Shown here piece by piece: positions 1 through 64,000 of a DNA stretch of 64,000 nucleotides. The stretch is from Parvularculales bacterium. GTDB taxonomy: Bacteria; Pseudomonadota; Alphaproteobacteria; JAPOUT01; JBAJNM01. Below the pieces are notes generated by a model that saw only the letters and a program-made list of their open reading frames with translations, had not been told where the DNA came from and searched no databases. How positions within the stretch are numbered: position 1 is the stretch's first letter; the number at the start of each line of letters is the position of its first letter. The stretch spans positions 3,736 through 67,735 of the forward strand of contig JBAJNM010000004.1 of the NCBI GenBank assembly GCA_036881865.1, written 5' to 3'. A program made the position numbers and the translations under genes.

Positions 1-1140
1 GTCATATCCGGACCACCCTATCCAGCATTGGATGAACGAGTAGGGCTAATTAAACTACCCTCCCTAGATCTATATGCCCAGTCAAGCCCTCTATTTGCTC
101 TGCGCTTGCCCATGTTGAAAGACCGTATCGCTCTTTATGAATGGTGGCACCACAACGTGGGCCGTTTTCCAGAGCCTTATACGTTTGGGGAACGTATGGC
201 AGACTACATGCGCAAGCGCATTCACTTATATGACGTCCTACACGACAATCAAACTCTCAGCTATGGCATGCTCAAGGTCAATCGAATGGGGTTACCGATT
301 GTAGGAACCATGCACCATCCAATTACGGTGGACCGCCGCATTGACCTTCACCATCAGCGTAATCCTTTTATGAAATTTCTAAAGTGGCGGTGGTATTCTT
401 TTTTGACAATGCAGACTCAAGTCATCCGGCAGTTAGATTATATCGTTACCGGCTCCCAGAGTGCATGCCATGATGCAGCACGGGATTTTGGCATTTCCCC
501 AGACCGCATTCGCATAACTCCCCATGGTATTGATCATGAAACTTTTCGCCCCCTGCCGGAGACCTCCCGTCATCCCCGCAAATTGATTGCCGTCGCTAGC
601 GCCGATGTTCCACTTAAAGGTCTGATTTATCTGGTACGCGCTTATAGGAGCCTGCTTACACGCTATCCGGATTTGGAACTAGTCGTGGTGGGACATCTTC
701 GGGAAGGACAAACGGCGCGAGAACTACGCGCTCTTGGCATAGAACACCGTGTTCGTTTTGTCTCCGATCTTGATGACGAAGAGATGACACGTCTTTATGC
801 TGAGGCTACCCTTGCAGTTTCTCCATCGGTTTATGAGGGTTTTGGATTTCCTGCAGGCGAAGCTATGGCGTGCGGTGTGCCTCTTGTGGCAACGGATGGT
901 GGCTCTTTACCAGAGGTTGTTGGAGATGCAGCCCTTATAGCACCTCATTCTAATCCGCAAGCTCTGGCTGAGGCTATTGCTACCCTGCTTGATGACCCCG
1001 AAAAACGTGCACAGTTCGCCAAAGCCGGACGACAACGCGTTCTGGATCATTTCAACTGGGAGCATGCCGCCAAATTAACCGTTGCCGTTTACCGGGAAGC
1101 TATCTATGCAAACCATCAATCTGCGCACTCTGCGTCTTGA
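1..1140 (+). CDS. Glycosyltransferase family 4 (GT-B fold), 5'-partial; the N-terminus lies upstream of the window
   Basis: The ORF runs from the window edge and its first listed start is a TTG. It lacks the Gly-rich N-terminal GT-B motif but has the typical GT4 middle and C-terminal regions (EGFGFPAGEAMACGVPLVATDGGSLPEVV...). Confidence 0.7.
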   Translation, partial: VISGPPYPALDERVGLIKLPSLDLYAQSSPLFALRLPMLKDRIALYEWWHHNVGRFPEPYTFGERMADYMRKRIHLYDVLHDNQTLSYGMLKVNRMGLPIVGTMHHPITVDRRIDLHHQRNPFMKFLKWRWYSFLTMQTQVIRQLDYIVTGSQSACHDAARDFGISPDRIRITPHGIDHETFRPLPETSRHPRKLIAVASADVPLKGLIYLVRAYRSLLTRYPDLELVVVGHLREGQTARELRALGIEHRVRFVSDLDDEEMTRLYAEATLAVSPSVYEGFGFPAGEAMACGVPLVATDGGSLPEVVGDAALIAPHSNPQALAEAIATLLDDPEKRAQFAKAGRQRVLDHFNWEHAAKLTVAVYREAIYANHQSAHSAS

Positions 1141-1825
1141 AGACAGGCACCGTCTGTTGGATATCGGCTGCGGTGCAGGACGACATCTCCATGCCGCTTG
1201 CCATCACGCCACCTGTCACGCCATTGGCCTTGATTATGGTGAAAACAATCTCCATACCACGCGTGCAGGCTTTAGCGATACTACCAACAATTACAGTCTG
1301 CTGGCAGGCAATGCGTTGACCTTGCCCTTTCCAGATGCTTGCTTTGATCGCATCATCTGTTCTGAAGTCCTTGAGCATATCCCCAACTATCGCCTTGCCC
1401 TCTATGAGATAGGGCGGGTACTCAAACCGGGCGGAGCACTGGCTATCAGCGTGCCGCGCTATTGGCCTGAATGGCTGTGCTGGGCACTCAGTAGAGACTA
1501 CAGCAATGAGCCTGGTGGTCATGTGCGCATATTCAAAACTAAAGTGCTGCGCCAAGCGGTAGAAGAACAAGGTCTTGTTTATTTTCACCGGCACTGGGCA
1601 CACGGTCTCCATTCCCCTTATTGGTGGATACGATGCGCCCTTGGTCTTGATAACACGCAAACATGGTTGATACGAACGTACCACCGCTTCCTAGTGTGGG
1701 ATATGATGAAACGACCCTGGCTTACCTGTGTTCTATCCTGGCTTGCTGACCCGTTGATGGGCAAAAGTCTGGTACTTTATTTTGTGCGTGGCAAGAAATA
1801 CCCTATGCCTACTGCCAGATCATGA
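1082..1825 (+). CDS. Class I SAM-dependent methyltransferase (Methyltransf_11-like)
   Basis: Motif I is LDIGCGAGRH, with VLKPGG further on. The true start may be the ATG near 1106 (MQTINLRTL), overlapping the end of the glycosyltransferase. Confidence 0.7.
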   Translation: MPFTGKLSMQTINLRTLRLEDRHRLLDIGCGAGRHLHAACHHATCHAIGLDYGENNLHTTRAGFSDTTNNYSLLAGNALTLPFPDACFDRIICSEVLEHIPNYRLALYEIGRVLKPGGALAISVPRYWPEWLCWALSRDYSNEPGGHVRIFKTKVLRQAVEEQGLVYFHRHWAHGLHSPYWWIRCALGLDNTQTWLIRTYHRFLVWDMMKRPWLTCVLSWLADPLMGKSLVLYFVRGKKYPMPTARS

Positions 1826-2928
1826 CGCCTCCCAGTCCTGCCCTCCCTCTTCATATGACGTATGGAGACAAACTGCCTGATGGCTTTTTTAAAGGCGCTA
1901 CAGCACGTATTATGGAGTTGCAACAACAAGATGGCTCTATTCGCTGGTTTGATGGAGGGGTGGTAGATCCATGGAACCACACGGAGGCAGCAATGGGCCT
2001 TGCGGTGGTAGGAGAGAGGGAAGCGGCGCGGCGCGCTTTTAGATGGTTAGCCGAAACTCAGCTCGTTGATGGGTCGTGGTGGGGAGAACTTGGTAGTGCC
2101 GTGCCTATAGATAATGATACTCAAAATTATACCGGCGGAGAAGAGCACGCGGACGCTCCTATAAGGGACACCAACTTTTCGGCTTATATTGCAAGCGGTG
2201 TCTGGCATTATTATCGGCTTACGCATGATGATGTTTTTTTGAAAACTCTATGGCCTCATGTAGAAGGCGCTATGACGTTCGTTTTGTCTCACCAAACGGC
2301 CTACGGTGACATTCGCTGGGCTGCAGCAGACCCACAGACACCGCAGGATGATGCGCTGGTGGCGGGGTGTTCATCTATCTACAAAAGTCTTGCATGTGCA
2401 TGCTGGATTGCCCATACCTTAAAACAGCCTTATGAGCATTGGTGGAAGGCAAGAGAACAGCTCGGCGAGTGTTTGCGTCAACGGCCTGAGCGCTTTGACC
2501 GGACCTGGGCCTCCAAGGCCAAATTTTCCATGGACTGGTATTATCCGGTTCTCTCCGGTGTGCTGAGAGATCAAGAAGCGCATCAGCGTCTTGAGGGACG
2601 GTGGAATACGTTTGTTGTACCGGATTATGGTTGTCGGTGTGTAATAAAAGAGCCGTGGGTTACGGTAGCAGAAGCCGCAGAGTTAGCCATAGCCCTTCTG
2701 GTGGTCGGACAGCGCAAGGAAGCGGAATCCATGTTGGCCTGGCAACATCAGTGGCGCGATGAAACAGGAGCCTATTGGATGGGCTATCAATATGAAGATA
2801 AAGTATTTTGGCCTGTAGAAAAGCCGGCCTGGACGGCAGCAGCCGTTATTCTTGCCACAGATGCCATTGTGGGTTTATCCCCAGCGGGGGATTTTTTCAT
2901 AGGCGATGGCCCCCCCATTGCGTCGTAA
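1822..2928 (+). CDS. Prenyltransferase/squalene-oxidase-repeat-like (alpha/alpha-toroid) protein; function unknown
   Basis: 368 aa with repeated DGSW / QW-like motifs (QQQDGSIRWFDGG, LVDGSWWGELG). The function call is weak. Confidence 0.5.
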   Translation: MTPPSPALPLHMTYGDKLPDGFFKGATARIMELQQQDGSIRWFDGGVVDPWNHTEAAMGLAVVGEREAARRAFRWLAETQLVDGSWWGELGSAVPIDNDTQNYTGGEEHADAPIRDTNFSAYIASGVWHYYRLTHDDVFLKTLWPHVEGAMTFVLSHQTAYGDIRWAAADPQTPQDDALVAGCSSIYKSLACACWIAHTLKQPYEHWWKAREQLGECLRQRPERFDRTWASKAKFSMDWYYPVLSGVLRDQEAHQRLEGRWNTFVVPDYGCRCVIKEPWVTVAEAAELAIALLVVGQRKEAESMLAWQHQWRDETGAYWMGYQYEDKVFWPVEKPAWTAAAVILATDAIVGLSPAGDFFIGDGPPIAS

Positions 2929-3657
2929 CACCCACAGAGATTTAACCACCTGCAGAGTTGTAAAAGCACCGGACATAAGGGCTATCTGACAGACTTCATA
3001 GGGAGGGCGTCCGCCATCGGCGGGGTTAGGAAACACATCATGAATAGCTAATATTCCATCCGTCATGAGGTGAGGTGTCCAAAGCCTGTAATCATCCCAT
3101 GCGGTAGCCATTGAGTGCCCCCCATCAATGAACACCATAGCCAAAGGCGTTGCCCATTGACGAGCCGCCAGTGCAGAGGAGGCAACGAGAGGAATAACAC
3201 TGTCTTCCAATTCGGCACGGCGCAAAGTATCGCGGAATGTGGGCAGAGTATCCATGCGCCCTGTTTGGGCGTTATACAAGTCGGGATCATGATACGCCTC
3301 GCCGGGTTGGTTTTCCTCCGACCCGCAATGATGATCTAAGGCAAACAAGACTGTCCCTTTCATCTGACAGGCAGTGCCATAATAGATAGTAGACTTGCCA
3401 CAATAGCTGCCGATTTCCAGACACGGACCCCACACCGCCGCCTCAAGGGCTGCCTCCTGGAGGGCTTGACCCTCTTCCGGATCCAAAAACCCTTTGATAC
3501 TGTCTATATCAACCCGATACGCCATAAAATCGCTTATGCCACCCCCCAGAGCCAGACACAAGAGGCGTAGTTTCTCAATCGCGCCTTTATTTTTGCGCAC
3601 CAACCCGCTATCATGCATATTCCGTTTCACAAAGGGATGCCATGGTACACTCTCCAA
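2875..3657 (-). CDS. Class I SAM-dependent O-methyltransferase
   Basis: 260 aa with a LEIGSYCGKST glycine-rich motif and FIDGGH further on. Its 3' end overlaps the preceding gene convergently by 54 nt. Confidence 0.7.
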   Translation of the reverse strand: MESVPWHPFVKRNMHDSGLVRKNKGAIEKLRLLCLALGGGISDFMAYRVDIDSIKGFLDPEEGQALQEAALEAAVWGPCLEIGSYCGKSTIYYGTACQMKGTVLFALDHHCGSEENQPGEAYHDPDLYNAQTGRMDTLPTFRDTLRRAELEDSVIPLVASSALAARQWATPLAMVFIDGGHSMATAWDDYRLWTPHLMTDGILAIHDVFPNPADGGRPPYEVCQIALMSGAFTTLQVVKSLWVLRRNGGAIAYEKIPRWG

Positions 3658-3875
3658 TACCCCGTCTCAAGAATGATGCCGGACACCAAGAAATCCGTAC
3701 CGGTGCGCGGACGTTTCAGTGCATCGGAGCAAGTCCACCTCATGATCATCCCCATGTGTTTTTGACCATGGGGGACAACGGACGCATTATCTGTCCTTAT
3801 TGCTCAACTCTTTACCGTCAAGATTTATCCCTTGCTCCGGATGCCGCCTACCCTTCAGACGCTATTCATATCTAA
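3642..3875 (+). CDS. Zinc-finger (zf-CHCC type) small protein
   Basis: 77 aa. The motif CIGASPPHDHPHVFLTMGDNGRIICPYCSTLY matches the conserved alphaproteobacterial zinc-finger protein family. Confidence 0.7.
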   Translation: MVHSPIPRLKNDAGHQEIRTGARTFQCIGASPPHDHPHVFLTMGDNGRIICPYCSTLYRQDLSLAPDAAYPSDAIHI

Positions 3876-3886
3876 CAAGATCCTGG

Positions 3887-4591
3887 CTAGTTACCTCCGG
3901 AAATAACCGGCGGCAAAGCCGGAATATCAAGTGCCCGATGTATCATCTCAGAAGCGCCGCCCACCAGATTATCAAGACGGTTTGGGTCAGCGGTTCTTGT
4001 AGCCTCCCCCACCGCCTGCGCTATAGACCGCATAAGGGTCTGCCCCAGTTGTTTGCGGGTTAAAGGCTTAATAAAATCACCTACATTGTTTAGCTCAAGA
4101 GGTGGCATATCCACAACAATGTCACTATTTGTTTCCTCAGATGAGATAATCGACAAAGAAGCATCCTTCATGAGAAACTTGTCAATGACGTATAATGATG
4201 AACCCTGCGCATCCCACTGATCTATGTTCTGAATGACGGCTTGAAAATTACTACCCTCTTCCGTTATCTCCAATAAAAGACGCGGAGCTTCTATTTTAAT
4301 CTGCTTTAGATGTTTAACAGACCGGCCATCAGCCGTCTTTTTTCTTTCCTCATCAATATTTAAAACAACAGTAAGGCTGTCCGCAATGATAAGACCACCA
4401 CCCGCAAAACCTGCCGGATCTCCCATATAAAAATCACTGAGAACAAGCCGCCCTTCTCGAGCGCTTATATCTGCAGAGCTGATAGTAGCCACAAGCCCTG
4501 CCATAGCCAAGGCTTCTCTTTCTATAGCATTGCTAATATAGGCATCCGGCACAGCAATGCCCAAAACAAATAACATCAAGCGTTCCATCAT
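3887..4591 (-). CDS. Periplasmic LolA-like / outer-membrane lipoprotein-sorting-like protein (uncertain)
   Basis: 234 aa with an N-terminal signal peptide (MMERLMLFVLGIAVPDAYIS) and no clear catalytic motif. The family assignment is a guess. Confidence 0.35.
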   Translation of the reverse strand: MMERLMLFVLGIAVPDAYISNAIEREALAMAGLVATISSADISAREGRLVLSDFYMGDPAGFAGGGLIIADSLTVVLNIDEERKKTADGRSVKHLKQIKIEAPRLLLEITEEGSNFQAVIQNIDQWDAQGSSLYVIDKFLMKDASLSIISSEETNSDIVVDMPPLELNNVGDFIKPLTRKQLGQTLMRSIAQAVGEATRTADPNRLDNLVGGASEMIHRALDIPALPPVISGGN

Positions 4592-4648
4592 AGATTTCTC
4601 ATAACAACCACTTTAAGATGCCGTAAGCGAATTAGAACAAAATACAGA

Positions 4649-4676
4649 TTGAACACAACGGTTTCAATGTTATAAT
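4649..4676 (+). promoter_or_regulatory. Sigma70-like promoter (TTGAAC-16 nt-TATAAT) upstream of the metal module
   Basis: Read directly from the sequence. The -10 element ends about 7 nt before the ORF start, so the leader is very short. Confidence 0.4.
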
Positions 4677-4682
4677 CCGAAT

Positions 4683-5036
4683 ATGGCTGTTATGAGGACC
4701 ATATCGTTGCTGAGTATTTGCTTCGCCCTGCTTGTTAGCAATGTGACGAACGCAGCTACTGCTTGCCATATGGCAGATATAAACCAGACAACGACTGAAA
4801 TACAGATCAACCACAGCGATATGGATATGCCCTGCCATGAAATGGCAAATAATGAAGAGCAAAATTCTTCTAACTGCGATCAATGCGGTTGCCAACATTG
4901 CGTGACTATTAACGCATTACCACCATACCAATCGGTTCAAGATATTGTTGCGTCCAGAGCGAAGCCCTACGCCACACAAAGCATTTACTCATGCCATCCT
5001 GAAGGCATACTCCAACCACCTAAACATATTTCCTAA
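4683..5036 (+). CDS. Secreted Cys/His/Met-rich small protein, putative periplasmic metal-binding protein
   Basis: 117 aa with a signal peptide. The mature part is rich in C/H/M (CHMAD, DMDMPCHEMANNEE, NCDQCGCQHC, SCHPEG). It has faint HExMxN-like similarity to the SilE/PcoE type. Confidence 0.5.
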   Translation: MAVMRTISLLSICFALLVSNVTNAATACHMADINQTTTEIQINHSDMDMPCHEMANNEEQNSSNCDQCGCQHCVTINALPPYQSVQDIVASRAKPYATQSIYSCHPEGILQPPKHIS

Positions 5037-5107
5037 CTGTTCACGCCACAGGCGTGTGTTATCGGTAGTGCCTAGCACTGCCTAACAATCACTAACATTA
5101 GGAGATA

Positions 5108-5755
5108 TTGATGAGATTTTTTCTAAATATTGTCTGCATCGCCATGCTATGGGGTTCATCCGTAGCGATCGCACGCCCGGTATCTTATCCGGGTGGATGG
5201 ACAGTGATGCAAAACAATAACACAGGCGCACATGGCCTCTATGTTCATTACTCGCCTACCGCCAAATATTCCATTGGTTACAAGGCGGAATATTGGCGCG
5301 ATGAAAAGTGGCACTCTCATAGCGCACAATTGAACTATCTAGCCAAACGCTGGAATGCACCAACATCCCAAGCCAACCTATACCTAAAAACAGGTGCAGG
5401 TGTTGCCTATAGTAATTTTGGTTCATTTGATGGTGAAACAGAGCCTACCGGATTTGTGGGCATCACCTTTGATTGGGAAGATCGGCGTTATTTCAGCAGC
5501 TATGAAACCCGTGCCTACTATGCCAGAGATATAGACAAATTCTTCGTGCAGAAAGCACGGGTGGGCATTACTCCCTATATCGGAGATTACGGCGACATTC
5601 ATACATGGCTGATGCTACAGGTTGATCATACCCCCGGCAAAGACAATAAAATCACCGTCACGCCGCTCGTACGGATGTTCAAAGGTGAATATCTTGTCGA
5701 GGCTGGAATTAGCGATGATGGCGACGTTCTATTTATCTGGACAGTCAGATTATAA
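5108..5755 (+). CDS. Secreted protein, putative small outer-membrane beta-barrel
   Basis: 215 aa with signal peptide MMRFFLNIVCIAMLWGSSVAIA. It shows an alternating hydrophobic/polar strand pattern, is aromatic-rich, and its C-terminus (LFIWTVRL) looks like a terminal strand. Confidence 0.45.
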   Translation: MMRFFLNIVCIAMLWGSSVAIARPVSYPGGWTVMQNNNTGAHGLYVHYSPTAKYSIGYKAEYWRDEKWHSHSAQLNYLAKRWNAPTSQANLYLKTGAGVAYSNFGSFDGETEPTGFVGITFDWEDRRYFSSYETRAYYARDIDKFFVQKARVGITPYIGDYGDIHTWLMLQVDHTPGKDNKITVTPLVRMFKGEYLVEAGISDDGDVLFIWTVRL

Positions 5756-5765
5756 GGAGAAAATC

Positions 5766-6149
5766 ATGAAAACTTTAATCATAAAATTTGCATTTATAAC
5801 CATATTTGCAATCGCGCCGGTATGGGCTGGTCATACTGAACATAGCCACGATCATGCCGAACATGGTCACAATAACGTATCGGCAGAGAAACCTGTTACC
5901 GGAACAGAAGGTGCTTCTTGTAAGGATATTACCAACATCAAAGTTAACGGCCTTGTTTGCGATTTTTGTGCCCGTGCTATAGAAAAAGTTTTTTCTAAGC
6001 GCGACGAGGTAGCTAGTATCAATGTTGATCTGGATAATGGCTTTGTACACGTAGTGATGCGGTCAGGCAAAACCATTGATGATGATACGCTCACTCAACT
6101 TATCACTGATTCTGGTTACAATGTCACCTCAATCGAGAATCAGTGCTAG
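5766..6149 (+). CDS. Periplasmic heavy-metal-associated (HMA) domain protein, MerP-like, with a His-rich N-terminal extension
   Basis: A good RBS (AAGGAGAAAATC) precedes the ATG. The protein has a signal peptide, a His-rich stretch (GHTEHSHDHAEHGHNN), then an HMA fold whose metal loop is NGLVCDFCARAIEKVF. The ORF-track entry 5622..6149 is a 5' over-extension of this gene. Confidence 0.65.
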   Translation: MKTLIIKFAFITIFAIAPVWAGHTEHSHDHAEHGHNNVSAEKPVTGTEGASCKDITNIKVNGLVCDFCARAIEKVFSKRDEVASINVDLDNGFVHVVMRSGKTIDDDTLTQLITDSGYNVTSIENQC

Positions 6150-6150
6150 T

Positions 6151-6546
6151 ATGACAAATGAAACAGAAAACTACGGCATAAAGCATACGCTCATACCTAC
6201 GCTTAGTCTTTTCACCTCTGTTGGCACGTTAGTATGTTGCGCTCTTCCAGCATTATTTGTAACACTGGGGGCCGGTGTAGCCCTTGCCGGTTTGGTAAGC
6301 TCAGCTCCGTGGCTGATAGCCTTATCACAGTATAAAGGATGGACGTTTGGTATCTCCGGCGCAATGATTCTGCTAGCAGGGCTTATGCATTGGAGCGCAC
6401 GCAATATTCCATGCCCGATTGATCCTAAGCAAGCCGAGGCTTGTACACGGTTGCGCAAGATCAATGGTTGGATATATTGGAGTTCAGTCGCCGTATGGAG
6501 CGTCGGTTTCTTCTTTGCCTTTATTGCCATCCATATATTTTATTAG
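6151..6546 (+). CDS. MerT-like inner-membrane metal transporter
   Basis: 131 aa with three predicted TMs. It has a Cys-Cys pair in TM1 (LVCCALPALFVTLG), a Cys pair in the TM2-TM3 loop (CPIDPKQAEAC), and a C-terminal FY. All of these match the Tn501 MerT architecture. The start is taken at the ATG (SASMTNETEN) just after the MerP-like gene. Confidence 0.65.
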   Translation: MTNETENYGIKHTLIPTLSLFTSVGTLVCCALPALFVTLGAGVALAGLVSSAPWLIALSQYKGWTFGISGAMILLAGLMHWSARNIPCPIDPKQAEACTRLRKINGWIYWSSVAVWSVGFFFAFIAIHIFY

Positions 6547-6607
6547 GCGTAATTTATAACACTCCTCAAACCCTTTTTTGGCTAAGCCTTGGGAGAATTT
6601 TTGATGA

Positions 6608-6694
6608 TGGTGCGGGCGAGGGGACTTGAACCCCTAAACCCTAATGGGTTACGGATTTTAAGTCCGCTGCGTTTACCAATTTCGCCACGCCCGC
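6608..6694 (-). tRNA. tRNA-Leu, anticodon UAA, with a long variable arm and encoded CCA
   Basis: The reverse complement reads GCGGGCGTGGCGAAATTGGTAAACGCAGCGGACTTAAAATCCGT...GGTTCAAGTCCCCTCGCCCGCACCA. It has the cloverleaf with a CU-UAA-AA anticodon loop. Confidence 0.85.
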
Positions 6695-6837
6695 AACAAT
6701 GTCTTATTCCATAAAGAAGTAGCACTTACGTCACAATACCTGGACCGTAACGCTCGTCACAACATTTCTCCCTTTTATCGCAAGCACTACCCTACTGCGC
6801 AAGAAAAACACTCAACAAAAAATGAGGCAACCAAAAA

Positions 6838-6868
6838 AAGCGGGGCTCCGAAGAGCCCCGCTTTCAAA
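6838..6868 (-). terminator. Rho-independent terminator (GC-rich hairpin GCGGGGCTC-tccg-GAGCCCCGC flanked by A/T runs; possibly bidirectional)
   Basis: It lies immediately 3' of the small secreted-protein gene on the minus strand, where a T-run follows the stem. Confidence 0.6.
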
Positions 6869-6892
6869 AAAACAAATGCTATGAGCGTAATA

Positions 6893-7141
6893 TTAGCCCT
6901 CAAGACCCTGCCACACAGGCCAGCAGTTATTGCCAGCACGAGCCGCTAGTTTCTCCTGAGCGTCCTTGGCATCAGAGCCCTGAGATACCTGGACATAATC
7001 ATCGGCACCCGTGCACCACACATAAAATTGATGGTTACCACTCTCGGACATAGCATCAACATTGGAGTTCAAGCCATAGGCCACACCCGCCATCATCATG
7101 ATGCCACTAACCAGCCCTGCAAAAATCGATAGTTTTTTCAT
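6893..7141 (-). CDS. Small secreted protein of unknown function (about 82 aa, two Cys)
   Basis: The start is the ATG at MKKLSIFAGLV, preceded by a GGGAGA RBS. The ORF-track entry 6893..7243 over-extends the 5' end. The protein has a signal peptide. Confidence 0.5.
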   Translation of the reverse strand: MKKLSIFAGLVSGIMMMAGVAYGLNSNVDAMSESGNHQFYVWCTGADDYVQVSQGSDAKDAQEKLAARAGNNCWPVWQGLEG

Positions 7142-7357
7142 TACATAGTCTCCCTGTACACAATCTCCTCCACCGGAGACAACACACACCCTGACATCCA
7201 ATATTGACTCATAGCAACATTGACTAGGGGCAACATTAATCACGAGCCCTACTTTAGCGCCCTATTTCCGCTCTGCCAACGCTTTTTCTAGGATGGAAGC
7301 ACTCTATACCTCCGGATAGGGGTCTGTGTTGCATTTTTGCACCATCCCCCTCATAAT

Positions 7358-7509
7358 GGTAATTATATACTTTAGTAGCCAAGAACTGTCATTTTAGCGC
7401 AGTTTTCCGCCATTAAAACGAAGTGATCGTTTCAAAATTTTCTACAGGCGAAAACCGGCGAAATACTGCGGATATTTGTAAATTCCATCCACTAAAGTAT
7501 ACAATTACC
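7358..7509. repeat. Imperfect 19-bp inverted repeat pair (GGTAATTATATACTTTAGT ... ACTAAAGTATACAATTACC) flanking about 114 bp of intergenic DNA
   Basis: Read directly: 18 of 19 positions are complementary. It could be a MITE-like element or a paired regulator site upstream of the cinA-like gene. Confidence 0.4.
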
Positions 7510-7522
7510 CTCACAAACGGCC

Positions 7523-8302
7523 TCATTCCCCGACTTCTGAAGCCCCCTCTGCAACTATTTCAACACCCAAATCATCCAAAACAACTAAAAGAGCCTCACC
7601 AGCTTGTTTAAGAGAATCAGCATCAGGCCCCCGCAACACCAGCCGAACTCCAAAACTACCCCCATGATAAAACGGATAACTCCCCATACTGACCCCCGGA
7701 TGCTGCGCCTGCACCGCCCCTAAGGCTTGCGCCAGTTCACCTTCCGCCGCTGACACAACAATGGTGCGGCTTAACATCACAGCACCGCCTTTAAGGCGAG
7801 GCGCTAACGCATCCATCATTACCTGCATGACCATAGGCACGCCGGCCAACACAAAAACATTCTCCAACTGAAACCCGGGAGCAGTGCTTATAGCATTATC
7901 AATCAACTGCCCCCCATCAGGAATACGGGCCATCCGCAACCGGGCTTCATTGATACGATGATCTATTTTCTTATAATGAGACTCAAGACGACGCACCGCC
8001 TCTTCATGGTGACTAATACCAACTCCAAAAGCCCGCGCTACGGCGTCAGCCGTTATATCGTCATGGGTCGGGCCAATCCCGCCGGTGGTGAAAACATAAT
8101 CAAGCCGCGCGCGCATATCATTAAGAGTGGTGGCGATAACATCTATCTCATCGCCAATTACATGAGCCTCTGTTACCCGAACACCAAGACGATTCAAATA
8201 AGTAGACATCCACGACAAATTAGCATCCTGCGTACGTCCCGATAATAATTCATCGCCAATCAGCAGAATACCTGCCCTTACGTCTGCCGTCTCTGTCATC
8301 AT
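7523..8302 (-). CDS. CinA-like competence/damage-inducible protein, molybdopterin-binding (MoCF) domain
   Basis: Motifs include ILLIGDELLSGRTQDAN and TTGGIGPTHDDIT. Confidence 0.7.
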   Translation of the reverse strand: MMTETADVRAGILLIGDELLSGRTQDANLSWMSTYLNRLGVRVTEAHVIGDEIDVIATTLNDMRARLDYVFTTGGIGPTHDDITADAVARAFGVGISHHEEAVRRLESHYKKIDHRINEARLRMARIPDGGQLIDNAISTAPGFQLENVFVLAGVPMVMQVMMDALAPRLKGGAVMLSRTIVVSAAEGELAQALGAVQAQHPGVSMGSYPFYHGGSFGVRLVLRGPDADSLKQAGEALLVVLDDLGVEIVAEGASEVGE

Positions 8303-8430
8303 GCGCCACCCCGTTCTTTCTCTTCGTAACCCTACTCCTTCCTATAACTCTACGTAATTTCCCCTCTTGCCGCCAAGCCTCATTATTCTTATGGTCTTAT
8401 CCCAGATTTCCAAGATGTTTCTTTGACCTT

Positions 8431-9156
8431 ATGCGCTTTGACCCTCCCCTTCAGTCTGCCCGACTAATACGCCGCTACAAGCGGTTTTTGGCCGATATCA
8501 AGTTTGACGATGGTACTACCTCTACAGCCCATTGCCCCAATCCCGGCTCTATGATGGGGCTAGCCGAACCCGGCGTTGAAGTATGGGTGTCAAAAAGTAC
8601 AAACCCCAAACGCAAACTAGGTTGGAGTTGGGAGTTGGTAGCGACGAGTGTGCTCTCTGACGACACACCGTCTGTTCTGGTGGGCATTCATACCAGTCGC
8701 GCCAATGATCTGGCAAAGGAGGCTATTGAGGCAGGCCACATAACAGAGCTCAACCGCTATGACACCCTCCACCGGGAGCAACGCTATGGCGAGAACAGCC
8801 GCATTGATTTGTTATTGGAAAACAGCAAAACAGACGACAATGCCTGGGTTGAGGTCAAGAGCGTTACTCTATCGCGTCAAGCAGGTGTTGCGGAGTTCCC
8901 CGATGCGGTAACCAGCCGTGGAAAAAAACATTTAAGCGAGTTGGGTCGTCTGGCACGAGAGGGAAAGCGCGCCGTCATGCTTTATGTTATTCAGAGGAAT
9001 GATTGCACCAAAATGTGCCTTGCGAATGATATTGACCCCACTTATGCCAAAGCAGCGCAAGAGGCTACGCAAGCAGGCGTTGAAATGCTTTGTTATGATT
9101 GCTACATAACGCCTGATGACATCACTCTCCATAATGCGATACCCTTGATCATATGA
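8431..9156 (+). CDS. sfsA: Sugar fermentation stimulation protein A (SfsA family nuclease-like)
   Basis: 241 aa. The N-terminus RYKRFLADI...CPNPGSM is the typical SfsA start. Confidence 0.8.
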   Translation: MRFDPPLQSARLIRRYKRFLADIKFDDGTTSTAHCPNPGSMMGLAEPGVEVWVSKSTNPKRKLGWSWELVATSVLSDDTPSVLVGIHTSRANDLAKEAIEAGHITELNRYDTLHREQRYGENSRIDLLLENSKTDDNAWVEVKSVTLSRQAGVAEFPDAVTSRGKKHLSELGRLAREGKRAVMLYVIQRNDCTKMCLANDIDPTYAKAAQEATQAGVEMLCYDCYITPDDITLHNAIPLII

Positions 9157-9165
9157 GGAACGAGT

Positions 9166-9987
9166 ATGACGTATACGGCTGTTGACGAAGATACTTCTGC
9201 ATACAACACCGGACAGGTAAAACTGTATGGCCCGGAGTGTTTTGCGGGTATGCACGCTGTAGGGCAGTTAGCAGCCGCAGCACTGGATGTGCTGAAGGAT
9301 GAAGTTAAGCCAGGTGTCACGACGGATTATCTTGACCGCCTTGTATACGATTACGCTCTGGCACATGAGTGTATCCCTGCGCCTCTTAATTACAGGGGTT
9401 ATACAAAATCTATTTGCACGTCCATCAATCATGTGGTTTGCCATGGGATTCCCAGTGATCGCATTTTGCGGGAGGGAGATATTATCAACATAGACGTAAC
9501 CCTCATCAAGGATGGTTGGCACGGTGACACTAGTCGCATGTATTACGTGGGCGATGTGCCCCGTCGCGCCCGGCGCCTTGTGGAGATAACCTACAAGGCC
9601 ATGATGCGCGGCATCGCTGAAGTAAAGCCCGGGGCAACCTTAGGCGACATTGGGGCTGCCATTCAGGATTATGCTGAAGGAGAACGTTGTTCTGTTGTGC
9701 GCGATTTTTGCGGTCACGGATTAGGGCTTGTTTTTCATGATGCGCCCAACATTTTGCATTATGGCGTCCGGGGTCAAGGTCTTACCCTTCAGGAGGGTAT
9801 GTTTTTTACCATCGAGCCTATGATTAACCTTGGCAAACCGGGAGTTAAACTGTTAAAGGATGGCTGGACAGCCGTTACCCGTGACCGCTCTTTGTCTGCG
9901 CAGTTTGAACATTCTCTCGGTGTCACCCAAGATGGTGCTGATATCTTTACACTATCTCCGGCAAACCAGCATTGCCCTCCCTATTAA
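9166..9987 (+). CDS. map: Methionine aminopeptidase, type I
   Basis: 273 aa with MetAP metal-ligand blocks (HGIP, DINIDVT, FCGHGLG, FTIEPM). Confidence 0.9.
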   Translation: MTYTAVDEDTSAYNTGQVKLYGPECFAGMHAVGQLAAAALDVLKDEVKPGVTTDYLDRLVYDYALAHECIPAPLNYRGYTKSICTSINHVVCHGIPSDRILREGDIINIDVTLIKDGWHGDTSRMYYVGDVPRRARRLVEITYKAMMRGIAEVKPGATLGDIGAAIQDYAEGERCSVVRDFCGHGLGLVFHDAPNILHYGVRGQGLTLQEGMFFTIEPMINLGKPGVKLLKDGWTAVTRDRSLSAQFEHSLGVTQDGADIFTLSPANQHCPPY

Positions 9988-10733
9988 TTGGTTTTCTTAC
10001 CAAGATGCCCCCTGACCCACAAAAAGAACCCCCCACTAAAAAAGCAACGCCCCATCACCATGGCCATCGGGACCGGTTGCGCAAGCGCTTTCGGGAAACC
10101 AATGGTGAGGGCATGCCTGATTACGAGATTATGGAGTTAATACTCTTCAATGTTGTTCAGCGCCGTGATGTTAAAGAGTTGGCTAAAACCCTGACGATAG
10201 ACAAGTTCAAAGGATTTACAGGTGCACTGGCGGCTACGGAATCCCAAATTAAAGATATCCCTGGGCTGGGGGCTAAGAGTGCACAGCGTTTGATAACAGA
10301 GTTTGCTCTCATCCGCATGGCGGCCACACGCCTCGCCAGAGAAAAAGTCATCAACCGAACTGTTTTATCGTCCTGGGATGCGCTGATTGAATATTGCAGC
10401 ATCACCATGGCCCATAACGACATAGAACAATTCCGCATATTGTTCCTAGACACCAAAAACACTCTCATCGCTGACGAGGTTCATCAACAAGGCACTGTTA
10501 ATCACACCCCTGCTTATCCTCGTGAAATCGTCAAGCGCGCCTTAAATCTCGGGGCATCAGGTATGATTTTGGTTCACAATCACCCCAGCGGCGATCCTAC
10601 TCCCTCTCGTGCTGATATTGAAATGACCAGAAAAATTGCCGAATCAGCTCTACCCTTGGGTATCTCTCTTCACGATCATCTCATTATCGGTAAGGGCAAA
10701 CATACCAGTTTCAAAGAGCGGGGATTGATTTAG
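9972..10733 (+). CDS. radC: RadC-like JAB/MPN domain protein (UPF0758)
   Basis: C-terminal motif MILVHNHPSGDPTPSRADIEMT. Confidence 0.8.
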   Translation: MPSLLIGFLTKMPPDPQKEPPTKKATPHHHGHRDRLRKRFRETNGEGMPDYEIMELILFNVVQRRDVKELAKTLTIDKFKGFTGALAATESQIKDIPGLGAKSAQRLITEFALIRMAATRLAREKVINRTVLSSWDALIEYCSITMAHNDIEQFRILFLDTKNTLIADEVHQQGTVNHTPAYPREIVKRALNLGASGMILVHNHPSGDPTPSRADIEMTRKIAESALPLGISLHDHLIIGKGKHTSFKERGLI

Positions 10734-10810
10734 ACTCTCTATGATATATAAAATCATCTCACACTAAGCCTACCCCCACAGACCGCTAAAAGCCTGAAAG
10801 ACGTACTGTT

Positions 10811-12118
10811 ATGATTCCCCGTTATACGCGAGACCAGATGGCTTCCATCTGGGAGCCTAAAAACACTTTCAAAATATGGCTGGATATTGAAACCCACGCT
10901 CTGGAAGCTATGGTGGAGTTAGGACAAGCCCCTGCCTCAGCCGCAAAGGCACTGCGAGAGCGGGGCGGTTTTGATATTGACCGCATCCAAGAGATTGAAC
11001 GTGAAGTAAAACATGATGTTATTGCTTTCTTAACCTCTTTGGCAGAGCATGTTGGAAAGGAGGCCCGCTTTGTACATCAGGGCATGACATCTTCTGATGT
11101 GTTGGATACATGCCTTAACATACAACTCACTCAGGCTGCCGATATTTTGCTAGCCGATATGGATGCCCTACTTGCCATCCTCAAGCGCCGCGCACTAGAG
11201 ACCAAAGATTATATTTGCATAGGGCGCAGTCATGGTATTCATGCAGAACCCACCACCTTTGGCCTTAAGATGCTTCAGGCCTATGCAGAGTTTGAGCGGC
11301 AACGACAACGACTTGAAACGGCACATCGTGAGGTTGCCACCTGTGCTTTGTCAGGGGCGGTTGGCACATATGCCAACATTGACCCCCGAGTAGAAGTCCG
11401 TGTCGCTGAAGCTCTTAATCTAAAACCGGAGCCTATTTCTACTCAGATTATCCCCCGCGATCGCCATGCAGCCTATTTTGCCACCCTTGGCGTCATTGCC
11501 AGTTCCATAGAGCGCCTCTCAATAGAGATCCGCCACCTACAACGAACAGAAGTCCTAGAAGCCGAAGAATTTTTTACCACCGGTCAAAAAGGATCTTCTG
11601 CCATGCCCCATAAGCGTAATCCAGTGCTCTCTGAAAATCTCACAGGGTTAGCGCGACTTATTCGGGGTATGGTGACACCCGCACTGGAAAATGTCGCCTT
11701 GTGGCATGAGCGCGATATTTCTCATTCCAGCGTGGAACGGGTGATTGGGCCGGATGCCACCACCGCTCTTGATTTTGCTCTGACACGACTGGCCTCTGTT
11801 ATGGATCAGTTGGTGGTATATCCGGAAAAAATGCGCGCCAATCTGGATAATCTGGGCGGTCTTGTTCACTCTCAACGGGTGTTACTGGCTTTAACCCAGC
11901 ACGATATCAATCGTGAGACAGCCTACAGCATGGTGCAAGCTCACGCCATGGCAGTCTGGCGGGGCGAAGGAGATTTCAAGACACTACTTCTGGAAGACAA
12001 AGACATCCGTGCGGTGCTATCAGACAAAGACATAGAGGCCCTGTTTGACCTCTCCTATCACACGCAACACGTTGACAGAGTGTTTGCCCGAATTCTGGGC
12101 GATACAACAACAGGATAA
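10811..12118 (+). CDS. purB: Adenylosuccinate lyase
   Basis: 435 aa with the fumarate-lyase signature GSSAMPHKRNP. Confidence 0.9.
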   Translation: MIPRYTRDQMASIWEPKNTFKIWLDIETHALEAMVELGQAPASAAKALRERGGFDIDRIQEIEREVKHDVIAFLTSLAEHVGKEARFVHQGMTSSDVLDTCLNIQLTQAADILLADMDALLAILKRRALETKDYICIGRSHGIHAEPTTFGLKMLQAYAEFERQRQRLETAHREVATCALSGAVGTYANIDPRVEVRVAEALNLKPEPISTQIIPRDRHAAYFATLGVIASSIERLSIEIRHLQRTEVLEAEEFFTTGQKGSSAMPHKRNPVLSENLTGLARLIRGMVTPALENVALWHERDISHSSVERVIGPDATTALDFALTRLASVMDQLVVYPEKMRANLDNLGGLVHSQRVLLALTQHDINRETAYSMVQAHAMAVWRGEGDFKTLLLEDKDIRAVLSDKDIEALFDLSYHTQHVDRVFARILGDTTTG

Positions 12119-12126
12119 AATGCTAA

Positions 12127-12453
12127 TCAGCCTTTTTGGGTAGCGATCTGCTGGCTGGCAGTTTCCATCATATCGTCCATAGTGCGGCGTATTTGATGGT
12201 CTGACTGATCTACGCCGTTGGCATCAAAATCGCTCCGTATTTTACCAAACACCTCTTCATCTCCAGCATGGGTGCAATCCAGTTTGACGAGTTCCTGAAT
12301 ATAAGCCTCCCCTTCCGTACCAGATAGTCCCAGTTTTTCCGTTACCCATTCTCCCAGCAAATGAGCCCGCCGTGCCGTGATTTTGAAGGCTAATTCCTGA
12401 TCGTGGGCAAATTTCTTCTCAAATGTATTTTGACGGTCATCAAAAGAAGTCAT
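12127..12453 (-). CDS. DUF1476 / F1Fo-ATPase inhibitor zeta-subunit-like protein
   Basis: 108 aa starting MTSFDDRQNTFEKKFAHDQELAFK. This resembles the Paracoccus zeta-subunit family that is conserved in alphaproteobacteria. Confidence 0.6.
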   Translation of the reverse strand: MTSFDDRQNTFEKKFAHDQELAFKITARRAHLLGEWVTEKLGLSGTEGEAYIQELVKLDCTHAGDEEVFGKIRSDFDANGVDQSDHQIRRTMDDMMETASQQIATQKG

Positions 12454-12635
12454 AAATGATGTTCCTTAAATTGGATGGGCGAAACACACATGCTCCATCA
12501 TATAGACGAGCTACCGCCCAAAGCAAGAGGTCAGGCAAGTTCTAACGAAATAATTGCCTCCCACACACCCATGGGTTAGGTTGGACGTGGTTCCCGGAGG
12601 TTAAAAGGAGGGCGCCCCAGAAAGGATATTCTCCT

Positions 12636-13400
12636 ATGAAACACCGCAAACAGATTTATGAAGGCAAGGCCAAAGTGCTGTATGAAGGTCCGGAGCCGGG
12701 CACCCTGATTCAGTATTTCAAAGATGATGTAACCGCCTTCAACAAAGCCAAACACGAAATGATGGAGGGCAAGGGCGTACTGAATAATCGCATTTCAGAA
12801 TTTTTGTTTGTACGGTTAAACCAGATTGGTATTCCAACGCACTTTATCAAAGCCCTGAACATGCGCGAACAATTGGTGCGGTCGGTAGAGATTATTCCGA
12901 TTGAACTGGTAGTACGCAATGTAGCAGCGGGATCTATCGCCAAACGTCTGGGTCTTGATGAGGGTGCTGCACTGCCTCGCGCGATTGTTGAATATTATTA
13001 CAAAGACGATGCTCTTGATGACCCCATGGTTGCTGAAGAGCACATTTCGGCTTTTGGCTGGGCCACTCCCCAAGAGTTGGATGATATGGTAGCGCTCGCC
13101 TTGCGGATTAACGATTTTCTGAGCGGTCTTTTTATGGCGGCAAACATAAAGTTAGTAGATTTTAAACTAGAGTTCGGACGTCTGTATGAAGACGACATAC
13201 CACAAATTGTGCTGGCAGATGAAATCACACCTGACACTTGCCGGTTGTGGGACGTAGAAACACAAAAAATTATGGACAAGGACCTTTTTCGCCGTGACAT
13301 GGGTGGTCTTATGGATGCCTATAGCGAGGTTGCACGGCGGTTAGGTATTCTAGCAGAGACGGGACGCCCGGCCTCCCGAACTCCCACATTGGTCAGATAA
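12636..13400 (+). CDS. purC: Phosphoribosylaminoimidazole-succinocarboxamide synthase (SAICAR synthetase)
   Basis: 254 aa with [12 protein letters not shown] near the N-terminus. Confidence 0.9.
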
Positions 13401-13412
13401 TCTGCAAAAGAT

Positions 13413-13664
13413 ATGAAAGCACGCATTATCATAACGCTGAAACCGGGGGTTCTGGACCCTCAAGGTAAAGCGATTGAACAGACTCTTGAAGATTTAGGGT
13501 TCAACGGCGTAACCCAAGTGCGTCAGGGCAAATGTATTGATGTTGACCTTGGCGAGACAGATACAACCCAAGCGCATGCTACTCTTAATGCTATGTGCTC
13601 TACATTGCTGGCTAATCCCGTCATTGAAGAATATGCAATAGAACTGGGTGACGCTGCATCATGA
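13413..13664 (+). CDS. purS: FGAM synthase PurS subunit
   Basis: 83 aa. Its end overlaps the purQ start, giving the purS-purQ-purL organisation. Confidence 0.85.
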
Positions 13665-14350
13665 AGGCAGCCGTGATTGTTTTTCCCGGCTCTAATTGTG
13701 ACCGCGATGTGGCCGTTTGTCTTGCTGAAACCACTGGTCAGGCGCCTGCTATGGTGTGGCATAGAGAGGCAACCCTGCCTGAGTGTGATGTAATTGTTTT
13801 GCCGGGTGGTTTTTCTTACGGTGATTATCTACGCGCCGGTGCTATAGCAGCTCACAGCCCCATCATGAAAGACGTTACTCACCACGCCCGCAAGGGTATG
13901 CCGGTTTTGGGCATTTGCAATGGCTTTCAGGTTTTAACCGAAACGGGCCTTTTGCCCGGGCTGCTGATGCGCAATGCTCATCTTAAGTTTGTTTGCCGTA
14001 GTGTGTTCTTACGGGTAGAAGCTACCCGCGACCCGTTCACACAGGGTTACAACCCGGGAGATATTGTCGCCATGCCTGTAGCCCACCATGATGGCAACTA
14101 TTATGCCGATGAGGTGACCCTTGACCGGTTGGAAGGAGAACAACGTATCCTTTTTCGTTATTGTGATGAGGTCGGTGCACCAACACCGGCAGGGAATCCC
14201 AATGGATCAGCACGTAATATTGCAGGCATTACTAATGAAACTGGTACGATTGTAGGCCTCATGCCCCATCCGGAACGGGGGTACGACCCGGTCTTGGGTG
14301 ACGTTGGCGGGCATCCCCTGTTTGCCAGTTTGATGGAGACCCTATCATGA
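13661..14350 (+). CDS. purQ: FGAM synthase I, glutaminase subunit
   Basis: Contains GICNGFQ with the catalytic Cys and the HPE motif. Confidence 0.9.
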
Positions 14351-16548
14351 CCGCGATACCGGTAACCACAGAGGCCCTCACCGCCCACGGCTTAACCGAA
14401 AATGAGTACCGGCGCATTGTCGCTCTGCTAAACCGTCATCCCAATCCGACCGAATTAGGTATTTTCAGTGCCATGTGGAGTGAGCATTGTTCTTATAAAT
14501 CCTCAAGAAAATGGCTTAAAACCCTGCCCACAACAGGAGAGGTTGTGATTTGTGGCCCGGGAGAAAATGCCGGAGTAGTGGATATTGGCGATAATCAAGC
14601 CATTGTCTTTAAAATGGAAAGCCATAACCACCCTTCATACATTGAGCCTTATCAGGGTGCAGCAACCGGTGTAGGCGGTATTATGCGCGATGTTTTCACC
14701 ATGGGTGCGCGTCCGATTGCCAACCTCAATGCTTTACACTTTGGTAGCACGATCCATGAAAAAACCCGTCATTTTGTATCCGGCGTGGTTGCCGGTATTG
14801 GCGGTTACGGAAATTGCATTGGTGTGCCTACTGTCGGTGGCAAAACTGCCTTTGATGCCAGCTATAACGATAACATTCTGGTCAATGCCATGTGTGTTGG
14901 TTTAGTAGAACATGACCGGATTTTCTATGCCTCCGCCAGCGGCATTGATAATCCGGTAGTTTATGTAGGCTCCAAAACCGGCCGTGACGGTATTCACGGT
15001 GCAACTATGTCATCTGCAGGATTTGACGATGCTGCCCATGAAAAAAGACCCGCCATACAGGTGGGAGATCCTTTTATGGAAAAACTACTGATGGAAGCCT
15101 GTCTGGAGCTCATGGGGCAAGACGCTATTATTGCCATTCAGGATATGGGCGCGGCAGGACTTACTTCATCGGCAGTGGAGATGGCCGACAAGGGTGGCGT
15201 CGGCATTGATATGAATTTAGACGCCGTACCACGCAGGGAGGCGGCCATGAATGCTTACGAGATTATGCTCTCTGAAAGTCAGGAGCGCATGCTTATGGTG
15301 CTCAAACCGAAGCGCGAAGAGATAGCACGACAGATTTTTGAAAAATGGGGGTTGGATTTCTCCGTCATTGGACATCTAACTGATAGTCATCATCTTGTGC
15401 TACGGCAGGAAGGAACAGTGGTTGCTGACATTCCCTTGCAAGCCCTTGCCGGTGAAGCACCTATGTATGAGCGCCCTTGCGCACCCTTACCGAATCCGAC
15501 ACCGATAGCATCGGCAACAACAGAGGCATGTGATGATCCGATGGCCACACTGAAGACCATGTTGGGAGAGGCAGCCCTGTGCAGCCGCCAATGGATTTGG
15601 GAACAATACGACCACAGCGTGATGGGAGATACAGTACAAGGTCCGGGAGGTGATGCTGCGGTAGTGCGTGTGCATGGCTCGAATAAAGGATTAGCGCTTA
15701 CGGTCAATGTAACGCCGCGTTATGTGAAAGCCGACCCAATAATGGGTGGACGGCAAGCCGTAGCAGAAGCCTGGCGTGTTCTCACAGCCGTCGGCGCACA
15801 ACCTCTAGCCATTACCGACTGCCTCAACTTTGGTAATCCGGAAGACCCGAACGTCATGGCACAATTTGCCGGAGCCGTTCAAGGCATCGGACAAGCATGT
15901 GAGGTTCTGTCATTTCCCGTGGTGTCAGGCAATGTTTCTTTTTACAATGAAACCAGTGGTGTTTCCGTGTTGCCCACACCGACGGTTGGCGGTGTTGGGT
16001 TGATTAACACACTTGTCTCTATGACGAGTCTGGCTTTTAAGGATGCCGGAGAGGCCATTATTCTCGTCGGAGAAAGTCGCGGGCATTTAGGTTGTTCACT
16101 TTACCATGCCCTCATTCACAACTGCAAAGATGGCGCACCACCTCCAGTTTATCTGGAGAGTGAACGCCGCAACGGCAATTTTGTACGCACCGAGATTAAC
16201 AACAATATTGCAACGGCAGTTCATGCCTTAACCGCCGGCGGGATACTGGTAGGCATCGCCAGAATGGCTATGGCGGGTGCTATGGGCGCACGCCTGACAC
16301 TCCCCGCAACAGATCTGCCTACCGCCGCCTTTTTATTTGGTGAAGACCAGAGCCGCTATCTCCTCACCTGCCCTATGGCACAGGCTGAGGAAGTCCTAAA
16401 AAACGCCGTTTCCCAATGCGTTCCGGCGGTTCTTTTAGGAAGGACCGGTGGGGATGAATTGACAATAGCGGATTATCCCCCCATATCATGGAGGGAACTG
16501 GCTCAAACTCACAGAGGCTGGTTGCCAGCCTATATGGGACGCTCTTAA
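14347..16548 (+). CDS. purL: FGAM synthase II (small PurL)
   Basis: 733 aa, with 4-nt overlap with purQ. Confidence 0.9.
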
Positions 16549-16565
16549 TCAAGGAGATTTATTTC

Positions 16566-16817
16566 ATGCCCATGAGTGCAAGCGAAATTGAACAGCGTAT
16601 TCGGGCTGCCCTGCCTGATGCTCACGTTGAGATTACCGACCTCAGAGGTGATGGAGATCATTATGCAGCCCGTGTTGTATCAACCGCCTTTGAGGGTAAA
16701 ACCCGTGTGCAACAACATCAACTCATCTACAAAGCCCTTCAGGGCGCTATGGGCGATGCTCTTCATGCTCTTGCCTTACAAACGGCCATCCCTGATGATG
16801 ATCCAAAAGAAAAATAA
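16566..16817 (+). CDS. bolA: BolA family protein
   Basis: The start ATG follows an AAGGAG RBS (MPMSASEIEQRIR...). The ORF-track entry 16488.. over-extends and overlaps the purL end. Confidence 0.75.
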   Translation: MPMSASEIEQRIRAALPDAHVEITDLRGDGDHYAARVVSTAFEGKTRVQQHQLIYKALQGAMGDALHALALQTAIPDDDPKEK

Positions 16818-16835
16818 CAATATAGGAAATCCACC

Positions 16836-17192
16836 ATGACTCAAACACCGGAGACCCAAACATCGCCCGCTCATCAACGCATCCAGCAAGAAGTGGATCG
16901 CGAGGACGTAGTGTTATTCATGAAAGGCACACCAGACTTTCCCCAATGCGGATTCTCCAGCCAGATATCCCAACTGCTGACGTTTTTGGGCGTTCCCTTC
17001 AACAGCGTCAATGTGCTGGAAGATGAAGATATACGGCAAGGCATCAAAGCCTATAGCGACTGGCCTACTATTCCACAACTTTACATAAAGGGTGAGTTTA
17101 TCGGTGGGTGCGATATTGTCCGCGATTTGTATGAAACCGGTGAATTACAGACCTTACTGGTAGAAAAAAATATTGCCACCCACAACGCCTAA
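16836..17192 (+). CDS. grxD: Monothiol glutaredoxin (Grx4 family)
   Basis: Contains the CGFS active site (PQCGFSSQ). Confidence 0.85.
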   Translation: MTQTPETQTSPAHQRIQQEVDREDVVLFMKGTPDFPQCGFSSQISQLLTFLGVPFNSVNVLEDEDIRQGIKAYSDWPTIPQLYIKGEFIGGCDIVRDLYETGELQTLLVEKNIATHNA

Positions 17193-17195
17193 AAG

Positions 17196-17816
17196 CTAAT
17201 TTCGGGAGTAAAACTCCACCACCAGATTAGGCTCCATGCGCACCGGATAAGGAATTTCCGCGAGAGAGGGGATACGCGCAAGGCTTGCGGTTAATTTGTT
17301 ATCATCCACTTCCAGATAATCAGGCACTTCACGCTCAGGGCTTTCCCGTGCTTCCAGAATTAGAGCCATCTGGCGCGATCTCTCCCGCACCGCAATCACA
17401 TCGCCCACCTTTAAACGATAACTCGGAATGGTCACCCGCTTGCCATTGACACTTATATGGTTATGACTCACTAACTGCCGCGCCGCAAACACCGTGGGCA
17501 CAAACTTAGCCCGGTAAACAACGGCATCCAGACGCTGCTCCAGCAGCCCCACCAGATTTTCGCTGGTGTCGCCGCGCATCCGAACAGCTCTGGTATAAGT
17601 CCCCCGAAACTGCTTCTCGGTGATGTTGCCGTAATAACCTTTTAGCTTCTGCTTGGCACTTAACTGAATGCCGAAGTCGCTCGGTCTGGAGCGGCGCCGT
17701 TGACCGTGTTCGCCCGGACCATATTCACGCCGATTTACAGGACTTTTAGGGCGACCCCAAATGTTTTCACCCATGCGACGATCAATTTTATGTTTCGCCT
17801 GAATCCGCTTTGACAT
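17196..17816 (-). CDS. rpsD: 30S ribosomal protein S4
   Basis: 206 aa. Confidence 0.9.
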
Positions 17817-17969
17817 ACGGCGGAACTCCCATTGTGTACAAAAACGACATATAAAAAAAATACCGGCACAATATCGCCGGAAACAAGCAAACTATACCCA
17901 TAAGGCCTCTTATGTCAAACTAGCCTGCTAAAACCTCCATTTTGTCACCAAAATTTGTCTCCAAAAACC

Positions 17970-18752
17970 CTATTGGTGGGTAAGTGCCGAAATAATACCC
18001 CTTAAGGTTCGGATTTCCTGCTCGGTTGGCCGTCCACGCTGGAAAAAATTGCGAATATTACGCACCATAGAGGGGCGTTTTTCCGGCGGGCGCAAAAATC
18101 CTGCCTCATCCAACGCACTTTCCAGATGTATATAAAATCCTATCAGTTCATCCCGGTTGGCCGGGCGGGTTTCCGGAGGAATAACCCATATCGCAGGTAT
18201 CGTAGAGTCATACGCCTTGCGCCATTCATAAGCCACAAGCACAACACTCTGGGCCAAATTAAGAGACGAAAAAGAAGGATTAACCGGAACACGCATAATG
18301 CCATCAGCGCAGACCACTTCGTCATTGGTAAGACCCGTACGCTCAGGACCAAACACAACACCGCACTGCATTCCATGGGTGGTCTCACTTCGTAACCGAC
18401 GTACAGATTCCTCCGGTGTGAACACCGGCTTGGCCATATCCCGCCGCCGGGCTGTCGCTGCCAGCACAAACTGGAGGTCAGCAACCGCCTCTTCCAAAGA
18501 CGCAAACACTTGGGCGTTATCAATAACACTGCCCGCACCGGAGGCCGCCTGATAGGCTTTATCCTTATGCCACCCCTCACGGGGATTAACCAACCGCAAT
18601 TCCTCCAACCCAAAGTTCAGCATGGCACGGGCCGCTGTGCCGATATTCTCACCCAACTGGGGACGCGTTAGTATAATGACCGGCGCTACGTTTTCCGGCC
18701 CCTCAGGTATCTCAGGAGCCGTATCACCAGAATATGCCCCGTTCATCGCCAC
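17970..18752 (-). CDS. SpoU/TrmH-family RNA 2'-O-methyltransferase, TrmJ-like
   Basis: Motifs include IILTRPQLGENIGTAARAMLNFGLEELRLV. Confidence 0.7.
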   Translation of the reverse strand: MAMNGAYSGDTAPEIPEGPENVAPVIILTRPQLGENIGTAARAMLNFGLEELRLVNPREGWHKDKAYQAASGAGSVIDNAQVFASLEEAVADLQFVLAATARRRDMAKPVFTPEESVRRLRSETTHGMQCGVVFGPERTGLTNDEVVCADGIMRVPVNPSFSSLNLAQSVVLVAYEWRKAYDSTIPAIWVIPPETRPANRDELIGFYIHLESALDEAGFLRPPEKRPSMVRNIRNFFQRGRPTEQEIRTLRGIISALTHQ

Positions 18753-18960
18753 TACCCTCTATCCTTTTTGTTTGTTACTTTTAGCACCTTATTCCTTTTT
18801 ATTTTACTTTTCCGCCTTTAACCATAGAGGCTCAAATGTTATATCAAAGCCATAGTTACATTTATGGTTCTTCAGCCAGTCATCACCAGCCATTCGTCTT
18901 ACCGTTTCCCAAACAAGCGGGAAAGCCAAGCATAAAGTAAAGCCAAACAGGAGGTATAGA

Positions 18961-20178
18961 GTGTCCAAGATCAAAGTGGATAATCCGGTTGTTGAATTGG
19001 ATGGCGACGAGATGACACGCATCATCTGGAAAATGATCAAGGATAAACTCATCACACCGTGGCTAGTGCTAGACGTGGATTATTATGATCTGGGCATGGA
19101 AAGCCGCGATAAGACCGATGACCAAATCACCATCGATGCCGCCAACGCCATCAAAAAACATGGCGTGGGCATTAAATGTGCCACCATAACCCCGGACGAA
19201 GCGCGAATGGAGGAGTTTGACCTTAAACAAATGTGGCGCTCTCCTAACGGCACTATCCGCAACATTTTGGGAGGTACAGTGTTTCGCGAGCCAATTATTT
19301 GCCGGAACATTCCCCGTCTGGTACCAGGTTGGACGAGTTCTATTGTCATTGGCCGCCATGCCTTTGGTGATCAATACCGGGCGACCGATTTTCTCGTGCC
19401 GGGTAAAGGCAAACTAACTATCAAATGGGAATCGGAAGACGGCTCTGATGTCCGTGAACATGAAGTTTTTGATTTTCCGGGATCCGGTATATCACTGGCG
19501 ATGTACAATCTGGATGATTCCATACGCGATTTTGCCCGCGCCTGCATGAACTTTGGCCTTGAGCGTAAATGGCCCGTTTATCTCTCAACCAAGAACACTA
19601 TTCTCAAAGCCTATGACGGGCGTTTTAAAGATTTATTTCAGGAAATCTACGATGCCGAGTTTAAAAAAGATTTTGAGAAAGCCTGTATTCATTATGAGCA
19701 CCGACTCATTGACGACATGGTAGCAGCCTCTCTTAAATGGAGTGGGGGTTACATCTGGGCTTGCAAGAATTATGATGGTGATGTGCAGTCAGATACGGTA
19801 GCACAAGGTTTTGGATCACTTGGTCTTATGACCAGCGCACTTTTGACGCCGGACGGTAAGATCATGGAAGCCGAAGCCGCCCACGGCACTGTCACCCGCC
19901 ATTACCGAGCACATCAGCGCGGTGATGAGACGTCTACCAATTCCATTGCTTCTATTTTTGCATGGAGCAGAGGCTTGAGCCATCGCGCCCGTCTGGATGG
20001 TAATGAAGCCCTGTCCCGATTTGCTACAACACTTGAGAAAGTTTGCATGACCACAGTAGAAAGCGGCTTTATGACTAAAGATCTGGCCCTTTTGGTAGGC
20101 GACAAGCAAACTTGGCTGTCTACCACGGGTTTTCTGGACAAAATTGCCGAAAACCTTGAAGCGGCTTTATCATCTTAA
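18961..20178 (+). CDS. icd: NADP-dependent isocitrate dehydrogenase (homodimeric type)
   Basis: 405 aa. Confidence 0.9.
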
Positions 20179-20191
20179 GCATAAAGGTAAT

Positions 20192-20241
20192 ATCCGGATA
20201 TTTGCGCCGTAGGGTCCTCGCCATCCGGTTTTTCCTTTTTC
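20192..20241 (+). terminator. Probable intrinsic terminator after icd (hairpin followed by TTTTTCCTTTTTC)
   Basis: A CCGGAT...ATCCGG stem is followed by a T-run. The site sits between the convergent icd and alaS genes. Confidence 0.35.
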
Positions 20242-20275
20242 AGATAGCTAACACCTCCCAGCACTGCCTGTACAT

Positions 20276-22954
20276 TTATTTTGCGTCTTCCCGTGACCGA
20301 ATAATGCCTATAATAGATTCCAGTGCTTCTTCCGACCGTGTTCCATCAGGACCGCCCGCTTGTGCCATATCCGGTCGACCTCCTCCACCCTTACCCCCCA
20401 GAGCTTCTGCACCGGCTTTTACCAAATCCACGGCGCTCAAACTCCCTATCTTATCTTCTGTTACCCCCACCACCAGAGCCGCCTTACCCTTGTGAACACT
20501 CACTAACGCTACAACTCCAGAGCCTAGTTTTTGCCGCATATCATCCATCATGCCGCGCAACTCTTTGGGGTTAATACCCTGAAACTGACGGGCAATCACC
20601 GAAACACCTTCAACATCACGTACAGCCAGCGCTTCACCCTCGCCCCCCCCGGTAACCAGAGTACGGCGAGCCTCTGCTAACTCTCGCTCCAACTGACGAC
20701 GCTCCTCCAGCAAGGAACGCACCCGGTCAAACGTCCCTTCGGGCGTGATTTTAAGAAGCTGTGCTACCTCCTGCTGCGCATCCTTGTAGCGGGTAAGATG
20801 AAGACGGGCGGCCTCTCCTGTAAGAGCCTCAATGCGGCGGACTCCCGCTGAAACAGAACTCTCCCCCACAATGCAAAACAAACCAATATCACCCAAACGC
20901 TTAACATGAGTGCCACCGCATAATTCCATAGAATAGATTTGTGACTCTTCTCCCGTCTGCTCCTCTCCCATGCTCAATACCCGAACATCATTGTCATATT
21001 TTTCACCAAGAAGCGATACGGCACCGGCTTCAACCGCTTTTTCCAACGGCATAACGCGTGTTCCTACCATACCGTTTTGACGAATCTGTTTATTAATCTG
21101 TTCTTCTATTTCCTTTATTTCCATAGCCGTTACCGGCTTGCCATGACTGAAATCAAACCGTAACCGATCCGGTCCCACAAAAGATCCCTTCTGTGCAACA
21201 TGAACACCCAAAACCCTACGCAATGCTGCATTCAACAAATGGGTGGCGGAATGATTAGCCCGTGTCGGACGCCGCCAGTCATTACTAACTTCCATGGCGA
21301 GTTCATCACCAACCCGCAATGTCCCCTGCCTCACAATACCCCCATGGGCAATAACAGTCCCCACCATCTTTTGGGTATCGCAAACCTCAAAAATCAGCGA
21401 CCCCTCGCCCGCAGGCCCACTTATCACGCCCCTATCACCAATCTGACCACCAGATTCAGCATAAAAAGGTGTGCGTTCCATAACTACCAGCACCTCCGCA
21501 CCGCTATCAACCTGAGTGATGCTCTCACCCTCTTGCACAATGGCCTGAACGACGCCTGTTGCACGTTCTGTCCCATAGCCGAGAAACTCTGTTGCGCCAT
21601 GCTCCTGCGCCAACTCAAGCCAAACGGGTGCACCTGCACTATCACCCGACCCAACCCAATGCGAACGACCTGCCTCACGTTGACACTCCATGGCCTTATC
21701 AAAGCCCACTATATCTACCGCAATATCACGCTCCCGCAATACATCCTGCGTCAAATCAAGAGGAAACCCATACGTATCATAAAGAGTAAACGCAACCTCT
21801 CCCGGTAAAGCCGCACCGGATGCCAAATCATCCACCGCAGCATCCAAAAGCCGAAGTCCACGGGCCAATGTCTCCCTAAACCGCGTTTCCTCCTGTTCCA
21901 ACGTATCACGTATGACAGGCTCAGCACGCACCAACTCCGGATAGGTCTCCCCCATCTGTGATACAAGTGACGGTGTTAACCGCCACATGAAAATATCCTC
22001 AGGCATCAAAATATGAGCATGGCGCATGGCACGGCGCATAATGCGACGCAAAACATAACCCCTGCCTTCATTGCCGGGCGATACACCATCTGCAATCAGA
22101 AATCCGACAGCCCTTAAATGGTCCGCGATAACGCGATGACTGACCGTATGCTTTCCCTTAGAGGTAATACCGGATAAATCAGACGAAGCGCCAATCAACG
22201 CCTGCATTAAATCTATATCGTAATTATCGTGGACACCCTGCAAGACCGCTGCTATCCGCTCAAGCCCCATGCCCGTATCAATGGAAGGTCGAGGCAAGGT
22301 AATACGCTCCGTTTCGCTCTTTTGCTCATACTGCATGAAGACCAGATTCCATATTTCAACAAAACGGTCACCCTCTCCATCGGGGCTGCCTGGTGGCCCC
22401 CCGGGGATATCCGCCCCGTGATCATAAAAAATCTCCGAGCACGGCCCACACGGACCCGTCTTGCCCATAGACCAAAAATTATCTTGCGTGGCAATGCGCA
22501 ACAATCTGTCATCAGGTAGACCCGCCCGCTTTTTCCATAAGTTAAACGCCTCATCATCGTCAGAGTAGACCGTCACCAACAGCTTCTCTTCCGGCAGGCC
22601 AAACTCTCCGGTTATCAGTGTCCACGCCAAATCAATGGCATTTTCTTTGAAATAATCCCCGAAGGAAAAATTACCCAACATTTCAAAAAACGTGTGATGT
22701 CGCGCCGTATACCCCACATTATCTAAATCATTGTGCTTACCTCCGGCGCGTACGCATTTTTGAGAAGATACAGCTCGTGGAGAGGGAGGTTCTGTGCCAC
22801 CGGTAAAAATTGTCTTGAATGGCACCATACCCGCATTGACAAATAAAAGACTGGGGTCGTCACGAGGTACCAAAGGAGATGAGGGGATTATCTCATGCCC
22901 GCGTCCGGCAAAATAATTCAAAAAAGCCGTGCGAATGTCCTTAACGCTTGTCAT
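20276..22954 (-). CDS. alaS: Alanine--tRNA ligase
   Basis: 892 aa. Confidence 0.9.
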   Translation of the reverse strand: MTSVKDIRTAFLNYFAGRGHEIIPSSPLVPRDDPSLLFVNAGMVPFKTIFTGGTEPPSPRAVSSQKCVRAGGKHNDLDNVGYTARHHTFFEMLGNFSFGDYFKENAIDLAWTLITGEFGLPEEKLLVTVYSDDDEAFNLWKKRAGLPDDRLLRIATQDNFWSMGKTGPCGPCSEIFYDHGADIPGGPPGSPDGEGDRFVEIWNLVFMQYEQKSETERITLPRPSIDTGMGLERIAAVLQGVHDNYDIDLMQALIGASSDLSGITSKGKHTVSHRVIADHLRAVGFLIADGVSPGNEGRGYVLRRIMRRAMRHAHILMPEDIFMWRLTPSLVSQMGETYPELVRAEPVIRDTLEQEETRFRETLARGLRLLDAAVDDLASGAALPGEVAFTLYDTYGFPLDLTQDVLRERDIAVDIVGFDKAMECQREAGRSHWVGSGDSAGAPVWLELAQEHGATEFLGYGTERATGVVQAIVQEGESITQVDSGAEVLVVMERTPFYAESGGQIGDRGVISGPAGEGSLIFEVCDTQKMVGTVIAHGGIVRQGTLRVGDELAMEVSNDWRRPTRANHSATHLLNAALRRVLGVHVAQKGSFVGPDRLRFDFSHGKPVTAMEIKEIEEQINKQIRQNGMVGTRVMPLEKAVEAGAVSLLGEKYDNDVRVLSMGEEQTGEESQIYSMELCGGTHVKRLGDIGLFCIVGESSVSAGVRRIEALTGEAARLHLTRYKDAQQEVAQLLKITPEGTFDRVRSLLEERRQLERELAEARRTLVTGGGEGEALAVRDVEGVSVIARQFQGINPKELRGMMDDMRQKLGSGVVALVSVHKGKAALVVGVTEDKIGSLSAVDLVKAGAEALGGKGGGGRPDMAQAGGPDGTRSEEALESIIGIIRSREDAK

Positions 22955-23106
22955 GGTTCTTGACCCGAAAATTAAGTTTATGCTTTACGCATAAGGATAC
23001 CAGACAGACCCCATCAGGAAGCCTACCCGCACCATTCAATAGGCGCAGAGCCTACGTTAAACCATTTACTGGTCTAAGTCAGGTTTTCCAAGAACCAGGA
23101 ACCTTG

Positions 23107-24222
23107 CTAGGCGATGGAGGTTTTCTCTTCTTCGCCTTCGCCAGTCTCTTCCTCCGTAGCAGGAGCCTCCAGGATTGTCTCATCTAAAAGACCCGCATTC
23201 TGGCGAATAGCCACAGTCAACCGCTCCGCCATCTCCGGATTTTCCGTCAAGAAAGTCTTAGCATTCTCACGCCCCTGACCAATGCGCTGACTATCATAAG
23301 AATACCAAGAGCCGGATTTCTCAACCACGCCGGCCTTAACGCCCAAGTCAATCAGTTCACCGACAAAGGAGATGCCTACACCGTACATAATATCGAACTC
23401 AACAGTTCTAAAGGGAGGGGCCAATTTATTTTTCACAACCTTCACGCGGGTTTGATTGCCGACGATTTCATCGCGCTCTTTGATGGCACCTATGCGGCGA
23501 ATATCCAGCCGCATAGAAGAGTAAAACTTAAGAGCGTTCCCTCCTGTGGTGGTCTCCGGGCTCCCAAACATGACACCAATTTTCATGCGAATCTGGTTGA
23601 TGAAAATAACGGTGCATCTGGATTTTGAAATAGAGGCAGTTAGTTTCCGTAAGGCCTGACTCATCAACCGCGCTTGCGAACCAGGGAGGCTATCGCCCAT
23701 TTCGCCATCTAGTTCAGCCCGTGGTGTGAGGGCGGCAACAGAATCTACAACGACAACGTCCACCGCACCTGAGCGTACCAGCGTGTCGGTGATTTCCAGT
23801 GCCTGCTCGCCGTGATCTGGTTGTGAAATCAGTAATTCATCCAAATCAATGCCAAGTTTGCGGGCATAAGCCGGATCCAGCGCGTGTTCGGCATCTACAA
23901 AGGCGCACACGCCGCCAGTCTTTTGCGCTTCTGCTACGATATGCAGAGCCAGTGTTGTTTTGCCGGATGACTCCGGCCCGTAAATCTCAACTACACGCCC
24001 TCGTGGCACACCTCCAATACCTAAGGCTATATCAAGCCCCAGCGAGCCGGTTGGTATGGTTTCAATCTCTATCTGAGAACCACTCTGTCCAAGTTTCATC
24101 AAAGAGCCTTTGCCAAAAGCACGTTCAATCTGGCTTAAAGCGGCATCCAGAGCCTTCTTTTTGTCATTCATGTTTGTATCATCAACAAGGTGTAAATCTG
24201 TACGAGTGCTAGAACGGGACAT
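23107..24222 (-). CDS. recA: Recombinase RecA
   Basis: Walker A motif GPESSGKTT; an AAGAGGAGA RBS sits before the ATG at 24222. Confidence 0.9.
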
Positions 24223-24285
24223 GGGGTCTCTCCTCTTATTACATAGCTGGGACGATGCGTAAAACTATCTCCGCATGAGCTTTTT

Positions 24286-24300
24286 GTACACTTTTTGTTC
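24286..24300. promoter_or_regulatory. Alpha-type LexA (SOS) box variant GTAC-N7-GTTC upstream of recA
   Basis: Read directly. It has one mismatch to the GTTC-N7-GTTC consensus and lies about 65 nt upstream of the recA start. Confidence 0.45.
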
Positions 24301-24350
24301 TCCATTGTCAACACGCCTAACCTATTGAAAAAAAATAAGTAATTAAAAAT

Positions 24351-24365
24351 GTTCCAGATATGTTC
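24351..24365. promoter_or_regulatory. Alpha-type LexA (SOS) box GTTC-cagatat-GTTC upstream of recA
   Basis: Read directly. It is a perfect GTTC-N7-GTTC direct repeat about 130 nt upstream of recA. Confidence 0.6.
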
Positions 24366-24710
24366 TTGTTATGCTGCATCCGGACGGAGATTTTACGCCC
24401 CTGGCCAATTATCTGATTCCCAACCCCTCACTTTCCGGCATACCCCACGTTCACTTTGAACATCGGAGACTGAACGGTTTAGATAACAAAGACACCCCCC
24501 ACTCATCATCGTCCGAAAAAATTGGAAAACTCTCCCAAACATTTAAGACTCCAACACCCATGTGCTGATTGTATATAATATATACGTTCGGATTCTGTAA
24601 TCTCTCCTCCCGCACCGGATAGTAGCACCCACACAACCCACACACACGATTTCTCCTTGGCGGAGGGAGCAGGCTAGGATAAAGTGCCGCCTGATAATAA
24701 TCATACGGCT

Positions 24711-24734
24711 AAATGACCATTAAAATGACCATTA
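24711..24734. repeat. Perfect tandem 12-mer (AAATGACCATTA x2) immediately upstream of the moxR RBS
   Basis: Read directly. It is a candidate operator for the MoxR-VWA operon. Confidence 0.5.
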
Positions 24735-24747
24735 ACAGGAAATCTCA

Positions 24748-25593
24748 ATGAAGTTTGAAGGTACAAAAAATTACATTGCTACAGAAGACCTGCGCGTTGC
24801 AGTAAACGCCTCTATCACCCTTGAGCGGCCCTTGCTCATCAAGGGTGAACCGGGAACGGGTAAAACCGTACTGGCAGAAGAGGTCGCCAAATCGCTGGGT
24901 CTTGACCTCCTCACCTGGCATATTAAATCCACTACCAAGGCTCAGCATGGTCTTTACGAGTATGATGCCATCACGCGTCTGCGGGACTCGCAACTAGGCG
25001 ACGAACGCGTCAAGGACGTGAAGAACTATATCCATCGTGGCCGCCTTTGGGATGCCTTTGATGCCTCCTCACGCCTCGTTTTACTGATTGACGAAATTGA
25101 TAAAGCAGACATTGAGTTTCCCAACGACTTGCTACAAGAACTGGACCGCATGGAGTTTTTCGTCCATGAGACAGGCGAGACTATCCACGCCCGTCAACGT
25201 CCCATTGTCATCATCACCTCCAATAACGAAAAAGAACTACCGGATGCCTTCCTGCGGCGGTGCTTCTTCCATTACATAAGATTTCCCGATACAGAAACCA
25301 TGCAGCAGATTGTTGATGTCCACTTTCCGGGACTCAAATCCAGGCTTGTAGCCGAAGCCCTCAAGGTGTTTTATGAAATCCGTGAAGCGCCCGGCCTTAA
25401 GAAAAAGCCCTCCACCTCAGAACTACTAGACTGGCTTAAACTGCTACTCAGCGAAGATATTTCTCCGGAGATTTTGCGCGAGCGGGACCCCACGAAGTTG
25501 ATACCACCTCTTCACGGTGCTCTGCTCAAAAACGAACAAGACGTTCACCTGTTTGAACGCCTTGCCTTTCTCGCCCGAAGGGAGAGAAATTAG
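24748..25593 (+). CDS. MoxR-family AAA+ ATPase (CoxD-like)
   Basis: Walker A GEPGTGKT and Walker B LLIDEIDK. Confidence 0.8.
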   Translation: MKFEGTKNYIATEDLRVAVNASITLERPLLIKGEPGTGKTVLAEEVAKSLGLDLLTWHIKSTTKAQHGLYEYDAITRLRDSQLGDERVKDVKNYIHRGRLWDAFDASSRLVLLIDEIDKADIEFPNDLLQELDRMEFFVHETGETIHARQRPIVIITSNNEKELPDAFLRRCFFHYIRFPDTETMQQIVDVHFPGLKSRLVAEALKVFYEIREAPGLKKKPSTSELLDWLKLLLSEDISPEILRERDPTKLIPPLHGALLKNEQDVHLFERLAFLARRERN

Positions 25594-25717
25594 AAAACTG
25601 TTGAAGTTTTAAAGCAACGCACCATTCATGGAAGAGCGAACTTGACACAGAACCAGAGAAATCATCATTATTGTGGATGGTTCGTATATAGCTTGGATTA
25701 TGGCGTAGGGGTATCCT

Positions 25718-26908
25718 ATGTTTGTTGACTTTTTCCATGAATTGCGTCGTGCCAGTGTGCCGGTCTCCCTGCGGGAATACCTAACCCTGCTGGAGGCGGT
25801 AGACGCCGATATCATTCACCGCAACGTAGAGGACTTCTACTATCTCTCCCGTTCGGCACTGGTAAAAGACGAACGCAACCTAGACCGCTTTGACAGAGTG
25901 TTTTCCCATGTCTTCCGAGGGCTGGACTCCCCGGATAATGATGAAGTTGCCGAAATCCCTGAAGAATGGCTCAAAGCCCTCACGGAAAAATTTCTTACCG
26001 AAGAAGAAAAAGCAGAAATTGAATCTCTCGGTGGCTGGGAAAAAATCATGGAGACTCTGCGCAAGCGTCTTGAAGAGCAAGAAAAACGTCACGAAGGCGG
26101 CAATAAATGGATAGGAACCGGCGGCACCTCTCCCTTTGGCGCTCAGGGCTATAACCCGGAAGGTGTGCGCATCGGTCAGGAGAAAGGCCGTCACGGCAAG
26201 GCCATTAAAGTTTGGGACAAGCGGGAATACCGCAACCTTGACGACACAGTGGAACTCGGAACCCGCAACATCAAAATGGCTCTGCGTCATTTGCGTCGAT
26301 TTGCACGGGCAGGCGCACCGGAAGTGCTGGATTTGGATGATACCATCCGCTCAACTGCCAACTCGGGCTATCTGGATATCAAACTTATACCGGAACGGCG
26401 CAATGCTATTAAAGTTTTGCTGTTTTTTGATATCGGCGGCTCCATGGATGGCCACATCAAACTATGTGAGGAACTCTTTTCTGCTGCGCGGATGGAATTC
26501 AAAAACATGGAGTATTTCTACTTCCACAACTGCCTCTATGAAGACGTCTGGAAGGATAATCGACGGCGATATTCGGAAAAAATACCAACATGGGATGTGC
26601 TCCACAAATATCCGTCCGACTACAAAGTAATCTTCGTAGGCGACGCCAGTATGAGCCCCTATGAAATCACATACGCAGGAGGCTCTGTAGAGCACTGGAA
26701 TGAAGAACCGGGCGGCCTATGGATTGACCGCGTTGCCCAGACTTACGAAAGCGTTGTATGGCTTAATCCGGTGGCGACAAAACACTGGGATCATACGCCG
26801 TCCATTCAGCTAATCCAGCAACTGATCGGAGATCGCATGTTTCCTCTCACCCTTGGTGGTCTGGATGAAGCCATGCGAGAACTACGCCGCCATAACACTT
26901 TAGGATAA
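25718..26908 (+). CDS. VWA domain-containing protein (CoxE-like partner of MoxR)
   Basis: 396 aa. The C-terminal VWA region (LLFFDIGGSMDG) carries a DxGxS MIDAS-like motif. Confidence 0.75.
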   Translation: MFVDFFHELRRASVPVSLREYLTLLEAVDADIIHRNVEDFYYLSRSALVKDERNLDRFDRVFSHVFRGLDSPDNDEVAEIPEEWLKALTEKFLTEEEKAEIESLGGWEKIMETLRKRLEEQEKRHEGGNKWIGTGGTSPFGAQGYNPEGVRIGQEKGRHGKAIKVWDKREYRNLDDTVELGTRNIKMALRHLRRFARAGAPEVLDLDDTIRSTANSGYLDIKLIPERRNAIKVLLFFDIGGSMDGHIKLCEELFSAARMEFKNMEYFYFHNCLYEDVWKDNRRRYSEKIPTWDVLHKYPSDYKVIFVGDASMSPYEITYAGGSVEHWNEEPGGLWIDRVAQTYESVVWLNPVATKHWDHTPSIQLIQQLIGDRMFPLTLGGLDEAMRELRRHNTLG

Positions 26909-26928
26909 ATCTGAAGAAGTACTTTCAT

Positions 26929-27642
26929 ATGATAGATATTAATTTTAATGTTTTTTCTGATACGCCTGAGGGAAAAGATCCGGATTCTCATAGTCCTACA
27001 CTTAGAAAGTATCATCAAATTCTATGGAATAAAAAATTACCTAACGGTAAGAATTTTAAATTAGATCTTGATACCCCAAAATTACTTCACCACAAATCAG
27101 ATTTAGGGGAATTTTATTTATCAAGTGATCAGATCACAAATACTTATAGTGACGTAAAAAAGATGTCACATATAATCAATCAACTCACGCATGATGAAAT
27201 CAATAGTTTTTCTTCTATTCGTGCCACAATTGCAGGACATATGATTTTTCCATCAAAAAAAATTGATAACAAAATGACAATTAATGGCGCTAGAGGATGG
27301 GATCGTAAAATACAAGATAGATTTGATCTTACCTTAGAATGTATCAGACTTTTTTATATGAAAAAAAGCAGTCCATTAAGTGACGTATTTCAGCGTTATT
27401 CCTCTTTCTTTTTACTCTTTGATAATTTTAAAGGGTATGTGGATTTTTTTCTTTTACAAGATTTAGTTGATCAAGATTATGCCTCAATCAAGTTTTGGCA
27501 TCCTTTTACTGGTTTTCAAGATTCTCCACTGCCCCAAAATGCATCAGAGTATCGTGAGTATAGAAATAGAGTTATAAAACTTTTAAATGGACGAAATCAA
27601 AGAGTTTTAGAATTTTGTAGGAATATGCCTACCGCTCAATAA
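26929..27642 (+). CDS. Hypothetical protein, AT-rich orphan; no recognisable domain
   Basis: 237 aa, clean ORF, rich in F/Y/K/N. There is a 20-nt gap after the VWA gene. Its GC is much lower than the flanks. Confidence 0.5.
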   Translation: MIDINFNVFSDTPEGKDPDSHSPTLRKYHQILWNKKLPNGKNFKLDLDTPKLLHHKSDLGEFYLSSDQITNTYSDVKKMSHIINQLTHDEINSFSSIRATIAGHMIFPSKKIDNKMTINGARGWDRKIQDRFDLTLECIRLFYMKKSSPLSDVFQRYSSFFLLFDNFKGYVDFFLLQDLVDQDYASIKFWHPFTGFQDSPLPQNASEYREYRNRVIKLLNGRNQRVLEFCRNMPTAQ

Positions 27643-27735
27643 TCTGTCCCTATGGTTTGATCCAGTTTAGATTTTAATTATAGTGTCATACATGCTTCTT
27701 AGCGTATGCCAACCATCACTAAAATATTTACTACA

Positions 27736-28356
27736 TTAACGAGCCATAGCCACTCCCCAATAATTAAATCCGGCAAAGCGGGGTGTTGAGGGCAGGTACA
27801 TAGTCTCCATGGACTCTGCTTTGAAGCCATTGCCCTCTATAAGATTAGGAATATTTCGATTAAGATGACATCCGCCCGCAATACGACGCCATAAAGGCGT
27901 TATGCGAGACTGCCAACGACGCACATTTTCATCCGGTGCACGGCCATGTTCGCAAAAAACCAGACGACCGCCCGGCTTTAACACTCTACGCATTTGATCA
28001 AGGGCTTTTTCAGGTTCCGGAATAGTGCACAAGGTGTAGGTTAGCATTACGGTGTCAACGCTGTCGTTTTCCAGAGGAATTTCTTCTCCCGGAAGACCTA
28101 TAAACTCCACGTCAAAAGAAAGCTCCTCTGCACGTTTTTTGGCCATCGCTCTTAACTCACCAGACGGGTCAAGACCTATAACCCGATTAATCCGTGCCGC
28201 ATCATAAAACGGCAAATTAAGCCCCGACCCAATACCAACCTCCAGCACTAGCCCCTCTGCCAGAGGTACAACTTTCTGACGTTGATAGCGCACCGGCTTG
28301 CTACCACAAGCCAAATCAAGAACATGCGGTAATATCCAGCGTTGATAAATCCCCAT
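27736..28356 (-). CDS. Class I SAM-dependent methyltransferase (Methyltransf_11)
   Basis: Motifs LEVGIGSGLNL and LKPGGRLVF. Confidence 0.7.
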   Translation of the reverse strand: MGIYQRWILPHVLDLACGSKPVRYQRQKVVPLAEGLVLEVGIGSGLNLPFYDAARINRVIGLDPSGELRAMAKKRAEELSFDVEFIGLPGEEIPLENDSVDTVMLTYTLCTIPEPEKALDQMRRVLKPGGRLVFCEHGRAPDENVRRWQSRITPLWRRIAGGCHLNRNIPNLIEGNGFKAESMETMYLPSTPRFAGFNYWGVAMAR

Positions 28357-28434
28357 CGTCCCGTCTCCTTTTCTGTCTTTCAGTGCACTCTTTAGAACAC
28401 GTACAAGTCCGGAAGGCTAAACAATAGAGACACT

Positions 28435-29481
<1,047 letters not shown>

Positions 29482-29665
29482 CTACAAACATTATTACACA
29501 TTATTAGTGTTAATTATACTATTTCCCACTTTCAAACTGTTTATACAGCGAAAACCTTCTCACTTCAAGACTCCTTTGGATACCTCTCACCTTACACCCC
29601 AGAGATAGGTGTTTACGTGGCCTATCCATGCCATACTCACAGGCAAATAGAGGAGTATATACACC

Positions 29666-30580
29666 ATGGTCGCCTCCATTCCTTTCGTGCGTGACATTAA
29701 CTTTGAATATGGCCGATGCGATAGGCTATCACCTCTCATTCGACGAGTGATTGCCAACAATCCCGGCCCGTTTACCTATACAGGAACCGGCACTTATATT
29801 ATTGGCGAGGGAGAGGTTGCCGTCATTGACCCGGGCCCGCTTCTTGATGAACACATTGACGCTATTATGGCTGCCCTCGGCCCTAACGAGCGCATCACGC
29901 ATATTCCTATCACTCATACCCATAGCGACCACTCTCCGGCGGCAGCGCCCCTTAAAGAGCGCACCAGTGCTTTGACCTGTGGATTCGGTGCCCATGGTCA
30001 AAAGCGTAGCAGCGATGAAACTGTGAGCACTCACGAAGAAGGGATTGATGGGGAGTTTACACCTGACGTGATTATGCAGGATGGCGATAGCATAAGTGGT
30101 GCGGGTTGGACGTTAGAAGCTGTCCACACACCAGGTCATACATCCAATCATTTGTGCTTTGCCCTGCGTGAAGAAAAGGCTCTGTTTTCAGGAGATCATG
30201 TTATGGGCTGGTCAACAAGCGTCATTGGCCCGCCAGATGGCAATATGCAGCACTATATGGCCTCGCTTCAGCGCTTGCTGTTACGTGATGATGTTATTTT
30301 CTGGCCCACTCACGGCCCGCCCATCACCGACCCAAAAAACTTTGTGCAAGCATTTATTGCTCATCGTGAAGAGCGTGAAGCTCAAATCATGGCGCGCCTT
30401 GAGGCAGGCGATAATCTCATCACCGATATTGTAGCTGCCCTCTATCAGCACGTAGACAAACGCCTCCATGGCGCTGCCGCCTATTCGGTTCTAGCCCACA
30501 TGGAACATTTGGTAGCCAAGCAACAAGTGTTATGTGAAGACACGCGCCTCGGCCTTAAAAGCCACTACCGGTTGCCTTAA
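29666..30580 (+). CDS. MBL-fold metallo-hydrolase
   Basis: Contains the HxHxDH motif (THTHSDHS). Confidence 0.75.
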
Positions 30581-31823
30581 GGGGCACACACACCGCACTG
30601 CTTTCTTCGCTAACCTCCCACAACCCCATCTCGTGCCATAGTGATGCCAGAGCATTTACCAGATGTTCCATCAGTCCATCATTATGGAGAGGCGAGGGCG
30701 TTAAACGAATACGTTCTGTGCCCCTTGGCACTGTTGGATAATTGATAGGCTGCACATAAATGCCATGGTTCATCATCAACCTATCGCAGATAAGTCGGGT
30801 ACGTTCAGGACAACCCACAATAACCGGCACGATATGAGTATCCCCCCTCATAAAGGGTATTCCCTCCTCGTGGAGCATCTCTTTTAAGCGCTCTGCCCGC
30901 TCCTGATTCTGAAGACGTAACCCATGGTTCTCACGCACATAGCGCACACTGGCCAGAGCCGCACCGGCAACCGAAGGTGGCAGAGATGTTGTGAAAATAA
31001 ACTCCGGCGCATAGCCGCGTATAGCATCTACCAAAACCTCTGATGCGGTAATATATCCCCCCATGCAGCCAAACGCCTTGGCTAACGTGCCTTCAATAAC
31101 ATCAAAACGGTGCGCCACCCCATCCCGCTCTGAAACCCCGCCACCACGCTCTCCATAAAGGCCAACCGCATGAACTTCGTCTAAGTATGTCATGGCTCCA
31201 TATCTGTCAGCCAAGTCACAAATATGCGGCAAGGGCGATATATCCCCATCCATAGAATAAACCGACTCGCAGACAATCAACTTTGCCCGCTCCGGCGGTA
31301 CTCGCATCAAAAGATGCTCCAACGCCCCCATATCACGATGGGGATAGATGTGTTTTTCCACACCTGAACGACGAATGCCATCAATCATAGAAGCGTGATT
31401 CAATTCATCAGAAAAGACAACACAATCCGGCAACAGTTTGGCTATCACAGACAAGCTAGCCACATTCGAAACATAGCCCGACGTAAAAACCAACGCCGCT
31501 GCTTTGTCATGTAAAGACGCTAATTCTTGCTCCAATTCTACAATCATATGATGAGTACCGGAAATGTTGCGGGTGCCACCGGAGCCTACCCCCATGCACT
31601 GCACTGCTGTACAGGCGGCGTCCATGATGATTGGATTTTGTCCCTGTCCCAGATAATCGTTGGAGCACCAGACTACGACTTTGTCCGGACCGGCCCCATG
31701 ATTACGGGCACGAGGGAAATCTCCCGCTATACGTTCAATATGGGCAAAGGTACGATAGCGGCGTTCATTATGCAGATCGTCAACAGCATTCTGAAATGAT
31801 TGCTGATAGTGACTGGACTTCAT
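30555..31823 (-). CDS. hemA: 5-aminolevulinate synthase
   Basis: 422 aa, PLP fold, with an ALAS-like N-terminus ([18 protein letters not shown]). Confidence 0.9.
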
Positions 31824-31886
31824 CGGAGACGTTTCCTTTCTATTGGAGCTTTAATCTATGAGATTGGATAACCGGTTTCTATTGTC

Positions 31887-32627
31887 CTACGTCCCTAAAC
31901 GCATGGTGAGAGCCGCAAAGATGTCCCGAATACGCCTCGCATTAGTTCCTAAATCACTTTCCCCCTGACGGGAGGCAGAACGGATGTCAACAATGGCTTC
32001 GCCATTGTCTCCTTCTCGCACCCGCACCACAACATCATCCTTAAACCCCATAATCGGCGTGATAGCTACCGCCTCAATGCTGCCCCGCGACGGCTCCGTC
32101 GCAATGATTTTCAACTCCATATCTGCAAGGGTCTCCAATGCAGCATCAAAGACTATGCCCGGGTGCCGAGAAATAAAAAGCGGAGATAAATCAGGATAAC
32201 CCTCCATCTGCAAAGCGGCATCCTCTGGCGTTATAGTATTGACGACCTCATGGTCTGCTGGCCCCCGCATGGTGCGGGCAGTAACAAATTCGGGCGGCTC
32301 TGCAAGATCTGTAGAAATATCATGTATGGGGGGCACATCAAGCCCCCGCACCACAGCGCGAGCGGGCACGAACCCAACCACCATCGCTAAAATAATAGCA
32401 AGCACTGCCCGACGACGGTTCGCTGAGTCATGCACCAATCCCCATAGGCCCAAAACCAGACCCACAAGTGCTAACACAAAAACACCTGCTGCCAACCCTA
32501 GCACCGTTCCGAGGCCTACTCCCCCCGTGCGCATTAGCACTACCACCAGCACCCCTAACAGAAGTGCCATAATAGCACTCCTCAAAGACCATTGCGCGCT
32601 GAAGTTCATCTTGCTTGTATCTCTCAT
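31887..32627 (-). CDS. DUF1499 domain membrane protein
   Basis: N-terminal TM helices followed by a DUF1499-like soluble part. Confidence 0.55.
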   Translation of the reverse strand: MRDTSKMNFSAQWSLRSAIMALLLGVLVVVLMRTGGVGLGTVLGLAAGVFVLALVGLVLGLWGLVHDSANRRRAVLAIILAMVVGFVPARAVVRGLDVPPIHDISTDLAEPPEFVTARTMRGPADHEVVNTITPEDAALQMEGYPDLSPLFISRHPGIVFDAALETLADMELKIIATEPSRGSIEAVAITPIMGFKDDVVVRVREGDNGEAIVDIRSASRQGESDLGTNARRIRDIFAALTMRLGT

Positions 32628-32651
32628 ATATTATGCACCCCTCATCTCAGC

Positions 32652-34292
32652 TTATTCTGCCGCCTTAGCGGAGGGAAGTTGATGGTCCTTAAATTGCTCA
32701 CGCAAGGCCGTCTTTTGTATCTTGCCTGTCGCCGTATGAGGGATTTCATTTACAAAAACTACGTCATCTGGTATCCACCATTTGGCGATTTTACCCTCCA
32801 TGTAGCCGAGAATATCGTCCGACGAGACGTTAGAGCCCTCCTTGCGGACAACAATCAGCAAAGGCCGCTCATCCCATTTAGGATGTAAGATGCCAATAAC
32901 CGCCGCCTCAACCACATCAGGATGCCCCACGGCGAGGTTCTCCAACTCAATGGAGGAAATCCACTCACCACCAGACTTAATTACATCCTTAGAGCGGTCC
33001 GTAATCTGCATAAAGCCAAGTTCATCAATGGTTGCCACATCGCCAGTATCAAACCAGCCATCTTCATCTAGAATCTGACCACCCTCACCTTTTAGGTAGC
33101 TTCCAGAAATAGCCGGCCCACGCACCATAAGATGCCCAAAAGCCTTGCCATCCCAAGGCAGTTCCTTACCATCATCATCGGTGATTTTCATCTCCACCGT
33201 ATACATAGCGCGGCCCTGCTTTAATTTGACATCCATACACTCATCAAAAGATAGGTTTTCCATGCCCCGCTTGAAGCCCGCCATAGTACCAATGGGAGAC
33301 ATTTCCGTCATGCCCCACAAATGACGCACTTCCACTTCATAGTTACGCTCAAAAGCCTCCAACATAGAGCGGGGTATGGCTGATCCCCCAATCGCTACCC
33401 GACCAAGATGGGGCAATTTGAGATTATTGGCCTCCAGATGCTGCATCAACATCATCCATACCGTTGGCACAGCAGCGGTCATGGTGACTTGTTCTGTATC
33501 CAAGAGTTCATAAATGCTGGCACCATCCATATTGGCTCCTGGCATTACCAGTTTGGAGCCCCCAGCAGGAGCCGCAAACGCAATACTCCAAGCATTAGCA
33601 TGAAACATAGGCACCACAGGCATCACAGAATCCACGCTGCGCAGACCTATAGCATCTGCTGCATTGGCCGCCAGAGTATGAATGACATTAGAGCGATGAG
33701 AATACACAACCCCCTTGGGGTTACCTGTTGTTCCCGATGTATAGCAAATGCCACAGGCATCGTTTTCATCCCCCGTCACCCAGTCAAAATTGCCGTCTTC
33801 CGCCGCCAACAGATCTTCATAACACAGCACATTGGGGAGCGTTGTCTCCGGCATGTGTTCTTTATCTGTCATGATGATATAATGTTTGACAGCCGTCAGC
33901 CTGTCTTGAAATCCCTCAAAAATAGCCGTCAGATTGGCATCCAGAAAAATAACTTTGTCCTCAGCATGATTGATAATGTACACCAGCTGATCAGCAAACA
34001 ACCGCGGGTTCAGCGTATGACAGACAGCCCCCGCTCCCATAATGCCATACCAGACTTCCATGTGACGCCAGGTATTCCAAGCCATGGTGCCGAGAGCATC
34101 CCCTTTATTGATACCAAGCCTGACCAAGGCCTGCGATACCTTCCGAGCACGCAGATGCATGTCGGCGTATGAGCAACGATGTATCGGCCCCTCCAGAGAA
34201 CGAGTTACAATTTCTCCTGTGCCATGATGAAGATGTGCATGATCCAGAATAGTATGCACCCGTAATGGCCAATCCTGCATTAAGCTTTTCAT
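32652..34292 (-). CDS. Fatty-acid--CoA ligase (AMP-dependent synthetase/ligase)
   Basis: AMP-binding signature [12 protein letters not shown]. Confidence 0.8.
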
Positions 34293-34695
34293 GATCTCTC
34301 TCCTGCTCTTCTTCTCCCGTGGTTACCCGCTTTTGGGTATCTCACCTGAAAAGGGCAACCCTCCCAATAGTGTATCGCCATTTACAATCTCCCGCAAATA
34401 TTCCCACAATGGGCCTTAGATTGCAGAAAGAACGGAGGACAACTTATGGGGTAGAGTGGTATTATTGGAGCGAAGCGACGCTAGCGCGGGCCGTTTGCGA
34501 CGGAACAGACGATATCTCGCAAACTGCTAGGGCATGGCTGGCCCGCCTCGAAGAGAAAAAAGACGCCCTAGAAGCTGTTATTGTCACTGTCCTGAGGAAG
34601 TTTGCCGCAAGGCTGATGAGGTTGATGCGATACCGCACAAAGGCATCGGTCAGGGTCCACACATTGTATAATGGATAACCCGTTATCTGTTGTAC

Positions 34696-35631
34696 CTATA
34701 CTTTCTCTAGACCAGAAATATGCTCCACCCCCAGAGGGTCTTGGTGTATCAACACCTCCGCTTTGGGATACGCTGCCATCACCCTCTCTTCAACTTCGTC
34801 CGATATCTGGTGCGCCTCCAAAATAGAAAGATCCGGCACCAACTCTATATGAAACTGAATAAATTGCCGTTGACCCGCACTCCGAGTGCGCAAATCATGC
34901 AAGCCTTTTACATCGCCATGGCCCAGCACAAGAGATTTAATCTGCGCTCGATCATCATCAGGCAGTTCGCGGTCCATGAGTTCATCCCACGATTGACTTA
35001 TAATGCGCCACGCCCCCCAGATGATAATAAACGCAATCACAAGACCAAAAAACGGGTCTACCAGCGTCAGACCGAACCAGACGGACAAGACGATAGAAAC
35101 AATCACCGCAATATTAACCATAAAGTCGCTCATATAGTGCAGATGATCAGCACCGATGGCCAACGAGCGGGTCAAACGGATGACATGGCGCTGATACAAC
35201 ACCAGCCCCAAAGTGGCTAAAGTTGACACCCCCATAACCCCAAGGGCCAACCCGGGATAGACAACAGGGTGAGGGTTAAGAAGACGCTCTGTTGCCTCAC
35301 CGATAATCCAGATGGCTGACAGAGCTACCAGCAAAGACTGACCCAACCCCGCCATGGCCTCTGCCTTGCCATGACCAAAACGATGCTCCTCATCAGCCGG
35401 TGTTAAGGCATGACGCACCGCTACCAAATTGACTACAGAGGCTGCCATATCCAACCCCGAATCCAGCAGAGAGGCCAAAATAGCGACAGAATCTGAAAAC
35501 CACCACGCCAGCGCCTTAAATGTAATCAAACAACAAGCCACCAAGATCGCTAACACCGTTGCGCGGCGCATCAAGATGGCAGCTTTTTCCGAACTAACAG
35601 AATTGGCAGGGCTGGCAGGATAAGACGTCAT
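34696..35631 (-). CDS. Cation diffusion facilitator family transporter
   Basis: The start is chosen at MTSYPASP, 7 nt after the pdxH stop. The longer ORF-track extension overlaps pdxH out of frame. The protein has six TMs and the HxxxD pattern. Confidence 0.7.
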   Translation of the reverse strand: MTSYPASPANSVSSEKAAILMRRATVLAILVACCLITFKALAWWFSDSVAILASLLDSGLDMAASVVNLVAVRHALTPADEEHRFGHGKAEAMAGLGQSLLVALSAIWIIGEATERLLNPHPVVYPGLALGVMGVSTLATLGLVLYQRHVIRLTRSLAIGADHLHYMSDFMVNIAVIVSIVLSVWFGLTLVDPFFGLVIAFIIIWGAWRIISQSWDELMDRELPDDDRAQIKSLVLGHGDVKGLHDLRTRSAGQRQFIQFHIELVPDLSILEAHQISDEVEERVMAAYPKAEVLIHQDPLGVEHISGLEKV

Positions 35632-35638
35632 GAGGATA

Positions 35639-36271
35639 TTATGGATAAAGCCGTGTTTTGTACCACGGCTGCTCAGCAGTGTCGCGGGTGAACAGTAGCC
35701 GATCATGAAGACGATGCCGCTTGCCGACCCAAAACTCAATAGAGGTGGGTACAAGCCTAAAACCGGACCAGTATGAGGGACGCGCAATATTACCCACCGC
35801 AAAGCGGGCAGTGTAAAGAGCAACCTGCTTTTCTAACTCCAGCGGCTTGGCAATAGGACGGGATTGAGGAGAAGCCCACGCCCCTATTCGGCTACCACGG
35901 GGACGAGTAGCAAAATACGCATCTGCCTCTCCATCACTCACCGACACCGTATGACCTCGCACCCGCACCTGTCGGCGCAAACTCTTCCAGTGAAAACACA
36001 ACGCCGCCCGTGGTATATGCCCCAACTGAACCCCCTTAGCGCTCTCTAGATTGGTATAAAAAACAAACCCTCCCTCACCTACCTCTTTCAAAAGCACCAT
36101 GCGAGCATCAGGCATGCCTGCTTCATCCACCGTTGCAAGGGTCATGGCTCCAGAGTCATTGAGCTCAGAAGCCTCCGCCTCCGACAGCCAAGACCGAAAC
36201 AAGGTAAAGGGATTATCCGCCTCTACCTTCTCGTCCGGTGGCGACGATATAGACGTTTTTTGCTCACTCAT
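35639..36271 (-). CDS. pdxH: Pyridoxamine 5'-phosphate oxidase
   Basis: 210 aa with C-terminal motif [17 protein letters not shown]. Confidence 0.85.
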
Positions 36272-36540
36272 TTCTGCTTCTCATGATTGATGCGGCCGCT
36301 CTGTTCCTATATAATGCGTCCATCTTCACCCATACAAGCAAGGAGTGGACGATAATATTATTATGTACCTATGGTCAGATATGTGACAAGCAGCAAAAAC
36401 GGTAAATCTCTGGATAAAGAAGACAGACTCTATATACCCAGACCACCACTACCGGAGAAACACAAAGCGCCTATGGCACCACTTGCCATCAGCTGGGTGG
36501 AGAGTGGAAAATCATAAGTTAATACAGAAGGAAGTATCCT

Positions 36541-37353
36541 ATGAGCCGACAAAACGGCTTAATGACCGGAAAACGTGGACTAGTGATGGGCGTTGCTAAT
36601 AATCGCTCTATCGCTTGGGGCATTGCTAACGCTTGCGCTCAAGAAGGTGCCGAACTAGCCTTTACCTATCAAGGTGAACCACTAGGTAAGAGGGTGCGAC
36701 CTCTTGCAGAAAGCATGGGTACGAGCCTCGTGTTACCGTGTGATGTCACCGAGGATGATGCGTTGGATGCAACCTTTGAAACGCTCAAAAAGGAATGGGG
36801 CGAGATTGACTTCATTGTCCATGCCATAGCTTATGCGGGTAAAGATGAACTTGAGGGCCGCTATGTGGACACAACCCTGAATAGTTTTCTTACCAGCCTG
36901 CATATCTCTTGTTATTCATTCACGGCTGTGTGCCAACGTGCGCAATCGTTGATGTCTGAGGGAGGTTCCCTACTCACTTTATCTTACTATGGTGCCGAGA
37001 AAGTTATCCCCCACTACAACGTCATGGGCGTGGCCAAGGCAGCCCTAGAGGCCAGCATACGGTATCTGGCTACCGACTTAGGGCCTCAGGGCATCCGCGT
37101 TAATGGTATTTCTGCGGGCCCAATTAAAACACTAGCGGCGTCCGGTGTTCGCGATTTTCGCTACATCCTGAAATGGAACGAATATAACTCTCCCCTAAAA
37201 CGCACAGTCACCATAGAAGACGTAGGCAATGCTGGTGTTTATCTGTTAAGCGATTTAAGCCGTTCGGTCACAGGGGAAATTCACCATGTGGACTCCGGCT
37301 ATCATGTTGTCGGTATGAAAGCCGAAGACGCACCTGATATCTCCACCGTGTAA
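36541..37353 (+). CDS. fabI: Enoyl-[acyl-carrier-protein] reductase (NADH)
   Basis: 270 aa, SDR fold, with the FabI-like Y...K active site. Confidence 0.9.
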   Translation: MSRQNGLMTGKRGLVMGVANNRSIAWGIANACAQEGAELAFTYQGEPLGKRVRPLAESMGTSLVLPCDVTEDDALDATFETLKKEWGEIDFIVHAIAYAGKDELEGRYVDTTLNSFLTSLHISCYSFTAVCQRAQSLMSEGGSLLTLSYYGAEKVIPHYNVMGVAKAALEASIRYLATDLGPQGIRVNGISAGPIKTLAASGVRDFRYILKWNEYNSPLKRTVTIEDVGNAGVYLLSDLSRSVTGEIHHVDSGYHVVGMKAEDAPDISTV

Positions 37354-37449
37354 AAAACAACGATTCTGGCCAGTGGTTGCCCCATACTTCCTTGTGTTAA
37401 GGTATGTTAAGGTACGTTGCTCCAACTAACCTCACACTCCCTATTCATC

Positions 37450-38550
37450 ATGTCGCATAACAGTTTTGGGCATCTTTTTCGAGTTACCACATGGGGTGAA
37501 TCCCACGGGATCGCGCTCGGGTGTGTGGTGGATGGCGTACCTCCCCGTCTGCCTATTAGCGAGGATGATATTCAATTCTGGCTTGAGCGCCGTCGCCCAG
37601 GGCAATCTCGCCATACCAGCCAACGCCAAGAATCTGACAAGGTAGAAATCCTATCAGGGGTGTTTGCCGACGATAAAACCGGTGAAACTCTCACAACCGG
37701 CGCGCCCATCTCTCTTATTATTCGCAATGAAGACCCACGCTCAAAAGATTACAGCGAGATTGCCGATAAGTTTCGTCCCGGGCATGGCGATTACACATGG
37801 TTGAAAAAATATGGCATCCGTGATTATCGCGGTGGCGGACGTGCCTCGGCGCGAGAGACAGCCGCACGGGTAGCGGCGGGCGCCATTGCGCGCAAAATTA
37901 TCCCTGAGGTTGTTGTTCGCGCTGCACTGGTTGGTATCGGGCCCCACAGAATCAATCGCGATAATTGGGACTGGACCGAGATCGAGCGCAACCCATTTTG
38001 GTGTCCGGATGCTATCGCTGTACCGGATTGGGAAACTTTTCTAGATGAAACCCGAAAAGCCGGTTCGTCGTGTGGGGCCTTAATAGAAGTTGTAGCTTCC
38101 GGTGCACCAGTAGGATTAGGCGCTCCCCTTTACGGCAAACTGGATACGGACATTGCCGCGGCCCTGATGAGCATCAATGCGGTGAAAGGTGTTGAAATTG
38201 GCGATGGCTTTGCCGTAGCGAACCTTACCGGCACACAAAATGCCGATGAGATGCGCATGAGTGACGATGGCAAGCCGGTCTTTTTGTCCAACCACGCCGG
38301 AGGCATTTTGGGGGGTATTTCAACAGGTCAGGATATTGTAGCCCGTCTTGTAGTTAAACCCACGTCTTCTATTCTAACACCACGGCGTACCATTACCCGT
38401 AATGGCGAGGAAACCACCATCACCACTCGTGGCCGCCATGACCCGTGTGTTGGTATTCGTGCAGTACCAGTAGCAGAGGCTATGGTAGCCTGTGTTCTTG
38501 CCGATCATTTGTTGCGCCATCGCGGACAAATGGGGTCTGACGCGCTTTAA
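37450..38550 (+). CDS. aroC: Chorismate synthase
   Basis: The start is taken at [20 protein letters not shown], the typical AroC N-terminus. The ORF-track entry starts 33 nt earlier. Confidence 0.9.
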
Positions 38551-38562
38551 GTAATAGGCACC

Positions 38563-40479
38563 CTAGGCAATGGAAGGGAGTGTATCTGTGTTGCGACCCA
38601 GCACATCTAAGGCACACTGAACAACATCGGATGCTGTCAAACCTGCCTCCTCATACATACGTGCCGGGGTATCATGGTCAATAAACCTATCTGGCAAATA
38701 TAACGTCCGCACTTTGGCCGCACCACCATCCAAAATCCCTTGGGCTGCAAAAAACTGCAATACATGAGCTCCAAAGCCCCCCGACGCTGACTCTTCAATG
38801 GTAATCAGCGCTTCATGATGAAGCGCCAAACGCATCAGTAATTCTTCATCCAAAGGTTTGGCAAAACGGGCATCCGCCACCGTAGCACTCACCCCATGGG
38901 CTGCCAACATATCAGCTGCCATAAGCGCTTCTGCGCATCGTGCCCCATAGCTAACAATGGCCACTGACATACCCTCTCGCAAAATGCGGCCCTTGCCGAT
39001 CTCAAGCGGCTTTCCTCTCTCTGGCAACGCCACACCTGTGCCCACCCCACGGGGAAATCGAAAAGCGCACGGACCCTCATCAAATAAGCTGGCGGTAGCA
39101 ACCATGTGGCATAATTCTGCCTCATCGGCGGCAGCCATTAACACAAAGTTGGGCAAAGTGGACAAAAAAGCCACATCAAAAGACCCCGCATGGGTTGGAC
39201 CGTCAGCCCCCACAAGACCAGCCCGGTCAATTGCAAACCGTACCGATAATTTTTGTATGGCTACATCATGTACGATTTGGTCATAGGCTCGTTGCAAAAA
39301 CGTTGAATAAATCGCCGTAAAAGGTTTCAGCCCTTCTGTTGCCAGACCGGCTGCAAAGGTAACACCATGCTGCTCGGCAATACCAACATCAAAGCAACGT
39401 TCAGGAAAAACATCTGCAAAACGATCAAGCCCCGTGCCCGATGGCATAGCTGCCGTAATGGCTACAATTTTGTCATCACGGCGAGCCTCCTCAATCAAAC
39501 TATCCGCAAACACCTGCGTATAGTTTGGCGCTTTTGCAGCTGCTTTGTGTTGTGCGCCGGTAACAACATCAAAACGTGTAACGCCATGATATTTATCATC
39601 TGCGGCCTCGGCAGGAGGGTAACCCTTACCTTTTTTAGTGACAACATGAACCAAGATAGGGCCTTCTTTAGAGAGTTTGGCATTGCGCAAAACCGGCAAT
39701 AGATGATCTAGGTTATGACCATCCACCGGCCCTACATAATAGAAGCCCAACTCGCCGAACAATGTGCCGCCTGTAGCGAGACCTCTGGCATATTCCTCCA
39801 GACGGCGCATAGTCTCGCGCAAGCGATAAGGCAATTTGTCCACCCAGCGTCTAGCAAAACTTCTAAACCCCATATAAGGACGACCCGACAACAACCGCGC
39901 TAAATGAGCGCTCATAGCTCCCACAGGCGGTGCTATAGACATATCATTGTCGTTCAACACAACGACCAAGCGTGAGTCCATCGCACCAGCGTTGTTCATG
40001 GCCTCGTACGCCATGCCAGCACTCATGGCTCCGTCACCTATCACACAGATAATATTATTTTCCTCATGGTTTAAGTCTCGCGCCACCGCCATACCAAGGC
40101 CTGCCGATATGGACGTAGAAGAATGCGCCGCCCCGAAAGGATCGTAGATACTCTCCGCACGTTTGGTAAACCCTGAAAGTCCCCCACCCTGACGCAAACT
40201 GGTCATGGCTTCGCGCCGTCCGGTCAAAATTTTATGAGGGTAAGCCTGATGTCCGACATCCCACACAAGTCTATCTGTTGGTGTGTCAAACACATAATGA
40301 AGTGCGATCGTCAGTTCCACAACCCCTAAACCAGCCCCTAGATGACCGCCGGTTTGAGAAACAACGTCTATCAGTTCCTGACGTAGTTCATCGGCTAATT
40401 GCGGCAAATCACCTGCTGACACCTCACGCAAGTCAGCAGGCGAGGCAATTTTATCCAGAAGAGGTTTTTGAGTATACAT
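38563..40479 (-). CDS. dxs: 1-deoxy-D-xylulose-5-phosphate synthase
   Basis: 638 aa with the TPP-binding motif [18 protein letters not shown]. Confidence 0.9.
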
Positions 40480-40496
40480 AGATGAAGAGACTTGGT

Positions 40497-41327
40497 TTAT
40501 TGCTCACGCATTATAGCGAAACGGGCGGCGGCCTGCAAAATATCCGCCCGCGCACCAAAACATTCAAGATGCGTTACAGCCTCGCTCACCAACTCAACCG
40601 CCCGCTCAAAGGGCGTTGTGCCGTCAGCATCCAGCCTATCATCGGCAATCTGAAACGCCCGACCAACACAAAGGCCAAAATCTCTCATTCTGATGCGGTT
40701 TATCTCATCCGCTCCCCCCACAATCGCTCCCGCCTCACAGGCAAATCCCATAAGAGCACCGGTTTTCAAAGACCCTATACGAGAATCATTGACCCTCTCC
40801 GCACCACCACTTGTTATATCCAGCATCTGTCCACCCATCATGCCGTAACCTCCACAGGCTACCGCTAGACCAGATACCAAAGCGCACCGAACAGAGGCAT
40901 CATCATGGGTTGCCTCCTCACCTAAAACCTCAAATGCCAACGTAAGCAATCCATTACCTGCTAACAATGCTGCCGCTTTTCCGTATTGGCGGTGCACCGT
41001 GGGTTGCCCATGACGGACATCATCATTATCCATACAAGGCAAATCGTCATGGATAAGAGAGTAAGCGTGGACACATTCAACGGCAGCAGCTACCCGAAGA
41101 GCCCGCATGGGCGGCGCCCTAAACAAACGCGCCACACTCAAAGTCAAATGGGGTCTAAACCGCTTGCCCCCTCCAAGCACCCCATAGCGCATAGCCTCAA
41201 ACAATGTATTGAGAGCATCCGGCATATCAGCAGGATGAGGCAACAGGCTTCCAAGGGTTTGCTCAACCGCCGCTACATCTTCATATCGTTGACGAACAAA
41301 CGTCTCATCATCTTTCAAGGACATCAC
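40497..41327 (-). CDS. ispA: Farnesyl diphosphate synthase (geranyltranstransferase)
   Basis: First DDxxD motif [17 protein letters not shown] and second FQIADDRLD. Confidence 0.85.
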
Positions 41328-41593
41328 CCATCATCGTCAACCTCATCCAGTGCCTCTACCGATGGAGCACCAGATGAAGAGATCGTTATTTTTTCGACGC
41401 GACTGCGGGCGTTCGCCAACAATGTCTCGCAATGGGTCTTTAGCAATACGCCCCGCTCATAAGAGGTAATAGACTCCTCTAGCGCCACTTCTCCGCGTTC
41501 CATGCTATCTACAATATCCTCCAGCGCTTTGAGAGCATCTTCAAAACTCAAGGCGCGAATATCATCGGGAAGGGGGGGAGTCTTGCGGGGCAT
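41324..41593 (-). CDS. xseB: Exodeoxyribonuclease VII small subunit
   Basis: 89 aa. It overlaps the ispA start by 4 nt, consistent with a conserved xseB-ispA-dxs operon. Confidence 0.8.
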
Positions 41594-41699
41594 ATCAATA
41601 TCCTTTAGTCCAGCACCGTTGCAGGATGACGTAGTAGCTCAGTCAGGATAAACTGGCACACACCTGACTTACGGGCAAGCGCAACCATAGTTCATTTTC

Positions 41700-42746
41700 A
41701 TGACTTCTCCCTCTATTCTGCCCCCTGATGCCACAAACCTTGAGCTATGTGCCCAAGAGCTCCTTGCAGGGCAGTTGGTGGTATTTCCTACGGAAACCGT
41801 CTACGGATTGGGAGCGGATGCCACCAATGCTGAGGCTATTACCCGTATTTATGAAACCAAAAATCGCCCACGTTTTAATCCTCTCATTATTCATGCCGCC
41901 AGCCTTGAGGAGGCCGCACAGATAGGCTGGATTGAGGGAGCGTCCCTAGAGATTGCAGAAGCCGTGTGGCCCGGCCCTCTTACGCTAGTGGTACCCCGCT
42001 TGTCATCATGTCCTATACCTCCCCTCGCGTGCGCCGGACTCGATAGCATCGCTCTGCGAGTTCCCTCTCACCCTATTGCTACTAACCTTATCAAAGCTAC
42101 GGGACGACCCCTAGCCGCACCTAGCGCCAACATATCTGGCAAAATTAGCCCCACCCGCGCCGTCCACGTCGCAACCAACCTTGCTAACGCTACAACTATC
42201 GCCGGTATTCTAGAAGGTGGCCCCTCATCCTTTGGCATTGAGTCCACCATTATCGGTTTTGCACCCGATGATACGCCTTATTTGCTGCGTTCCGGTGCTA
42301 TAGAGCAACAACAAATAGAAACCATCCTCGGGCGTTCTCTTGTCATTCCCCCTAACGAGCCAGACAAAGCTGCCCGACAAGCACCCGGACGACTGGTGCG
42401 TCACTACGCACCGGACACCCCCTTGCGTCTGAATGCCGATGCTCTTGGCAAGGACGATGTCTTGCTGGCGTTTGGCCCTCATCCTTTATCTGAGGACGTA
42501 CCTTATCTTAACCTCAGCCCATCAGGAGACGTGCGGGAGGCCGCTATGCATCTATTCGACTATCTACATACATTAGATGTCATCGTAAAAGATAGGAGAG
42601 TTGGAGATAGAAGGGGAGAGGCCAAAATCGAACAGGATAAATCCGCAGCCTCTCCTGTCATTGTCGTTATGCCTATTCCTCACCACGGGTTAGGCGAAGC
42701 CATCAACGATCGACTTATGCGAGCGGCTACCCCTTATCAGGACTAA
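41700..42746 (+). CDS. L-threonylcarbamoyladenylate synthase (Sua5/YrdC family, type 2 with a Sua5 C-terminal domain)
   Basis: YrdC-like N-terminal domain (VVFPTETVYGLGADA) plus a long C-terminal domain. Confidence 0.8.
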   Translation: MTSPSILPPDATNLELCAQELLAGQLVVFPTETVYGLGADATNAEAITRIYETKNRPRFNPLIIHAASLEEAAQIGWIEGASLEIAEAVWPGPLTLVVPRLSSCPIPPLACAGLDSIALRVPSHPIATNLIKATGRPLAAPSANISGKISPTRAVHVATNLANATTIAGILEGGPSSFGIESTIIGFAPDDTPYLLRSGAIEQQQIETILGRSLVIPPNEPDKAARQAPGRLVRHYAPDTPLRLNADALGKDDVLLAFGPHPLSEDVPYLNLSPSGDVREAAMHLFDYLHTLDVIVKDRRVGDRRGEAKIEQDKSAASPVIVVMPIPHHGLGEAINDRLMRAATPYQD

Positions 42747-43590
42747 TAATTAACGTGGGAATCCCTTCAGGGGCATCACGCACCGTACAGACCTGAGTGC
42801 CAGACTTGCGTCCAGCGCGCACAGGAGACATATCAAACCCCGCCGTACTCAACCGCGCCTGTGCGGCGGCACAATCCCTAACCTGCCACGCCAAGCCCCA
42901 CAATGTATCATGCACCTTGTTGTCATCCCGCTTACCAATAACTTCCACCGTTGTGCCCCCAACCAGAAAAAATAACATCATGCCACCCCACTTAGGTTCA
43001 TCCCGTGCAAGAGCTAACCGCAACCCCAACCCCTCGGGCCCAAAAAATTCTCGAGCCCTCTCTGAAAACCCCGTCTGCACAACAACATGGTCAAGAGCAT
43101 GAACGGGCGAACCCGCCGCACCCATCAACGCATCCGGTGCATCTGGCAAACCATCAGGGGTATCGTGCTGAATTAAAAACATAAAAATCCCGTTGGCACT
43201 CTCACTGTCAATCATGGCATTGCGCCAACGCCGAACCGCTCCAGTTGCCTCATCACGGCCTTCACCCTCTTGGGGGTCTGCTATCACAATGCCCCGTTCC
43301 CGCAAATCTCTGACAGCACTCTCAATATTCTCCGTCCCGAACGCCAATCCTGTAAGCCCAGGCGTCCACTCACCACGGTGTAACAAAACGCTGTCTTCTC
43401 CCACAGGGGCCAGCAGTTCCAAATACGTATTCCCCAACCGAAACAGGCTGTTTACCGTACCGTACGCCTCATGGCCTCCCCGCCATGAGGCCCTATACCC
43501 CAACAGCCTCTCCCAAGAGAGAGTTGCCGCCTCAAGGTCATGAACGGCTACGATAATATGGTCAAGCGTGCTAATCATAGGAGCCTCCAA
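42727..43590 (-). CDS. VOC (glyoxalase/bleomycin resistance/dioxygenase) family protein, two-domain
   Basis: 287 aa with tandem VOC-like halves (LDHIIVAVHDLEAA... and LDHVVVQTGF...). Confidence 0.6.
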   Translation of the reverse strand: MEAPMISTLDHIIVAVHDLEAATLSWERLLGYRASWRGGHEAYGTVNSLFRLGNTYLELLAPVGEDSVLLHRGEWTPGLTGLAFGTENIESAVRDLRERGIVIADPQEGEGRDEATGAVRRWRNAMIDSESANGIFMFLIQHDTPDGLPDAPDALMGAAGSPVHALDHVVVQTGFSERAREFFGPEGLGLRLALARDEPKWGGMMLFFLVGGTTVEVIGKRDDNKVHDTLWGLAWQVRDCAAAQARLSTAGFDMSPVRAGRKSGTQVCTVRDAPEGIPTLIISPDKG

Positions 43591-43612
43591 CGCCCCCCAT
43601 CATAAAGATGCC

Positions 43613-45076
43613 ATGACCCAGCGCCAACTTAAAACACCCGATACCCCCAACAAGCAAGCGGTGCTTTCTGAATTTCAATCTATTGTGGGGGAATCTCATG
43701 TGCTGACAGGTCAGAAAGCCATGACTCCCTATCTCGAGGAGTGGCGTGGCGTCTGGCATGGAGCAGCACTGGCGGTGGTGCGTCCAGCCTCCACCCAACA
43801 GGTGGCTGATGTTGTAGCATGTGCAGTCGCTAATTCAATCAAAATTATACCCCAAGGGGGCAATACGGGTCTGGTGGGAGGGCAGATTGCTTTTGACGAG
43901 GAACGAGAGATTATTGTCTCTCTTACCCGGATGAACAACATTCTCAACCTTGATGCGGCCAACAACACCATCACCGTTGAAGCAGGGTGTGTGTTGCACA
44001 ATGTTCAAGAGGCCGCCACTCAAGGAGGGCGTTTGTTTCCTCTCTCTCTCTCTTCTGAAGGCACGGCTCAGATAGGGGGGTTGCTATCCACCAATGCAGG
44101 AGGGACAGCCGTCTTGCGTTATGGCTCCATGCGCGCCCTTGTTCTGGGCCTTGAGGTGGTGCTGGCGGATGGACATATATGGAACGGCCTGACCCATCTA
44201 TACAAAGACAACACAGGCTACGACCTCAAACAACTCTTTCTGGGAGCTGAAGGCACGCTGGGCATTATCACGGCAGCGGTCTTGAGGCTTTACCCCCAAC
44301 CCCGTGCCATGGTGACGGCCTTTGCAGCCTTACCTTCTGTCAGTGCCGCTTTAGATTTTTTTACTCTGGGATTAGAAAAAAGCGGTGGTCTTGTGAGCGC
44401 CTTCGAACTCATCCCCCGCATCGGGCTTGAACTGACTTTGCGGCACCATCCTGAAAGTCGTGCGCCCTGCTCAACTCATACACCGTGGTATACACTTGTT
44501 GAGTTATCAAGTGGCATGGAGTCTGCCGCTTTACGCTCCGTCATGGTCTCTCTTTTAGAGAACGCTCTTGAACGTGGTATTATTGTCGATGCTGCCGTGG
44601 CCGACTCCCTTGCCCAAAGCGAGGCATTCTGGCGCTTGCGGGAGAACATGTCAGAGGCCCAAAAGCGGGAGGGGGCAAGCCTCAAGCATGATATTTCTGT
44701 CCCTCTATCCTATGTGCCTGATTTCATTGACACCACCACCAAAGCCGTTGTTGATTATTTGACTGGTGTGCGGCCTGTTCCGTTTGGTCACATGGGAGAT
44801 GGTAACATTCACTTTAACCTAAGCCAGCCAGAGAATATGCAAGCGGCAGACTTCCTTGCCATGGCCCCTGCTTTTCAGACTCTCGTTCATGATAGAGTTC
44901 ATGCTATGGGAGGCTCCATCAGCGCCGAGCATGGGATCGGTCTTATGAAGCGTGACGAAAATATTGCCCGCAAAAGTGACGTAGAACTAGATCTCATGGT
45001 GCGTCTTAAACGCGCTCTTGACCCTGATGGCATATTAAACCCGGGCAAAATCGTACCCTCCCAAGAGGAAACCTAA
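43613..45076 (+). CDS. FAD-linked oxidase (GlcD / D-lactate dehydrogenase-like)
   Basis: The start is taken at MTQRQLK. It has an FAD-binding PCMH domain (PQGGNTGLVGG) and a C-terminal FAD-oxidase domain. Confidence 0.75.
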   Translation: MTQRQLKTPDTPNKQAVLSEFQSIVGESHVLTGQKAMTPYLEEWRGVWHGAALAVVRPASTQQVADVVACAVANSIKIIPQGGNTGLVGGQIAFDEEREIIVSLTRMNNILNLDAANNTITVEAGCVLHNVQEAATQGGRLFPLSLSSEGTAQIGGLLSTNAGGTAVLRYGSMRALVLGLEVVLADGHIWNGLTHLYKDNTGYDLKQLFLGAEGTLGIITAAVLRLYPQPRAMVTAFAALPSVSAALDFFTLGLEKSGGLVSAFELIPRIGLELTLRHHPESRAPCSTHTPWYTLVELSSGMESAALRSVMVSLLENALERGIIVDAAVADSLAQSEAFWRLRENMSEAQKREGASLKHDISVPLSYVPDFIDTTTKAVVDYLTGVRPVPFGHMGDGNIHFNLSQPENMQAADFLAMAPAFQTLVHDRVHAMGGSISAEHGIGLMKRDENIARKSDVELDLMVRLKRALDPDGILNPGKIVPSQEET

Positions 45077-45741
45077 AACAAAGATGTCTGCCGCAAGACC
45101 GGTTGTGGCACAACGCGCTCCAGCAAAGCTGGATCATCTTCTGCAACCCGATTGATCCGCTTAGATATAGGCCACGCCTCCATAAAATCATCCGGCGCAG
45201 ACACCAAAAACTCCCGCAGAGAAAGCACTTCACTCTCCGGCGTCTCTAGCCATGACGCCCAACCAGCCTCATCAATAATGACCGGCATTCGATGATGATA
45301 CGGCCGTAAAGTCTTGTTAGCCTCAGTAGTAACAATGGTAAAAGAAACCCTGTCCCGAACAGCAGCCATGGCAAAAGGACACCTATCCTGACGCGCAACA
45401 GCAAAAGGCTCTCCTTCCGCACCTGATTGTTTGCGCCATTCATAAAAAGCATCCGCCGGAACCAAACACCGCCCCCTACGAAACGCTTGCCTAAAAGAAG
45501 GCTTGTCCGCCACTGTCTCCGCCCGCGCATTAATAAGCGGCGCCCTTTCAATATTCCCCACATTTGACAACCCCCAACGCATCATCACCATACGGCGCTC
45601 TCCAGCCGTTTGGCAGACAACCGGTGCACTTTGAGTAGGGGCTATGTTATATTGAGGGATATTATGAGTTGCCACACCCTTGCACTCAAATAGCGCCGCA
45701 AGATCTTCCGAGGATTGGATCAAGGCATAACGTCCACACAT
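45073..45741 (-). CDS. SOS-response-associated peptidase (SRAP/YedK family, abasic-site processing)
   Basis: The N-terminal MCGRYAL places the catalytic Cys at position 2. Confidence 0.8.
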   Translation of the reverse strand: MCGRYALIQSSEDLAALFECKGVATHNIPQYNIAPTQSAPVVCQTAGERRMVMMRWGLSNVGNIERAPLINARAETVADKPSFRQAFRRGRCLVPADAFYEWRKQSGAEGEPFAVARQDRCPFAMAAVRDRVSFTIVTTEANKTLRPYHHRMPVIIDEAGWASWLETPESEVLSLREFLVSAPDDFMEAWPISKRINRVAEDDPALLERVVPQPVLRQTSLF

Positions 45742-45845
45742 GACTTAAATTCTCCTCCATATCCGCACCAGTGAGCGCCCGGCTAGCACTTTACCCCCCC
45801 GCCCTCTATAATGGGCCACTATCAGAAAACTCTAAGAGGGTATTT

Positions 45846-46625
45846 ATGTATAAACCGTTTGACCTTAAGGGGAAAGTAACCCTTATCACCGGTGGCAATC
45901 GCGGTATTGGCCTTGGTATGGCGGAAGCGCTGGCTCAGGCAGGCGCAGATGTTGCCATTTGGGGTACCAGCGAAGAGCGCAATGTCAAGGCAAAAGAAGC
46001 ACTCGCCGTCCATGGTGGACGTGTAGTATCGCGACGCATCAATGTTGCAGAAGAAAAAGAAGTGGCCGATGGCATGGCGGCTACCATCGCCGAGATGGGA
46101 CGCGTGGACGCCGTCTTTGCCAATGCCGGAATCGGGGCCCTTAGCGGCCCGTTTACAGACATGCCTACCGAACAATACCGGAAAGTGTTAAGTGTTAATC
46201 TGGATGGCGTCTTCTTCACTCTAAGAGAGGCCGCAAAACACATGGTAGAGCGCGCCAAAGGAGGTGACACAGGAGGCTCGCTGGTGTCTATCTCCAGCCT
46301 CGCCGCCATTGAAGGAGCTGCCCGTAATCAGCATTATGCTGCCACCAAAGGTGCGGTTATCTCCATGATTAAATCCATCGCTGTAGAACACGCCCGCTAT
46401 GGCATACGGGCCAATGCCATTCTGCCCGGGTGGATTGCAACCGACATGACAGAAGGTGCCCAAAACTCAACCGCCTTTGCCGAAAAAGTTATCCCCCGCG
46501 TTCCAGCACGCAGATGGGGTACGCCGGAAGATTTCGGCGGTGCGGCGGTTTATTTCACCAGCGATGCATCATCATATCACTCCGGTGATGTGTTTATTAT
46601 AGATGGTGGCTACGCTATCTTCTAA
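45846..46625 (+). CDS. SDR family oxidoreductase
   Basis: The start is at MYKPFDLKGK after an AGAGGG RBS. Motifs TGGNRGIG and YxxxK. Confidence 0.8.
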   Translation: MYKPFDLKGKVTLITGGNRGIGLGMAEALAQAGADVAIWGTSEERNVKAKEALAVHGGRVVSRRINVAEEKEVADGMAATIAEMGRVDAVFANAGIGALSGPFTDMPTEQYRKVLSVNLDGVFFTLREAAKHMVERAKGGDTGGSLVSISSLAAIEGAARNQHYAATKGAVISMIKSIAVEHARYGIRANAILPGWIATDMTEGAQNSTAFAEKVIPRVPARRWGTPEDFGGAAVYFTSDASSYHSGDVFIIDGGYAIF

Positions 46626-46642
46626 ATTTAGGGAAAACTACT

Positions 46643-47608
46643 ATGAGCCTGAAAACACCTCTTTGCGATATGCTCGGCATTGAACATCCCATCATGCTAG
46701 CAGGTATGGGTGGTGTCTCTTACGCAGAAGTATGCGCTGCCGTATCAGAAGCCGGTGGTTTTGGCTGCCTCGGTATGGCAGGGCTTTCTGTCGATGAAAT
46801 CCAAACACAAGTACGCAAGGTCAAAGAACTTACAAACCGCCCCTTCGGGTTAGATTTGCTAGCCGCCGTGCCTGAATCTCTGGAACGCACCGCAGACATC
46901 ATGATTGAAGAAGGCATCACCGCTTTTGTTTCTGGTCTTGGTGTACCGGTCAATATTCTGGAGCGCCTTCATAGTGCCGACATCTTGGTCATGAATGTAT
47001 GTGGAGCGGTGAGTCATGCAGTTTCCGGTGCTGCTGCCGGTGTGGACGCCGTCATCGCCCAAGGCACAGAAGCCGGTGGACATACAGGCCGTGTTGCCGG
47101 TATGGCACTCATCCCCCAAATTACTGACGCAGTGGATATTCCCGTCATTGCGGCAGGCTCTATTGTAGACGGACGCGGCCTCGTCGCAGCCCTAGCCTTT
47201 GGCTGTCAGGGCGTGTGGATGGGTACACGTTTTATTGCCTCGGAAGAAGCCCACGCCGCCGATATGTACAAGCAGGTTGTTCTGGACGCGGACGACAGAG
47301 ACACCATCATCACGCGGTGTTATTCCGGCAAGCCCATGCGTGTGCATCGAAACCCCTACGTAGATAATTGGGAGAATCGCCCTCAAGAGATAAAACCCTT
47401 CCCCGAACAAGCCATTATCTCTCATAAAGCCAATGTGATGGGCGGCATTGGCGGTCAAATAGAAGGGTTGGACAAGGAAAAAAGTTGCTTTGCCATGGGC
47501 CAGGGAGCAGGGGCGATCCATGATGTCCTGCCATGTAGAGATATTATTAACCGTACCATCACCGAGGCCGAGGCCATTATAGAAAAAATGCAGGCCGTTA
47601 AAGTCTAA
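46643..47608 (+). CDS. Nitronate monooxygenase (2-nitropropane dioxygenase family)
   Basis: 321 aa, FMN TIM-barrel, with motifs (IMLAGMGGVS, GGHTG). Confidence 0.8.
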   Translation: MSLKTPLCDMLGIEHPIMLAGMGGVSYAEVCAAVSEAGGFGCLGMAGLSVDEIQTQVRKVKELTNRPFGLDLLAAVPESLERTADIMIEEGITAFVSGLGVPVNILERLHSADILVMNVCGAVSHAVSGAAAGVDAVIAQGTEAGGHTGRVAGMALIPQITDAVDIPVIAAGSIVDGRGLVAALAFGCQGVWMGTRFIASEEAHAADMYKQVVLDADDRDTIITRCYSGKPMRVHRNPYVDNWENRPQEIKPFPEQAIISHKANVMGGIGGQIEGLDKEKSCFAMGQGAGAIHDVLPCRDIINRTITEAEAIIEKMQAVKV

Positions 47609-47691
47609 GCATTTGAATTTTTTGGCCATGAGCGCTATAACCATCCCTTAACCAAAACGCTCGAAATCTGAAAAACTCACAGGAGACCTCT

Positions 47692-48348
47692 ATGGCAGAC
47701 ACCCCAGCCTTGGCGGTGGAACCAAGACAAACTCAAGGCAAAGGTGCCGCACGTGCATTACGGCGGTCAGGTCGTGTACCGGGCGTTGTGTATGGTCGCA
47801 CGGTGGCCTCTGAATCTATTAGTCTAGAGCCTAAAACCCTCAACCGCCTTATCCAGACTGGAAGCTTTATGAGTACACCCCTCACGCTCACTCTGGAAGG
47901 TAAAGAAATACGGGTTATCCCCCGCGCCATGCAAAGAGACCCTATACGTGATTCCGTCATGCACGTAGATTTCATGCTACTCAATAAAGATACCTCTCTT
48001 ACCGTTGAAGTGCCCGTGCAGTTTATCAATGAAGAGGCAAGTCCTGGTCTTAAGCGTGGCGGCGTGTTGAATATTGTCCGTCATGAAGTGGAGTTGCTCT
48101 GTCCGGCAGATAAAATTCCCGAATACATCGTCGTTGACGTGGGAGGGGGTGATGTTGGCGATTCTTTTCATATATCTCACGTTGCTCTGCCCGATGGCGT
48201 AACCCCTACCATTACCGACCGAGATTTCACCATCGCCACCGTGGCTGCTCCTGCTGCTTTGCGTGGCGAAGAAGAGGAAACAGCAGAGGACACAGAGGCC
48301 ACAGAAGATGAGGCAAGCGAAGAGGCTTCATCAGAAAATAGCGACTAG
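47692..48348 (+). CDS. rplY: 50S ribosomal protein L25 / general stress protein Ctc
   Basis: 218 aa with an acidic C-terminal tail. Confidence 0.85.
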   Translation: MADTPALAVEPRQTQGKGAARALRRSGRVPGVVYGRTVASESISLEPKTLNRLIQTGSFMSTPLTLTLEGKEIRVIPRAMQRDPIRDSVMHVDFMLLNKDTSLTVEVPVQFINEEASPGLKRGGVLNIVRHEVELLCPADKIPEYIVVDVGGGDVGDSFHISHVALPDGVTPTITDRDFTIATVAAPAALRGEEEETAEDTEATEDEASEEASSENSD

Positions 48349-48395
48349 GCTTAACATAACCTTGCAACAATTTTGGGGATAGGGAGGACGCTCCC

Positions 48396-49004
48396 ATGAT
48401 TTTGCTTGTGGGTCTTGGTAATCCCGGTGCAGTTCATGCTACCCATCGTCACAATGTAGGCTTCATGGCTGTGGATACCATTCGCCAGCACCATATATTT
48501 GGTAACGAGCGTGACCGATTTCAGGGTCTTGTAAGCGAAGGCAGATTAGGCAGCCATAAAGCACTAGTTCTTAAACCTACCACTTGGATGAACCTTTCGG
48601 GTCAATCGGTAGCGGCGGCAGCGAGATTTTATCGTATAGAACCAGGGAACATTGTGGTATTTCATGACGAGATAGCACTTGCACCAAGCCGGATACGTAT
48701 AAAAAAAGGCGGAGGAGCTGCCGGTCATAACGGTATTAAATCTGTTATAGCCCACATAGGCGCCGATTTTCGCAGAGTACGAATTGGCGTGGGGCATCCG
48801 GGTACACGAGAGCAGGTCAATGCCCACGTTTTAAGTAACTTTAATAAAGTGGAAACCGAATGGCTAACCCCGCTTCTGGATGCCATGTCGGAAGCCGCTC
48901 CTCTGCTGGCTGAAGAGGGACGAGATGATGCCTTTGCCAGCCGCATACACTCTATACTATCACCTAACCACGGCAATACTCCCCGGCAACAGACAAGAGA
49001 ATAA
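48396..49004 (+). CDS. pth: Peptidyl-tRNA hydrolase
   Basis: N-terminal LLVGLGNPG...HRHNVGF. Confidence 0.9.
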   Translation: MILLVGLGNPGAVHATHRHNVGFMAVDTIRQHHIFGNERDRFQGLVSEGRLGSHKALVLKPTTWMNLSGQSVAAAARFYRIEPGNIVVFHDEIALAPSRIRIKKGGGAAGHNGIKSVIAHIGADFRRVRIGVGHPGTREQVNAHVLSNFNKVETEWLTPLLDAMSEAAPLLAEEGRDDAFASRIHSILSPNHGNTPRQQTRE

Positions 49005-49009
49005 ATCCC

Positions 49010-50107
49010 ATGGGTTTCAAATGCGGCATTGTTGGCTTGCCCAATGTAGGTAAATCTACTCTTTTTAACGCTCTTACCAAAACGGCCTCCGCTCAGGCGG
49101 CTAATTATCCCTTTTGCACCATTGAACCCAATGTCGGGGATGTGGCCGTGCCAGATGATCGCCTTGAGGCTTTGGGCACACTGGCAAAATCGGCGCGCAT
49201 TGTGCCAACGCGTTTGATGTTTGTTGACATTGCCGGTCTGGTGCAAGGGGCCGCCAAGGGCGAGGGATTGGGCAATCAGTTTTTGGCCAACATACGTGAG
49301 GTAGATGCCATCATTCACGTTCTGCGTTGTTTTGAAGATGATGATATTACCCATGTGGAAGGACGGGTTGACCCGGTAGCGGACGCTCAAATTGTCACTA
49401 CGGAACTCATGTTGGCGGATATGGAAAGTCTGGAAAAACGCCGGGTAGTGTTAGAGAAAAAAGTACGTGGACAAGATGCAGAGGCCAAAGAAACGTTAGT
49501 TCTTGTAGATGACGCGCTGGCCCTGCTGCGAGAAGGCAAGCCGGCGCGGGATGCTGTCATCACCCCCGAAAAACAAGCCTTGTGGCAGCGGTTACAACTT
49601 TTGACCACACAGCCTGTTTTGTATATCTGCAATGTGGCTGAAGAACACGCCGCAACCGGCAATAACCACACGCAGGCAGTCACAGAACTAGCGCAATCCG
49701 AAGGCGCAGGTGCTCTTGTGATTGCCGTGCGCACAGAAGAAGAACTGGCTCTTCTTGATGACGAAGAACAGATAGAATATCTTGCAGCCCTTAACCTTGA
49801 GGAACCGGGTTTAATGCGTCTTATTCGTGCAGGATATGCTCTTTTGGGTCTGATTACGTGGTTTACCGCAGGACCCAAAGAGGCTCGCGCCTGGACATCG
49901 CCCTCAACAAGTTTAGCGCCTCAAGCGGCAGGCATTATTCACAGCGATTTTGAAAAAAGTTTTATCCGCGCCGAGATTATTCCTTATGATGATTATGTTT
50001 CTCTTGGCGGCTATAACGCCGCACGGGAGTCAGGCAAACTTCGATTGGAAGGCAAGGAGTATGTCATGCAAGATGGTGACGTTGTTTTGTTTCGCACAGG
50101 TAATTAG
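49010..50107 (+). CDS. ychF: Redox-regulated ATPase YchF (Obg-family GTPase)
   Basis: G1 motif GLPNVGKST plus a C-terminal TGS domain. Confidence 0.9.
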   Translation: MGFKCGIVGLPNVGKSTLFNALTKTASAQAANYPFCTIEPNVGDVAVPDDRLEALGTLAKSARIVPTRLMFVDIAGLVQGAAKGEGLGNQFLANIREVDAIIHVLRCFEDDDITHVEGRVDPVADAQIVTTELMLADMESLEKRRVVLEKKVRGQDAEAKETLVLVDDALALLREGKPARDAVITPEKQALWQRLQLLTTQPVLYICNVAEEHAATGNNHTQAVTELAQSEGAGALVIAVRTEEELALLDDEEQIEYLAALNLEEPGLMRLIRAGYALLGLITWFTAGPKEARAWTSPSTSLAPQAAGIIHSDFEKSFIRAEIIPYDDYVSLGGYNAARESGKLRLEGKEYVMQDGDVVLFRTGN

Positions 50108-50163
50108 AGACGTCCATATCTGGCCACAACAGTCATAGCGGAATGTTATTAATAGGAGGGCGT

Positions 50164-50869
50164 GATGACCGAAGAAGAACTTGAAGAACTTATCGAGAAC
50201 TGTCCTAAACTTTATCATATGGCCGAAAGAGGCTCTTGGTCTTCAATAGAAAAACAAGGTTTATTCAGCACAAGTGCACTCCTTGACCTGTATGGTTATA
50301 CAGGGGAAGAGCGATAAGCCATAGAAGAGAGATGGCGATCAAAATCAAAACCCATAGAAGAACAGCATCGCCAAGAATGTGTTGATATTAACAATCCCTC
50401 TTTACCAAGAGGTGTGGTGATAAGAGACCAAGGCCCCATGAGCGAGGAAGATCTTCAGCAATGCTTGCCTAAGGACATTACACCTGCCGACTGGTATAGG
50501 ACGCTAAATAGAAAGGTTTTCTTTTGGTTAACAGAAGAAAGATTATTTAGACTGACTTCAGCAAGAGCCTACAGAAATAGAAAACATGATGTCCTCGAAA
50601 TATGCACACACTCTCTAATCGAAGCACACCGAAGTAAAATATGGCTTTGTCCTATAAATAGCGGATTTGCAAAATTTCACAACAGAAGAGACCATAATAC
50701 TTTTTCAAGAATCTGTTGTTACCCATATGGGGAGATGAAGAAGAAAGACCAAGCAGGAAAACCATGGGTGGTAGAATTGACCGTTGACTATTCAGTTCCT
50801 GATATTGCGCAGCATGTTGTAAGTGTTAAGGAGATACAGGGGAAAACAACAATCTCAACTATAAAATAG
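50164..50869 (+). pseudogene. Disrupted gene for an ADP-ribosyltransferase-fold (DarT/DUF4433-like) protein. The N-terminal segment is at 50164..50316, stopped by a TAA at about 50314-50316, and the remainder is the listed ORF 50414..50869
   Basis: An AGGAGGG RBS precedes an ATG giving MTEEELEELIENCPKLYHMAERGSWSSIEKQGLFSTSALLDLYGYTGEER followed by a stop. Downstream, VVIRDQGPMSEE...ADWYRTLNRKVFFWLTEERLFRL...KPWVVELTVDYSVPDIAQHVV continues the same protein architecture. The N-terminal LYH...GL motif and central VFFW resemble DarT. GC is lower than both flanks. Confidence 0.5.
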
Positions 50870-50969
50870 CTGAAAAATCATGATACCTATATTTCCGGTG
50901 ACCATGTCTATACTTCCATCCATGGCCCACATTAAACTCGCCGCTACCTTCAATGACGATTACGCCAGA

Positions 50970-51776
50970 TTAGTGAGCGTCAGTCCACACTTTGCGCATG
51001 GCAAAAAAGAACAACCCTGCCAGAATTACAAGATAAATCAGCACCTGAAAGCCAATCCGCTTGCGCTCCTCCATTTTGGGCTCCGCCGCCCACGTCAGAA
51101 ACTGCACGACATCTCTTGCCATCTGATCAACGGTTTCCGGTGTGCCATCGGCATAATCCACTATCTCGTCTGATAGGGGCGGCGCCATGGCAACCAAACC
51201 GCCGGAAAAATAAGGATTGTAATATTGTCCCCCCGGAACCGTAACCCCCTCCGGCGCTGCCTCCCCATACCCCGTCAAAAGAGAATAGATATAATCCGAC
51301 CCATCAAAATACGACTTGGCTACAAGAGACAAATCCGGCGGCAAAGCCCCGCCATTGGCAACCCGCGCGGCTTGCTCATTAGGAAAGGGCGACACAAACG
51401 CATCCTTTGGCAACGCCGGACGAGTGAACATGTCGCCTTCTTGGTCAGGCCCGTCTTCCACTTCATGTTCAGCTGCCAGAGCCTTAACCTCTTCAGCACT
51501 GAACGCCGGACCACCCTCATCGCCCAAATTGCGATAGGACAAAAACCGCATGCTATGGCAAGAAGCACAGACCTCCGTATAAACCTGATACCCACGGCGC
51601 AGAGCATCACGATCGTAGAGACCAAATGGCCCCTCAAAAGACCAACCCGGCTGCTTGAGGGTGCGCTGCTCCCCGGCAGCCCATGATAATCCCGCCCCAC
51701 CCACAACACCGGCGATGCCAACAATCGCCAACAAAGATAACGCCAGCGCAGAGCTTCTCACTATCACAAGCCTCAC
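50970..51776 (-). CDS. petC: Cytochrome c1 (bc1 complex)
   Basis: CxxCH heme motif (CASCHS) and a C-terminal membrane anchor. Confidence 0.85.
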
Positions 51777-53011
51777 GATGCCCCTCTTTCGCCCTCAGAT
51801 AATACAGGCTTAGAGAGGCTCTCCGGCAAGGGAGATGTTTTCTCCCACATACCTAAAAGAGGCATCACGATAAGAAAGTGAGCAAAATACCAAGCCGTCA
51901 GCAAACGTGCTACGGTCACATAGATTCCTTCCGCCGGCTGTGTACCAAGCCAGCCCAGCGCTATACAGACAGCAACGAAGATAAAGAAAAACTGCCTATA
52001 AAGAGGCCTAAACCTCGCCGAGCGCACTTTGGATGTATCAAGCCACGGCAAGAAAAACAAAACAAGAATAGCCGCAAACATGGCAACAACGCCCATCAGT
52101 TTGTCGGGAATGGCACGCAAGATGGCATAAAACGGTGTGAGATACCATTCCGGTACAATATGTTCCGGCGTTACCAGTGGATTAGCCTCGGCATAATTAT
52201 CCGGATGCCCCATAGCGTTGGGATCAAAGAAGATAAACCACGCAAACAGAATCAAAAATAACGTCAGAGCAAAACCATCCTTGAGTGTGTAGTAGGGATG
52301 AAAAGGTAGCGTATCCTGATCTCGCCTAGCCGTAATGCCCACAGGATTATTGTTGCCCGGTACATGAAGCGCCCAGATATGCAACACCACAACGCCGGCA
52401 ATCATGAAAGGCAACAGATAATGCAGACTGAAGAAGCGGTTTAGGGTGGCATTTCCTACAGAAAAATCGCCCCACAACCACTCACGTACCGCCTCACCTA
52501 TAAAAGGCACAGCTCCGAAGAGATTGGTAATAACCGTAGCCCCCCATACACTCATCTGTCCCCACGGTAAAACATAACCAAAGAAGGCAGTTGCCATCAT
52601 CAGCAAATAAATCACAACACCTAAAATCCACAAAATTTCCCGAGGCTCTTTGTAGGAACCATAGTAAAGCCCCCGGAATATATGAATATAAACGGCGACA
52701 AAAAACAAAGAGGCACCGTTTGCGTGAGCATAGCGGATAAGCCAACCGTAATTCACATCCCGCATAATATGTTCAACACTACCAAAGGCTAAATCAACAT
52801 TAGGGACATAGTGCATCGCCAACACAATGCCGGTGATAATTTGTGAGACCAAAAAGAAGCTCAAAATGCCGCCAAAGGTCCACCAATAATTGAGATTTTT
52901 TGGCGTCGGGTAGTCCAGAATATTATCATGTGCAAATCGTATGATAGGTAAGCGTTCATCCATCCACCGAGATATACCGGTTTTGGGAACATATGTGTTT
53001 TTGTGACTCAT
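51773..53011 (-). CDS. petB: Cytochrome b (bc1 complex)
   Basis: 412 aa with multiple TMs and conserved His ligands. Confidence 0.9.
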
Positions 53012-53030
53012 TCTATCCTTAGCCCTACTA

Positions 53031-53594
53031 CTAACCTATCCTGATACGCGTATCGGTAAGGAATACATAATCCGGTACTTCCAAATTTAACGGGGCCGGA
53101 CCTTTCCTGATACGTCCGGAGGTATCATAGTGAGACCCATGACAAGGACAAAACCAGCCCCCATAGTCGCCCCTCTGCCCCAGCGGCACACAACCCAAAT
53201 GAGTGCAGATACCTACCATTACCAACCACTCCGGTCGTTGTATGCGAGCTTCATCGGATTGCGGATCAGGTAGATCGCTAAGAGGGGTCGCTTCAGCAGA
53301 AGTAATTTCCTCCTCTGTGCGATGGCGGATAAAAACCGGCTTACCGCGCCACTTTACAGTGATGGACTGACCAACCTCAACAGCAGAAATATCAATCTCC
53401 ACCGCCGCCAAAGCACGAACAGAAGCATCAGGGTTCATCTGATCAATCAAAGGCCAAGCAACACCCGCCACCCCAACGGCACCAAAAGAGGCTGTTGCAA
53501 TATAGATGAAATCGCGGCGCGTTGACTCCTCTCCGCCATCTTGTGCTTGACCGTTCTGCATACCATCACGATCTGCAATATCGCTTTGCGACAT
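53031..53594 (-). CDS. petA: Ubiquinol-cytochrome c reductase Rieske iron-sulfur subunit
   Basis: Rieske boxes CTHLGC and CPCHGS. Confidence 0.9.
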
Positions 53595-53700
53595 ATTCCG
53601 CTCCCGTCCTGTTTACCTATTCGTTATGCAACGATTTCCCTCAATCTTTTCGCACTGAACAAGGCGAATGTCCACCCCCACACACATTATCTCTGCTTTA

Positions 53701-54201
53701 TTAAGCGCTCTCCTCATCCCCCGTTGACCGCCCCTCAAGAGGTGCACCAGGCAGATATTTAGACCGGCGAATAGTCAGCGCCGTCCTCACATGGGCAACA
53801 TTGGGCGCAGGTGTTAGTTTTTTCGTCAAGAAAATTTGAAAAGCCGCCAGATTGGGGGAAACACATTTCAAGATAAAATCAATATCGCCGTTTAGCATGT
53901 AACACTCCCGCACCATGAGCCAATCCGCAACACGGGCCTCAAAGGCTTGAAGATCAGATTCCGCCTGACTGTGCAATCCAACCATAGCGAACACTGTCAC
54001 TTCAAACCCAAGGGCGGTGATATTGAGGTCACCATAATAACCACGAATCAATCCTTTTTTCTCCAGTGCCCGCACCCGCCGCAAACAAGAAGGTGGTGAT
54101 ATGCCCACCCGGGAAGCTAGGGCAACATTGGTCACCCGGCCATGAGTCTGAAGCGCTTCAAGTATTCGCCAATCTGTGGTATCCAACGTAGCCCTTGGCA
54201 T
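53701..54201 (-). CDS. lrp: Lrp/AsnC family transcriptional regulator
   Basis: N-terminal HTH (DWRILEALQTHGRVTNVALASRVGISPPSCLRRVRALE) plus a RAM domain. Confidence 0.8.
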   Translation of the reverse strand: MPRATLDTTDWRILEALQTHGRVTNVALASRVGISPPSCLRRVRALEKKGLIRGYYGDLNITALGFEVTVFAMVGLHSQAESDLQAFEARVADWLMVRECYMLNGDIDFILKCVSPNLAAFQIFLTKKLTPAPNVAHVRTALTIRRSKYLPGAPLEGRSTGDEESA

Positions 54202-54248
54202 AATTTACTCCTTCCCTCAAAACTCGACCAAAAAGTGACCAGAGCCCG

Positions 54249-55280
54249 ATGGTGAAAGTAAAACGTTCAGTGACTAATTTCAGCAATAAAATTTCATCTA
54301 CCGAACAAAAGCTGGAACAACATAACACAAAGCCTCAATCCTATTCCCCACCTTATAAAGCATGGGTTATTACCGGAGGCGCTGTGGGTATGGAGAATCA
54401 ATGTTTGGGGCTAGCCCAAGCTCTAGATATTGAGCCTGTGATAAAACGGGTAAGCCCCCCCGCTCCTTGGCGCTGGTTGGCCCCCCATGGCCCTGCCGCC
54501 CCCTGCCCTGACATCAAACCGCCATGGCCAAACTTGCTAATTGCCCTTGGTCGCCAAAGCATACCCTACGCCCGTACCATGAAGCGCTGGTCAGGGGGTA
54601 AGACCTTTGTGGCCCTTCTGCAAAATCCTCATATTCCCCTACGTCATTTTGATTTTGTCTGGGCTCCCCGTCATGATGGTCTGGAGGGAGATAATGTTTT
54701 TTCCACCCTAACCCATCCTCATCTGCTGACGGTGGAGAAATTACAGAGGGAAACTGCATTGTGGTCGGAAAAATTATCATTTTTGCCACGCCCTCGCATC
54801 GCCGTTCTAGTGGGGGGGGATACTCGCGCGGGGGGAGCCCTCAACAAAGACGATATGTATCGCCTGTGTTCAAGGTTAAGACGAATAGCGCAAAACAAGG
54901 GGGCCGGATTGATGATTACCCCCTCTCGCCGCACCGGCGAATGGCGTATCGCCCTGTTGAGAAAGGCTCTGAGAGACTTGCCTTTCTGGATGTGGAGTGG
55001 CACACCGCCTAACCCTTATGCCGGATTTCTGGGGTTGGCGGATGTGGTGGTAGTCACGGGGGATTCAACCAACATGGTTGGCGAGGCTGCCGTTACAGGC
55101 AAGCCTGTTTATGTCTTTCACACTAGACAAGCCTCCACCCGTCATACCCGCTTCCTTGAAGATATGACCCAAGCGGGCATTGTCCGTTTCTTTGGAGATC
55201 AAATAGAAGAGTGGACTTACCCACCTCTCAATGCAACACCGGATATTGCGCACGCTCTCCGCCAAGCATGGGGCATTTAA
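54249..55280 (+). CDS. ELM1/DUF1022 (mitochondrial-fission ELM1-like) family protein
   Basis: 343 aa containing WVITGGAVGMENQCLGLAQAL. The true start may be internal. Confidence 0.55.
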   Translation: MVKVKRSVTNFSNKISSTEQKLEQHNTKPQSYSPPYKAWVITGGAVGMENQCLGLAQALDIEPVIKRVSPPAPWRWLAPHGPAAPCPDIKPPWPNLLIALGRQSIPYARTMKRWSGGKTFVALLQNPHIPLRHFDFVWAPRHDGLEGDNVFSTLTHPHLLTVEKLQRETALWSEKLSFLPRPRIAVLVGGDTRAGGALNKDDMYRLCSRLRRIAQNKGAGLMITPSRRTGEWRIALLRKALRDLPFWMWSGTPPNPYAGFLGLADVVVVTGDSTNMVGEAAVTGKPVYVFHTRQASTRHTRFLEDMTQAGIVRFFGDQIEEWTYPPLNATPDIAHALRQAWGI

Positions 55281-55352
55281 AAATTGAAACCCCGTTAAAT
55301 GGTCGCTATGGTGGGACTCTATCTCACTTTAATTATATAGACCTATCCCGCA

Positions 55353-56306
55353 ATGCCAGAAACTCAGGGCCAACACGCTAAAGTGATCATTCTCGGCGGA
55401 GGGCCAGCCGGATATACCGCCGCAGTCTACGCCGCCCGCGCCATGCTATCTCCCCTTTTGGTACAAGGTCCGCAACCGGGTGGTCAGATGACCATAACTA
55501 CGGACGTAGAAAACTATCCCGGCTTTGCAGACGTCATACAAGGCCCATGGCTCATGGAGCAAATGGAAGCCCAAGCCCGACATATAGGAACTGTACTCGT
55601 CAACGATACCATCACACAAGTGGATTTAACCCGTCGCCCCTTCCACCTCACAGGAGACAGCAATAATTTTTATACAGCCGATAGCCTGATTATCAGCACT
55701 GGCGCTCAGGCTAAATGGCTCGGCGTTGAGGGAGAAGAGCGGCTTCGCGGCTTTGGTGTTTCGGCTTGTGCCACCTGCGATGGTTTCTTTTATCGGGACC
55801 GTGAGGTCATTGTTGTAGGAGGCGGCAATACAGCCGTAGAAGAAGCGCTCTTTCTTACTCGCTTTGCCAGCAAGGTTTATGTGGTTCATCGTAGAGATAG
55901 TTTGCGGGCGGAACGTATACTTCAAGAGCGTTTGTTTGCTCATGAAAAAGTCCAAATTATCTGGAACCATATTGTTGAAGAGATTACCGGCGAGGATAGT
56001 TCTACCGGCGTTCAGGGTGTCGTGTTGCGCCATGTCACAAGTGGTGAGCGTCAGACCATACCCGTCCATGGCGTCTTTGTTGCCATCGGCCACCAGCCCT
56101 CCACGGGTTTGTTTGCCGGCAAACTTCTCATGACCGAGAATGGCTATCTGGTAACTAAACCTGATTCTACCGCCACCACCATTGAGGGGGTCTTTGCCGC
56201 CGGCGACGTGACTGATGAGATTTATCGTCAGGCGGTGACAGCTGCAGGTGCAGGGTGCATGGCTGCCTTGGATGCCGAACGGTTTCTGACAACACAGACG
56301 GGCTAA
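55353..56306 (+). CDS. trxB: Thioredoxin-disulfide reductase
   Basis: Redox-active CATC motif (SACATCDG) plus FAD and NADPH glycine motifs. Confidence 0.9.
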   Translation: MPETQGQHAKVIILGGGPAGYTAAVYAARAMLSPLLVQGPQPGGQMTITTDVENYPGFADVIQGPWLMEQMEAQARHIGTVLVNDTITQVDLTRRPFHLTGDSNNFYTADSLIISTGAQAKWLGVEGEERLRGFGVSACATCDGFFYRDREVIVVGGGNTAVEEALFLTRFASKVYVVHRRDSLRAERILQERLFAHEKVQIIWNHIVEEITGEDSSTGVQGVVLRHVTSGERQTIPVHGVFVAIGHQPSTGLFAGKLLMTENGYLVTKPDSTATTIEGVFAAGDVTDEIYRQAVTAAGAGCMAALDAERFLTTQTG

Positions 56307-56418
56307 AAACAGTCCTGAATCCCTCTATGGACGACCCTATCGGTTAGCTCATGTAATGTAGTGAAAAAACCCTTAAAATAGCCGCCTTCACCCGATTTAC
56401 AAGGCTCTACTCAAACTC

Positions 56419-56446
56419 TTGCAACAAATCACCAAGTCTGTATAAT
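56419..56446 (+). promoter_or_regulatory. Sigma70-like promoter (TTGCAA-16 nt-TATAAT) driving a short orphan transcript
   Basis: Read directly. No CDS longer than 10 codons follows before the terminator. Confidence 0.45.
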
Positions 56447-56452
56447 CAGGGA

Positions 56453-56664
56453 GGTTGGGAGCGGACAGATGGGGAGATTTTTATGTCCATCTTGTTAATT
56501 TGGGTTGTTTGAGTGCGTGCGTAATTGTTTGCGCATTCTTTTTCGTGGTTGGCACACATACCTCCCTAGTGTCGCCATGTAACCCTTGATTCTTTGCCTA
56601 GGATCAACGCTTCCACACAATGCCGGACCCGTTCCCCCTTAGCGGGTCCGGCATTACTTTTTTG
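56453..56664 (+). ncRNA. Candidate small RNA of about 210 nt, running from the promoter to the intrinsic terminator at 56619..56664 (stem GCCGGACCCG / CGGGTCCGGC followed by ACTTTTTTG). It contains a CCUCCC anti-SD-like motif
   Basis: Promoter plus strong terminator bracket a region with no ORF. It sits in the 386-nt gap between trxB and the convergent msrP. The terminator could also serve both flanking genes. Confidence 0.35.
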
Positions 56665-56692
56665 ACCAATATCCCTTATTGTTTTTTGCTCC

Positions 56693-57706
56693 CTACATAT
56701 AAAGTCGTTGCCCCTCGAGTCCCTTATAGAGCAACGCAACCTCTTCACCATAACCGTTGAACAATTGTGTCGGAACACGACGACCACCTGTTCCTAAAAG
56801 TTCTTCGCTCGCCTGACTCCACCGAGGATGCGGTACCGTCGGATTAACATTGGCCCAAAAACCATATTCCTCAGGCAACACCTCTTCCCAAAATGAAACA
56901 GGCCTTTTGTCAGTAAACGTAAAACGCACAATAGATTTGATGGACTTGAACCCATACTTCCACGGAACCGCCAACCGCAAGGGAGCTCCAAATTGTTTCA
57001 ACAGGGGTTTTCCATAAACTCCTGTCACCATAAACGCCATATCATTGTTAGCTTCAGCCAGCGTCAACCCTTCATCATAAGGCCATGGATACCATCCCTG
57101 CCGTTGCCCTCTTGCAACATCCGGATTAAGAAACGTCTCCATGCGCACATATTGCGCAGAAGATAGCGGGTCAGCCAGAGCTACCAACTCCTTGAGAGGA
57201 AAGCCCGTCCATGGCACAGCCATGGCCCATGCTTCTACACAACGGTGGCGATAGAGCCGTTCTTCCAATGTTACCTTTTTCAGTAAATCATCAATATCGG
57301 TGGTCATGGGATTGTTCACCATACCATCTATGGTCACCTCCCATGGGCGAATGGGCAATGCTTGAGCAGCGGCAGAAATACGTTTGTGAGATCCAAACTC
57401 GTAAAAATTATTATAGGTGGAGGTTATACTTTCTGGTGTAACTTCACGATCTAGCGAATAAACTTTGTTACGGGGAGCCGGATAATATTGAGTGCTGGGA
57501 TCTTGAGAATTTAGATTACCAGAGCCTTGGGCATTGGCCTGTGCACTATTGTCTTCTTCCTCACCACAACCGCCAAGCCCCAAGGCACCTACGCTCGCTG
57601 CTGCCGCTATAGCACCACCCAAAAACCGCCGCCTGTTAAAAAATACAGACTCCGGCGTTATAGAATTTTCCGAAATCTCCCAACCGCGTTTAATTTTAAT
57701 CAGCAT
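56693..57706 (-). CDS. msrP: Protein-methionine-sulfoxide reductase catalytic subunit MsrP (YedY, sulfite-oxidase-like molybdoenzyme)
   Basis: The start is at MLIKIK.., with a Tat signal NRRRFLGGAIAAAAS. No msrQ/yedZ follows downstream. Confidence 0.8.
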   Translation of the reverse strand: MLIKIKRGWEISENSITPESVFFNRRRFLGGAIAAAASVGALGLGGCGEEEDNSAQANAQGSGNLNSQDPSTQYYPAPRNKVYSLDREVTPESITSTYNNFYEFGSHKRISAAAQALPIRPWEVTIDGMVNNPMTTDIDDLLKKVTLEERLYRHRCVEAWAMAVPWTGFPLKELVALADPLSSAQYVRMETFLNPDVARGQRQGWYPWPYDEGLTLAEANNDMAFMVTGVYGKPLLKQFGAPLRLAVPWKYGFKSIKSIVRFTFTDKRPVSFWEEVLPEEYGFWANVNPTVPHPRWSQASEELLGTGGRRVPTQLFNGYGEEVALLYKGLEGQRLYM

Positions 57707-57899
57707 CGTTGTTACATCTCCTAACCGGTGCATCCCCTTCTTTGTTGTTGATAACAAACACCCAGAACACTCCACCCCGTCGAGCAATACAATTCATTCC
57801 TCCCATCGTCACGAAGGTGTGAATCTATACTCCACACGTTTTATTCTAGCATACTTCTCAACATCCATGCTGTCTTTTCACTAGCATCCATCCGTTGTG

Positions 57900-58220
57900 T
57901 CAAAAGATCCGCCGTTGATTCATCACTGGCCTCCTCAACAGACGGAAAAACCTGACGCGCCGTCCGCACGACCATTTCTTGCCCTTCACCAAATCAGCAA
58001 TCATACCCATCGCATCAGGGGTGGCATCGGGCGTTTCAATATCACTCAACTTGGAGAACGCCTGACAACTCCCCCCAGTGCCGGAGATCCCAAAGAGTGT
58101 ATCCCGCTCAGCAATCTGATCTGTAGCCATCCACACCTCATTATACTGCCCCTCAAACATCATATGGAGCATATTAACATCGGGCCGGTACCATTCCCCA
58201 GTGGTAATTATGGGTTTTGA
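57900..58220 (-). pseudogene. Possible gene remnant: an unassigned ORF fragment with in-frame stops upstream
   Basis: The minus-strand frame reads ...GEWYRPDVNMLHMMFEGQYNEVWMATDQIAERDTLFGISGTGGSCQAF... and is preceded by stop-interrupted in-frame sequence. There is no credible start or RBS. Confidence 0.2.
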
Positions 58221-58332
58221 GATACAACTGTATAGGTATCCGCCAACAGACGCGGATAACCCATGGGCAATCTGACTGCACTTTTATTCAGGAATGCCAA
58301 TATCAGTCTGCATAGATCTTATTCTCCTGTAA

Positions 58333-59601
<1,269 letters not shown>

Positions 59602-59777
59602 TCATCTCCAATTAGGGCGGTTACCGCCTACTCCCCGACATATGCTTTCTGATATTTCCCCCTGAAAAAGGAGGCCTTCCGCGGACTTCTTTTTTTGGGA
59701 ATTTTTCTTTAATGCCTTTCAAAATTGCCAGAATTTGATGCATTAAAGCATGCATATTCAAGGCTTGACGTGATATT

Positions 59778-59796
59778 GAGAATGATTATCATTATC
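59778..59796. promoter_or_regulatory. Fur-box-like site GAGAATGATTATCATTATC (17 of 19 match to GATAATGATAATCATTATC) overlapping the promoter of the Fe(3+) ABC transporter operon
   Basis: Read directly. A TTGACG -35-like hexamer lies about 8 nt upstream of the box, and the box is 57 nt upstream of the fbpA start. Confidence 0.6.
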
Positions 59797-59852
59797 ATCT
59801 CGATGCTTACCTCACGCTCTCCTTTTCATCCTCCATAAAAGTCCAACACATT

Positions 59853-60917
59853 ATGAACCTTATGAGCCCTCGCTTTTTCTCAACTCTCCTGTTCGTTATG
59901 ACCCTTATGGTAGCAATCCTGTTACCTACCGCCCCTGTTGCCGCACAACAAGAAGATCAAGAAGATAAAGAGGTGAATGTTTATTCCTATCGTCAGCCTT
60001 TCCTTGTTCAACCCCTGTTTGATCTCTTTGAAAAAGAAACCGACATAACGGTGAATGTGCTATTTGCGGGCAAAGGACTCGTTGAGCGCATTGCATTGGA
60101 GGGCAAAAACTCACCGGCCGATGTTATCCTGACAACAGATATCGGACGTTTGCAACACGCCGTATCAGCAGGCATCACTCAGCCTGTTACTTCTGCAATT
60201 CTAGACCGGCTAATTCCTGCCGACTATCGCGACCCGCGGAGATATTGGTTTGGTCTTACCCGCCGGGCGCGGGTTGTATTTGCTTCCCGTGAGAGGGTAA
60301 GCGATGGCACCCTTACGTATGAATCCCTAGCTGATGAGCGCTGGCGCGGCAAAATATGTATGCGGGACGGACAACACCCCTACAATATTGCCTTGTTTGC
60401 GGCAGCGTTAGCGCACCATGATGAAGAAAGCGTACGGCAATGGCTCATAGGACTTAAGGCCAATCAAGCACGGCGTCCTGCCGGTAATGATCGGGCACAA
60501 ATGAAGGCCGTATTTGCCGGAGAATGCGATATTGCTATCGGCAACACCTACTATCTGGGCCTTGCCTCCACCAACGATGAAAGCCCAGAACAAAAAAAAT
60601 GGGCTAAGGCAGTACGCATTATCTTCCCAATGTTTGAAGAGGGCGGCACTCATGTCAATCTGTCTGGCATGGCAATGGCGCGCTACGCCCCTCATCGTGA
60701 GGACGCTCTTAAGCTTATGACCTTCCTAGCCGGTGATGCAGCCCAACAGCTTTACGCACAAATCAATTTTGAATATCCCGTACGAGATGACGTCCCCTTG
60801 TCACCTCTGGTAGCTTCATGGGGCGATTTCACACCCGATGACGCACCCCTTTATCGTATCGCTACCCTCAGACGCAAAGCCAGCGAACTGGTCGATGAGG
60901 TTCGCTTTAATGAATAA
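59853..60917 (+). CDS. fbpA: Fe(3+) ABC transporter periplasmic substrate-binding protein (FbpA/AfuA/SfuA family)
   Basis: 354 aa with a signal peptide. Confidence 0.8.
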   Translation: MNLMSPRFFSTLLFVMTLMVAILLPTAPVAAQQEDQEDKEVNVYSYRQPFLVQPLFDLFEKETDITVNVLFAGKGLVERIALEGKNSPADVILTTDIGRLQHAVSAGITQPVTSAILDRLIPADYRDPRRYWFGLTRRARVVFASRERVSDGTLTYESLADERWRGKICMRDGQHPYNIALFAAALAHHDEESVRQWLIGLKANQARRPAGNDRAQMKAVFAGECDIAIGNTYYLGLASTNDESPEQKKWAKAVRIIFPMFEEGGTHVNLSGMAMARYAPHREDALKLMTFLAGDAAQQLYAQINFEYPVRDDVPLSPLVASWGDFTPDDAPLYRIATLRRKASELVDEVRFNE

Positions 60918-60935
60918 CAGAAAGACGTAAAAAGT

Positions 60936-62660
60936 GTGCAGGTAAATACACCGATGCATACTCCCCCTACGCCCACACCCCTGCCTCCAACGGGATATTC
61001 TACGGCATGGGTGTTTACGTTCGGAACGCTGGGCATCGCCCTCATCATCGCAACCCCCCTCGTAGCGACCCTGTGGCTCGCCCTCACCCCCACCGAAAAC
61101 GACTGGCCTCAACTCCTTGCCAGCGTCCTGCCAAACTATGTGTTCCAAACAACCCTGCTACTCATGGGTGTTGGGCTTCTTACCCTTACACTAGGAACAG
61201 GGGCTGCATGGCTTGTTACCATGTGCACATTTCCGGGTCGGCGTTTTTTCACATGGGGGTTGCTCATTCCCCTTGCCATGCCCACCTATATCACAGCCTA
61301 CGCTTGGGTGGATTTGATGGAGTTCGCCGGACCCATTCAAACAAACCTCCGCGCTTTTATGGGATGGCAAGCACCAGCTGATTACTGGTTTCCGCCCATT
61401 CGATCTCTGCCCGGTGCCATCATGATTATGGGGTTTGTGCTGTATCCTTACGTCTATCTGACAGCGCGAGCGGCCTTTCTGCAACAATCAACTGGGGTTC
61501 TTGAGGTAAGTCGCACTTTGGGTCGCGGATCATGGTCATCATTTTATTCTGTAGCTTTACCTCTGGCGCGTCCGGCGTTGGCAGCAGGACTATTGCTGGT
61601 CTTAATGGAATGCTTAAACGACATCGGCGCAGTGGAGCATTTCGGCGTTAGAACACTGACCATCGGGATTTATGATATCTGGTTGGAACGGGGTAATCTG
61701 GGGGGAGCTGCACAAATCTCTGCCGTGATGCTACTCTTTGTTCTCATTATAATCGCCCTGGAACGTCATACCCGTCGCAACCAGCGCTACTACACCCCTG
61801 CCAGCCGCTATCAACATCTACCGCGCCATCAACTCGCGGGCCTCAAAGCTGTGGCCGCTTTAATCGGATGCACCATCCCCCTTACAGCCGGGTTTCTTAT
61901 TCCCGGCGCAATGCTGGTCTGGCATGCCGCTCATGCACCCGCAAATTTGGAGGCCGCTCTTTTTGCCCCCGCCGCCAGCAATAGTCTGTTGTTGGCCGCT
62001 ACCGCTACCCTTATTATTGTTCTTGCCGGATTGTTCCTCGCCTATGCCGGACGTCTAACCCGCATCGCTCTTGTCCAAGGTGTTTTACGTTTTGCCAGCA
62101 TTGGCTATGCTATCCCAGGGGCTATCCTCGCCATTGGCATCCTAATTCCTCTGACAACCATAGACCGCCTGCTAGATAACGTATCCCAAGACCTCTTAGG
62201 CATCGGCACTGGTCTTATTTTCACCGGTAGCCTGATGGCCATTCTATTCGCCTACCTCGTGCGCTTTTTGGCGCTTTCTTTCAACACCATGGAAACCGGC
62301 CTCAATCGCGTTACCCCCACTATGGATATGGCTGCCCGTAACCTCGGTTACTCAGTTCCTCATATTCTGTGGCGCGTGCACTTCCCCCTCATCCGACCCG
62401 CTGTACTCACAGCAGGTCTTCTGGTGTTTGTTGATACCATGAAGGAACTACCCATCACTCTTATCTTAAGGCCATTCAATTTTGATACCCTTGCCACTCA
62501 CGTCTACACCGTGGCCTCTCTTGGTTTGCTGGAACAAGGCGCTCAGGCCGCACTGATTATCGTGCTGGCAGGTCTCGCGCCGATTATTGTTCTCACTCTC
62601 GCTATCTCCAACGCCCGACCTGGATATCACGGAATATCTCAAAGAACAGCATCTCTATAA
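60936..62660 (+). CDS. Fe(3+) ABC transporter permease (duplicated-domain FbpB type)
   Basis: 574 aa, about 12 TMs, two permease halves. Confidence 0.8.
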   Translation: MQVNTPMHTPPTPTPLPPTGYSTAWVFTFGTLGIALIIATPLVATLWLALTPTENDWPQLLASVLPNYVFQTTLLLMGVGLLTLTLGTGAAWLVTMCTFPGRRFFTWGLLIPLAMPTYITAYAWVDLMEFAGPIQTNLRAFMGWQAPADYWFPPIRSLPGAIMIMGFVLYPYVYLTARAAFLQQSTGVLEVSRTLGRGSWSSFYSVALPLARPALAAGLLLVLMECLNDIGAVEHFGVRTLTIGIYDIWLERGNLGGAAQISAVMLLFVLIIIALERHTRRNQRYYTPASRYQHLPRHQLAGLKAVAALIGCTIPLTAGFLIPGAMLVWHAAHAPANLEAALFAPAASNSLLLAATATLIIVLAGLFLAYAGRLTRIALVQGVLRFASIGYAIPGAILAIGILIPLTTIDRLLDNVSQDLLGIGTGLIFTGSLMAILFAYLVRFLALSFNTMETGLNRVTPTMDMAARNLGYSVPHILWRVHFPLIRPAVLTAGLLVFVDTMKELPITLILRPFNFDTLATHVYTVASLGLLEQGAQAALIIVLAGLAPIIVLTLAISNARPGYHGISQRTASL

Positions 62661-62836
62661 AAGAGGGCCTGCCCTTCTGAACTCTGATCTCAAACCTCCG
62701 AACCTTTACTTCCTATACCCATATGATATGGTTCAGTGCAGTTTCAACAGGGTTAAGACGATGCAAATAAGGAGGGGCTACGCCTAATTCCTTCACAAAC
62801 TCTCGTCCAAGCAAACCGGCAATAATACGGGACTCA

Positions 62837-63985
62837 ATGACAAATCTGAACATGGATGACACCCCTTTCATCCGGTTTACGGATGTGCAAAAGACTTATG
62901 ATGGGGTGACCCTCATCATAAAACACCTCAACCTTGACATTGTCAGGGGAGAGTTTCTGACCATGCTTGGACCCTCCGGATCGGGTAAGACAACTTGTCT
63001 GATGTTGCTTGCGGGATTTGAGACGCCGACCCGTGGCGATGTTTTTTTGGACGGACAATTAATGAATACTGTCCCCCCCCACAAGCGTGGCATTGGGATG
63101 GTATTTCAAAACTACGCCTTGTTTCCCCACATGACTGTATATGAAAATTTGGCGTTTCCTTTGCGGGTGCGCAAGATGGACAAGGCCACTATTACCGACA
63201 AGGTTGCCCGCGCCTTGGATATGGTTGAACTGACTAATCTTGGAGATCGCCATCCCTCGCAATTATCCGGCGGCCAACAACAACGGGTAGCCCTAGCGCG
63301 AGCCTTAGTTTTTGAGCCTGAACTTATTTTGATGGATGAACCGTTGAGTGCTCTAGATAAAGCTCTTCGCGAACAGATGCAGTATGAAATTAAGCACCTT
63401 CATGACAAATTGGGCATGACGGTTGTTTACGTTACGCACGATCAAGGTGAAGCGCTAACAATATCAGATAGAATTGCCGTTTTTGAGGATGGTGTTATTC
63501 AACAACTAGCGCCACCAAATGAACTTTATGAACAACCTGCCAATGCCTTTGTCGCTCAGTTTATTGGTGAGAACAATCGTCTACCCGGTAAAATTAAGTC
63601 TGTCTCCAATGGCATCTGCACGGTTGCATTGGAAACAGGCGCTACCGTCCACGCCCAGGCAGTCAAGGTGGATAAGCCCGGTATGCGCACCATGTTGTCT
63701 ATCCGTCCGGAGAGAATCTGGATCAGCGCCGATGGCACGCATCCGGAAAACAATCCCGCTGACCCTGAACAACACCAGATGCCACAAAATCAACTGAAAG
63801 GGGCAATTACAGAAATTGCGTATCATGGCGACCATGTGCGCATCATCATACAAACGGAACTCTCGGAGGAGTTCGTTGTCAAACTCCCCAGCATTTATGA
63901 CCGAGAAAAAATTAATAGAAACCGCCCCATAACAATCGGCTGGAACACACAAGATTGCAGAGCGCTGGACTATCAGGACAGTTGA
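62837..63985 (+). CDS. ABC transporter ATP-binding protein (FbpC/PotA-like)
   Basis: Walker A GPSGSGKTT, signature LSGGQQQRVALARAL, Walker B ILMDEP, plus a C-terminal TOBE-like domain. Confidence 0.85.
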   Translation: MTNLNMDDTPFIRFTDVQKTYDGVTLIIKHLNLDIVRGEFLTMLGPSGSGKTTCLMLLAGFETPTRGDVFLDGQLMNTVPPHKRGIGMVFQNYALFPHMTVYENLAFPLRVRKMDKATITDKVARALDMVELTNLGDRHPSQLSGGQQQRVALARALVFEPELILMDEPLSALDKALREQMQYEIKHLHDKLGMTVVYVTHDQGEALTISDRIAVFEDGVIQQLAPPNELYEQPANAFVAQFIGENNRLPGKIKSVSNGICTVALETGATVHAQAVKVDKPGMRTMLSIRPERIWISADGTHPENNPADPEQHQMPQNQLKGAITEIAYHGDHVRIIIQTELSEEFVVKLPSIYDREKINRNRPITIGWNTQDCRALDYQDS

Positions 63986-64000
63986 GTCTATAACTCGGAT

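Follow-up and report, generated by a model that had tools for sequence, protein, structure and literature searches.

Two kinds of described system come closest to the locus analysed here. MerT of the Tn501/Tn21 type has three transmembrane (TM) helices, with a CC pair in TM1 and another Cys pair in the cytoplasmic TM2-TM3 loop, and is partnered by MerP, a secreted HMA protein with a CxxC loop. CutF (cutFOG of Rhodobacter capsulatus), CopL (Xanthomonas) and CruR (Bordetella) are copper-sensing leader peptides of the DUF2946 type; they are exported by means of a Sec signal peptide, are shorter than 150 aa, contain a Cys motif and, in the C-terminal part, a PP motif, and are encoded first in their operons, ahead of a short intergenic region. 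In the case of CutF a stem-loop shields the downstream Shine-Dalgarno (SD) sequence, copper switches the downstream gene (cutO) on, and the peptide was found experimentally to be degraded on export and to act only in cis (PMC9973294). Cys-rich CutF-like leaders occur with copper genes and His-only ones with Ni/Co genes (PMC9973294), and some TonB-dependent receptors stand under CruR-type leaders (PMC9426467). Bacterial copper acquisition pathways are still called poorly characterised in recent work (PMC12914433). In a stretch of 64,000 nucleotides from a Parvularculales bacterium (GCA_036881865.1 JBAJNM010000004.1:3736-67735; the window) four adjacent plus-strand genes share sequence and structural features with these systems: gene 4 with MerT, gene 3 with its HMA partner, and gene 1 with the leader peptides, including the stem-loop of CutF.

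The four co-directional ORFs reported in a first-pass annotation of the window were confirmed (4683-5036, 5108-5755, 5766-6149 and 6151-6546). Judged from sequence conservation they are genuine genes of conserved families, not chance ORFs, because more than 1383 homologues of gene 4 and 987 of gene 2 were found. Gene 1 (4683-5036, plus strand) codes for a putative exported leader peptide of 117 aa resembling CutF and CopL, gene 2 (5111-5755, plus strand) for a predicted outer-membrane beta-barrel of 12 strands whose signal peptide is cleaved near the AIA-RPVSYP junction, gene 3 (5766-6149, plus strand) for an HMA-fold metallochaperone of the periplasm with a signal peptide, and gene 4 (6151-6546, plus strand) for an inner-membrane protein with three TMs from a family related to MerT. 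For gene 2 the ATG at 5111 is preferred over the start at 5108, because the SD sequence AGGAGA is at 5100-5105. The neighbouring tRNA-Leu(taa) gene (6608-6694) is on the minus strand, so that its 3' end faces gene 4, as had been noted before, and the lower GC content of the locus was also confirmed (42-46% over positions ~3900-7400 versus 49-52% in the flanks). An Rfam scan of positions 4500-6800 detected the tRNA and no other RNA family. In the source records genes 1, 2 and 4 are labelled 'hypothetical' wherever they are named, with two exceptions: one gene 2 homologue is called ExbD and one gene 4 homologue small integral membrane protein. A gene 4 relative on a Vibrio plasmid is wholly unannotated.

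The sigma70-like promoter proposed ahead of the four genes (4649-4676, plus strand) stood up to scrutiny: the -35 TTGAAC (4649-4654), the 16-nt spacer and the TG-extended -10 TATAAT (4671-4676) give a sigma-70-type promoter matching the consensus at 10 of 12 positions. Because the -10 ends 6 nt before the ATG of gene 1, the mRNA is probably leaderless, and gene 1 appears from this spacing to be translated from such a message. A promoter in other loci was counted as comparable if a -10 with at least 5 of 6 matches ended 4-9 nt before an in-frame gene 1 start and was accompanied by a -35 at 16-18 nt spacing, with a total of at least 9 of 12. Comparable full promoters were present in 24 of 61 distinct loci, whereas 0.6% of random ATGs had one, a strong enrichment of leaderless promoter geometry at gene 1 starts. 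A Zur or other operator upstream of gene 1 was considered and rejected, the only candidate being the half-site-like AATGTTATAAT, which coincides with the -10. No conserved palindrome was found upstream of gene 1 across the loci compared.

Gene 1 has a Sec-type signal peptide with cleavage near TNA-A (read from the sequence by eye from the hydrophobic N-terminus and the TNA-A site) and a Cys near the mature N-terminus. The Cys/His motifs quoted for it earlier, MPCHE and CDQCGCQHC, are present, and the C-terminus is QPPKHIS. By the description of CutF-like proteins in PMC9973294 the product is CutF-like in every respect: in its length of 117 aa, in the hydrophobic N-terminus, in the PP at residues 112-113, in the 74-nt gap to gene 2 and in the stem-loop shielding the downstream SD. 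In an alignment of 41 sequences, only the Cys/His motifs and the PPKxxS at the C-terminus were conserved. Among the Cys and His residues of the exported part C26, C48 and H49 were more than 90% conserved and C67 was invariant, as were both prolines (alignment positions P109 and P110). PCH or DCH occurred in 53 of 61 distinct gene-1-like sequences, and in 48 of the 61 the PP was followed by exactly 4 residues before the stop. Mean column identity was 22% for gene 1 versus 64-68% in alignments of close homologues of genes 2 and 4; across diverse members of the gene 4 family it was 39%. The Pro-Pro-Lys codons (5016-5024, plus strand), which precede the stop by four codons, are a candidate signal for slowing or arresting translation, although PPK is not known to arrest ribosomes strongly. 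The analogy is with the C-terminal proline motifs of CutF (PMC9973294) and CruR (PMC9426467, PMC12992588).

CopL_fam (NF033807) scored gene 1 of the window below threshold (15.9 bits, E 0.015, cutoff 40), and 19 of the 41 homologues matched it, also below threshold (best E 1.1e-7). DUF2946 (PF11162) was matched by 3 of the 41 at E 0.26 or weaker, short of the threshold. Used as a profile query, the gene 1 alignment gave 9 matches, all unnamed or 'hypothetical'. From these features gene 1 looks like a small metal-sensing leader peptide of the CutF/CopL type controlling genes 2-4. The SilE/PcoE-like character formerly seen in gene 1 obtained no profile support in Pfam, NCBIfam or the scans of homologues, and had to be given up in favour of a CutF/CopL-like leader with a 3' end that masks the gene 2 ribosome-binding site.

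The anti-SD arm AUAUUUCCUAA (5026-5036, plus strand) consists of the last codons and the stop codon of gene 1. Its predicted partner is the ribosome-binding site of gene 2, UUAGGAGAUAU (5098-5108, plus strand), which contains the SD and would be sequestered. The intervening spacer (5037-5097, plus strand) is structured, with two inner hairpins inside the anti-SD/SD stem. Pairing of 5026-5036 with 5098-5108 was obtained in both the minimum-free-energy and the centroid fold (z = -5.27), and the outer stem recurred in 12 of 12 diverse loci, with z values from -1.7 to -4.6. In a register test 62.7% of the cells were paired, versus 35-46% when the register was slid; the stop codon and the GGA core, which served as anchors of this alignment, are both constrained in sequence for other reasons. 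The middle base of the stop codon covaried with the SD-2 base (AU 16, GC 14; these counts ignore phylogeny). The stem is conserved and covarying across loci, and the anti-SD sequence dictates the last residues of gene 1. No terminator-like site was found on the plus strand of the spacer between genes 1 and 2.

For gene 2 the earlier description as an outer-membrane beta-barrel was borne out by the structure model (pLDDT 90), a closed antiparallel barrel of 12 strands that matches solved outer-membrane barrels; a signal peptide is present. Autotransporter beta-domains head the structural matches, which makes the fold class clear but not the family. Pfam OMP_b-brl_2 was matched below threshold (E 0.0049), the gene 2 profile matched no solved structure among PDB sequences, and a search of plasmids with gene 2 gave no match.

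Gene 3 was correctly described as a secreted HMA protein, PF00403 being matched at 31.9 bits (cutoff 24.8). The atypical metal loop LVCDFC is present as quoted, and in 79 homologues the sequence GLVCDFCA is near-invariant. The His-rich N-terminal tail also ascribed to the protein (GHTEHSHDHAEHGHNN) is present in the window and in several lineages, but only in a subset of the 79 homologues checked. There is an extra Cys pair, C52 and C127. The best NCBIfam matches were CopZ models (top score 41.1, cutoff 91), and the MerP equivalog TIGR02052 gave 21.5 bits (cutoff 92.55). Because neither the CopZ nor the MerP equivalog cutoff was reached, gene 3 is regarded as an HMA protein of its own subfamily. 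The best PDB sequence matches were all Cu(I) HMA domains, from chaperones and ATPases; similarity in sequence among HMA proteins predicts the bound metal only weakly.

Gene 4 has a CC pair (C29, C30) in TM1 and C88-x9-C98 in a positively charged TM2-TM3 loop, which is read as cytoplasmic because it is rich in R and K. Among 72 diverse family members C29, C30, P33 and C98 were invariant and C88 was conserved in more than 90%. The AlphaFold2 model (pLDDT 81.5) has helices at 11-38, 54-83 and 92-130. The first-pass identification of gene 4 as MerT held in part. The architecture of three TMs and two Cys pairs is there, as are the motifs LVCCALP and CPIDPKQAEAC, and in hhalign the gene 4 family aligned with verified MerT near end-to-end, with both Cys pairs in register (94.2% probability, E 1.1e-7), so the family is remotely homologous to MerT. 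However, the MerT HMM match on which the identification had been made to depend was partly lacking: gene 4 itself gave none at E<=1 in Pfam or NCBIfam, and is therefore taken as a member of a distinct family, not as MerT. PF02411 was matched below threshold by 25 of the 72 family members (best E 3.5e-6). A lookup of the exact gene 4 sequence gave no record, Foldseek of the model against the PDB no meaningful match, and the profile against PDB sequences only chance matches to bacteriorhodopsin. NCBIfam also includes a model, NF045683, that bears the name MerT/CopZ fusion-like heavy metal transport selenoprotein.

The cassette was found in several hundred species-level genomes, mostly of marine bacteria, and the earlier term 'orphan' was thus misleading: the cassette is fixed and is not a degraded mer operon. 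The triad of genes 2-3-4 was syntenic in nearly all of 80 genome loci and spans Alpha- and Gammaproteobacteria, Dadabacteria and other phyla. Carriers include abundant uncultured marine lineages and at least one cultured strain, Marinibactrum halimedae NBRC 110095; streamlined marine genomes (1.5-2.3 Mb) commonly have the cassette. Gene 1 was present in 65 of the 78 loci with sufficient upstream sequence and absent from 12. The reported absence of merA and merR was upheld. Searching the 64-kb window by tblastn with verified MerA, MerR, MerD and MerE (MerA and MerR of the Tn501 type) gave nothing convincing, the best MerA match being at 55812-56273 (26% identity over 164 residues, E 0.02), and no merA was found within 8 kb of the cassette in 87 related loci. 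The cassette is not a mercury-resistance operon.

No recurrent partner or regulator emerged from a scan of 150 proteins encoded next to the cassette in 45 diverse loci and of 8 large ones in addition (at most 3 of the 150 per family). COX15/CtaA was encountered twice among the neighbours, and one lineage-specific MFS-acyltransferase-AMP-binding fusion was also seen. In one 'Rickettsiales' MAG the cassette directly adjoins znuA, a Fur-family (zur-like) gene, znuC, znuB and a TonB-dependent receptor; znu adjacency occurred in 1 of the 45 diverse loci, and the genes are convergent with the cassette and not co-transcribed. A gene 4 relative with 44% identity lies beside an HMA gene in a copper-resistance island of a Vibrio plasmid, and a fragment of another is carried by a Xanthomonas copper-resistance plasmid. 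The best explanation is that the cassette is self-contained and horizontally spread. No description of it was found in the literature searched, the coverage of which is incomplete, so its novelty is not proven.

We lean towards the view that the cassette brings a thiophilic metal, of which Cu(I) is the likeliest, from the outside to the cytoplasm and is self-regulating at the post-transcriptional level; which metal is moved, the inward direction of transport and the sign of regulation are points that we infer. All the evidence agrees with the earlier proposal that the metal is a soft one, probably Cu and not Hg, and the Vibrio cousin in its copper-resistance island is a link to copper. Gene 2 would provide a small 12-stranded channel across the outer membrane, and gene 3, as periplasmic HMA chaperone, would capture the metal on its CDFC loop, aided in some lineages by the His-rich tail. 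The metal would be handed to the TM1 CC pair of gene 4, pass by Cys-to-Cys ligand exchange to the cytoplasmic C-x9-C pair and go from there to cellular acceptors. Gene 1, translated as a CutF/CopL-type leader peptide from leaderless mRNA, would have no part in transport. Since its last codons and stop codon would base-pair with the SD of gene 2, translation of genes 2-4 would require the presence of a ribosome at the end of gene 1. While the chain is still nascent, metal captured by its exported Cys/His motifs may alter ribosome dwell at PPK, and this dwell would set the output by the periplasmic metal level. We favour repression by metal, in which case the cassette would be an acquisition system, supplying, as we infer, copper for cuproenzymes. 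More tentatively, it could represent an unrecognised class of copper acquisition, widespread in streamlined marine bacteria: a relay independent of TonB, ATP and proton-motive force, leading from a 12-stranded channel through an HMA chaperone to a MerT-like thiol-relay permease, and set by a leaderless arrest-type leader with its stop codon in the anti-SD switch.

The opposite logic, in which excess periplasmic metal turns the cassette on and Cu(I), Ag(I) or a similar ion is cleared into the cytoplasm for unlinked CopZ, CopA or glutathione, is unlikely but carries some weight. MerT/MerP feeding MerA, or CopCD within cop resistance operons, would be parallels. MerR-type regulators are usually metal-inducible, and one stands beside the Vibrio cousin in its Cu-resistance island; the Xanthomonas fragment, too, is on a copper-resistance plasmid. 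In mechanism gene 1 resembles CutF: the intergenic region is short, a stem-loop shields the SD, a Sec signal peptide is present and the PP is flanked by basic residues (PMC9973294); the CutF precedent is copper-induced. Both the metal induction of CutF and the MerR-type regulator of the Vibrio cousin are easier to reconcile with a response to excess metal than with acquisition. However, no detoxifying or efflux partner was linked to the cassette in 45 diverse neighbourhoods, and import of a toxic metal without a coupled sink would be costly. Metal excess is unlikely for the streamlined marine genomes in which the cassette is common, and a dedicated outer-membrane inlet together with a His-rich capture tail suits scavenging better.

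Import of a borderline divalent metal, mainly Zn(II) and possibly Cd, Co or Ni, in place of Cu(I) seems improbable. The His-rich tail of gene 3 and the znuA-zur-znuCB adjacency in one genome point towards zinc, and the Asp within the CDFC loop and the fact that CutF-like leaders are not all copper-specific (PMC9973294) would agree with this. Yet that adjacency is a single convergent case, the tail is missing from many homologues whereas the Cys ligands never vary, gene 3 finds only Cu(I) domains among its best matches, and Cys-rich CutF-like leaders go with copper genes (PMC9973294); upstream there is no convincing palindromic Zur box, only the half-site-like AATGTTATAAT overlapping the -10. 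It is likewise doubtful that gene 1 is a plain secreted Cys/His/Met-rich periplasmic metal binder and the stem ordinary translational coupling without sensing, even though a signal peptide and Cys/His motifs that are conserved do occur in it, ordinary coupled operons also mask an SD with the 3' end of the upstream gene, and Pfam DUF2946 is not convincingly matched. The restriction of conservation to the Cys/His motifs and PPKxxS (22% mean column identity), the last residues dictated by the anti-SD sequence and the fixed PP-to-stop spacing, which has no obvious role in a mature binder, all speak for a leader, as does the precedent of the degraded, cis-acting CutF (PMC9973294). Very improbable, finally, are an Hg(II) uptake module serving a merA elsewhere in the genome and a thiol-redox relay of genes 3 and 4. 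Homology links gene 4 with MerT and gene 3 with MerP/HMA, and a paired-Cys membrane protein with a periplasmic CxxC protein resembles reductant relays, but the window lacks merA and merR, the 87 loci lack merA within 8 kb, gene 3 reaches only 21.5 bits against the MerP cutoff of 92.55, the gene order and the added barrel and leader are unlike mer operons, and HMA is a metal-binding and not a thioredoxin fold.

The cassette is a compact and concrete candidate for copper acquisition. If the proposed copper import is true, the MerT/MerP transport principle has been reused beyond mercury resistance, and the newly discovered nascent-peptide metal sensors of the CutF/CruR kind extend to a new operon type. 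The RNA geometry is unusually clean, with the stop codon in the anti-SD arm, a fixed PP-to-stop spacing and an apparently leaderless mRNA, and this makes the cassette an attractive model for arrest-peptide regulation. Annotation would gain as well, genes 1, 2 and 4 being mostly 'hypothetical' at present.

Unlike mer operons, the cassette has the order P then T, lacks merR, merA and merD, and adds an outer-membrane barrel and a leader peptide; the loop of gene 4 is C-x9-C and not the C-x5-C of MerT, and that of gene 3 is GLVCDFCA and not the GMTCxxC of MerP. In place of the RAPP of CutF, CopL and CruR, gene 1 has (R/Q)PPKxxS, with family similarity below threshold only, and its anti-SD, in contrast to theirs, lies within the coding sequence, including the stop codon, on an apparently leaderless mRNA. 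The set of genes under its control, for a barrel, an HMA and a MerT-like protein, is listed in neither the CutF- nor the CruR-type leader paper. MerT-like plus HMA pairs resembling that of the cassette, with about 44% identity to gene 4 and no merA, occur on Vibrio alginolyticus NZ_CP119336, in a copper-resistance setting, and on Variovorax megaplasmids. These plasmid pairs are without the gene 2 barrel and the gene 1 leader, and the Vibrio pair differs further from the cassette in its T then P order, its MerR-type regulator and its GDCCVxC protein. Gene 2 has only 7-8% identity to the small 12-stranded channels KdgM/NanC and to PcoB/CopB. In its proposed role, Cu supply across the envelope, the cassette would stand beside the copper importers CcoA (MFS), CopC/CopD-YcnJ and the TonB-dependent OprC/NosA/BfrG type. 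It differs from all of these in its protein families and in having no TonB box, ATPase or MFS component, and its transport, unlike theirs, would use thiol ligand exchange.

The four co-directional ORFs proposed in the first-pass annotation were all found exactly where it had placed them: gene 1 at 4683-5036, gene 2 at 5108-5755 (ATG 5111 being a likelier start than 5108), gene 3 at 5766-6149 and gene 4 at 6151-6546. Upstream lies a strong sigma-70-type promoter at 4649-4676 (TTGAAC, 16 nt, TG-extended TATAAT; 10/12 matches), and a tRNA-Leu(taa) gene occupies the minus strand at 6608-6694. The GC content is 42-46% over approximately 3900-7400, as compared with 49-52% in the flanks. The lower-GC stretch also contains two minus-strand ORFs, one of 234 aa (3887-4591) divergent from gene 1, the other of 116 aa (6893-7243) with a secreted-looking product and, directly 3' of it, a strong terminator-like hairpin on the minus strand (6836-6865). 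Signal peptides of the cassette proteins were called by eye.

Gene 4 had been credited with the full MerT architecture. Domain models did not identify it as MerT, as the window protein gave zero matches at E<=1 against Pfam and NCBIfam, but the cysteine architecture common to MerT was borne out. NCBI lists the exact protein, from a Parvularculales MAG, as hypothetical. One search returned more than 1383 homologues of 66-82% identity, and the family comprises about 800 clusters at 50% identity among 1.8 billion representatives. None of the family members among the matches listed carried a precomputed Pfam domain, and the few named by a source were called 'hypothetical' or small integral membrane protein. 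In an alignment of 72 diverse members C29, C30, P33 and C98 were invariant and C88 was conserved in more than 90%. The profile comparison used the Tn501 MerT sequence, which has 100% identity to plasmid genes annotated as merT. A gene 4 profile built from close homologues alone matched MerT weakly (9.7% probability), whereas the diverse alignment matched with 94.2% probability (E 1.1e-7) over nearly the full length, the CC pair falling on the CC pair and the loop cysteine pair on the loop cysteine pair. PF02411 was matched below threshold by 25 of the 72 members (best E 3.5e-6). The AlphaFold2 model is a helical membrane protein (pLDDT 81.5), and the loop carrying C88 and C98 can be read as cytoplasmic because it is rich in Arg and Lys. 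Family conservation, profile match and cysteine alignment together place gene 4, as judged from sequence, in a distinct branch of the MerT superfamily that has the cysteine architecture of MerT but differs in the spacing of the loop cysteines (C-x9-C instead of C-x5-C).

Gene 3 matched the HMA model above threshold (31.9 bits vs 24.8). Its best curated models were of the CopZ type, and the MerP model gave just 21.5 bits against a threshold of 92.55. The best relatives with a solved structure were all Cu(I) domains (ATP7A/B, CopZ, CopA). Among 79 homologues the GLVCDFCA loop was nearly invariant; only subsets of them possessed the His-rich tail at the N-terminus or the additional cysteine pair (C52 with the C-terminal Cys). 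For gene 2, 987 homologues without a Pfam domain were found. Its AlphaFold2 model was confident (pLDDT 89.9) and showed a signal peptide and 12 strands; no solved structure related to it at the sequence level was found.

A scan of one genome per species confirmed at least 548 relatives of gene 4, from which 80 loci were kept. These came from Alphaproteobacteria ('Rickettsiales', Micavibrio, Hyphomonas, Sphingomonadaceae, Rhodospirillales), Gammaproteobacteria (Cellvibrionaceae, Oleiphilaceae, Marinicella and the isolate Marinibactrum halimedae), Dadabacteria (for which the label 'Thermodesulfobacteriota' is also used), Spirochaetia and Bdellovibrionales. Genes 2, 3 and 4 were tightly packed in the same order in essentially every locus with enough sequence, and a gene-1-like ORF preceded them in 65 of 78 loci; 12 lacked any such ORF and one (L085) had an atypical variant only. 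The module is thus a fixed cassette rather than the orphan it had been taken for. The absence of merA that had been reported for the window was confirmed: none was found anywhere in it, nor within 8 kb in 87 loci, and a MerR-family gene occurred, at a distance, in only 2 of the 87. The sole MerA-like similarity in the window (55812-56273; 26% identity over 164 residues, E 0.02) probably belongs to an ordinary flavoprotein disulfide oxidoreductase. When the 150 proteins flanking the cassette in 45 diverse loci were compared, none of their families turned up more than three times, so the cassette travels without a constant companion: it has no dedicated transcription factor, ATPase or detoxifying enzyme.

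In 5 of the 45 diverse loci a tRNA or tmRNA gene was located within about 300 nt of the cassette (window, 6608-6694; L019, 6201-6276; L036, 4798-4885; L073, 8451-8539; L075, 4990-5371), where chance alone would give about 1% (a rough, uncomputed figure based on the usual density of tRNA genes). Such proximity hints at insertion in the manner of an island and, together with the lower GC content and a gene 4 identity of 69% between phyla, suggests that the cassette has spread horizontally. Two complete cassettes (L017 and L019) were present in the MAG UBA3002, and extra copies of genes 3 and 4 in other genomes (L035, 12483-15731; L036, 12102-12655), so paralogous modules coexist. In the three Dadabacteria loci with gene calls (L003-L005, 8554-16396) an operon for alternative complex III (molybdopterin subunit, NrfD, ActD, cytochrome c) and a GldC-like gene lie convergent to the cassette; other Dadabacteria loci were likened to these by the spacing of genes 1-4 only. 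One alphaproteobacterial lineage has as upstream neighbour a fusion of MFS, acyltransferase and AMP-binding domains of about 1150-1210 aa (L043, 2163-5609; L063, 2265-5840; L065, 1517-5155; L068, 3130-6570), a lineage-specific synteny that probably has nothing to do with metal handling.

Gene 1 had been seen as a Cys/His/Met-rich periplasmic protein faintly like SilE/PcoE, and it is here that the analysis departs most from that account. Overall conservation is poor (22% mean column identity), and what is retained is a signal peptide, a cysteine near the mature N-terminus, a CxxCxC-type cluster and an invariant C-terminal Pro-Pro, mostly as (R/Q)PPKx(I/L)S followed by the stop codon. A PCH motif was present in 53 of 61 sequences, and exactly four residues followed PP in 48 of the 61. 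The NCBIfam model 'CopL family metal-binding regulatory protein' was matched below threshold by 19 of 41 members (best E 1.1e-7), CzcI by 2 and, weakly, DUF2946 by 3. These features match those of the CutF-like proteins (Ozturk et al., PMC9973294), which are shorter than 150 aa, have a Sec signal peptide, a Cys motif and a C-terminal PP motif, and are encoded first in operons of metal genes, ahead of a short intergenic region. By analogy, gene 1 is probably a regulatory leader peptide. In CutF, the ribosome is slowed once copper has bound the exported nascent chain, and this opens a stem-loop hiding the Shine-Dalgarno (SD) sequence of the next gene (PMC9973294). In the related CruR of Bordetella, whose arrest has been demonstrated (PMC12992588), copper relieves arrest at RAPP and switches off a TonB-dependent importer of copper (PMC9426467).

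A comparable element was predicted between genes 1 and 2. When 5010-5125 was folded, AUAUUUCCUAA (5026-5036), where gene 1 encodes His-Ile-Ser and terminates with its stop codon, paired with UUAGGAGAUAU (5098-5108), the SD region of gene 2, enclosing two inner hairpins (z-score -5.27; 0/200 shuffles as good). The same outer stem was found in nearly all loci possessing gene 1, and in 12/12 phylogenetically diverse loci folded singly (z -1.7 to -4.6). When the loci were aligned with the stop codon and the GGA of the SD core as the only anchors, the proposed register paired 62.7% of cells as compared with 35-46% in slid registers, and scored 0.203 for covariation as compared with about 0.10. Within the stop codon, the middle base covaried with the base two before GGAG (A-U 16, G-C 14, G-U 3; counts that ignore kinship), so that UAA occurs together with UUAGGAG and UGA with UCAGGAG. 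A ribosome stalled with the second Pro in the P site would have this anti-SD arm beginning six nucleotides downstream and would thus occlude or open the greater part of it, which would explain the fixed distance between PP and stop. Rfam had no family over this stem region. The -10 hexamer ends 6 nt 5' of ATG 4683, and a similar full promoter, with 4-9 nt separating the end of its -10 from an in-frame start of gene 1, was found in 24 of 61 distinct loci belonging to several phyla, as compared with 0.6% of random ATGs. Judged by promoter geometry only, the mRNA on which gene 1 is translated is probably leaderless.

Relatives of gene 4 were also found on plasmids. On the Vibrio alginolyticus plasmid NZ_CP119336 (L089) an unannotated ORF at about 7000-7340 shares 44% identity with gene 4. 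It is flanked by a gene for a GDCCVxC (seleno)protein on one side and a periplasmic HMA gene on the other, whose annotated CDS begins only after the ORF. A MerR-like regulator is divergent from this ORF, and the group is embedded in a copper-resistance island (P-type ATPase, CopB, multicopper oxidase, cupredoxin). HMA-then-MerT-like pairs occur on Variovorax megaplasmids: on plasmid 2 of Variovorax sp. SRS16 (L090, 6630-7306) two 'hypothetical' genes encode a periplasmic HMA protein and a MerT-like protein in the order of genes 3 and 4, overlapping by a few bases, without a barrel or leader gene. The copper-resistance plasmid pXpT39.1 of Xanthomonas euvesicatoria (L091, 9001-9177) carries a possible pseudogene remnant, an unannotated fragment with 41% identity to gene 4 in its C-terminal half. 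The fragment has the gene of a UvrD-like helicase on one side and a czc/cus RND operon on the other, and copLAB is about 6 kb away.

The homology to MerT/MerP suggests that the cassette relays a thiophilic metal inwards. The metal would enter through the outer-membrane channel, be taken up by the CxxC of the periplasmic HMA protein, pass to the CC pair in TM1 and reach the cytoplasmic cysteine pair; an energy-coupling component is absent from the cassette. The identity of the metal, the direction of transport and the regulatory sign are all things we infer. Cu(I) is the best candidate, because Cys-rich CutF-like leaders go with copper genes, the relatives of gene 1 match CopL, gene 3 has Cu(I) domains as its nearest relatives, and the gene 4 cousin and its HMA gene reside in the Vibrio copper-resistance island. 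Zinc is a lesser rival, to which the His tail of gene 3 and one genome would point: in a 'Rickettsiales' MAG (L006/L008, 8407-13558) the cassette is convergent with znuA, and the genes beyond znuA are a zur-like member of the Fur family, znuC, znuB and one for a TonB-dependent receptor that is split. No other link to zinc was found.

As to the sign of regulation, we favour acquisition, that is, repression of the cassette by its metal, since there is no linked sink or efflux partner, the carriers include streamlined marine genomes, and both a dedicated outer-membrane inlet and an optional His-rich capture tail would suit scavenging. Substantial weight must be given to the opposite sign, induction by metal excess, for which CutF is a precedent and which would agree with the MerR control of the Vibrio cousin.

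Where database names were given for the cassette genes, almost all were 'hypothetical'. In the literature searched, no description was found of this combination of genes, of the gene 2 and gene 4 families, or of a leaderless switch with the stop codon in the anti-SD. The parts themselves are all of known kinds: a member of the MerT superfamily, an HMA domain, a 12-stranded outer-membrane barrel and a leader resembling CutF and CopL.

Follow-up and report, generated by a model that had tools for sequence, protein, structure and literature searches.

The DUF1524 or GmrD domain (PF07510) is the His-Me-finger, or HNH-like, nuclease domain of BrxU/GmrSD, SspE and DndI, antiphage enzymes that sense DNA modification, and solved structures represent it in each case (BrxU 7P9K, SspE-CTD 7DRI, DndI 9JFL). 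These enzymes employ a catalytic Asp-His dyad, and those of the GmrSD family, which are type IV restriction enzymes, also possess an N-terminal DUF262 (ParB-like NTPase/sensor) domain. In BrxU, the nuclease motif reads DHIYP (PMC8565348), while the catalytic set of GmrD consists of D113, H114, N169 and N178 (PMC4619093). Another group of restriction enzymes, the single-gene type IV enzymes (DpnI-like or of the Mrr/McrA type), are small, stand-alone and mobile proteins, encoded by low-GC genes beside methyl-directed or type I restriction genes. For a further family, DUF6994 (PF22507), a restriction-nuclease-like fold has been predicted, in which the catalytic histidine is replaced by alanine and two aspartates are invariant (PMC11701544). 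That paper, which does not specify the two aspartates, was the only mention of DUF6994 or PF22507 that our literature search returned, and we found no experimental work on any member of the family. Lastly, some pairs of MoxR ATPases and VWA proteins are known to have third partners; for instance, Pfam describes the bpMoxR family (PF20030) as the MoxR domain of MoxR-vWA-beta-propeller ternary systems.

Here, we analyze a gene that lies directly behind a MoxR-VWA pair in a 64-kb stretch of DNA from the metagenome-assembled genome (MAG) of a Parvularculales bacterium, referred to as the window in the following (Table 1). Its product is deposited in GenBank as ‘hypothetical protein’ MEG9861266.1, and a first-pass annotation of the window had taken it for an orphan that belongs to no describable family. 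This label fails, as DUF6994 matches the protein over its full length: residues 2–226 cover model positions 1–226 of 226 in PF22507, with an E-value of 9.4e-90 and a score of 300.7 bits against a cut-off of 27. The first-pass annotation had named a confident match to a housekeeping family as a point against its reading; the match is indeed confident, but to an uncharacterised family rather than to one with a housekeeping role. With both the family and a prediction of its fold on record in Pfam and in PMC11701544, the gene is a further member of a known, uncharacterised family. Searches of PADLOC-DB v2.0.0 (none at E ≤ 1), NCBIfam and PHROGs with the protein gave no match. A word-indexed search identified 6152 homologs, the majority of them on marine metagenome contigs and the best non-self one at 73% identity, and an exhaustive HMMER search (E ≤ 1e-3) identified 1551 cluster representatives at 50% identity. 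Most of these are stand-alone proteins of 235–250 residues, and the window protein shares both this single-domain architecture of about 235 residues and all family-invariant residues. Among the longer members, the single annotated fusion partner is DUF6508, for which we found no literature.

Table 1. Features at and around the DUF6994 gene (positions are those of the window)
Feature	Position	Strand	Remarks
MoxR-type AAA+ ATPase gene	24748..25593	+	PF00004, PF07728; context
vwa gene (VWA_CoxE)	25718..26890 (native part); gene to 26908	+	PF05762; conserved alphaproteobacterial gene
Five extra VWA codons (HNTLG) and stop	26891..26908	+	Added by the AT-rich insert
Foreign low-GC segment	26891..27735	.	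845 nt, GC 0.310; from native vwa end to convergent methyltransferase stop
DUF6994 (PF22507) gene	26929..27642	+	237 aa, ATG start, intact, full length
Codons of D17-P18-D19 motif	26977..26985	+	D17 and D19 invariant (alignments A1, A3)
Codons of residues 104–123 (HMIFPSKKIDNKMTINGARG)	27238..27297	+	Presumed remnant of beta-beta-alpha-metal core
Codons of residues 130–137 (DRFDLTLE)	27316..27339	+	R131 and D133 invariant; D130 and E137 nearly so
AT-rich 3′ flank	27643..27735	.	GC 0.333; without recognisable element
SAM-methyltransferase gene	27736..28356	-	PF08241; convergent, native, marks right edge of insert

The position, strand and length of the reading frame, as well as the gap of 20 nt that separates its ATG from the vwa stop on the same strand, are as they had first been annotated, and the Pfam matches upstream confirm the MoxR AAA+ ATPase and its VWA partner. 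The further claims of low GC, of a composition rich in F, Y, K and N, of an AT-rich 3′ flank and of a lack of transmembrane segments hold as well. The gene has a GC content of 0.308 and a GC3 of 0.206, compared to 0.49–0.52 and 0.42–0.55 in the eight neighbouring genes. When the GC content is computed in 714-nt intervals over the 64 kb (mean 0.498, sd 0.032), the minimum of 0.304 is reached at position 26901, about 6 sd under the mean, and no interval elsewhere drops below 0.39, which makes the trough at the DUF6994 gene unique. The encoded protein exceeds its neighbours in F (8.0 vs 3.5%), K (8.0 vs 4.2%), N (6.8 vs 2.7%) and Y (3.8 vs 2.5%), and it has no transmembrane-like segment, with a 19-residue Kyte-Doolittle maximum of 0.97.

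The GC content steps from 0.54 (26791–26890) to 0.31 (26891–27735) and back to 0.51 (27736–27835), and we therefore estimate the foreign segment at about 845 nt. Its left edge was derived from a comparison of VWA C-termini: in 11 of 13 relatives, residue 391 is the last one (‘...ELxR*’), whereas the protein comprises 396 residues in the window. At the right edge, orthologs of the methyltransferase gene (58–64% identity) are found downstream of vwa in several related loci (L009, L012, L013 and L027). Together with the absence of the gene from 80 of 80 related vwa loci, the sharp GC steps substantiate the earlier proposal of a foreign cargo gene directly behind vwa. When compared with 103 homolog loci, the flanks of the gene proved dissimilar, and DNA similarity to the homologs, 74% at most, is limited to the coding region. 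In a search for an insertion footprint at the gene, we found no mobility gene, integrase or target-site duplication, and the nearest tRNA is 6.6 kb off. Likewise, the segment does not qualify as an integron cassette, with no attC-like structure, no shared cassette ends and no framing inverted repeats. Chance probably explains a 15-of-19 direct repeat (26716 / 27649). The 3′ flank folds no better than its shuffles (z = -0.03), and an Rfam scan of positions 26500–28000 returned nothing above the gathering score, but only sub-threshold snoRNA noise. Promoter-like or terminator-like sites are absent between vwa and the DUF6994 gene, and the 3′ flank also contains no terminator-like site. Since the gene follows vwa so closely on the same strand, with no such site in the interval, its transcription probably depends on read-through from vwa.

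On the structural level, an AlphaFold2 model computed with 47 homologs (mean pLDDT 91.1, pTM 0.89) shows the window protein with a fold similar to the solved DUF1524 domains. This model-based assignment matches an independent published statement (PMC11701544), and the link between the two families is one of fold only. A Foldseek search of the PDB with the model was not significant, and similarity between DUF6994 and PF07510 is undetectable by sequence or profile: PF22507 is the sole Pfam match of the protein at E ≤ 1, the DUF6994 profile found no GmrSD-family chain in the PDB, and hhalign assigned a probability of 0.5% to the alignment of the family profile with a GmrSD protein encoded next to a homolog. 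The catalytic set of DUF1524, i.e. the Asp-His pair of DHIYP and the asparagines, is not found either, N119 being the one invariant asparagine. Because both the sequence profile and the catalytic motif of DUF1524 are missing, we regard DUF6994 as having a DUF1524-like scaffold but as standing outside DUF1524. Furthermore, unlike GmrSD-type enzymes, the single-domain window protein has no DUF262 domain, either fused to it or encoded next to it.

To describe the putative active site, we refer to an alignment of 58 sequences, made up of the window protein and members 36–53% identical to it. It contains 15 invariant columns (D17, D19, S22, L25, W33, S66, D67, P108, N119, R131, D133, Y143, P149, F164 and R222), all of which are matched by the window protein; H29, K35, R122, G123, D130, E137, C138 and R140 are nearly invariant, and no histidine is invariant across the 58 members. 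The model has a strand at residues 104–108 and a helix at residues 118–124. The strand reads H-M-I-F-P in the window protein and x-(A/I/M)-I-F-P in relatives, ends in the invariant P108, and is followed by T-I-N119. Judged by motif and secondary structure rather than by superposed coordinates, I-F-P108 would match the I-Y-P of the BrxU motif, and M105 would take the position of the histidine in the catalytic pair D474/H475; this position is Ala, Ile or Met in relatives. DUF6994 would then have kept the proline and one asparagine (N119), with a hydrophobic residue in place of the general-base histidine, in agreement with PMC11701544. Given that the canonical histidine is not conserved and that no histidine is invariant, nuclease activity is uncertain. 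The invariant residues that are found instead, DPD (17–19), SD (66–67) and DRxD (130–133), differ from the DUF1524 set and suggest another chemistry, for which the acidic residues of DRFDLTLE offer candidate catalytic or metal-binding positions.

Genomic contexts were studied at loci of homologs that are 55–73% identical to the window protein. DUF6994 genes are situated between an upstream type I restriction-modification (R-M) operon and a downstream GmrSD gene; overlap with an Nmad3 gene or are adjacent to DpnI; are part of the variable island downstream of glmU-glmS, a glmS-downstream hotspot; or have a helicase-PLD/WYL block on one side and a type I R-M system on the other. In addition, a tyrosine-integrase island carries four tandem paralogs. 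The GC content of the DUF6994 gene is below that of its flanks in every host checked (e.g. 0.384 vs 0.567 and 0.458 vs 0.590). The window copy does not differ from the rest of the family in structure, but it alone of all the loci surveyed is positioned directly behind a housekeeping moxR-vwa pair.

Reading frames called around 103 DUF6994 loci gave 127 non-redundant immediate neighbours, in which Exo_endo_phos (EEP) is the commonest Pfam family by far (17/127). It is followed by glmS domains and DUF4268 (three each), by Nmad3, HNH, NucS_C, YhcG-PDDEXK and HD (two each), and by type I restriction domains. As a matched control, we looked at 127 neighbours of vwa genes, which belong to rhodanese, TetR, LysR, histidine kinase, MFS and AAA families; neither EEP nor the other nuclease families are among the families common to at least two of them. 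We also considered the number of PADLOC-positive neighbours as a measure for defence islands and rejected it, with 60 families at DUF6994 loci versus 66 in the vwa control; this count is uninformative because generic cross-hits to helicase, AAA and TnpB models gave the control just as many matches, and the meaningful comparison is that by Pfam family. PADLOC v2 models also matched neither four of the EEP partners nor the Nmad3 neighbour. The earlier idea of an unrelated selfish or defence-type gene fits the restriction and nuclease contexts of the homologs. DUF6994 genes are reminiscent of the single-gene, modification-dependent enzymes mentioned above, but DUF6994 has neither a PD-(D/E)xK nor a canonical HNH motif and lies outside the PADLOC models.

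Based on the fold, the invariant residues and the neighbourhood, we tentatively propose, with a little less than even confidence, that the window protein is an autonomous nucleic acid-directed defence or conflict enzyme with a non-canonical acidic active site. Five other explanations have to be weighed against this proposal, which we rank in descending order as a partner subunit of EEP nucleases, an orphan immunity protein, an anti-restriction decoy, an accessory of MoxR-VWA and an assembly artefact.

The first of these assigns to DUF6994 the role of a non-catalytic subunit that serves an EEP effector as sensor, in DNA binding or in regulation; the window copy would then be stranded and possibly functionless. 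It would account for the loss of the catalytic histidine and for the prominence of EEP genes, which are usually convergent with the DUF6994 gene, with overlapping 3′ ends, and which flank DUF6994 arrays on both sides. It would also agree with the window, where no EEP gene is found near the DUF6994 copy, a partner that about a quarter of the relatives have. However, among the non-redundant loci, those with 1.5 kb of flank or more have an EEP gene within 2.5 kb in only 13 of 50 cases (26%), and those with 3 kb or more in 8 of 27 (30%); as some 70–74% of the loci with adequate flank lack it, the solo state is the norm. Moreover, the 15 invariant columns, mostly acidic or polar and retained across members of 36–53% identity, have the appearance of a catalytic site, and the intact window copy carries them all. 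We therefore consider this explanation improbable, although it is the strongest of the five.

The second explanation takes DUF6994 for an immunity protein or antitoxin against EEP-type nuclease toxins, with the window copy as an ‘orphan immunity’ gene and the arrays as immunity-gene arrays. In support of it, DUF6994 is low-GC, horizontally mobile, single-gene cargo, and arrays of two to four diverged paralogs adjoin EEP genes: four consecutive copies with ATGA overlaps are found in one island type (L093–L098), two at a further locus (L117), and several other loci have two copies. The four paralogs of L093 are 58–65% identical to one another, and each of them retains 24 of 24 conserved residues that we checked, including all 15 invariants. 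Such maintained, diversified paralogs fit a conflict gene that diversifies its specificity, and fit immunity-gene arrays less well. Further points speak against a toxin-immunity relationship. The EEP neighbours are mostly short, stand-alone proteins of 226–279 residues, with EEP as the only domain detected; an exception in length is the partner encoded on a Selenomonas plasmid, which has 449 residues and an unannotated C-terminal half. In addition, the convergent orientation of the two genes is atypical for toxin-immunity pairs, and the slow evolution of DUF6994, its invariant acidic and polar residues and its nuclease-domain fold are unlike those of typical immunity proteins. In our view, there is little chance that this explanation is correct.

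Still less likely is a third possibility, a phage-derived anti-restriction protein, i.e. a decoy copy of DUF1524 that a mobile element has left in the genome. Such a protein might well combine the fold of a restriction enzyme with a degenerate active site, and might occur on viral contigs, as is occasionally seen. Against this, DUF6994 is very rare in phages, with 1 of 50,697 records and 5 loci in IMG/VR; on plasmids it is rare as well (4 of 72,556 records). Furthermore, no significant structural match for the model was found among the viral models of BFVD and no sequence match in PHROGs, and the usual contexts of the family are chromosomal islands beside restriction genes.

The fourth explanation, that the gene product joins MoxR and VWA as a third component of their system, had been put forward in the first-pass annotation. 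The arrangement of MoxR, VWA and a third gene on one strand is the same as in the ternary systems described above, and the short gap without a terminator-like site would allow for a common transcript; moreover, on the Selenomonas plasmid, small vWA and AAA genes are located about 4 kb from a DUF6994 gene. The window MoxR, however, scores only 12.4 bits with bpMoxR, below the threshold of 27, and the pair is of a conserved housekeeping type, followed by a gene of foreign composition. The VWA protein has at least 597 genome matches at one genome per species, and we surveyed the surroundings of the best 80 of these, which are 68–81% identical and stem from Parvibaculales, Parvularculales, Caulobacterales, Hyphomicrobiales and other groups. 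Homologs of moxR (74–85% identity) lie within 5 kb of vwa at 40 of the 80 loci, and a moxR gene directly upstream of vwa on the same strand is found mainly in the closest relatives. In these, the gene order is alaS-recA-moxR-vwa ... methyltransferase-FNR, and the stretch 3′ of vwa is variable, but of native composition. This survey of what follows moxR-vwa, which the first-pass annotation had called for, recovered DUF6994 within 5 kb of vwa at none of the 80 alphaproteobacterial loci; conversely, none of the 103 DUF6994 loci (467 kb) contains a moxR or vwa homolog. The conserved co-occurrence that marks the third gene of a ternary system is thus missing from both surveys, and the idea of a third component or of another functional tie to MoxR-VWA is consequently unsupported. 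We give it hardly any weight.

In a look-up of exact proteins, the VWA protein was not on record, and the methyltransferase led to one Logan contig with an identical arrangement. The last explanation, an assembly chimera or a non-functional pseudogene, could point to the source being a MAG and to the arrangement being found on this one further contig only (L186), possibly from the same reads. However, the two junctions are embedded in a continuous contig between native genes, the Logan contig was assembled separately and is 100% identical in arrangement, and the reading frame is intact, covers the whole Pfam model and is complete in its invariant residues. We consider this explanation very improbable.

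We are highly confident that the gene belongs to DUF6994, that it is of foreign origin and that it is independent of MoxR-VWA, and we consider it probably to be a conflict or defence gene. The explanation as a whole, a solo, horizontally acquired DUF6994 gene for an autonomous nucleic acid conflict enzyme that is independent of MoxR-VWA, is the one we favour, with moderate confidence. The following scenario includes what we infer on co-transcription, enzymatic activity, substrate and a role in defence. About 845 nt of DNA with some 31% GC and DUF6994 as the sole gene entered precisely at the stop codon of vwa, a housekeeping gene, and lengthened VWA by five residues. The new gene, 20 nt downstream of vwa and on the same strand, would be expressed by read-through. 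Its product has a DUF1524-type fold without the DUF262 NTPase domain, in which the histidine position is hydrophobic and the invariant D17, D19, S66, D67, N119, R131 and D133 may form an aspartate-based, non-canonical active site. Its relatives move as low-GC cargo in the company of restriction and nuclease genes, frequently next to EEP nucleases. Most likely, the protein would act on nucleic acids autonomously, in the manner of defence or restriction enzymes, and apart from MoxR-VWA.

For the window gene, these results correct the label ‘hypothetical protein’ or orphan to that of a family member with a predicted fold, which is not a third component of MoxR-VWA. The new observations concern the DUF6994 family, whereas the window copy is an ordinary single-gene acquisition. 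What is new to the literature we searched is the context of the family, namely its partnership with EEP genes, its tandem arrays, its consistently low GC content and its neighbourhood of nuclease and restriction genes. A bolder possibility, which we regard as speculative and rather doubtful, is that DUF6994 proteins are undescribed anti-phage or anti-plasmid effectors on a re-engineered His-Me-finger scaffold, whose catalytic histidine was swapped for an aspartate-based site, and which act alone or with EEP and diversify by tandem duplication. If this were true, the window would harbor a minimal one-gene immune module that owes its expression to having inserted at a housekeeping operon's stop codon. 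DUF6994 may also illustrate a change of chemistry on a His-Me-finger scaffold. Given its nature as low-GC mobile cargo, its nuclease and restriction neighbours, the EEP partner at about a quarter of its loci and its maintained arrays of up to four paralogs, it is reasonable to consider DUF6994, alone or together with EEP, for defence screens.

The DUF6994 gene has a recurrent partner of the Exo_endo_phos family, which is found in about 26-30% of the non-redundant DUF6994 loci. It occurs as a 274-aa gene, a 229-aa gene or both, and the partner genes are usually convergent to DUF6994 and overlap it at the 3' end. A search of PADLOC v2 returned no match for DUF6994, nor for these partner proteins.

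DUF6994 also occurs in multiple copies. In one locus (L093), four successive paralogs of 234-236 aa, whose start and stop codons overlap as ATGA, lie within a tyrosine-integrase island that also holds HIT and DUF3427/NOV_C genes, and Exo_endo_phos genes border the array at both ends. The pairwise identity among these four copies is only 58-65%, and all 24 of the conserved residues that were checked are retained in every copy. The four-copy array is also present in L094-L098, and there are two copies in each of five further loci (L108, L110, L112, L117 and L133).

Several other DUF6994 genes are found in a variable region directly downstream of glmU-glmS, a location that is the classical Tn7-type attachment hotspot; in one of these (L008), the gene is accompanied by a REP_ORF2-G2P-like replication gene. 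On the Selenomonas ruminantium plasmid pSRC2 (L105), DUF6994 is followed by co-directional genes for a 449-aa Exo_endo_phos protein and a macro-domain protein, and, approximately 4 kb beyond, by small vWA and AAA genes, a NUDIX hydrolase and a nucleoside 2-deoxyribosyltransferase. No other locus of a DUF6994 homolog was seen with any vWA or AAA gene nearby, and their proximity here is probably a coincidence.

The number of PADLOC hits was considered as a marker of defence context and rejected: at E <= 1e-5, DUF6994 neighbours matched 60 models and the vwa-neighbour control 66, so that housekeeping neighbours score alike. The counts do not discriminate because models for helicases (DpdF), AAA proteins (IetA/TRIP13) and TnpB (Cas12f) cross-hit ordinary genes.

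Elsewhere in the window, a 151-aa ORF flanked by ychF and a cytochrome c1-like gene falls in the only other, mild GC dip (~0.40). Its match to Pfam DUF7002 (E = 3.8e-43) begins only at position 59 of the 195 in the model, and the ORF may be a second foreign gene, 5'-truncated or frameshifted.

Coordinates of the features discussed
Feature	Locus	Position	Detail
Promoter-like site	window	25642-25671	moxR-vwa spacer
Terminator-like hairpin	window	25702-25722	moxR-vwa spacer
Direct repeat, first copy	window	26716-26734	CCTATGGATTGACCGCGTT, within vwa
Added HNTLG codons and new stop	window	26891-26908	vwa 3' end
Direct repeat, second copy	window	27649-27667	CCTATGGTTTGATCCAGTT, shortly past DUF6994 stop
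DUF7002 ORF	window	50414-50869	+ strand
Exo_endo_phos partner genes	L089	817-2327	
Exo_endo_phos partner, further loci	L090-L092, L107, L108, L114, L115, L124, L128, L129, others		
DUF6994 array	L093	6492-9317	
DUF6994 near glmU-glmS	L003	5381-8768	
DUF6994 near glmU-glmS	L008	4029-8705	
DUF6994 near glmU-glmS	L152		
DUF6994 neighbourhood, pSRC2	L105	37456-45237	NC_017076.1
Low-GC ORF pair	L018	6469-8126	minus strand

As for the genes upstream, moxR and vwa are not adjacent everywhere: in the best 80 of at least 597 relatives (L009-L088), 40 loci have a moxR homolog within 5 kb of vwa; in Bradyrhizobium-like genomes, this homolog is encoded on the strand opposite to vwa. The direct repeat around the DUF6994 gene matches at 15 of 19 positions; its copies do not fall on the GC boundaries, and it is probably due to chance.

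The insertion itself has altered vwa. With 396 aa, the window's VWA protein is longer than that of 11 of 13 relatives (391 aa). Its additional HNTLG and new stop codon are encoded by inserted AT-rich DNA, which has therefore taken the place of the native stop codon. In a related Rhodobiaceae MAG (SI074_bin84, L018), two low-GC ORFs of 324-325 and 224-225 aa (GC 0.41 vs 0.51) are found downstream of vwa, at a distance of 293 nt. Neither is matched in a Pfam search, and PADLOC yields just a weak, sub-threshold match to CARF (E = 0.009, 13 bits). This pair represents an independent insertion of foreign DNA at the same place, suggesting that the vwa 3' end is a permissive insertion site.

Follow-up and report, generated by a model that had tools for sequence, protein, structure and literature searches.

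The gap between ychF and petC in this stretch of Parvularculales DNA (64,000 nucleotides, hereafter the window, whose coordinates are used throughout unless another locus is named) is probably the decaying relic of a horizontally acquired three-gene cassette, whose DUF7002 gene was knocked out by a 33-bp insertion. The native flanks, the cassette remnant and the lesion are arranged as follows.

49010-50107, plus strand: ychF, the native left flank (Pfam MMR_HSR1 and YchF-GTPase_C), with its TAG stop at 50105-50107.
50108-50135, no strand: 28 bp unlike the cassette, either native to this intergenic gap or unrelated filler, with the left breakpoint of the foreign DNA at its 3' end.
50136-50168, plus strand: stub of cassette gene B, its last ~10 codons and stop, reading stop-RNVINRRA-stop-stop against the B C-terminus NWRNVIDRRAW-stop.
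50154-50159, plus strand: AGGAGG, a Shine-Dalgarno-like (SD-like) hexamer 5 nt before the ATG, which doubles as the Arg-Arg codons of the B stub.
50165-50314, plus strand: DUF7002 codons 1-50, which alone match positions 1-37 of the Pfam profile (E=3e-10) and include the invariant His18 (strand 1) and Ser35/Thr36.
50315-50347, plus strand: in-frame 33-bp insertion, private to the window copy, with the premature TAA (50315-50317) as its first codon.
50316-50361, plus strand: direct repeat, 12/13 nt, 33 bp apart, with AAGCCATAGAAGA at 50316 and AACCCATAGAAGA at 50349, bracketing the insertion.
50348-50869, plus strand: the remainder of DUF7002, ~173 codons and the TAG stop at 50867-50869 (profile positions 36-195, E=3e-47).
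50870-50969, no strand: spacer of 100 bp from the DUF7002 frame to the petC stop.
50970-51776, minus strand: petC, encoding cytochrome c1, the native right flank (Pfam Cytochrom_C1, 6e-96), with its stop at 50970-50972.

The interval 50108-50969 is the whole of the gap from the ychF stop to the petC stop, the two genes being convergent; ychF is preceded by pth and L25, and beyond petC come petB and petA. The petC product is 100% identical to NCBI's 'cytochrome c1 [Parvularculales bacterium]'. A reading made earlier from the letters alone (the sequence-only reading), whose quoted sequence is exact, had described a low-GC insertion between ychF and petC that carries a disrupted DarT-like gene. 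The insertion is borne out, with both flanks confirmed by Pfam and a GC content of 0.411 where the window averages 0.498 (sd 0.03), a value as low being found in only 1.7% of 862-bp windows. GC3 of the DUF7002 gene is 0.34, compared with 0.39-0.56 in the neighbouring genes, and by its composition the gap DNA looks foreign. At the borders of the foreign DNA, neither a target-site duplication nor a terminal inverted repeat stands out from chance-sized matches, no tRNA is nearby (the sole one of the window is tRNA-Leu(taa) at 6608-6694 on the minus strand), no Rfam family matches either strand, and promoter and terminator scans stay at background level. The 100-bp spacer likewise yielded no terminator, repeat or RNA family.

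Elsewhere in the window, a low-GC island at ~26300-27400 is stronger than the petC/ychF gap (862-bp GC minimum 0.316). It holds, at 26929-27642 on the plus strand, one intact 237-aa ORF with an end-to-end Pfam match to DUF6994 (PF22507, E=9e-90), flanked by a VWA_CoxE-like gene on one side and a class-I methyltransferase gene on the other; it looks like another single-gene foreign insertion from an uncharacterised family. A third, milder low-GC stretch (~3950-5800, 862-bp GC 0.42-0.44) lies close to tRNA-Leu(taa).

The nearest relatives available, with PetC proteins 61-67% identical to that of the window, share the gene order around the gap, petABC followed by convergent ychF-pth-L25. The content of the petC/ychF gap in these relatives varies:

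L084: 95 bp, an empty site.
L083, 5784-6552: 769 bp, unrelated in sequence; two short ORFs of 84 and 50 aa, both unannotated.
L085, 5823-9165: a PNP_UDP_1 gene and other genes inserted.
L086, 5853-7031: a PNP_UDP_1 gene and other genes inserted.

DUF7002, intact or disrupted, is found at none of these four junctions. The junction is a variable, permissive spot, and the DUF7002 insertion is lineage-specific.

Translation of 50165-50869 gives 234 codons with a single internal stop, the TAA at codon 51, while the remaining two frames contain many stops. In Pfam this conceptual protein is assigned to DUF7002 (PF22531) by a match far beyond chance that covers the entire profile (1-195/195; 204.7 bits against a cut-off of 27; E=1.4e-60). 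Since the match continues past the stop, the two halves are members of a single protein family. The earlier proposal that two ORFs make up one protein is thereby upheld, each half also being recognised by itself, and the uncharacterised Alphaproteobacterial DUF family mentioned alongside it is DUF7002. Whether the gene is split by a stop or by a frameshift had been left undecided; the ORFs 50162-50317 and 50414-50869 are in the same frame, so the lesion is an in-frame nonsense codon and a frameshift is ruled out.

DUF7002 is a sizeable family, with 1,238 homologues in a search of 5.8 billion proteins and 1,642 clusters at 50% identity in an exhaustive profile search, yet the closest listed homologue is only 59% identical to the window protein. 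The listed homologues are uninterrupted and mostly about 222 aa long, except for the window's own 143-aa fragment, and internal stops are absent from 76 of 80 genomic copies; the window frame departs from this uninterrupted ~222-aa ORF through the TAA at codon 51. No NCBIfam model matches the window protein, a literature search found no papers on DUF7002 or PF22531, and the window holds no second DUF7002 copy.

The 33-bp insertion that opens with this TAA, overlooked by the sequence-only reading, is missing from all 119 intact homologues. Its removal in silico produces an open 223-codon ORF that aligns with the family gap-free across the region, and thus one insertion can explain both the stop and the extra residues. 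A 12/13 repeat match of the kind that brackets the insertion was reached in 3 of 200 shuffles. Simple tandem duplication was rejected as the origin of the insert, as only its first 13 nt are repeated (12/13) and the remaining ~19-23 nt match at chance level; overall, 18 of 33 nt match, and the 64-kb window contains no further copy. The repeats bracket exactly 33 bp, as would be expected of a reversible, phase-variable switch whose excision restores the gene, but such a switch is extremely improbable here. As the repeat does not include the T of the TAA (50315), recombination would leave 'CGA TAA GCC ATA GAA GAA…' with the stop kept, so that a reversible switch is unsupported; moreover, the repeat is short and imperfect, and no insertion-free variant contig was found.

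A probable origin of the gene is indicated by the genomic context of its homologues, for which we retrieved 80 loci of 128 matching stretches in ~185,000 species genomes, mostly from Alphaproteobacteria. In 31 of these loci (for example L082, 5037-8693, and also L002, L004, L008, L011 and L015) DUF7002 closes an operon whose genes share one strand and overlap at their stops and starts, and the closest homologue, P0002, is likewise located in a three-gene operon. The first gene encodes protein A (~445 aa), in which an IrrE/M78 peptidase domain, present in 26 of 26 members, is fused to a macrodomain. The N-terminal domain of A matches CapP in PADLOC (5e-14) and an IrrE structure (9e-6), and the profile of its C-terminal macrodomain matches 2fg1, 2afc and 5e3b (SCO6735) at 1e-33 to 1e-35, TARG1/OARD1 at ~4e-7, and DarG at 1e-3 both in PADLOC and in the PDB (5m31). 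SCO6735-type macrodomains and DarG both belong to the TARG1/ALC1 branch, and SCO6735, which is DNA-damage-inducible, strips mono-ADP-ribose from glutamate residues of proteins in vitro (PMC8120803). In protein B (~543 aa) an AdkA-like P-loop kinase is joined to a short adenylosuccinate synthetase that resembles PurA/PurZ, residues ~190-543 matching archaeal-type short PurA (5k7x, 2d7u; 1e-52) and PurZ (7odx; 3e-30). Searchable papers yielded no description of the A-type M78-macrodomain fusion or of the whole cassette, and the parent cassette is apparently an undescribed variant of the theme that pairs an ADP-ribosyltransferase (ART) with a macrodomain.

The cassettes have mixed flanks that include integrase, restriction-modification, AbiJ, Wadjet-like and CHAT genes as well as ribosomal and metabolic genes. 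This heterogeneity indicates that the cassette behaves as a mobile module, while the flanks give no firm conclusion on a defence-island location. Cultured carriers include Methyloligella sp. GL2, Sulfitobacter sp. D35, Roseibium suaedae DSM 22153 and Novosphingobium mathurense SM117. At three loci (L033, L048 and L067) a complete kinase-PurA-like gene lies upstream of position 6001 and protein A is not detectable; these may represent a variant cassette with a different first gene. One full cassette (L041) has a stop inside its partner-gene alignment.

The window retains neither A nor B save for the ~10-codon stub of B. A tblastn search with the A and B proteins of nine loci against the whole window returned nothing below E=0.05; the stub, also missed by the sequence-only reading, is too short for BLAST and was found by translating the upstream 57 bp and by DNA alignment. 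Aligned with nine cassette loci, the window shows ~83% identity from 50136 on and random-level identity before it, which places the left breakpoint of the foreign DNA 28 bp past the ychF stop. Both Trp codons of the stub have become stops (TAG at 50136-50138 and TGA at 50163-50165), and the original TGA follows at 50166-50168. At the junction TGGTGA of the cassettes, the GTG start of DUF7002 overlaps the stop of B; window positions 50136-50170 align with this junction at ~83% with TGG changed to TGA, and this one G-to-A change, which turned the last Trp of B into TGA, also converted the cassette GTG start into the window ATG. A ribosome-binding site with an ATG at 50164 had been proposed; the ATG is in fact at 50165, and the AGGAGG, although present, constitutes the Arg-Arg codons of the stub, a relation that had gone unrecognised. 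The same hexamer is found at the equivalent position in L002 and L082.

The picture of a lone toxin gene consequently needs revision. No DarG-like macrodomain partner is adjacent, as had been noted, and none occurs in the window; the gene is nevertheless the 3' remnant of a cassette whose first gene encodes a macrodomain in relatives. Comparable B stubs occur in the truncated cassettes L007, L016, L026, L029, L047 and L052, and in L007, L016, L026 and L047 the last 12-50 B codons (~60 nt upstream of position 6001) stand beside an intact DUF7002, indicating that the ART gene has repeatedly been kept while the genes upstream of it were deleted.

By profile, the window copy is a full-length DUF7002 member that keeps 63 of 68 columns conserved at 95% or more. 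Relative to the 119 intact members its private indels are all in-frame, comprising the 11 added codons at the stop and three one-codon changes elsewhere (+1, -1, +1). It departs at 5 of the 68 columns, where the median of intact members is 1 and a count of 5 is reached by 3 of 119, and one of the five departures is the loss of an otherwise invariant Thr (T169A), the other family-invariant residues being kept. Neighbour-joining places the window copy within the cassette-associated clade, beside two intact solo copies from Rhodobiaceae MAGs, and gives it the longest terminal branch among 80 sequences. This long branch could stem in part from the absence of sampled close relatives and from AT-biased drift. 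With all indels in-frame, T169A as the only loss of an invariant residue and a strong SD ahead of the ATG, the gene must have been inactivated recently, and the signal of decay is mild.

The same state of preservation could be read as that of a gene that is intact and functional, a working solo DUF7002 in which the TAA and the 33-bp insertion are a minority allele, an artefact of the MAG consensus or a strain variant. The sister solo copies L001 and L021 are intact, and the window copy itself keeps all putative catalytic residues, most conserved positions, the reading frame around every indel and the SD 5 nt before its ATG. We nonetheless consider this unlikely. Two assemblers produced the identical sequence, the Logan assembly of run SRR27962760 (L081, 1556 bp) being an exact substring of window 49822-51377 with the TAA included, and a 33-bp insertion is implausible as a base-calling error. 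The longest branch and the excess of departures at conserved sites, together with the two further nonsense changes in the adjoining B stub, also speak against an intact gene. The stop, whose reality had been questioned, thus recurs in a second assembly, one probably built from the same reads; the window being a MAG consensus, part of the population could still carry an intact allele.

Public annotation presents the locus differently. NCBI records only the last 143 aa (window 50438-50869; hypothetical protein V6Z81_02110), the Logan gene calls contain both a 50-aa and a 143-aa piece, and neither source applies a pseudogene flag. Both gene callers call the C-terminal fragment, which would start at GTG 50414 or ATG 50438 and be 143-151 aa long, and most of the invariant residues are in it, among them the Glu of 'VVEL' (Glu204 in window numbering, within 50348-50869). 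It is conceivable that this fragment is expressed with a residual or new function, but we judge this very unlikely. The fragment is without strand 1 and its invariant His18, the Ser/Thr35-36 segment and the next two core strands of the model described below; neither candidate start has an SD-like sequence at a usable distance; and equally short proteins among the listed family members are contig-end fragments only. Each of the two products, the 50-residue N-terminal peptide and the C-terminal fragment, is without strands of the modelled core, and as neither can form the six-stranded ART core, the window locus probably has no enzymatic function today. The public entry V6Z81_02110 should become a pseudogene.

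The favoured reading, an inactivated cassette relic, can be laid out as a series of putative steps. The A-B-DUF7002 cassette would have been acquired horizontally by the Parvularculales lineage, after which only the last ~10 codons of B and DUF7002 would have been left in the convergent petC/ychF gap. DUF7002 would then have persisted long enough to diverge, as its private in-frame indels and conserved sites suggest, until the insertion beginning with TAA killed it, leaving at most a 50-residue N-terminal peptide as product. We infer that an intact DUF7002 may move ADP-ribose from NAD+ onto a macromolecular target and that the A macrodomain may undo this modification; loss of A and B may have made DUF7002 useless or harmful and so favoured its inactivation. 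Our searches found no paper reporting enzymatic activity of any DUF7002 protein.

Premature DUF7002 stops are present in three other genomes, at a different position in each:

L029, 6001-6666: stop at the invariant Trp of D-W-Y, in a truncated cassette with a B stub.
L043, 1272-1913: stop at Tyr43.
L052, 6001-6636: stop in 'PHPRD', in a truncated cassette with a B stub.

The DUF7002 gene of L052 also contains an 8-aa tandem duplication, with 'ILVLDTRK' present twice. Sorted by context, premature stops are distributed as follows:

Full cassette: 31 loci, 0 premature stops.
Solo, no stub: 28 loci, 0 premature stops.
Truncated cassette, window excluded: 11 loci, 2 premature stops.
Upstream too short to classify: 9 loci, 1 premature stop.

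When truncated and full cassettes are compared by a post hoc Fisher test, p is 0.064 if the window is left out and 0.018 if it is counted. This weak association fits a general decay of cassettes on their way out as well as selection against an effector that has lost its partners. By comparison, recurrent truncated cassettes with a nonsense-hit DUF7002 thus hint weakly that the ART, once unpartnered, brings a cost or is of no use, while the 28 intact solo copies, the sisters L001 and L021 among them, argue against an obligate toxin/antidote pairing or a strict dependence on neighbours. Inactivation of a toxin amid housekeeping genes had been singled out as notable; the in-frame stop does inactivate the gene, but the point is weakened by the variation in junction insertions among relatives and by these solo copies. 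For its host genome the locus is an ordinary, recently inactivated relic of horizontal transfer, of little consequence.

A broader and more tentative possibility, which we hold to be somewhat less probable than its negation, is that DUF7002 cassettes form an undescribed three-gene ADP-ribosylation conflict system (defence or toxin-antitoxin-like), found mainly in Alphaproteobacteria. The ART would be the effector, the peptidase-macrodomain protein a sensor and antidote, and the kinase-PurA/PurZ-like enzyme would make or modify a nucleotide; the window would then be one of several independently truncated cassettes, its effector knocked out after partner loss.

The fold of the family was examined with an AlphaFold2 model of the closest intact homologue, P0002, built on a 119-sequence alignment (pLDDT 91.6, pTM 0.87). 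In this model the protein has the architecture of a DarT-type ART fold, and the best eight Foldseek matches are all DarT, with modest TM-scores (0.35-0.45) and 10-16% sequence identity in the structural alignments; no viral structural analogue fell below E=1e-3. On the evidence of this predicted structure, and in structure only, DUF7002 is an ART fold with DarT (DarT1/DarT2) as the nearest solved structures, as the sequence-only reading had anticipated. The family-invariant residues, in window numbering, are His18 (strand 1, 'LYH'), Arg69, Arg87-Asp88-Gln89 and Glu204 ('VVEL' strand). Base ADP-ribosylation by DarT relies on a catalytic H-Y/S-E set with an Arg (Y71 in DarT2; S63/R52/D54/E152 in DarT1) (PMC11543638), and judging from the alignment and the model, the invariant DUF7002 residues appear compatible with this logic.

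Identity with DarT (DUF4433) did not hold up, the motif matches cited for it not being a valid test. The window protein has no DarT profile match at E<=10 in Pfam or PADLOC, none of the 119 family members matches PF14487 at E<=10 in Pfam, and a search of PDB sequences with the DUF7002 family profile gave no match, DarT entries included. That the locus is a true DarT pseudogene of a DarTG toxin-antitoxin system is accordingly most doubtful, despite the nearest solved folds being DarT1 and DarT2 and the operon of relatives containing a macrodomain gene with a weak DarG match. The low structural scores and identities count against it, as does the three-gene operon with its SCO6735/BT1257-type macrodomain. 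The candidate antitoxin in relatives, sought on the earlier suggestion, is this macrodomain, which is M78-fused and not adjacent to the ART gene.

Compared with known systems, DUF7002 and its cassette resemble DarTG in theme and differ from it in construction. In DarTG, where DarT ADP-ribosylates ssDNA bases at the expense of NAD+ and an antitoxin relieves its toxicity, the gene for that antitoxin (the macrodomain protein DarG, or a NADAR protein) is adjacent to DarT, whereas the window has no macrodomain and only the B stub. The DUF7002 operon has three genes instead of two; its macrodomain is fused to an IrrE/M78 peptidase, is far closer to SCO6735/BT1257 than to DarG, and is separated from the ART gene by the kinase-PurA-like gene. 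A sequence-profile relationship between DUF7002 and DarT is not detectable. Other ART-fold proteins are more distant, the Tpt1/KptA RNA 2'-phosphotransferases and the ART toxins (cholera toxin/LT, pertussis S1, OspC3) having structural scores below those of DarT, and Tpt1/KptA and the classical ART toxins having accessory elements and gene contexts unlike those of DUF7002. Relative to SCO6735 macrodomains and to IrrE/ImmA/CapP M78 peptidases, A unites both domains in one 445-aa protein linked to an ART-fold gene; relative to PurA and phage PurZ, B carries the AdkA-like kinase fusion and sits in an ART/macrodomain operon. Within its own family, the window copy is set apart by the TAA with its 11-codon insertion, the three one-codon private indels, T169A and the longest branch in the sample. 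DUF7002 can now be given an ART fold nearest DarT. Its usual companions are a macrodomain-peptidase fusion and a kinase-PurA-like enzyme, and its association with a macrodomain predicts a reversible ADP-ribosylation system with an architecture unlike that of DarTG.
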